Source: a virus (lineage: Duplodnaviria; Caudoviricetes). From it: a stretch of DNA of 26,126 nt. The notes below the pieces were generated by a model, which saw only the letters and a list, made by a program, of their open reading frames with translations, made no database searches and was not told the origin of the DNA. The stretch is from IMG/VR virus record IMGVR_UViG_3300044513_002231, positions 1 to 26,126 of that record. One strand, written 5' to 3'. The translations under genes and the position numbers were made by a program. This document shows, in pieces, positions 1-26,126 of the stretch. Position 1 is the first letter of the stretch; every line of letters begins with the position of its first letter.

Positions 1-342
1 TCTACCATTATTCACCTCAGCAAGAAAAAGGAAAAAGACGGAACTGAAATCGTCGGAAACCTTATCAAGGCAAAGACTGCTAAGTCACGTTTAAGTAAGG
101 AGAACCAAGATGTTACGGTACGTTTGTTTTACGATGAGCGTGGTCTTGATCGTTACTATGGTCTTCTTGAACTCGGTGAACTGGGCGGTCTCTGGAAGAA
201 CGTCGCTGGACGATATGAGATTGATGGCAAAAAAGTATATGCCAAACAAATTCTTAAAGAACCCGAAGTATATTTCACCGAAGAGGTGATGGAAAAACTA
301 GACGTTATTGCTAAAAAACATTATTCTTATGGAACGAATTGA
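1..342 (+). CDS. uvsX: UvsX RecA-like recombinase, C-terminal part (5' truncated by window)
   Basis: Frame 1 is open from base 1 (STIIHLSKKKEKDGTEIVGNLIKAKTAKSRLSKEN...FYDERGLDRYYGLLELGE). This is a typical T4-like UvsX C-terminus, directly upstream of gp41. Confidence 0.9.
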   Translation, partial: STIIHLSKKKEKDGTEIVGNLIKAKTAKSRLSKENQDVTVRLFYDERGLDRYYGLLELGELGGLWKNVAGRYEIDGKKVYAKQILKEPEVYFTEEVMEKLDVIAKKHYSYGTN

Positions 343-1705
343 GTCAACTATCCTGCGAAACCTTGTTTTCAATGAAGAGTACTCTCGCAAAGTAATTCCG
401 TTTATTGAACCAGATTATTTCGAACAAAGAACTGAAAAGATTATCTTTCAGGAGATTGTTGAGTTTATTGTGAATTATGGTAATGCTATTACACCAGAAG
501 CATTATCTATTGAGATGGAGAATCGAACAGATCTCTCAGAGACTGAAGTTAAAGAGTCTCGGGAGATTATTTCAAATCTTTCAGATTTTCCTGCAGATAA
601 GCAGTGGTTGTTAGACACCACTGAAAAGTGGTGTCGAGATAGGGCAATTTATCTTGCCCTTATGGAATCTATTGGCATTGCTGATGGACAGGATCAGAAG
701 AAAAATCGCGATGCGATTCCATCTATTCTTTCTGATGCACTTGCAGTTTCTTTTGACAATCATATTGGTCATGATTATCTGAATGATTATGAAGCACGTT
801 ATGAAGCGTATCACAGAAAGGAAGATCGTATCCCGTTTGATCTGGAATATTTTAACAAAATTACGAAAGGCGGTCTTCCTAATAAGACTCTTAACATCGC
901 TCTTGCTGGGACAGGTGTTGGTAAGTCTCTTTTCATGTGTCATATGGCTAGCTCCGTGCTGCTTAACGGACGTAACGTGCTTTACATTACAATGGAGATG
1001 GCAGAGGAGAAAATTGCTGAACGTATTGATGCAAACTTGCTCAACGTACCCATCCAAGATCTTGCTGATCTTCCTAGGTCTTCGTTTGAAAACAAGGTAA
1101 CCAATCTTGCAAAGAAAACTCAGGGTTCTCTTATAATTAAAGAGTACCCAACTGCAAGTGCTCATAGTGGACACTTTAAGGCACTTCTTAATGAACTTGC
1201 ACTTAAGAAGTCATTTAGACCTGATATTATTTTCATTGATTACCTTAATATATGTGCTTCCTCCCGATATCGCCAAGGAGGCTCTATCAATTCATATAGC
1301 TATATTAAATCTATTGCAGAGGAGCTTAGAGGGTTGGCTGTCGAAGCCGAGGTCCCTATCGTATCTGCCACCCAGACCACTCGTTCTGGTTACGGTAGCA
1401 GTGATGTCGACCTTACTGACACTAGTGAATCCTTTGGTCTCCCTGCTACTGCTGATCTTATGTTTGCCCTTATTAGCACCGAAGAACTTGAATCCCTAGG
1501 TCAAATCATGGTGAAACAACTTAAGAACCGATACAACGATATCTCAGTTTATAAACGATTCATTGTGGGTATTGACAGAGCAAAGATGCGATTGTATGAT
1601 TGTGAACAAACAGCACAAAATGATATTCTAGATTCTGGTCAAGATGAAGAATATAAATATGGTGAAGAAAAACCAAAAAAATCTTTTGAGGGGTTTAAAT
1701 TTTAA
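329..1705 (+). CDS. gp41: DnaB-like replicative helicase (T4 gp41 family)
   Basis: Walker A AGTGVGKS, Walker B IFIDY, SESFGLPATAD and KQLKNRY motifs. ATG at 329 (MERIE) is preferred over the track start at 308. Confidence 0.96.
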   Translation: MERIESTILRNLVFNEEYSRKVIPFIEPDYFEQRTEKIIFQEIVEFIVNYGNAITPEALSIEMENRTDLSETEVKESREIISNLSDFPADKQWLLDTTEKWCRDRAIYLALMESIGIADGQDQKKNRDAIPSILSDALAVSFDNHIGHDYLNDYEARYEAYHRKEDRIPFDLEYFNKITKGGLPNKTLNIALAGTGVGKSLFMCHMASSVLLNGRNVLYITMEMAEEKIAERIDANLLNVPIQDLADLPRSSFENKVTNLAKKTQGSLIIKEYPTASAHSGHFKALLNELALKKSFRPDIIFIDYLNICASSRYRQGGSINSYSYIKSIAEELRGLAVEAEVPIVSATQTTRSGYGSSDVDLTDTSESFGLPATADLMFALISTEELESLGQIMVKQLKNRYNDISVYKRFIVGIDRAKMRLYDCEQTAQNDILDSGQDEEYKYGEEKPKKSFEGFKF

Positions 1706-1707
1706 GT

Positions 1708-2262
1708 ATGGAACACATTTATAAGGAAGAGCAATTTGGTGAAGATTGGTTTACATATCCAACCGTCTATGAGTCTGTAGTAGATATTTTTCCTGATGGG
1801 AGTAAATTTGTTGAGGTTGGATCTTGGAAAGGAAAGTCTTCTGCTTTTATGGCAGTTGAAATTGCAAACTCGGGAAAGAAAATTGAATTCTATTGTGTTG
1901 ATCATTGGTTAGGTGGACCAGATCATAAAGGATGGGATATTCTTCCAAAATTATATGATATTTGGAAGACCAATATGGAACCATTAAAAGATTATTTTAT
2001 TGAAATGAAAATGAGTTCCATTGAGGCATCTAAAAAATTTGATGATGAATCCCTGGATTTTGTTTTCATTGATGCTTCACATGAATATGAAGATGTTAAA
2101 TCTGATATTAAAGCATGGATGCCAAAAGTAAAAGTTGGTGGAATAATTGCTGGACATGATTATGAGGAATATTTTCCTACAGTTCAAAAGGCAGTTAATG
2201 AAGTTTTAGGTGGAAAGGAATTTAATGTATACCAAAAATGTTGGATCCATAAGAAAAAATGA
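1708..2262 (+). CDS. Class I SAM-dependent methyltransferase (Methyltransf_24-like)
   Basis: FVEVGSWKGKS motif I, plus DFVFIDASHEY and GGIIAGHDY motifs. Confidence 0.85.
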   Translation: MEHIYKEEQFGEDWFTYPTVYESVVDIFPDGSKFVEVGSWKGKSSAFMAVEIANSGKKIEFYCVDHWLGGPDHKGWDILPKLYDIWKTNMEPLKDYFIEMKMSSIEASKKFDDESLDFVFIDASHEYEDVKSDIKAWMPKVKVGGIIAGHDYEEYFPTVQKAVNEVLGGKEFNVYQKCWIHKKK

Positions 2263-2537
2263 ACGGTTATTATTCAGTATTTAATCCAACCAAAAAGAAA
2301 ATTGCCGATTGTGGCGGAGAAAGAGATGCTCTTTTTCTTGTTCATACTAGGAATGCAATTTGGGATGGTCATTACTATCAATTTACTCCTCTCCCAGGGG
2401 AAATTGTCAATATAAATTCAAAAAAAGAATTTGCTGGAAACTATGAGGGTCCATTGTATGCACAACATCCAGAATTGGCTGGATGGAAAAAGTTAGAATT
2501 GCCAGAATCAAGTCTTCAAAAGATTGTAATTGACTAA
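2259..2537 (+). CDS. Hypothetical protein
   Basis: ATGA/TAA overlap with the upstream gene; 92 aa in operon context. Confidence 0.7.
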   Translation: MNGYYSVFNPTKKKIADCGGERDALFLVHTRNAIWDGHYYQFTPLPGEIVNINSKKEFAGNYEGPLYAQHPELAGWKKLELPESSLQKIVID

Positions 2538-2558
2538 AGGCAATTTTTATTGTAAAAT
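2530..2558 (+). promoter_or_regulatory. Sigma70-type (early) promoter for mazG
   Basis: TTGACT-N17-TAAAAT. Confidence 0.65.
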
Positions 2559-2582
2559 AAACACACACAAAATTTTTCTTTA

Positions 2583-2993
2583 ATGACTAAGCATATTGAT
2601 TTTGAACGGTATCAGAAGTTTGTAGATGCTGTAACTTCTGATGCATCTACTGATTTTGTTGCTCTTTCTGACCGTCTTGTGGAACTAGATGAAAAGGGAG
2701 CAAACATTGAACGTCTTCTCACTGCTGGTGTTGGTATCAATGCTGAGGGTGGTGAGTTCCTTGAGATCATCAAGAAGATGGTGTTTCAAGGCAAACCCTG
2801 GAATGATGACAACCGTGAGCACCTGATTATTGAGTTGGGTGACTTGATGTGGTATGCTGCTCAGGCATGTATGGCACTCGGCGTTTCATTCGATGATGTA
2901 ATTGCCACTAACGTTAAGAAGCTTGAGAAGCGTTATCCAGGTGGTTCTTTTGATGTATACTATTCTGAGAATCGCGCCGAGGATGACCGATGA
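2583..2993 (+). CDS. mazG: MazG-like nucleoside triphosphate pyrophosphohydrolase
   Basis: GINAEGGEFLEIIKK and ELGDLMWY acidic motifs, and NVKKLEKRYP. Usual cyanophage position after gp41. Confidence 0.93.
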   Translation: MTKHIDFERYQKFVDAVTSDASTDFVALSDRLVELDEKGANIERLLTAGVGINAEGGEFLEIIKKMVFQGKPWNDDNREHLIIELGDLMWYAAQACMALGVSFDDVIATNVKKLEKRYPGGSFDVYYSENRAEDDR

Positions 2994-3226
2994 GTGAGCA
3001 TCCAGAAATTGCTGAACATGAATGGATTGATGATATCTTTCGTGTTTACAAAACCAAATATGGTCTGTGGCACAGCGCCACCAGAGAAGGTGAAGAACTA
3101 GTAACTGCCATGACTGAAGAGCAGTGTGTATCTGGCACCCGTTTCTATCTTAAAGGTAGACAAGAAGGGTGGTCGGAAGAAACTACTAGAGTTATGAATG
3201 ATGGAAAAGTTGGTGGAAAACTCTAA
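2990..3226 (+). CDS. Hypothetical phage protein
   Basis: ATGA overlap with mazG; 78 aa. Confidence 0.75.
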   Translation: MSEHPEIAEHEWIDDIFRVYKTKYGLWHSATREGEELVTAMTEEQCVSGTRFYLKGRQEGWSEETTRVMNDGKVGGKL

Positions 3227-3431
3227 AAAACAAGAGTATCGGTTTGGTGGACTTGACACTAACTCAATCAATGTGTTAAGATTGCTCAGTGAGTTAGAAG
3301 GATCTTACCAACTCCTCAAATATATGGGATTTGAGGAAGACATGAATGCAATAGATAGTATCAAACAACGATACTATAAGTTGTATTTTAAACTCAATAA
3401 AGAAGAACGCCACTCTAGCTCAGCTGGATAG
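3198..3431 (+). CDS. Hypothetical phage protein (stop codon lies within tRNA-Thr)
   Basis: 77-aa ORF filling the gap between the previous gene and the tRNA; start uncertain. Confidence 0.65.
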   Translation: MMEKLVENSKKQEYRFGGLDTNSINVLRLLSELEGSYQLLKYMGFEEDMNAIDSIKQRYYKLYFKLNKEERHSSSAG

Positions 3432-3482
3432 AGCAACGGTTTTGTAAACCGTAGGTCGTCGGTTCAAGTCCGACGAGTGGCT
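3409..3482 (+). tRNA. tRNA-Thr(TGT)
   Basis: Acceptor GCCACTC/GAGTGGC, anticodon arm ACGGT-TTTGTAA-ACCGT, T-loop TTCAAGT. Confidence 0.95.
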
Positions 3483-3621
3483 TTGATACTCGTTATGCAG
3501 ATAGCATAGAAGGAGATCAACTTCTACTACGGGTGTCGTCCGTAGGGTCGTAAGGGAAGAGGGGTCCAAACTCTAGTCCCGACAGGGGTTCGGCTCTACC
3601 CCTTTAACAAAAGGGCTGCCA
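3483..3621 (+). ncRNA. Candidate structured non-coding RNA between tRNA-Thr and tRNA-Ala
   Basis: GC-rich spacer made of back-to-back stems: TTGAT-A-CTC/GAG-ATCAA, CTACGGG/TCCGTAG, GGGA-AGAG/CTCT-AG-TCCC, AGGGGT/ACCCCT. Confidence 0.5.
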
Positions 3622-3694
3622 GGGGAATTAGCTCAGTTGGTAGAGCGCCTGCTTTGCAAGCAGGATGTCAGGAGTTCGAGTCTCCTATTCTCCA
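3622..3694 (+). tRNA. tRNA-Ala(TGC)
   Basis: Acceptor GGGGAAT/ATTCTCC with G3:U70; anticodon arm CCTGC-TTTGCAA-GCAGG. Confidence 0.96.
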
Positions 3695-3711
3695 TCCCGA
3701 AAGGGAAATAT

Positions 3712-3783
3712 TCCACAATAGCTCAGCGGTAGAGTCGGTGACTGTTAATCACTTGGTCCCTGGTTCGAATCCAGGTTGTGGAG
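3712..3783 (+). tRNA. tRNA-Asn(GTT)
   Basis: Acceptor TCCACAA/TTGTGGA, anticodon loop CTGTTAA, T arm CCTGG-TTCGAAT-CCAGG. Confidence 0.95.
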
Positions 3784-3786
3784 TAA

Positions 3787-3868
3787 GTCGATGTGGCGGA
3801 ATTGGTATACGCGCTGGGTTTAGGTTCCAGTGGAGCAATCCATGAAGGTTCAAGTCCTTTCATCGACA
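3787..3868 (+). tRNA. tRNA-Leu(TAG)
   Basis: Acceptor GTCGATG/CATCGAC, loop TTTAGGT, long variable arm TGGA-GCAA-TCCA. Confidence 0.95.
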
Positions 3869-3875
3869 CTAAATA
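3869..3875 (+). promoter_or_regulatory. T4-type late promoter (gp55-dependent) candidate
   Basis: CTAAATA 15 nt upstream of the ATG at 3891. Confidence 0.5.
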
Positions 3876-3890
3876 CTTAAAAAAAGTTTC

Positions 3891-5171
3891 ATGGCAGTTA
3901 GTATAACCGAAACTACCAAGGCACAAGTTGTTGAAATTATAAACTCTCTAGGGGACAGACAAATCTCAATTAGAGATATAAAAGGAAAGCAACCAGTTTA
4001 TATTACCGTTCAAACTGAGGGTGAACGTGATGATGCTAGAAGCAAAATTGGTGCTGCCTTAAAAAAATCTAAGTTTTCTATTGAGGAAAAAATGTCACCA
4101 AAGTCTGGTGAAAATGCAACTTATGTTAAGGGGAAGAATGTAGTTGTTGTATATAAAAATAAAAGAGGTGGTATGGCAGAAACCACACTCAATTCTTCTA
4201 TTACTGAACTTTTTCCTGCCATTGCATTTGAAAATAAAATACCTGCTACTTTAAATGAAGAACAGTTCTATGCCAGAGTTCAAAGTGCATATGATAAGAA
4301 CTCTAAAATTTTTGTTGGAAATGATTGGAAAGCAGGAAAAGGATTCATAGATCAAGCCATACATTCATCAAAGTTTAAGGAAAAGGTTCAAAACGCAAAG
4401 GGAGTTTTGAAATATCTCAAAGAGCAAAATGATGGTAAAAAAATATCTCAAGTGTACTGGGGATATAGAGCAAAACCACCAGGTGTAAATGCCAATCACC
4501 CTGGAGATATCTTTATTAAATATAATGATGGAAAAATGCTTGGAATTTCATTAAAAGCAGGTGGAGCATCTACAAGAGAACCTAAGTTGAATACTTATGT
4601 GAGAAAAACAATTTTCACTGCCTTTAATGATCCTCAAACTTATGAAAAGTGGCAGAAAGAATCATATGACACTTTCTATACGAAAGTTCCAAACATACCA
4701 TCATATGAACAGTATGGTAAACCAAGTATGGTTACTGCAGTTGCTGCTCTCGAAAGAAGCGACTCTGGATACTACAATGAATTATATGATGCTCAACTAG
4801 AGTGGTTGAGAGATAAGATGATAGAATATCTATCTAAAGATTGTAATAAAACAAAGCAATGGATGTTAACAGAAGTTGCTCATGTTGATTTGAAAGTCCC
4901 AACGGTTGTTGTTAAAGCAGTTCGTGATAATTGGGAAATCGTAAATGATGATGATATTGTAAAGGAATGTGTTCAAAGATCAAAATCTGGATGTAGAGGA
5001 ATAAAAGTTGAAAAGAGTACAACATCTAAACAAAGCATCATCATTACCTTGACATGCGATGATCATGATACTAAACTGGACTTTACTATGAGGACTAATC
5101 AAACAGGGAATAAGCATAAGTTGGGGCAGTTTATCAATTTGGCATTTAAATTTAATGGTGTTATCAAATGA
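3891..5171 (+). CDS. Hypothetical protein with possible PD-(D/E)XK nuclease fold
   Basis: 426-aa ORF with HPGDIFIKY...LGISLKAG, resembling the D...SxK variant of the PD-(D/E)XK active site. The fold call is inference. Confidence 0.6.
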   Translation: MAVSITETTKAQVVEIINSLGDRQISIRDIKGKQPVYITVQTEGERDDARSKIGAALKKSKFSIEEKMSPKSGENATYVKGKNVVVVYKNKRGGMAETTLNSSITELFPAIAFENKIPATLNEEQFYARVQSAYDKNSKIFVGNDWKAGKGFIDQAIHSSKFKEKVQNAKGVLKYLKEQNDGKKISQVYWGYRAKPPGVNANHPGDIFIKYNDGKMLGISLKAGGASTREPKLNTYVRKTIFTAFNDPQTYEKWQKESYDTFYTKVPNIPSYEQYGKPSMVTAVAALERSDSGYYNELYDAQLEWLRDKMIEYLSKDCNKTKQWMLTEVAHVDLKVPTVVVKAVRDNWEIVNDDDIVKECVQRSKSGCRGIKVEKSTTSKQSIIITLTCDDHDTKLDFTMRTNQTGNKHKLGQFINLAFKFNGVIK

Positions 5172-5392
5172 ATGAATTGATAGTTGAGTTGATTAAATCT
5201 TTTGAACCAAGTTCTAGAAAAAATAATTATACGTATGATGAATTTCTAGTACACATTTATAAAATTTACACTGGAAAGATGACCTTTTGTCGGTCTGAAA
5301 AGATAAAGAATAAATATATAAAGGAAAGAGATAGTATCTTAGAATACGTCATCAAAAATAAGAAAGCAATACTGAAGCAACTTACTAAATGA
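5168..5392 (+). CDS. Hypothetical protein
   Basis: Overlapping start/stop with both neighbours. Confidence 0.7.
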   Translation: MNELIVELIKSFEPSSRKNNYTYDEFLVHIYKIYTGKMTFCRSEKIKNKYIKERDSILEYVIKNKKAILKQLTK

Positions 5393-6603
5393 AAAGTTTT
5401 TTACAGTTCCTAAAAGAATCTACTGCAGTCCAACAAGCAACCAGAATGGGGTTGCAAGGCGATGGTCATGGAGGGTGGTATGATAAAAAAGGAGAATTTG
5501 TTGCCAAGACTGAGAAAGGTAGACTAAAATTTTTCAATAAAAGGCAGAGAGTTGGACAGCAGGATCCTCCACAGACTGATGGAGAAAAAAATCTTTCACA
5601 ACCAACTAACGAACCTGCACCACAGCAAGAACCTGCTGCAGAAAAACCAATTGAATTAGTTCCTCCAGAAGTTGAAAAGACAAAGGGCACACTCACCATT
5701 GCTTTTGGACGTTTCAATCCACCAACTACTGGTCATGAAAAACTTTTAGATACTGTGGCATCATCATCAGATGATGGTGATTATATTATTGTTCCTTCAC
5801 GCAGTCAAGATAAGAAAAAGAATCCTCTTGATCCTGATACTAAAGTCTCTATCATGAGGCAGATGTATCCAAATCATAGTGAGAAGATTATGAATGATCC
5901 AGCAAATCGCACTATCTTTGATGTGCTCAAAAAGGCGCATATGGATGGATATGCTGGTGTAAGAATTATTGGTGGTGGAGATAGAGTTAAAGAATTTGAA
6001 AACCTTTCTGGAAACTATAATGGAAAACTATATCAATTTGATACCTTAGAAGTTCGTTCTGCTGGCGATAGAGATCCTGATGCTGAAGATGATGTATCAG
6101 GAATGTCGGCATCAAAGCAAAGAAAGGCAGCAGCAGAAGGAGACTTTGCAGCATTCCGTAAGGGTGTTCCTGCTTCAATGAATGATAAGCAAGCAAGGGA
6201 ACTTTATAATACTCTTCGTGCCGCAATGCAGATCAAAGAAGGTTGGAATCTCTGGGAAATTGCTCCTAAGTTTGATTGGAAAAATCTTCGTGAGAATTAT
6301 ATTCGGGAAAAAATTTATAAGGTTGGACAAGTTGTTGAAAATCTAAACACTGGGTTAGTTGGTAGAATTATTCGTAGAGGTGCTAACCATCTTATTTGTG
6401 TCACTGAAGATAAGATTATGTTTAAATCTTGGATTAAAGATGTAAATGAGTCAGTGAGGAACAGTAAGTCTCCATCTGGAGTACCTGCGGACCAAAGATT
6501 GGTTGGTACAGATGCATTTAGAAAGTATACGGAAACTATGGTCCCCACTAATCCAGTTTCATGGGGACAGCAATTCATAAATAAATATAAGAAAAAGAAG
6601 TAG
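5389..6603 (+). CDS. Cytidylyltransferase-like (HIGH/CTP_transf_like) protein, probably virion-associated
   Basis: TIAFGRFNPPTTGHEKL (xxGH) and GMSAS (KMSKS-like) motifs. ATAAATA at 5310-5316 upstream. Confidence 0.85.
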   Translation: MKSFLQFLKESTAVQQATRMGLQGDGHGGWYDKKGEFVAKTEKGRLKFFNKRQRVGQQDPPQTDGEKNLSQPTNEPAPQQEPAAEKPIELVPPEVEKTKGTLTIAFGRFNPPTTGHEKLLDTVASSSDDGDYIIVPSRSQDKKKNPLDPDTKVSIMRQMYPNHSEKIMNDPANRTIFDVLKKAHMDGYAGVRIIGGGDRVKEFENLSGNYNGKLYQFDTLEVRSAGDRDPDAEDDVSGMSASKQRKAAAEGDFAAFRKGVPASMNDKQARELYNTLRAAMQIKEGWNLWEIAPKFDWKNLRENYIREKIYKVGQVVENLNTGLVGRIIRRGANHLICVTEDKIMFKSWIKDVNESVRNSKSPSGVPADQRLVGTDAFRKYTETMVPTNPVSWGQQFINKYKKKK

Positions 6604-6617
6604 TCTAATTTTTACCA

Positions 6618-7952
6618 ATGAGCGAAACACCACAGCACGGTAGTCACGCGCAAGGCGATGACAAACTTCAGAAGCAAGCGTCACAACTTGCTTATGATGT
6701 TAAGTATAAAGTAAAGCAAAAACTTGGAAAGGATTCTAAACTAAGTCCCGCTCAAGTTAGTAAAGCATATATGCAGCAACTTGCAGCATCTCCTGCTCCT
6801 GCGGGTGTAAAGGCACTTGCTAAGAAGAAATTGGTTGGAGAGGACCATACTTCTTATATGAAAGATGCTGCCAAAGATTTGGTTCTTGAGGCATTGACCA
6901 AAGTTTTCATTGAAGGTGTTAAGGAAGAAGAAGATATAGTTGTTAGCGAATCTGATGAAAAGACCTACAAAATTAAAGTTACTGATAAGGCAACTGGAAA
7001 TACCTATGTAAGAAATGCAACTCGTGCTAAGATTGCAGAACTTCGCGCCAATAAGAATATTTCATCCGTTGAAATGACTGGTTACGGAAAACCAATTGAT
7101 GCTGAAAAGAACAAAGGAAAGCAAACTGCAGCTGCTAAAGCAGGTAAAGATTATGATGGAGATGGTAAAGTAGAATCACCATCTAAGGAACATGCTGGTG
7201 CAGTCCATAACGCTATTCAACGCAAGAAGGGTGGAGTTCCTGATGGTAAAGACACCAGAAAAGAAGAAGTTATTTACGAAACTGAAGAGAAGGACGGTGA
7301 AAAAAAGATCACTGGTAAGGGTGTAAATAATGCAAAACTTATTAAGATTATGCCCAACCTTGGAGAGCAGATAGCAACTGAAGATCCAAAACAAAAACAA
7401 CTTAATCAACAAAAACTTTCTAATCTGAAGAGACTTCAGATGAAGAAGCAGCAACTAGAGCGTCAGAAGTTAAACCTTCAGAAGCAGGGTAAACTTCCTA
7501 TGGGTGAAGAGGCAAAGGTATGTGAGAAATGTGGTAAATCTCCATGTGAATGTAATACTGGTGATGAGAGAGCAAAACCAACTGAAATGTCTCTAATCAA
7601 AAACAAGATGAGAGCAAGAGGAATTCAAGTTGCTAGTTTGGATATTGCTCCAAGAAACATGAAGACTGCTGATGAACTTGGTGAAGCAAGAAATCCAGAA
7701 GTTGAAAAAAAGGGTAAAGAAGTTGCTGGTTATGAGAAGGCAGGTAAATATCAGGGTATAACTAGTAAGTTCCGTAAAGAACATCCTGGTTCACGTCAAG
7801 AACCAAAAGAAAAAGGTCGTAAACCAACCGAAGGAGAGTTAACTCAAGCACGTATTAAAAAGAGCAATCAACGTGTTGCTAAGCATGGATTCACTTCTAA
7901 AGAAAAGAGAGAATCTAAAGCAAGAGAGAAATACGATTCTGCGAGGGACTGA
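6618..7952 (+). CDS. Lys/Glu-rich putative internal head/virion protein
   Basis: 444 aa, low complexity, with a DYDGDGKVES loop and CEKCGKSPCEC. Tandem ATAAATA at 6577-6587 upstream. Confidence 0.65.
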   Translation: MSETPQHGSHAQGDDKLQKQASQLAYDVKYKVKQKLGKDSKLSPAQVSKAYMQQLAASPAPAGVKALAKKKLVGEDHTSYMKDAAKDLVLEALTKVFIEGVKEEEDIVVSESDEKTYKIKVTDKATGNTYVRNATRAKIAELRANKNISSVEMTGYGKPIDAEKNKGKQTAAAKAGKDYDGDGKVESPSKEHAGAVHNAIQRKKGGVPDGKDTRKEEVIYETEEKDGEKKITGKGVNNAKLIKIMPNLGEQIATEDPKQKQLNQQKLSNLKRLQMKKQQLERQKLNLQKQGKLPMGEEAKVCEKCGKSPCECNTGDERAKPTEMSLIKNKMRARGIQVASLDIAPRNMKTADELGEARNPEVEKKGKEVAGYEKAGKYQGITSKFRKEHPGSRQEPKEKGRKPTEGELTQARIKKSNQRVAKHGFTSKEKRESKAREKYDSARD

Positions 7953-7955
7953 TCA

Positions 7956-8471
7956 ATGCCAGCAATTTCTAGAGCACAACAACGCTTCTTTGGGATGGTT
8001 AGAGCGGCTCAGAAGGGGGAGATGGACTCTCCCTCGCCTGAGGTTGCCCAAGCTGCTTCCTCCATGTCCAAGTCTGATGTAAAGAAGTTTGCAAAGACTA
8101 AGCATGATAAACTTCCCGAAAAGAAGGAAGTAAAAGAGTCTGGTGATTACTGGCATCCAGATCCCAAAAAGGATGCTCAAATAAGTGGGCAGGGAAATAA
8201 GCAACGTGCTCGTGAGGATGGTGCTGGTTCATCTTCATCCAAACCTGCTGCATCTAAACCAGATCCAAAGAAATTGCGCCCTGGTGAGTCCTATATGGAT
8301 TATGCTAAACGCCAGAAAGGTGGGTCTTCTACTTCAAAACCAAAAGAGCGTAATCGTGATAAAATTGCACGTAAACTTGGGAATTTAGTTGACCGTATTG
8401 GTGGAATTAAAAAAGAAAGTTGGACTGGGGAGAAGAAGAAAACATTTAAGGAGTTTATTGCGTCTATATAG
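7956..8471 (+). CDS. Hypothetical virion protein (DUF3008-like N-terminus)
   Basis: MPAISRAQQRFFGMVRAAQKGE...FAKTKHDKLPEKK resembles DUF3008. Confidence 0.6.
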   Translation: MPAISRAQQRFFGMVRAAQKGEMDSPSPEVAQAASSMSKSDVKKFAKTKHDKLPEKKEVKESGDYWHPDPKKDAQISGQGNKQRAREDGAGSSSSKPAASKPDPKKLRPGESYMDYAKRQKGGSSTSKPKERNRDKIARKLGNLVDRIGGIKKESWTGEKKKTFKEFIASI

Positions 8472-8492
8472 AATAGAGTTTTTATTAAACCA

Positions 8493-8693
8493 ATGCTTGC
8501 CTTTCTTCTTCCATTAGCATCAAAGATTATTACTGATGCCGTTGCTAAGATTCCTGAAAATGAGGAACTTGGTGAAAAGTTGATTGAAGTTTGTTTAGTA
8601 ATCCTAGGTAAGGCAGTTAAACTGACTAAAACCGACATGGATGATAAACTTCTAGAAACAGTTGCAGCAGCAATTAGAAATCGCGAAGAGTGA
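8493..8693 (+). CDS. Small hypothetical protein
   Basis: 66-aa ORF followed by a terminator. Confidence 0.75.
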   Translation: MLAFLLPLASKIITDAVAKIPENEELGEKLIEVCLVILGKAVKLTKTDMDDKLLETVAAAIRNREE

Positions 8694-8699
8694 TTTTTT

Positions 8700-8724
8700 C
8701 GGAGACTAAAGGTCTCCGTTTTTT
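8700..8724 (+). terminator. Rho-independent terminator
   Basis: CGGAGAC-TAAAG-GTCTCCG followed by T6. Confidence 0.85.
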
Positions 8725-8731
8725 ATAAATA
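8724..8731 (+). promoter_or_regulatory. T4 late promoter
   Basis: Exact TATAAATA; SD AAGGA before the ATG at 8762. Confidence 0.8.
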
Positions 8732-8761
8732 TCAATATAAAGAAATTATAGGTAAGGAAAC

Positions 8762-9256
8762 ATGTCTCTTTGGGGAAACAAAGATACTGTCTATTCGACT
8801 GGAACTGTTACTACAATCACTGATGCTGGTGTAATTACTGGCGACGGCACTACCTGGACAGAGGGTAATGGTGTTGTTCCTGGATTGGTAATTACTATCG
8901 GCACTTATGGTAGTGGTGTTATTAAGACTGTAGATTCTGCTACACAATTAACACTTGTTCGTCCGTCGATTACTGCAGGATCAACTCTAACTGAAACTTA
9001 TAATATTGATGAATCTCCAGTGTATCTTCCAGATGATACAAATTGGGAAGGTAATGAAATTTATGGTGTAGATTCGGACGAAGTTGCCGCTGCGAATGCT
9101 GCATCTGGAGAAGCACGTTTGTACGCACCACCACACTCTGGATGGGTTGGTGTTACTACATATGTTGATGGTCATGGAACTCTCAGAGTTAAGCATGAAG
9201 TATTCGTTGCTGGCGGAATCACCGCTGACGCAGAAGACGTTAAGTTCCCACAATGA
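8762..9256 (+). CDS. Putative virion structural protein
   Basis: MSLWGNKD start, Thr/Gly-rich beta-type composition, HSGWV motif, late promoter upstream. Confidence 0.65.
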   Translation: MSLWGNKDTVYSTGTVTTITDAGVITGDGTTWTEGNGVVPGLVITIGTYGSGVIKTVDSATQLTLVRPSITAGSTLTETYNIDESPVYLPDDTNWEGNEIYGVDSDEVAAANAASGEARLYAPPHSGWVGVTTYVDGHGTLRVKHEVFVAGGITADAEDVKFPQ

Positions 9257-9267
9257 TTGATTAATAT

Positions 9268-9642
9268 ATGAGATTTGATGAATTGAATGAGAGTAATTAT
9301 TTACTTTTCGCTATAAAATTCTATGATAATCCCCAGGCGGTTACCAAAGAAGATTTTGATGATGATCTAAAGAAGATCAAGTACATTAAAAGACTTTTAA
9401 AGCGGTATAAATCTTCTGGCGAATTAAAAATACATTTGATATTAAATCATCTAACTGTTTTGTTTAATGTTTTTAATGACGCAGCAGTTCCTTTACTGTT
9501 TTATAATTTAGAACCTGAGTATTGGAGTGCTATCAAAAGTTTCCTTATATTTCTTAATCGCATTCCAGAGTATCCTAGATCAGATACTCTGGATCACATC
9601 ATACATGATGAATATTGTTTATCGGAATTACAGCAACTATAA
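9268..9642 (+). CDS. Conserved T4-like phage hypothetical protein
   Basis: FAIKFYDNP...LILNHL type protein, typically found upstream of primase. Confidence 0.75.
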   Translation: MRFDELNESNYLLFAIKFYDNPQAVTKEDFDDDLKKIKYIKRLLKRYKSSGELKIHLILNHLTVLFNVFNDAAVPLLFYNLEPEYWSAIKSFLIFLNRIPEYPRSDTLDHIIHDEYCLSELQQL

Positions 9643-9830
9643 TGGATATCGATAAGATTATTAATATTGTAAGAAATTTGAAGGAGGAAGCAGTTGTCGC
9701 TGTTCCTACTAATAATATTGGTGGAGGAAAGATTGCTGGAACTACAGAAGCAGGTGATGATCCACCAGTAAAAAAGAAAAAAAAGTACATCTACGGCAAA
9801 GGTTATCGTAAACTCTGGCAGCAAAAGTAA
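9642..9830 (+). CDS. Small hypothetical protein
   Basis: ATG at 9642 overlaps the upstream TAA (TAATG); PTNNIGGGKIAG motif. Confidence 0.7.
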   Translation: MDIDKIINIVRNLKEEAVVAVPTNNIGGGKIAGTTEAGDDPPVKKKKKYIYGKGYRKLWQQK

Positions 9831-10243
9831 TGGCGTTCGGTCTCCAAAAGTTAGCGGTCCTTGAAAGCAAGCTCGATATCTATGAAGACCTAAGTAAAGA
9901 AATGCTCGACAAACTTGAGCGAGCAGTTGCTACCATTAGTGAAAATAGTAACAGGGTCGCAATTATTCTAGAACGTCATGAGAATCGTCTTGCTGAAAGT
10001 GAGAGAGCAGACCAACTCATCATCAAGATGATTGAAGAATTGAAAGAAGAGATTACCGATATTGATAAAGGTGTGAAACTTAAGTTTCATGAGCAGAATA
10101 AAAAGATAGAAGAGAATCAAAAGTGGATCTGGATGGCAGGTGCCGTCCTTACCTCTGCAGTGACAATCCTACAAGTGCTCCCTAACGTTGGATTATCATT
10201 GACTTCTACTGCACAACCTGCTATAATACAAGGCACAAAGTAA
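9830..10243 (+). CDS. Coiled-coil protein with a C-terminal transmembrane segment
   Basis: Heptad-rich N-terminus followed by WIWMAGAVLTSAVTILQVL. Confidence 0.7.
   Translation: MAFGLQKLAVLESKLDIYEDLSKEMLDKLERAVATISENSNRVAIILERHENRLAESERADQLIIKMIEELKEEITDIDKGVKLKFHEQNKKIEENQKWIWMAGAVLTSAVTILQVLPNVGLSLTSTAQPAIIQGTK
10199..10227 (+). promoter_or_regulatory. Sigma70-type promoter for primase-nrdAB
   Basis: TTGACT-N17-TATAAT with extended TG. Confidence 0.75.
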
Positions 10244-10255
10244 TATCTTTTTGTA

Positions 10256-11227
10256 ATGGATTTGGTTGACGCCAAGTATATTGGTTTAGTATCAGCACGA
10301 CTACAAAAATTTAAAAAGGTTAAGAATAATCTTTACAACTTCCGCTGTCCTATCTGTGGTGATTCGCAGAAGAATAAGAATAAGACACGGGGGTATTTTT
10401 ATGTTGTGAAGAATAACACCAATTTCAAGTGCCACAATTGTGGTGCTAGTATGTCTTTGAATAATTTTCTGAAGAAAATTGATTCGACAATTTACAAACA
10501 GTACACTCTTGAAAAGTTTAAAGAGGGACATACTGGTAAAAACTTTGTTGTTGATGAACCTAAGTTTGAATTTGAAAAACCAGTTTTTCGCAAATCTATT
10601 GATCTACCGAAAGCATCTGAAGTTCCTGGTGCAAAAGAATATCTTGAAGGTAGAAAGTTAGATTCAAACAAATTTTATTATGCTCCAAAATTTAAGAAAT
10701 GGGTTAATACCCAAAAACAAACATTTGATAACATCAAATATGATGAGAGTAGAATTATTATTCCACTCTATGATGAAACCAAAAATCTGATAGGATTTCA
10801 GGGCAGAGCACTAGATAACTCGCCCAATAAATATATCACCATTATGATTAATGAGAACTCGCCAAAGATTTATGGACTTGATACAATCGATAAAAAATTA
10901 CCAATCTATGTGGTCGAAGGACCCTTTGACAGCACTTTCGTTAACAATAGCGTGGCTTTGTGTGGCAGTGATGGTGATTTGGGTTATCTTGAGGGAAGCG
11001 ATCTCGTTCTTGTTTATGACAATGAACCCCGCAATAGAGAAATTGTTAATAGGGTTGAACGATGTATCAATGGAAATCAAAAGGTCGTCATCTGGCCAAG
11101 CGGAATCATAGAGAAAGACATCAATGACATGGTCCTATCTGGACTTAATGTTATGGATGTGTTAAAATCAAATACATACTCAGGTTTAGAAGCAAAAATT
11201 AAGTTTAACAACTGGAAAAAAATATGA
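10256..11227 (+). CDS. gp61: DNA primase (T4 gp61 family)
   Basis: Zn ribbon CPICGD...CHNC; TOPRIM motifs VEGPFD, YDNE and KDIND. Confidence 0.96.
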   Translation: MDLVDAKYIGLVSARLQKFKKVKNNLYNFRCPICGDSQKNKNKTRGYFYVVKNNTNFKCHNCGASMSLNNFLKKIDSTIYKQYTLEKFKEGHTGKNFVVDEPKFEFEKPVFRKSIDLPKASEVPGAKEYLEGRKLDSNKFYYAPKFKKWVNTQKQTFDNIKYDESRIIIPLYDETKNLIGFQGRALDNSPNKYITIMINENSPKIYGLDTIDKKLPIYVVEGPFDSTFVNNSVALCGSDGDLGYLEGSDLVLVYDNEPRNREIVNRVERCINGNQKVVIWPSGIIEKDINDMVLSGLNVMDVLKSNTYSGLEAKIKFNNWKKI

Positions 11228-13521
11228 GCAATGGAACTAAAGTTGTCAAGAGAAACGGTAAAACTGAACCTCTTGATTTGAATAAACTCCACGTTATGGT
11301 GGAGGAAGCATGTAAAGATCTTGCGGGTGTTTCGGCATCACAAGTTGAGATGCAGTCTGGTATTCAGTTTTATGATGGCATTACAACCGCTGAGATTCAG
11401 GAGATTCTGATTCGTTCTGCTTCTGACTTGATTGATTTGGATCATCCCAACTATCAGTTCGTTGCTGCCCGTCTGCTTCTGTTTGCTACTCGCAAGCAGT
11501 TGTACGGGCGTATGCATGAAACACCAACTGTTAAAGATCATGTCCAGCGGTGCGTTGATAAGGGTGTATACGATTCAGAAATCCTAAATCTTTATAGTGA
11601 TGAAGAATTTGATAAACTTGAGTCGTTTGTTGATCATCACCGTGACTATTTGTTCACTTATGCGGGTCTACGTCAAGTCGTTGACAAGTACCTCGTGCAA
11701 GATAGAAGCACTGGCGCTCTATATGAAACGCCACAATTTATGTACCTCCTGATTGCTGCTACTATCTTTTCTAAGTATCCTAAGGAAACACGTTTAGACT
11801 ACGTTAGGAAGTACTACGATGCAATCTCCAAACACAGAATCAACATTCCCACGCCTATCATGGCGGGAGTGCGAACTCCACTTCGACAATATGCTAGCTG
11901 TGTTCTTGTTGATGTTGATGACACCCTCGATAGCATCTTTAGTTCTGATATGGCTATCGGCAGATATGTTGCACAAAGGGCGGGCATCGGTATCAACGCA
12001 GGTAGGATCCGTGCAATCAACAGTAAGATCCGAGGCGGAGAAGTTCAGCACACAGGTGTTATCCCATTCCTCAAAAAATTTGAAAGCACTGTCAGATGTT
12101 GCACTCAGAATGGCATCCGAGGTGGATCAGCGACTGTCCACTTCCCAATCTGGCACCAAGAAATAGAAGACATCATTGTCCTAAAAAATAATAAAGGAAC
12201 TGAAGATAACCGAGTTCGCAAGTTAGACTACAGCATCCAAATTAGCAAACTGTTCTATGAACGTTTCATCAAAAACGAAAACATCTCACTCTTCTCTCCG
12301 CACGACGTTCCTGGTCTGTATGATGCTTTTGGCACTGATGGATTTGATGAGTTATACAATGTTTATGAACGAGATCAGTCTGTTCCAAGAAAGACTATCG
12401 GAGCTCAAGAACTTTTTCTGGACATCTTGAAAGAAAGAGCAGAAACTGGTAGACTGTATATCATGAACATTGACCACTGCAACTCTCACTCTTCCTTCAT
12501 GGATAAAGTTGAGATGAGCAACTTGTGTCAAGAGATCACTTTGCCAACCAAACCACTCCAACACATTGATGATACTGATGGTGAAATTGCTCTCTGCATT
12601 CTTAGTGCTGTTAATGTTGGGAAAATTAGGGATCTTGAGGATCTTCAAGTTCTTTGCGATCTTGCTGTTAGGGCTCTTGATGAACTCATTGATTTTCAGA
12701 ACTACCCCATCAGAGCAGCAGAAATCGCCACCAAGGCACGCCGCTCACTTGGCATCGGGTATATTGGTTTAGCACACTATCTTGCCAAGCATGGGCACCC
12801 ATACGATGATGCTGGTGCCTGGAAGACAGTACATGATCTCACTGAGGCGTTCCAATATTATCTCATCCAAGCAACTGTTAATCTTGCTAAAGAGAAAGGT
12901 GCTTGTGAGTATAGCAACCGAACAAAGTATGGTCACGGAATTCTTCCGATTGATACATACAAAAAGGAAGTAGATGAGATTGTGCCAAATGAGCTTCACT
13001 ATGATTGGGAGGGTCTTAGAGCACAGGTACTCCAATATGGAGTTAGGAACTCAACACTGTCCGCACAGATGCCTTCAGAGAGCAGTTCCGTTGTGTCAAA
13101 TGCCACAAACGGAATTGAACCACCTAGAGGATACTTGTCCGTTAAGAAGTCGAAAAAGGGACCACTTAAGCAGATTGTTCCACAGTACCAATCTCTTAAA
13201 AACCATTACACACTTCTTTGGGATATGGAGTCCAATCGTGGTTATATTAATATTGTTGCTGTAATGCAAAAATTCTTTGATCAGGCAATCAGTGGAAACT
13301 GGAGTTACAACCCTACACAATATCCAGATAATGAGGTCCCAGTGTCTATAATGGCACAAGATCTTTTGACTACATATAAGTACGGTTGGAAAACCAGTTA
13401 CTACCAGAATACATATGACTTCAAGACTGATGAAGTTGATGAAACTAAAGAAAGTCTTGAAAACTTAATCGCGCAACTAGAACAAGCAGAGGAGGAAGAT
13501 TGTGAGTCTTGTAAGATTTAA
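11224..13521 (+). CDS. nrdA: Ribonucleotide reductase class Ia alpha subunit
   Basis: ATP cone VVKRNG, ASCVL, SNLCQEI, KTSYY and C-terminal CESC. Confidence 0.98.
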   Translation: MSNGTKVVKRNGKTEPLDLNKLHVMVEEACKDLAGVSASQVEMQSGIQFYDGITTAEIQEILIRSASDLIDLDHPNYQFVAARLLLFATRKQLYGRMHETPTVKDHVQRCVDKGVYDSEILNLYSDEEFDKLESFVDHHRDYLFTYAGLRQVVDKYLVQDRSTGALYETPQFMYLLIAATIFSKYPKETRLDYVRKYYDAISKHRINIPTPIMAGVRTPLRQYASCVLVDVDDTLDSIFSSDMAIGRYVAQRAGIGINAGRIRAINSKIRGGEVQHTGVIPFLKKFESTVRCCTQNGIRGGSATVHFPIWHQEIEDIIVLKNNKGTEDNRVRKLDYSIQISKLFYERFIKNENISLFSPHDVPGLYDAFGTDGFDELYNVYERDQSVPRKTIGAQELFLDILKERAETGRLYIMNIDHCNSHSSFMDKVEMSNLCQEITLPTKPLQHIDDTDGEIALCILSAVNVGKIRDLEDLQVLCDLAVRALDELIDFQNYPIRAAEIATKARRSLGIGYIGLAHYLAKHGHPYDDAGAWKTVHDLTEAFQYYLIQATVNLAKEKGACEYSNRTKYGHGILPIDTYKKEVDEIVPNELHYDWEGLRAQVLQYGVRNSTLSAQMPSESSSVVSNATNGIEPPRGYLSVKKSKKGPLKQIVPQYQSLKNHYTLLWDMESNRGYINIVAVMQKFFDQAISGNWSYNPTQYPDNEVPVSIMAQDLLTTYKYGWKTSYYQNTYDFKTDEVDETKESLENLIAQLEQAEEEDCESCKI

Positions 13522-14689
13522 GACAAGCATCGATAGCGAAAAAACCATGGTAGATTCCATGACCGTATTCAACTCAGAAGTAGTTGATACTAAAAAACAA
13601 CCCATGTTCTTTGGTAAACCTCTTGGTATTCAAAGATATGATTCTTATAAGTATCCTGTTTTTGATAAACTCACAACTCAACAACTAGGTTACTTCTGGA
13701 GACCTGAAGAGGTTTCTCTCCAGAAGGACCGTAGCGATTATCAAACCCTTCGCCCAGAACAGAAGCATATTTTTACGTCCAACCTCAAGTATCAAATCAT
13801 GCTTGATTCTGTTCAGGGACGTGGTCCTGGGATGGCATTCATTCCATATTGCTCTCTTCCCGAACTTGAAGCGTGTATGGAGGTCTGGGGATTCATGGAA
13901 ATGATCCACAGTCGTTCGTATACTCATATCATCAAGAATGTTTATTCCGATCCTGCAGATGTGTTTGATCACATTCTGACTGATGATCGTATCGTAGAAC
14001 GTGCTATGAGTGTTACTCAGGCATATAATGACTTTATCAATGCAGCACATCAGTATGATAATACTAATCAATGGCAGCACGCATTAGAGCAAGTCCCCTA
14101 CGCACAAGAGGCAAGGTATGAACTCAAGCGCAAACTATTCAGAGCAATTGCAAACGTTAATATACTTGAAGGTATTCGCTTTTACGTATCTTTTGCATGT
14201 AGTTTTGCTTTTGGCGAACTCAAGCTTATGGAAGGAAGTGCAAAAATCATCTCACTAATCGCTAGAGATGAGAATCAACATCTTGCTATTACTCAAAACA
14301 TTCTTAATAAGTGGAAGCAAGGTGATGATCCAGAAATGGCAAAGATTTCTAAAGAGGAAGAACCTTGGTTAATTAAAACTTTTGAAAACTGTGTAAATCA
14401 AGAAAAACTTTGGGCAGAGTATCTGTTCAAGGATGGATCAATGATCGGTCTAAATGACAAACTGTTACAACAGTATGTTGAATGGATTGCAAACCGTAGA
14501 ATGAAAGCAATCGGACTGAAACCAATTTATGACATCTCTGCTAAAAACAATCCCTTGCCCTGGACAGAGCACTGGATTTCTTCTAAGGGTCTCCAAGTTG
14601 CGCCTCAAGAGACCGAAGTTGAGTCGTACATCGTTGGAGGAATCAAACAAGATGTCAAATCAGATACATTCTCAGGATTCAGCCTCTGA
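13502..14689 (+). CDS. nrdB: Ribonucleotide reductase class Ia beta subunit
   Basis: FWRPEEV, EMIHSRSY (radical Tyr), LEGIRF, DENQH and VAPQETEVESY. The start may be slightly downstream. Confidence 0.98.
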   Translation: MSLVRFKTSIDSEKTMVDSMTVFNSEVVDTKKQPMFFGKPLGIQRYDSYKYPVFDKLTTQQLGYFWRPEEVSLQKDRSDYQTLRPEQKHIFTSNLKYQIMLDSVQGRGPGMAFIPYCSLPELEACMEVWGFMEMIHSRSYTHIIKNVYSDPADVFDHILTDDRIVERAMSVTQAYNDFINAAHQYDNTNQWQHALEQVPYAQEARYELKRKLFRAIANVNILEGIRFYVSFACSFAFGELKLMEGSAKIISLIARDENQHLAITQNILNKWKQGDDPEMAKISKEEEPWLIKTFENCVNQEKLWAEYLFKDGSMIGLNDKLLQQYVEWIANRRMKAIGLKPIYDISAKNNPLPWTEHWISSKGLQVAPQETEVESYIVGGIKQDVKSDTFSGFSL

Positions 14690-14945
14690 TCCTAGAAACG
14701 AAGAAGACTATGATACTTGGGAATATGGTACAGAACCTGTCCCAGGTGACGACACTTGGAAAAAAGAATCTGATAATGAGTTTGAAAAAGTTTGGAGGGA
14801 GATGGATGAAATTGAACCTCTCACCCCAAGAACTTCAAATGAATTAAAAGATTCTTACCAAACATATAAGGATGCTGCAATGGCGGATGATTATATGTTT
14901 GGCAATTATGATGGTTATGCTTCATATGGGGATATCCCCAATTAA
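14652..14945 (+). CDS. Acidic hypothetical protein
   Basis: ATG at 14652 (MSNQIH...) is in the frame of track ORF 14529 and overlaps the end of nrdB by 38 nt. Confidence 0.6.
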   Translation: MSNQIHSQDSASDPRNEEDYDTWEYGTEPVPGDDTWKKESDNEFEKVWREMDEIEPLTPRTSNELKDSYQTYKDAAMADDYMFGNYDGYASYGDIPN

Positions 14946-14975
14946 AAAGAGGGTCCTTCGGGACCCTCTTTTTTT
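14944..14975 (+). terminator. Strong (potentially bidirectional) intrinsic terminator
   Basis: AAAAAGAGGGTCC-TTCG-GGACCCTCTTTTTTT with a cUUCGg tetraloop. Confidence 0.92.
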
Positions 14976-14982
14976 ATAAATA
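14975..14982 (+). promoter_or_regulatory. T4 late promoter
   Basis: Exact TATAAATA 25 nt before the ATG at 15008. Confidence 0.8.
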
Positions 14983-15007
14983 TACTTAGATAAAGTATAC
15001 AAGAACA

Positions 15008-15793
15008 ATGACTAATAAAGGTTTAGTTGAAGCATATTACTCTATTTACAATAAAGTAGAGAAAACTGTAGAAGTTGAAACTACTGAAATTACTGAAGAA
15101 CTACTTGATGAAATTATTGATGAGTTAGTAGAAGAACTTGTAGAAGAAGGTTATGGTTTAGATGAATCATATTCTTTGATGGAAGAAGCAGTAGTTGAAT
15201 ACTTGGATGAGGCAAAGATCACTTATGGTAGTGATACTGAAAGTCCAGAGCAACGCCGTGAACGTGCCAAGGCAAAAGTTGGAGAGAAGAGAGCATCTGC
15301 TCGTAAGGCAGCGGTTAAAGGCGCTGTAGAGCGCGTTAAGGCAAAAGCAAAGGGTGCTAAGGCAGCTGCTGGTATCGCTGGTTCAATCGCTAAGGATGAG
15401 GCAAGAAGAGCAGGACGTGCTGCTAAGCAAGCGGTTGTAAGCACTGTAGAGAAGAAAAAGAAAGAAGTTAAGAGTGGCATCAAGGGTTTCCTTGGTAAGG
15501 CAGCAAAGAAAGTTGCTAGCAAGGCATCCAGTGTTGCTGCTAGACTTGGTGAAGAAGCATCTGGTTTATTTTCGGAGCAAGAACTCGCCGCATTTGCATC
15601 AGTTGAAGAAGGTTACAAAGAAATCGATACCAAAAAGCACGGTCGCATGTATGACAGATACAAGAAATTGAGAACTGCTGCTATGAAGGATGCTCAGGAA
15701 ACTGGTGAAGCATCTGGTGAAAATAGAAAGAAGATGGGTCAAATGCAGGGAGTTATCAGTAAGTCTGCAGAGAACCTGAGAAAGAAAGGTTGA
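15008..15793 (+). CDS. Putative internal head/core-like protein (acidic N-terminus, Ala/Lys-rich body)
   Basis: Own late promoter and terminator; Glu-rich leader followed by a histone-like AK-rich region. Confidence 0.6.
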   Translation: MTNKGLVEAYYSIYNKVEKTVEVETTEITEELLDEIIDELVEELVEEGYGLDESYSLMEEAVVEYLDEAKITYGSDTESPEQRRERAKAKVGEKRASARKAAVKGAVERVKAKAKGAKAAAGIAGSIAKDEARRAGRAAKQAVVSTVEKKKKEVKSGIKGFLGKAAKKVASKASSVAARLGEEASGLFSEQELAAFASVEEGYKEIDTKKHGRMYDRYKKLRTAAMKDAQETGEASGENRKKMGQMQGVISKSAENLRKKG

Positions 15794-15815
15794 TACAAAA
15801 CTCAAATAATACTCG

Positions 15816-15839
15816 GGGGGTTGACAAACCCCCTTTTTT
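15816..15839 (+). terminator. Rho-independent terminator
   Basis: GGGGGTT-GACA-AACCCCC followed by T6. Confidence 0.8.
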
Positions 15840-15850
15840 ATTGCTAGAAT
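15821..15850 (+). promoter_or_regulatory. Sigma70-type promoter overlapping the terminator
   Basis: TTGACA-N18-TAGAAT with TG extension. ATAAATA also present at 15871-15877. Confidence 0.6.
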
Positions 15851-15900
15851 CGCTTTGCTAGGGTTAAAGGATAAATAATAGCTCATAAGATTATTATACT

Positions 15901-16350
15901 ATGAGTTATGAGAATCCATGGAGATATGATGGCAAAGTGTTTGACTCTGATGATATTGGGGATTACTTTGGGTTTGTTTACCGTATTACCAATCAGTCCA
16001 ACAGACGATCGTACATTGGGCGAAAGTATTTTTGGTCGTTTAGAAAACCTCCGGGAAAGAAAAGAAAAGTAAAACAAGAGTCGGACTGGAAAAAGTATTA
16101 TGGTTCTTGTCCTGAGTTAAAAGATGATATTAAAAAATACGGCAAAGAGTCCTTCAGTAGAGAAATCTTAAGTCTTCATGAAACTAAAGGTAATTGTAAC
16201 TTTGAAGAGACTAAGCAACTGTTTCTCAATAACGTGTTATCAGAAGCTCTTGACGAAGGAGTTCCTGCCTACTATAATAGTAACATCCTTGGACGCTACA
16301 TGCGGAAAGACTATGGTAACTTTAGAGGAAACTCTAACGATGACTCATGA
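15901..16350 (+). CDS. GIY-YIG family endonuclease
   Basis: GFVYRITN...YIGRK, YYGS, FSREIL and YYN motifs. Confidence 0.85.
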   Translation: MSYENPWRYDGKVFDSDDIGDYFGFVYRITNQSNRRSYIGRKYFWSFRKPPGKKRKVKQESDWKKYYGSCPELKDDIKKYGKESFSREILSLHETKGNCNFEETKQLFLNNVLSEALDEGVPAYYNSNILGRYMRKDYGNFRGNSNDDS

Positions 16351-16525
16351 TTGGGTTATCGATAGACTCCATACATTATGTGATGAAACTCCCTGTAGAA
16401 CAATGCAGGATGCAGTACAACAGGTTGAAGATGCTCATGCTCTCCGTAGTGAGTTTGCCGAGTGGTTAGATCCAACAATATCAGATCATGATGTTTATTC
16501 TCTTGAATATTTGTCTGATAAATAA
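16313..16525 (+). CDS. Hypothetical phage protein
   Basis: ATG at 16313 (MVTLEETL) in the frame of track ORF 16178; EFAEWLDP motif. Confidence 0.65.
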   Translation: MVTLEETLTMTHDWVIDRLHTLCDETPCRTMQDAVQQVEDAHALRSEFAEWLDPTISDHDVYSLEYLSDK

Positions 16526-16556
16526 AACAAACTTAAAAAATTAATTTTTAGAAATT

Positions 16557-16787
16557 ATGTCTGAAGAGCAAACAATTGAACTGACTGAACAACAAAGACA
16601 TCTTGCAAGTCTTCTACAGCAAAGAGAAACTCTGATTGCTGAGATTGAAGTTGTTAAAAATCAAGGCGTAGAAAAGCGAGATCTTCTTCTTAAAGTTCTA
16701 GGTGCTATCGAATATTTGGGACAAATTGGTGTTACATTGCCACAACCTCCTGCAGAAGAAGTAACTGAAGAAGTTTCTGAAGGTTGA
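16557..16787 (+). CDS. Small coiled-coil hypothetical protein
   Basis: 76 aa; ATAAATA at 16518-16524 upstream. Confidence 0.7.
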   Translation: MSEEQTIELTEQQRHLASLLQQRETLIAEIEVVKNQGVEKRDLLLKVLGAIEYLGQIGVTLPQPPAEEVTEEVSEG

Positions 16788-16803
16788 TTTTTGTTAGTTT
16801 ATT

Positions 16804-17160
16804 ATGATTAAAAAATTATTTGTTGCGGCACTTGCTATGGGTGCTGCTATGCCGTTACAGGCGCAGGCAGCAACTTGTGGTTATGCCTCACATTATGGAG
16901 TGGGAGATGGATTCCATGGTCAAACTACTGCAAACGGCGAAAGATTTAACGCTTATAGTAATACTGCAGCTCATCCTTATTTACCTATGGGTTCGCGCCT
17001 ACGGGTAACTAACCAAAGGAATGGTGCTTCGGTTATTGTTAAAGTGAATGATCGTGGTCCTTATGCTCGTGGACGCATCCTTGACCTTTCTTATGGTGCA
17101 TTTGATACGATTGCTCCTCCTTCTCAAGGAGAAGTTAAAATCTGCTATTCGCGTATCTAA
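16804..17160 (+). CDS. rlpA: RlpA-family lytic transglycosylase (DPBB domain) with signal peptide
   Basis: ASHYG...TANGERF...TAAHPYLPMGS...VNDRGPY...RILDLS; N-terminal signal ending AQA. Confidence 0.93.
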   Translation: MIKKLFVAALAMGAAMPLQAQAATCGYASHYGVGDGFHGQTTANGERFNAYSNTAAHPYLPMGSRLRVTNQRNGASVIVKVNDRGPYARGRILDLSYGAFDTIAPPSQGEVKICYSRI

Positions 17161-17184
17161 ATATAATGCCTATGTTGTCATTGT

Positions 17185-17859
17185 ATGGCAATTGACCTTC
17201 ATAACTTTTTCAAGTTCTATAAAGCAGACAATCCAAATCATGTTGCTGCTGTTCAATGGTTGGAAGATAATCTTCCTGTTGAATTTATGGATGATAATTC
17301 TGAATGGGTAAACCTATATAGAACTAAACCAAAATCATCCGTCTTGGAAGTTCCTTACTTTCCACAGACAGACAATTATACAAATGCTGAACGCACTTGT
17401 AACTCTTCTTCCTGTGCTATGGTTCTTGAGTATTTCAAACCAGGAACACTCAAAGGTGCTAAGGGAGATGATGCTTATGTAGAAAAAGTATTTGCTGTAG
17501 GAGATACTACAGATCATTCTGTACAAACAAAAGTCCTACAGTCATATGGATTGAAATCTTCATTCCATTATGATTTAACTTTCAAAGATTTGGATACTGA
17601 ACTGGCTTTGGGTCGTCCAGTTGTTATTGGTATCCTGCACAGAGGTCCTCTTAGTGCTCCTAAGGGTGGTCATATGTGTGTAGTCATAGGAAAGAAAGGT
17701 GATGACTATGTTGTTAATGATCCTTATGGATCTCTCAATGACGGTTATTCTTCTGATGTATACAACGGCAGGGGTGCTGTCTACAAAAAATCAGAACTCC
17801 AAGCAAGATGGTGTCCAAACGGAAACGATGGATGGGGTAGAGTTTTTAATCCTAATTGA
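17185..17859 (+). CDS. C39-like cysteine peptidase (putative endolysin)
   Basis: PYFPQ..TCNSSSCAM (Cys), GGHMCVVIG (His) and VNDPYG (Asp). CTAAATA at 17157-17163. Confidence 0.85.
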   Translation: MAIDLHNFFKFYKADNPNHVAAVQWLEDNLPVEFMDDNSEWVNLYRTKPKSSVLEVPYFPQTDNYTNAERTCNSSSCAMVLEYFKPGTLKGAKGDDAYVEKVFAVGDTTDHSVQTKVLQSYGLKSSFHYDLTFKDLDTELALGRPVVIGILHRGPLSAPKGGHMCVVIGKKGDDYVVNDPYGSLNDGYSSDVYNGRGAVYKKSELQARWCPNGNDGWGRVFNPN

Positions 17860-17884
17860 CAAAACTAAATACCCATGATAACAT
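17856..17884 (+). promoter_or_regulatory. Sigma70-type promoter candidate with embedded CTAAATA
   Basis: TTGACA-N17-TAACAT. Confidence 0.5.
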
Positions 17885-17890
17885 GTAGAG

Positions 17891-17913
17891 ACCTACTGAA
17901 AAGTAGGTTTTTT
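17891..17913 (+). terminator. Intrinsic terminator
   Basis: ACCTACT-GAAA-AGTAGGT followed by a T run. Confidence 0.75.
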
Positions 17914-17934
17914 ATTATAAGATTTTGAGTGAAA

Positions 17935-18006
17935 ATTAGAGCCGAGGAAGGTGCCCCCAGAGATGGTTGCGGTATACCCCCCTTCTATTCGGATGTAGAG
18001 TTCAAT
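17935..18006 (+). ncRNA. Candidate cis-regulatory structured RNA in the lysozyme 5' UTR
   Basis: Nested stems GAGC/GTTC, CGA/TCG, GGAAGG/CCTTCT, TGCC/GGTA and CCA-GAGA-TGG; GC-rich within AT-rich surroundings. Confidence 0.55.
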
Positions 18007-18014
18007 ACGTATTA

Positions 18015-18626
18015 GTGCATTTAAAAAAAATACTTTCAGTGGCAACAATTTCGTCACTTACTTTAGGTTGTACATCAACCCATGCAGAAATGATGACTGG
18101 ACCAGCAATTCCTATAGTAGGAAAAGTTAATCCAGAAAAAATTGTTAAAATTGAAGTAGAAGAACCAACTTGGAAATGTCCAACATGCAATAAAAATGAA
18201 CAGTATGTTCTTGCACAACTCCAAGAGAAAACTATGATTTTTGATCGCAATGCTCTTGCTACAATCTTGGGTAATATCAAAGCAGAATCTGGTTTTCGAC
18301 CCAATGTTTGTGAAGGAGGGGCAATTGTTCCATATCACCGATGCCTTCGGGGTGGATACGGTTTAATTCAGTGGACTTCTATTGGTCGTTATAATGGACT
18401 AGGAAAGTTTGCTAAACGTTATGGTTGTGATCCTAGTACGCTTGAATGTCAAACACGTTACATGATTAACGAACCCATCTTCCAAAAGTATCTTCCAGAA
18501 TTTGAAGGAAGAGGACAACCTGTTCACCAATACATGGTAGGTGCATATTACTGGTTGGGATGGGGTATTAAAGGAAACCGTGAGCATTATGCTTACCAAT
18601 ATACTAAAAAATTAATCTATTCATGA
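18015..18626 (+). CDS. Phage tail lysozyme-like muramidase (Phage_lysozyme2-like) with signal/lipoprotein peptide
   Basis: ATILGNIKAESGF and GGYGLIQWT motifs. GTG at 18015 yields the signal peptide HLKKILSVATISSLTLGC. Confidence 0.82.
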   Translation: MHLKKILSVATISSLTLGCTSTHAEMMTGPAIPIVGKVNPEKIVKIEVEEPTWKCPTCNKNEQYVLAQLQEKTMIFDRNALATILGNIKAESGFRPNVCEGGAIVPYHRCLRGGYGLIQWTSIGRYNGLGKFAKRYGCDPSTLECQTRYMINEPIFQKYLPEFEGRGQPVHQYMVGAYYWLGWGIKGNREHYAYQYTKKLIYS

Positions 18627-19183
18627 CTGAAACCACTGATTTTTGCAGAACTAAATGTTGCAATATTAAAGGATATGATGGATCCTGCTGTACAGTAGAG
18701 GATCGAAACTGGATTATGGGAGCAATCCCAGATCACATGGAAGTATTGCAACGTATCAGAGAACTTAATCCTGGAGTTGAAATTACTTGGGATGACTGTT
18801 TTATGACTTATGAGGAAGGAAGTAATCTGTTTCCTGATAAACCAACTTGGACAAACCCAAATAATTATCCTTGTATGAGGATTAACATGAACTCTCGCAG
18901 GAGAGGATGTGTTTTTTATAATGATTTATTGGGATTTTGTCAGATTTATTCTGCAAGATCGGTAACATGTTCCAAGTATCGGTGTGAATTCCTTGTAGAA
19001 CATCTTTCCGAACAAGAAAGAGTTGCAAAAGGATTAGAACTTCTAAAAGAAAAAGAAATAGAAGAAGGAACTTTTGTAGAGAAATCTAAAAAAACTAATG
19101 ATCAAAAAATGCAGTCATCTCCAATATATGAATCTGCACCACCTTTAGAACCAGTGATGGAAGAAACCAAATCGCAAGACTAG
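18623..19183 (+). CDS. YkgJ-like (CxxCxxCC) cysteine-cluster protein
   Basis: CRTKCC..GSCC...CVFY...CQIYSARSVTCSKYRC. Confidence 0.75.
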   Translation: MTETTDFCRTKCCNIKGYDGSCCTVEDRNWIMGAIPDHMEVLQRIRELNPGVEITWDDCFMTYEEGSNLFPDKPTWTNPNNYPCMRINMNSRRRGCVFYNDLLGFCQIYSARSVTCSKYRCEFLVEHLSEQERVAKGLELLKEKEIEEGTFVEKSKKTNDQKMQSSPIYESAPPLEPVMEETKSQD

Positions 19184-19187
19184 AACA

Positions 19188-19216
19188 TTGACAATCTATC
19201 CAGTTTCTGATATGAT
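19188..19216 (+). promoter_or_regulatory. Sigma70-type promoter for tRNA-Arg
   Basis: TTGACA-N17-TATGAT with TG extension, 8 nt before the tRNA. Confidence 0.8.
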
Positions 19217-19224
19217 TGTCTCAT

Positions 19225-19298
<74 letters not shown>

Positions 19299-19333
19299 TT
19301 TAGTGATATATATAACACACTTAATTTTTTTAT

Positions 19334-20140
19334 ATGCGTCAAAATAGATGGTCTATAGTGCCTGGAATACAGGCATTTTGCAGAGGTGATTTTGTATATC
19401 TTGCTATACCTAAAAATGGTCTTTGCACCCATACTGAGTTCTTTCAAAGAAAGGGATGGAAACCAAAGCATATTTGGGACCTTGCGATGGAGTGTAATAC
19501 CAATCGTGTATTTATAGGTCACATCCGAAAACCAATTAATAGATATATCAAAGGAATTACTCAATCATTAAAAAACGACGAAAAAATTACAGTCTTTATG
19601 AAAAAGATGGAAAGGGATCCATCTTTTCTCAGATATGTTTTAACCAGTGTGAACGATGATCATACATCACCATTCACGGATATGTTTCCACCAACCATAT
19701 CTCCATATCAGGTCAATTGGATTCCTATGGATCATCCTAAATGGGATTCTAATTTTCTCCTAAATCAATTATTCAGAGAATTTAATCTTCCTTATGTAAT
19801 TGAGAAAAAAGATATTGTTCATAAATCTGATGAAAAACCATTAGAACTTCAAAAGTACATTAGGGAAAAAATGTGCTTCCCTAATGGTGATATTAGACCT
19901 GGATGGGGTGCGTTTGAAAGAACAATGTTAGGGCAAGATCAACTTGTATACAATCATGTTATGCAACAATATAAGGTTAGGGAGCGTTTCTATGAAGATA
20001 TTTTTGTAAAAGAATTTCCAGTATTTACTCCGAAAGATGGATTCTGGTATCCACCAGAAAAAAATGATCAAGATGGTAATCCCGAACCTAAGTTCAATTA
20101 TAGAGTTGATGATAGACCAAGTGTGCTTAAAGCATTGTAA
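19334..20140 (+). CDS. Sulfotransferase-family-like protein (paralog 1)
   Basis: YLAIPKNG (5'-PSB-like), IRKPINRY (3'-PB-like) and DDHT. Confidence 0.6.
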   Translation: MRQNRWSIVPGIQAFCRGDFVYLAIPKNGLCTHTEFFQRKGWKPKHIWDLAMECNTNRVFIGHIRKPINRYIKGITQSLKNDEKITVFMKKMERDPSFLRYVLTSVNDDHTSPFTDMFPPTISPYQVNWIPMDHPKWDSNFLLNQLFREFNLPYVIEKKDIVHKSDEKPLELQKYIREKMCFPNGDIRPGWGAFERTMLGQDQLVYNHVMQQYKVRERFYEDIFVKEFPVFTPKDGFWYPPEKNDQDGNPEPKFNYRVDDRPSVLKAL

Positions 20141-20188
20141 TATGGTATAATCAATTTTCTTAAAATATTTTATTTTGCTAATAAAAAA

Positions 20189-21118
20189 ATGCATCTGTAC
20201 AGTCTAAAAAATCTACAAAACGAAATTCAAGCATACCGACAAGGTAAGTTTGTTTATATTGGTATTCCCAAAAATGCTCTTGTTTCTCATGTAAATATCT
20301 TCAGAGATGCTGGTTGGGAAGGTATTACATGGAGTGATTTATTTGAGGAAGCACCTGCTGAGGAATGGTCTTTCTTTTCACACATTCAGAATCCACACAC
20401 TCGCCACACTAAAGGTGTTGCTGAGTATATGTTTAGACTTTGGGATTGGAGAGAAAAAGTTAATGATAATAGGCAGCATCCTGACATTATTGACGAATAT
20501 TTGTATGAATGGATGAGTGATGAGCGTAATGGACAAGCAGTTTCTTTAATGGTTCAATCAGTCTTTGACCAACACACTATACCTATTACAACTCTTCTCA
20601 GAGATGCTGGAATTGATCCTTGGAAAGTTCATTGGATTCCTATGGACCATCCAACTTATAATACAGAATCCCTTACAAATAATTATCTTTCTAGTAAAAA
20701 GATTCCTCTCAGAGTTTCTATTGATCAAAGGAGACATGTTGCAAACGATGCAAGGAGAAAGTGTTATGAAATTATTAATAACATGAAGCAATATTCTCTT
20801 GTTCAATCGCCAACTCCTTTTGGACAAGGACTACATTATGAAAGACACTTTGTTACAGCAGTTATGCGTGAAGATATCAATCTTTATGTTCAGGCAATGT
20901 CTAATTACGACGTTGATGTTTATCAATTCGAAGATCCTGAAAAGGAAATAAAACAAGCGGCACTTTCTAAGAGAATTTGTGAGGCATTTGTTTTTAAAAG
21001 TCTAGGAATTCCTCCAGAAGAACAACAGAAGCAACATGAGGAAAAGGAAATGCAGATGGAAAGTGAATTGGAAGAATTAGAATCTGAACAACCAACAAAC
21101 AATACTTCTGTGTTCTAG
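20189..21118 (+). CDS. Sulfotransferase-family-like protein (paralog 2)
   Basis: YIGIPKNA, IQNPHTRH and DQHT; shares WIPMDHP with paralog 1. Confidence 0.55.
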   Translation: MHLYSLKNLQNEIQAYRQGKFVYIGIPKNALVSHVNIFRDAGWEGITWSDLFEEAPAEEWSFFSHIQNPHTRHTKGVAEYMFRLWDWREKVNDNRQHPDIIDEYLYEWMSDERNGQAVSLMVQSVFDQHTIPITTLLRDAGIDPWKVHWIPMDHPTYNTESLTNNYLSSKKIPLRVSIDQRRHVANDARRKCYEIINNMKQYSLVQSPTPFGQGLHYERHFVTAVMREDINLYVQAMSNYDVDVYQFEDPEKEIKQAALSKRICEAFVFKSLGIPPEEQQKQHEEKEMQMESELEELESEQPTNNTSVF

Positions 21119-21147
21119 TTGACAGATCCTTCATTTTATTCTATAAT
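21119..21147 (+). promoter_or_regulatory. Consensus sigma70 promoter
   Basis: Perfect TTGACA-N17-TATAAT. Confidence 0.88.
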
Positions 21148-21153
21148 ATTCTT

Positions 21154-21197
21154 GTCCGTGTGAAGGCAGTGCGTTGGGGGTTTACCCCCACCACAAT
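21154..21197 (+). ncRNA. Candidate small RNA / tRNA leader with a Yfr1-complementary motif
   Basis: GTGTGAAGGCAGT followed by the hairpin TGGGGG-TTTA-CCCCCA, between the promoter and tRNA-Gly. Confidence 0.45.
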
Positions 21198-21269
21198 GCG
21201 GAGTTAGTTCAGCGGTAGAACGCTATCCTTCCAAGTTAGATGTCGTCGGTTCGATTCCGATACTCCGCT
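21198..21269 (+). tRNA. tRNA-Gly(TCC)
   Basis: Acceptor GCGGAGT/ACTCCGC, loop CTTCCAA, discriminator T. Confidence 0.94.
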
Positions 21270-21304
21270 TCGGGAATCCGAATTCCCGATAGTTGTAAAA
21301 CTTA

Positions 21305-21427
21305 ATAAATAAAAATGTGATGAAAGCCTCAACTACTTGCAAGTAGTCACAAAGTAAACAGAGACTTGTCGAGTCTCTTTCCATCCGCAGGTATATTACT
21401 CTGCGAGAAAATAACGAGGTATCTAAA
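21305..21427 (+). ncRNA. Structured 5' leader RNA, possibly manA RNA motif
   Basis: Stems TGTGA/TCACA, CTACT/AGTAG, AGAGACT/AGTCTCT and CGCAG/CTGCG; long-range GCCTC/GAGGT pairing with the SD. The tRNA-adjacent 5'-UTR position in a cyanophage matches manA RNAs; identity not verified. Confidence 0.55.
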
Positions 21428-21799
21428 ATGATTAAATCCGCATTCGCAGCTCTGGCTGCTGCTCCCCTTTTCGCTGGTGCTGCAATGGCAGGACCCTACG
21501 TGAACGTTGAAGCAAACAGTGGTTTCACTGGCAGTAACTACAGCGGCACCAACATCGACACCCATGTCGGTTACGAAGGTGCTCTGGGTGAATCCGCTGG
21601 TTGGTATGTCCAAGCTGGTGCTACCATCGTTGCTCCCGACGGCGGCGCTTCTGACACCGTTCCCTCTGGTAAGGCTGGTCTTTCCGCTGGTCTGACCGAG
21701 CAACTGTCTGCTTACGGCGAAGTTTCCTTCCTGGGTAGCGGCGTTGCTGGTGTTGACCGTTCTTACGGCACCAAGGCAGGTCTGAAGTTCACCTTCTGA
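21428..21799 (+). CDS. Small outer-membrane beta-barrel (porin-like) protein
   Basis: Signal peptide ending AMA, alternating amphipathic strands, C-terminal beta-signal KAGLKFTF; SD GAGG. Confidence 0.8.
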   Translation: MIKSAFAALAAAPLFAGAAMAGPYVNVEANSGFTGSNYSGTNIDTHVGYEGALGESAGWYVQAGATIVAPDGGASDTVPSGKAGLSAGLTEQLSAYGEVSFLGSGVAGVDRSYGTKAGLKFTF

Positions 21800-21824
21800 T
21801 TCACTGAATCCGTGCTATAATACT

Positions 21825-21846
21825 GGGGACTTCGGTCCCCTTTTTT
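21825..21846 (+). terminator. Intrinsic terminator
   Basis: GGGGAC-TTCG-GTCCCC followed by T6. Confidence 0.92.
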
Positions 21847-22029
21847 ATGTTTAAAAAAATTCTCTCTCATCCAGTTACGCACTTCAACCTTGTAGTTGTT
21901 GGACTTTTAATTTTGATTCAGGGTATGCACATGCACGCTCACTACACTATGGAAGTTGATGTTGAGTCATATGTACGTAATTTTTGTAAAAAAAATGTAG
22001 AGAAGTGTGAAAGGATTATTGGCAAATGA
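21847..22029 (+). CDS. Small membrane-anchored hypothetical protein
   Basis: Hydrophobic FNLVVVGLLILI; overlaps the next start. Confidence 0.65.
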   Translation: MFKKILSHPVTHFNLVVVGLLILIQGMHMHAHYTMEVDVESYVRNFCKKNVEKCERIIGK

Positions 22030-22250
22030 CTGTACCATTTTTTATTGAAGAACCTATTACTTGGAAGAAAGTAAAAGTTCCTTATGATATCGTCCAGTAT
22101 TGTGATTCTTTCACTGTTGATTCGGATCGTGAAGATCTCCGTTACATTGATTGTGTTTGGATGCATATGGGTTATTATGGTGTACCAACAGATGTTATGA
22201 GGGCAGTGAGAGAAGAATGGAATCCAAAAGTTGTACCAGTATTTGAATGA
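22026..22250 (+). CDS. Hypothetical phage protein
   Basis: ATGA overlaps on both sides. Confidence 0.7.
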   Translation: MTVPFFIEEPITWKKVKVPYDIVQYCDSFTVDSDREDLRYIDCVWMHMGYYGVPTDVMRAVREEWNPKVVPVFE

Positions 22251-22648
22251 GAAAACTTCGTCTAAAACAACGTTGGTCTAATAGACCTCGTACCCGTAAA
22301 GAGTGGGTAAAACTATATGTTTCATATTTGAAGCGTATTCCAGAGAGGCAATACTGGCCCATTTTTATTATTCTGTCTCTGTATTTTGTCGTTCCTATGA
22401 GCGAGATTACAGTGACCTTAGCAGCAATTTTATTCTTTAAGTTTGAGAATAAGATTCGTCCACTGATTGCTAAAGCAGTAACTCCTCTGCCAGATTGGTT
22501 GCGTTATGGTGGTAGTATTATTTTCTTTCTTGTGATGATTGATGACACTCTTTTTTACTTTGCATTAATTGCTCTTGCATTCTGGAGCAGCAAGCAAGTG
22601 CAGAAAGAGAATAAATATGAAAATATCGAAGAATCGCATGAAGATTAA
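22247..22648 (+). CDS. Hypothetical membrane protein
   Basis: Basic N-terminus followed by several hydrophobic segments. Confidence 0.7.
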   Translation: MRKLRLKQRWSNRPRTRKEWVKLYVSYLKRIPERQYWPIFIILSLYFVVPMSEITVTLAAILFFKFENKIRPLIAKAVTPLPDWLRYGGSIIFFLVMIDDTLFYFALIALAFWSSKQVQKENKYENIEESHED

Positions 22649-22814
22649 TCTATGGTATTGTACACATATGAATTTGTGGCGTTGGACTCTTGTTGATGAT
22701 CGTCTTCCTATTGTGAGGCAAGAATCTGGTCAAAGAGAAGATCTAAAACTTGCCATGGAAGATGTTGCCAATACCGTAGAGTATATGCTACAATGTAGAA
22801 ATCTGGGAGATTAA
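22638..22814 (+). CDS. Small hypothetical protein (stop within tRNA-Val)
   Basis: ATG at 22638 (MKINLWYC...WRWTL...QESG). Confidence 0.65.
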   Translation: MKINLWYCTHMNLWRWTLVDDRLPIVRQESGQREDLKLAMEDVANTVEYMLQCRNLGD

Positions 22815-22876
22815 CTCAGCGGTAGAGTGGCTGCCTTACAAGCAGTAAGTCATTGGTTCGAATCCGATATTTCCCA
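22805..22876 (+). tRNA. tRNA-Val(TAC)
   Basis: Acceptor GGGAGAT/ATTTCCC; anticodon arm GCTGC-CTTACAA-GCAGT. Confidence 0.93.
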
Positions 22877-22893
22877 TTTGTTTCAATAACAAA

Positions 22894-23313
22894 ATGATTC
22901 TACAAGCATTTAAAAATATTAAAAAAGTTTTTACGTCACATAGTAAAAAGGAAAGCACTCTTAAAGTGGAGCGTGCTGTCGATAATGAGATGGTAAAACG
23001 TGAACAAATAAATACTCCAACTTATATTGGTGTTCCTGCTCTATCATATTTGGTAGAAGATCCTTGGTTTCCTCCTCCTGTTTTTTCGGAAAAACAATTG
23101 AGTGTGAAGGAAGCACACGAACAAGCAGTTGTAGATCAACAGATTCTTGATGAATCTGAGAGTAAAGAATCTGCTGATATCCATCAAAAACTTTATGAGA
23201 TGGCAACTCAAAACTGGACTACCGTTGCAGAGACGCAAGGTGGTTCTGAGAATTTTCAAGAGGGTCCTGGTGAATGGCATTCTGGTACTGGATATAATCA
23301 ATTTCGTAACTGA
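22894..23313 (+). CDS. Hypothetical protein
   Basis: 139-aa ORF after the tRNA. Confidence 0.7.
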   Translation: MILQAFKNIKKVFTSHSKKESTLKVERAVDNEMVKREQINTPTYIGVPALSYLVEDPWFPPPVFSEKQLSVKEAHEQAVVDQQILDESESKESADIHQKLYEMATQNWTTVAETQGGSENFQEGPGEWHSGTGYNQFRN

Positions 23314-23379
23314 TAAATAAAATGGCAAATAACCAAGAACTTCGCCAAGAACTTGAAAGTATTAAAGGTATAATTAGAG

Positions 23380-23631
23380 ATGTTAGTAATCAGGTGCAAG
23401 AACTGTGGGAAGCAGTTAGAGTCTCATCCTACAAAGATGAGAAGTTGCGGATGTGAGAATTTTACGAGTATCCGTGGGATAAACATATCAGGGAAGGATC
23501 TTTCGCTAATTGAAATCATAAACAATGATGTTGATAAGGTAAGATCTAGTATTTTTAGTAATGATGAACTTGCTTTTCAAGAAGCAAGGAGAAAAAGAAA
23601 AGTTAGAAAATTAGATTTTGATGTGAGATAA
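23380..23631 (+). CDS. Small Zn-ribbon-like protein
   Basis: CKNC...SCGC. Confidence 0.75.
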   Translation: MLVIRCKNCGKQLESHPTKMRSCGCENFTSIRGINISGKDLSLIEIINNDVDKVRSSIFSNDELAFQEARRKRKVRKLDFDVR

Positions 23632-23819
23632 TGCTTACATTTTGGATTCACTTGAGAGCATTCTTTTTTACGGTTGTGTTAAACTGTGCCCAACCTGTTA
23701 ACTGGAAGTATTGCTATCGTGTTGATCAGTGGTTAATTCCAGATCTTATAGAAGGTTATGAGATCTGGACAGAAAAAAAACATCCTTATCAAATTGAGAA
23801 GGATTACTTGGAAAGGTGA
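23631..23819 (+). CDS. Small hypothetical protein (stop within tRNA-Ser)
   Basis: TAATG overlap with the upstream gene. Confidence 0.65.
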   Translation: MLTFWIHLRAFFFTVVLNCAQPVNWKYCYRVDQWLIPDLIEGYEIWTEKKHPYQIEKDYLER

Positions 23820-23893
23820 CCGAGTGGTTTAAGGTAGCAGTCTTGAAAACTGCCGTGTTAGTAGCACCGTGGGTTCGAATCCCACCCTTTCCG
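23810..23893 (+). tRNA. tRNA-Ser(TGA)
   Basis: Acceptor GGAAAGG/CCTTTCC, arm GCAGT-CTTGAAA-ACTGC, long variable arm, discriminator G. Confidence 0.95.
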
Positions 23894-23990
23894 TTTAATA
23901 ATTTCTTAAACACTTTGTTTGTTTCAACATATAGTTGACATTCTTTAGATACTCACTAGCATAACTAGTAGTATTCCAAAGATAGAACCT

Positions 23991-24140
23991 ATGGATCAGC
24001 ACACCTATAATAACTGGGTGAAGATCAAGGAGACCTTCGAACAGTCTGGCAACACAGACAACATGTTCTACAAGAGAGCAGTGGCAATTGTAAAAACAAG
24101 AAAAGATCCACTGGCAAAATTTCTGGGTGATAAAGAATGA
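23991..24140 (+). CDS. 49-aa hypothetical protein (absent from ORF track)
   Basis: MDQHTYNNWVKIKETFEQSGNTDNMFYKRAVAIVKTRKDPLAKFLGDKE; ATGA-coupled to the next gene; TTGACA at 23935. Confidence 0.7.
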   Translation: MDQHTYNNWVKIKETFEQSGNTDNMFYKRAVAIVKTRKDPLAKFLGDKE

Positions 24141-24364
24141 ATTTTAAATTTAAAAATTGGGGAGATGGAATGGAACCCCCAGAAAGACTAACCGAAGAAC
24201 GAGTTCAGGAGATGATCGATGCAGCAATACGACGACACAACCGTAATGCTTCTATCATTAGCATGTGCGTTGGTTGGGTGGTTCTTGCTTTATTTGCTGA
24301 GGGACTTCTAAGACTTGTTGGAGTTATTCCACCTTTATTGCCATGGCTCAATATCACATTGTAG
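24137..24364 (+). CDS. Small membrane protein
   Basis: EMIDAAIRRHNRNAS followed by a transmembrane segment. Confidence 0.75.
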   Translation: MNFKFKNWGDGMEPPERLTEERVQEMIDAAIRRHNRNASIISMCVGWVVLALFAEGLLRLVGVIPPLLPWLNITL

Positions 24365-24525
24365 AATGGGTGGGTGTTGTTGCCCTTTTTTTATTTGGCA
24401 TGACAATGATTTGCCAAGGACATTTTATTTTCCATGGTAAATATGGATATAAGCACTCTGAAAGAGAACAAAAAAAATCTGAAGAAGTGCGAAAAACTAT
24501 AGAAGAATTACTTAAAGGTAAATAG
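24343..24525 (+). CDS. Small membrane protein
   Basis: Transmembrane segment WVGVVALFLFGMTMI. Confidence 0.65.
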   Translation: MAQYHIVEWVGVVALFLFGMTMICQGHFIFHGKYGYKHSEREQKKSEEVRKTIEELLKGK

Positions 24526-24531
24526 TGAATT

Positions 24532-24726
24532 ATGAATAACGATTGGCGGTATAGTGAAGAAAGAATGATTCTTAGACAAGAATCTTTCTTGAAGTTAAAG
24601 CATCATTTTAAATTGCAAGAAGTTCAATTTCTATATGAGTTTTGTCATGATTGGGTAAGTCAAGGAAACAAGACTACATATAATATAGAAGATGAATTTC
24701 TTCAGTTTTTAGAATTAAACAAATAA
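24532..24726 (+). CDS. Hypothetical phage protein
   Basis: DWRYSEERM...YEFCHDWVSQG. Confidence 0.7.
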   Translation: MNNDWRYSEERMILRQESFLKLKHHFKLQEVQFLYEFCHDWVSQGNKTTYNIEDEFLQFLELNK

Positions 24727-24729
24727 CAC

Positions 24730-25392
24730 ATGATAAAATTTATTGCTGGTATGTTGGCAGCAGTTTCTATTGCAACTCCTGTTCTTGCTGACTCTAAAAT
24801 CACCAAGGGTTACTACACTATGGATGCATTGGGGTGTATGATTCTCCGTGAATGCATCAAAGATGTACAAAGAGTCGAAGATATCTCTACTATTGCTGAC
24901 GCTCATCCCAATAGTGATTATAGTATTATTGCTGACGAGTTCGGTAGAATGCTCGTTGCCCTTGATAAGGTCGGAGTTAAGGTGTTTCTAGCAGATGAAA
25001 AATATTTTCCTGTTGGACACCGTGGTGTATATCATACGATTAGTAATAACTTTTTTCTGAATAAAACGTACATGCGTCGCCCTAGTGTCTTAATGACGGT
25101 GATGCGTCATGAAGGATGGCACGCTGCCCAAGACTGCATGGCAGGTTCTATCAAGAACTCTTTGATTGCTATCATCAGACCAGAAGAAGATATTCCCATG
25201 CTCTATCGTGAGATGGCGGAAAGATCTTATCCTGGAAGCGCAGTTCCATGGGAAGCAGAGGCAGGGTGGGCAGGTAGAACTGAGAAAGTTACTATGGAAG
25301 CACTTGAGTCTTGTGCTCGTGGAACTATGTGGACTGATTATGAACCAACTCCTCTTACCAAAAAGTGGTTGCAAGAAAACGGTTATCTGTGA
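24730..25392 (+). CDS. Exported protein with HExxH zinc-metallopeptidase motif
   Basis: Signal peptide ending VLA; MRHEGWHAAQ with downstream EAEA. Confidence 0.75.
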   Translation: MIKFIAGMLAAVSIATPVLADSKITKGYYTMDALGCMILRECIKDVQRVEDISTIADAHPNSDYSIIADEFGRMLVALDKVGVKVFLADEKYFPVGHRGVYHTISNNFFLNKTYMRRPSVLMTVMRHEGWHAAQDCMAGSIKNSLIAIIRPEEDIPMLYREMAERSYPGSAVPWEAEAGWAGRTEKVTMEALESCARGTMWTDYEPTPLTKKWLQENGYL

Positions 25393-25398
25393 TATAAT
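25369..25398 (+). promoter_or_regulatory. Sigma70-type promoter for tRNA-Pro
   Basis: TTGCAA-N18-TATAAT with TG extension. Confidence 0.55.
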
Positions 25399-25430
25399 AT
25401 CTTTGTTGATGGGAAAACCCCTCAACTTAA

Positions 25431-25504
25431 CGGAGTGTAGCTCAGCTTGGTAGAGCGCCGTCTTTGGGAGGCGGATGCCGAAGGTTCGAATCCTTTCACT
25501 CCGA
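25431..25504 (+). tRNA. tRNA-Pro(TGG)
   Basis: Acceptor CGGAGTG/CACTCCG; anticodon arm CCGTC-TTTGGGA-GGCGG. Confidence 0.95.
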
Positions 25505-25527
25505 TTGCCAGTTTCCGATCTGGCATC

Positions 25528-25556
25528 TTGACTATATACAGTCAAACATCTATAAT
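25528..25556 (+). promoter_or_regulatory. Sigma70-type promoter
   Basis: TTGACT-N17-TATAAT; the -35 is one arm of the inverted repeat TTGACT-N6-AGTCAA. Confidence 0.75.
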
Positions 25557-25579
25557 AATCGGGTAAACCACATACAACA

Positions 25580-25795
25580 ATGGCAATTACTGAAAAATTT
25601 AAGAAAGACATCAGCACACTTCGTGCTGCTGCCAATGGCGAAATTTTCCTTGACGTAAAAAATCCAAAACTTTTCAAAAAGGTGCGCCGCTTCTATGAAA
25701 ACGAGGGAGTGGTGTTTTCAGGAGATCCTCTAGATGACTATGAAATGTTAATGGAATATCTTTTCCAAGATCTTGAAACCGTTGAGGTTGCATGA
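25580..25795 (+). CDS. Hypothetical phage protein
   Basis: 71 aa directly after the promoter. Confidence 0.75.
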   Translation: MAITEKFKKDISTLRAAANGEIFLDVKNPKLFKKVRRFYENEGVVFSGDPLDDYEMLMEYLFQDLETVEVA

Positions 25796-26058
25796 AAGTT
25801 GTAAAAAAACCAACCGTTCTTATGGAGCGGTTTCCTTATCGTTATATTCAGGTTGGTAAGTTGGAAATCAACGGAATGCCTGATTGCCGCATTCAGAAGG
25901 TAGATTCCTATACTGGACGCTACCGCGATATGTATCTCTGCGACAATGAGATGCAACTTATGACTGCTATGGAAGACCACGATTATACTTGTTGGTTGGA
26001 TCCTGATAATGTCCCTGCTTATGTCAAGGACGATGAAGAAGACATGGAGAGTCTTTAA
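25792..26058 (+). CDS. Hypothetical phage protein
   Basis: ATGA overlap; PDCRIQK...YLCDNEMQ. Confidence 0.78.
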   Translation: MKVVKKPTVLMERFPYRYIQVGKLEINGMPDCRIQKVDSYTGRYRDMYLCDNEMQLMTAMEDHDYTCWLDPDNVPAYVKDDEEDMESL

Positions 26059-26120
26059 AAAACCTGGTGGAGTCAATCCCCTTATGCCCATGATGGAGAC
26101 ATGTAAAAAACCCTGGTCGG
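26044..26120 (+). repeat. Imperfect direct repeat (about 48-49 nt period), truncated by window end
   Basis: ATGGAGA-N5-TAAAAAACCTGGT and ATGGAGA-N4-TAAAAAACCCTGGT. Confidence 0.55.
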
Positions 26121-26126
26121 GATGGT

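Follow-up and report, generated by a model that had tools for sequence, protein, structure and literature searches.

Several described RNAs come close to the element reported here. The Yfr2 or Cyano-1 RNAs (RF01701; accessible parts of PMC6778093 and PMC2662882) are likewise short RNAs of cyanobacterial context with an unpaired, G/U-rich 5′ stretch that can pair with the motif of Yfr1. The undecamer of Yfr1 is used as printed in PMC2190773, the accessible part of which places Yfr1 in nearly all cyanobacteria, and the promoter motif of Yfr2 is the GntR-bound CGRE1 (PMC6778093, in part). AgvB and AsxR, the anti-sRNAs of EHEC prophages, are also very short phage RNAs with a 5′ head and a 3′ hairpin that act in trans on a host non-coding RNA (PMC4104026, accessible part). 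The wcaG RNA motif (RF01761), proposed as a cis-regulatory riboswitch candidate in the accessible part of PMC2864571, is found in the same phages as our element. For the tRNA-LysT/tRNA-ArgU heterodimer of E. coli, sequestration of a tRNA by RNA–RNA pairing has in vitro and in vivo support (bioRxiv 10.64898/2026.09.02.748885, accessible part). Cyanomyophage tRNA genes, according to the accessible parts of PMC3152331 and PMC11726456, shift decoding from host-preferred G/C-ending codons to codons preferred by the phage, a shift that the present locus would share. Known phage reshaping of the tRNA pool adds tRNAs or uses protein nucleases, whereas the antisense RNA considered here is predicted to subtract a tRNA. 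Cleavage of tRNA-Leu(CAG) in E. coli after T-even infection belongs to this background.

The window, by which we mean the whole stretch of 26,126 nucleotides that was analysed, derives from a T4-like cyanomyophage and covers 26 kb of its genome. Alongside helicase and primase genes and nrdAB it has nine tRNA genes and an outer-membrane beta-barrel gene of cyanophages, and its NrdB is nearest to that of Synechococcus phage S-SKS1 (89.6%). The features relevant to the locus are the following.

21119–21147, plus strand: sigma70-type promoter TTGACA-17-TATAAT, matching at 12/12 positions, directly after the stop codon of the ORF at 20189–21118
21154–21197, plus strand: predicted 44-nt small RNA, the 5′ leader of pre-tRNA-Gly, placed from the promoter and tRNA positions, with a spacing that is kept in relatives
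21155–21176, plus strand: head antisense to tRNA-Val(CAC), covering the 3′ strand of the D stem, the anticodon stem and the loop, with 19 Watson–Crick pairs, 2 G–U pairs and 1 mismatch
21158–21164, plus strand: exposed 7 nt, the exact complement of the 7-nt anticodon loop, a candidate seed and the best-conserved part of the family
21167, plus strand: C in place of the usual A of relatives, the sole mismatch to the tRNA, seen in related contigs too
21175–21190, plus strand: 6-bp G–C-rich hairpin of five G–C pairs and one U–A pair, drifting in sequence among relatives with the pairing kept
21198–21269, plus strand: phage tRNA-Gly(TCC), from tRNA gene prediction
21270–21289, plus strand: 8-bp trailer hairpin without a U-tract behind tRNA-Gly, fold z −2.8
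22804–22877, plus strand: phage tRNA-Val(TAC), a candidate replacement isoacceptor, with a predicted leader binding of +1.1 kcal/mol, meaning no binding
26065–26075, plus strand: wcaG-array-type head against the CCA end of host tRNA-Ala(GGC), 10/11 plus one G–U
26114–26124, plus strand: wcaG-array-type head against the CCA end of host tRNA-Pro(CGG), 11/11

Two further regions of the window are recorded here as observations in their own right. At 18623–21118 three ORFs of 186, 268 and 309 aa lie around a tRNA-Arg and belong to no PHROG or Pfam family. The 5′ region of the beta-barrel gene (21290–21430) has three hairpins (z −3.2), is without an Rfam match and is covered by many metatranscriptome contigs; similar hairpins precede the beta-barrel gene of S-RIM44 and S-H9-2.

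The promoter at 21119–21147 scores highest among 20 candidate sites in 18000–26126, and its activity is predicted. We infer that the leader starts at G21154, 7 nt past the −10 box, which gives its length of 44 nt, and likewise that RNase P releases it. The promoter, the leader of about 44 nt, the 6-bp hairpin and the tRNA-Gly described in an earlier, sequence-only reading were all borne out. That reading also took 21158–21170, where the motif GTGTGAAGGCAGT is found in the window sequence, to be single-stranded. Fold prediction agrees for 21158–21164, where alone the unpaired probability reaches 0.82–0.99, but predicts most of 21165–21171 to be paired. The C at position 21167 is unlikely to be a sequencing error because related contigs share it. 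By itself the fold of the leader is unremarkable (z −1.08), and it is its conservation, not its fold or its resemblance to a Yfr1 partner, that lifts the element above chance. Rfam returned nothing besides tRNA for the leader, either at the gathering score over the whole window or at E up to 10 over 20900–22000.

Small fractions of the window stretch are contained in 18 RNA runs. RNA-library contigs from three studies, originating from related phages, span the leader into tRNA-Gly; they extend to 16–34 nt upstream of the predicted start and for that reason display neither a start nor a free leader. The conserved arrangement supports the view that the leader is a promoter-driven, hairpin-capped cyanophage small RNA, presumably released by RNase P, and we judge from the sequence that 21154–21197 is a real, uncatalogued phage small-RNA gene.

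The family to which this gene belongs is widespread in cyanomyophages. Among 108 records found by BLAST with the leader, 71 are Synechococcus phages (mostly S-RIM2 isolates among those listed) and none is named as a Prochlorococcus phage. The exact 17-base family pattern occurs in IMG/VR at no fewer than 119 listed loci, which represent 102 distinct contexts, and at an estimated 270 or so in total. In the usual layout a −10 box or a T4 late box a few bases upstream, or the 3′ end of a tRNA, is followed by the head, a G–C hairpin and then a U-tract or a tRNA. In these contexts the unit is often free-standing with its own promoter and terminator, and given the several layouts the tRNA leader is therefore one of several routes to the same short RNA. 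The model phage Syn9 has an exact copy. A near copy at 23102 of the window lies inside the ORF at 22894–23313, where neither a promoter nor a hairpin was noted, and was rejected as a second unit. Phage S-SRM01 has an abiF RNA (L001 635–671) in its tRNA cluster, about 550 nt upstream of its anti-Val leader.

Circularity was avoided by a second scan of promoter-to-tRNA-Gly leaders in which the head was left free. The head was present in 46 of 84 distinct leaders, in 39 at 11/14 or more core positions and in seven with indels recognized by eye, and absent from the other 38. In a second type of context it was exact in 12 of 13 distinct cases, the thirteenth having one insertion. Eight stem variants of the hairpin were found among 41 leaders, all preserving the pairing, in a sequence-by-sequence count that takes the best partner strand and is biased toward pairing. 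Variation in the head is concentrated opposite the anticodon stem, and T replaces A at one head position in 13 of 39 leaders. A second class of promoter-proximal tRNA-Gly leader was also seen, with 22 distinct members (L500, L511, L522, L528, L531, L553 and others) that have a long hairpin with an ACC-repeating loop. This loop resembles tRNA CCA tails or the anti-Shine–Dalgarno sequence, and a strong host-tRNA complement was absent in the eight that were tested.

The partner that best accounts for the conserved head is host tRNA-Val(CAC). The window head is complementary to 18 of 19 bases of the picocyanobacterial tRNA-Val(CAC) anticodon arm, compared with at most 15 in 300 shuffles of the leader over 42 host tRNAs, and no other site in the window outside tRNA genes matches this arm so well. 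Its duplex energy is −37.0 kcal/mol with tRNA-Val(CAC), −27.2 with the next tRNA and −19.9 to −24.1 with Yfr1, in calculations that leave out tRNA tertiary structure and modifications. For all 41 leaders tRNA-Val(CAC) ranks first among the 42 host tRNAs, and in 40 of the 41 it beats the best of three Yfr1 RNAs. All conserved head bases pair with it bulge-free, while the nine phage tRNAs and host Val(TAC) are predicted to be spared. These matches were computed against picocyanobacterial tRNAs, from which those of the window's own host may differ. In Synechococcus MIT S9507, Synechococcus UW140 and Cyanobium Aljojuca the sole tRNA-Val(CAC) gene is matched exactly, in antisense, by the family 17-mer; no such tRNA match was obtained in Prochlorococcus MIT 9314 or Synechocystis salina. 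At two of the at least 119 listed viral loci the pattern is the reverse strand of a tRNA-Val(CAC) gene.

The 30-base target arm is identical in 88 of 121 genomes of the picocyanobacterial family, comprising 87 of 92 genomes of at least 2.1 Mb and one of 29 of at most 2.0 Mb. Because the host arm is invariant, covariation between host and phage cannot be demonstrated from it. One of 17 phylum-level matches (G375:C154:4307–4331) carries a Val(CAC) stem variant to which the heads of the 13 leaders with T for A mentioned above would be fully complementary, a possible case of host–phage covariation.

The sequence-only reading had instead made host Yfr1 the main target, through an 11-nt pairing with two single-nucleotide bulges. 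All 11 pairs are feasible and the site occurs once in the window, at the flagged position. However, when the window was shuffled 200 times, 75 of the shuffles also contained a complement to Yfr1 with at most two single-base bulges, which puts the match at chance level. For the window leader the predicted energy of binding to Yfr1 is −8.8 to −11.1 kcal/mol, and the best values average −12.4 over the family; five real Yfr2 RNAs come out nearby, at −11 to −16, and a sixth model hit at −1.9. A role as a sponge of Yfr1 (or Yfr10), making the RNA a phage counterpart of Yfr2, would also fit a reporter assay in which Yfr2 counteracts Yfr1 (PMC6778093, accessible part). In addition, the one base at which the window copy deviates from the complement of the tRNA is among those that would be bulged against Yfr1, and an outer-membrane beta-barrel gene is located downstream of the tRNA here. 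Regulation of that gene in cis by way of Yfr1 was considered and rejected, since the head is 270 nt upstream with the tRNA in between and relatives precede unrelated genes or terminators.

If the RNA served to bind Yfr1, one would expect the bulged bases to vary or to be lost, but they are conserved. A search that left both positions open gave 96 distinct hits, a figure that includes background, with A at the first position in 93 and at the second in 90. Among the 39 leaders of the free scan, all have A at the first position; of the pair of A's at the second, the leading one is conserved in 38 and the following one in 26. A bulge-free anti-Yfr1 form behind a −10 box was found at 14 loci (10 distinct), none of which has the hairpin followed by a U-tract or tRNA as judged by eye, and a one-bulge form at two loci, neither with the unit layout by the same inspection; the pattern keeping both positions occurs at about 230. 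The bases ahead of the core are TCC in 31 of 40 leaders, which pair with tRNA-Val(CAC) but not with Yfr1; the Yfr1 of Synechococcus would require GG. The RF01701 model also gave no window hit at the gathering score and none at E up to 10 in 20900–22000, while host copies were found in three of three genomes, two of them over the cut-off. Host copies of Yfr2 have a conserved central loop on a long stem (PMC2662882, accessible part), whereas the leader is much shorter with a variable 4-nt loop, and host Yfr2 is predicted not to bind tRNA-Val(CAC) (−0.7 to −6.4, against about −21 for the leader). The comparison with AgvB leads in the same direction. AgvB is a prophage RNA that mimics the mRNA target of an Hfq-bound sRNA (PMC4104026, in the part available), whereas the present RNA belongs to a T4-like myovirus and has a tRNA as its best predicted partner; its conservation does not fit a host sRNA seed but follows the tRNA complement including the would-be bulges. 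Considering also the Prochlorococcus phages discussed below and the units that mirror other parts of tRNA-Val(CAC), which Yfr1 leaves unexplained, a main function as Yfr1 sponge seems very improbable. Yfr1 is a possible secondary binding partner according to the energies, and the sequence-only reading most likely had the right object and the wrong partner.

A search for the complement of the arm's remaining half gave 84 loci in 63 distinct contexts, which on reading were sorted into 43 wcaG arrays, five free-standing units, eight antisense tRNA genes or attachment-like fragments and seven unrelated cases. The free-standing units (L659, L666, L691, L710, L738) mirror the acceptor strand of tRNA-Val(CAC), then its variable loop and anticodon with the T arm skipped, and end in a terminator. 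Five named phages lacking the stand-alone unit have the complement of this other half instead. Yfr1 cannot explain these layouts because their overlap with the flagged head is limited to about seven bases. In four viral contigs (L661, L676, L692, L693) 3′ fragments of picocyanobacterial tRNA-Val(CAC) resemble attachment sites, and such fragments are a possible origin of the antisense heads.

The same observations raise the question whether the head is an inverted remnant of tRNA-Val(CAC), a relic of an attachment site that is kept for a role at the DNA level, for protein binding or as an aid in tRNA-Gly processing. The eight contexts with antisense tRNA-Val genes or attachment-like fragments would provide its source, and the occurrence of the head in about half of the promoter-proximal tRNA-Gly leaders is compatible with a processing aid. 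Yet the head is always antisense and placed just behind a promoter or a tRNA end, at many unrelated loci that mostly have a terminator without a downstream tRNA. It is fixed while the hairpin drifts with its pairing kept, and three layouts mirror different parts of one tRNA. We therefore regard a relic as improbable.

The reading that we favor, with a probability of roughly 60%, is that the unit is a copy of a conserved cyanomyophage sRNA gene whose 5′ head is antisense to the tRNA-Val(CAC) anticodon arm, and that the RNA pairs with the host tRNA and removes it from translation. Early in infection host RNA polymerase would make the leader together with tRNA-Gly, after which RNase P would free the leader. 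Other family members would need no processing, having their own terminator or a position after a tRNA 3′ end. The seven exposed bases could dock on the anticodon loop, from where pairing would spread through the anticodon stem into the D stem. Bound tRNA-Val(CAC) would be neither charged nor decoding, or would be degraded. Host mRNAs rich in GUG would then slow down, while the A/U-rich phage would use GUU and GUA with its own tRNA-Val(UAC). The tertiary structure and the modifications of mature tRNA-Val(CAC) may block strand invasion. The mismatch in the window copy, the lack of the unit in four of nine Synechococcus phages and the 46 of 406 phage Val codons that are still GUG also count against a tRNA target, and so does the family variation opposite the anticodon stem, a place where pairing with Yfr1 would tolerate it too. 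As for regulation in cis by a T-box riboswitch, with its specifier loop and antiterminator, no hit to the Rfam model was obtained and many relatives end in their own terminator.

Complementarity alone does not separate inhibition from protection. The partner could be the same tRNA-Val(CAC), its precursor or its fragments, with the RNA shielding it from a host anticodon nuclease, acting as a sponge for fragments or guiding a protein. All complementarity evidence fits such outcomes equally. Anti-phage cleavage of tRNAs is known at anticodons and at CCA tails (PMC3014915 and PMC12851939, accessible parts), and the phage RNAs cover exactly these two sites. Against protection, a fully paired anticodon cannot decode, so that protection would silence the tRNA too, and the covered tRNAs read the codons that the phage most avoids, which a protective function would not choose. 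We consider these other outcomes rather unlikely, and removal of tRNA-Val(CAC) from translation remains the preferred reading.

The distribution over hosts was compared in phages picked without regard to the unit. It is carried by five of nine Synechococcus phages (Syn9, S-SKS1, S-SM2, ACG-2014d, S-RIM8) and absent in S-PM2, S-CAM9, ACG-2014f and S-ShM2. None was found in nine Prochlorococcus phages and one Pelagibacter phage, which gave two one-mismatch and two relaxed-pattern hits without the layout. These samples are small and phylogenetically non-independent, and a further set of 11 Synechococcus phage records is biased, having been selected for similarity. Prochlorococcus MIT 9314 lacks tRNA-Val(CAC) and has Yfr1, the undecamer of which was found in all five genomes examined. 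The accessible part of PMC3152331 counts Val(CAC) among the variably present tRNAs. The unit is also absent in two phages isolated on Prochlorococcus MIT9303. This is a low-light strain, which we assume may carry tRNA-Val(CAC). The host-range argument is limited to Val, Leu and Pro because Ala(GGC) and Arg(CCG) are present in Prochlorococcus too. In a separate comparison of phage records (L425–L449), 14 of the 15 from Synechococcus had wcaG (E 0.001 or better) and one had manA, while of the nine from Prochlorococcus all had manA and none had wcaG. The manA motif was ruled out as the parent of the unit, having no evident sequence kinship with it and marking Prochlorococcus phages instead.

The flagged leader differs from wcaG in having neither an RF01761 match nor the two hairpin–UGG modules. 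Array heads of the wcaG type are located separately, at 26065–26124, within the start of a wcaG-type array (26060–26126) that is interrupted by the contig end. In five phages a wcaG array with an anti-Val(CAC) stretch occupies the tRNA-Gly leader position. In the wcaG arrays of 14 phages, which are related and do not give independent counts, 157 TGG sites were compared with host tRNA 3′ ends extended by CCA. An 11/11 match was obtained at 13 of them and at none of 927 sites in the flanks; at 10/11 or better the numbers are 41 and 13. The tRNAs matched repeatedly are Leu(CAG/GAG), Pro(CGG), Ala(GGC) and Arg(CCG), where the Ala(GGC) and Arg(CCG) matches rest on 10/11 and one Arg head fits Arg(ACG) equally well. 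The unit likely belongs to a broader anti-tRNA repertoire of which the wcaG-array heads are also part.

Codon bias was computed after the targets had been predicted, with a simple ORF caller supplying 50 ORFs from one host and 25 from the window. The codons most favored by host over phage are, in order, CCG, CTG, GCC, CGG, GGC and GTG, and the predicted targets read those ranked 1–4 and 6. No element was seen against Gly(GCC), which reads the codon ranked fifth. GUG makes up 52% of Val codons in the host ORFs and 11% in those of the window. A tentative extension, to which we give somewhat less than even odds, is that T4-like Synechococcus phages use RNAs alone to knock down several members of the host tRNA pool in parallel. 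The unit would act on the Val(CAC) anticodon arm and the wcaG arrays on the CCA ends of Leu(CAG/GAG), Pro(CGG), Ala(GGC) and Arg(CCG), causing a codon-selective host shut-off that spares the phage tRNAs.

In the literature accessible to the search, no report was found of this RNA or of a phage RNA antisense to a host tRNA. In the tRNA-LysT/tRNA-ArgU heterodimer, as far as its report is accessible, both partners are host tRNAs and no dedicated viral antisense gene is involved. If the predicted tRNA partner is right, the unit would fit none of the kinds of phage small RNA found in that literature. Should the pairing be real, a viral RNA would act directly on a host tRNA, a target class not found there for phage small RNAs. 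How A/T-rich cyanomyophages achieve good translation in G/C-rich Synechococcus is a long-standing question, to which such an RNA would add a subtractive aspect, and the wcaG motif, an orphan since 2010, would gain a testable partner. The exact copy in Syn9 makes the proposal testable in a laboratory phage–host pair of a globally important primary producer.
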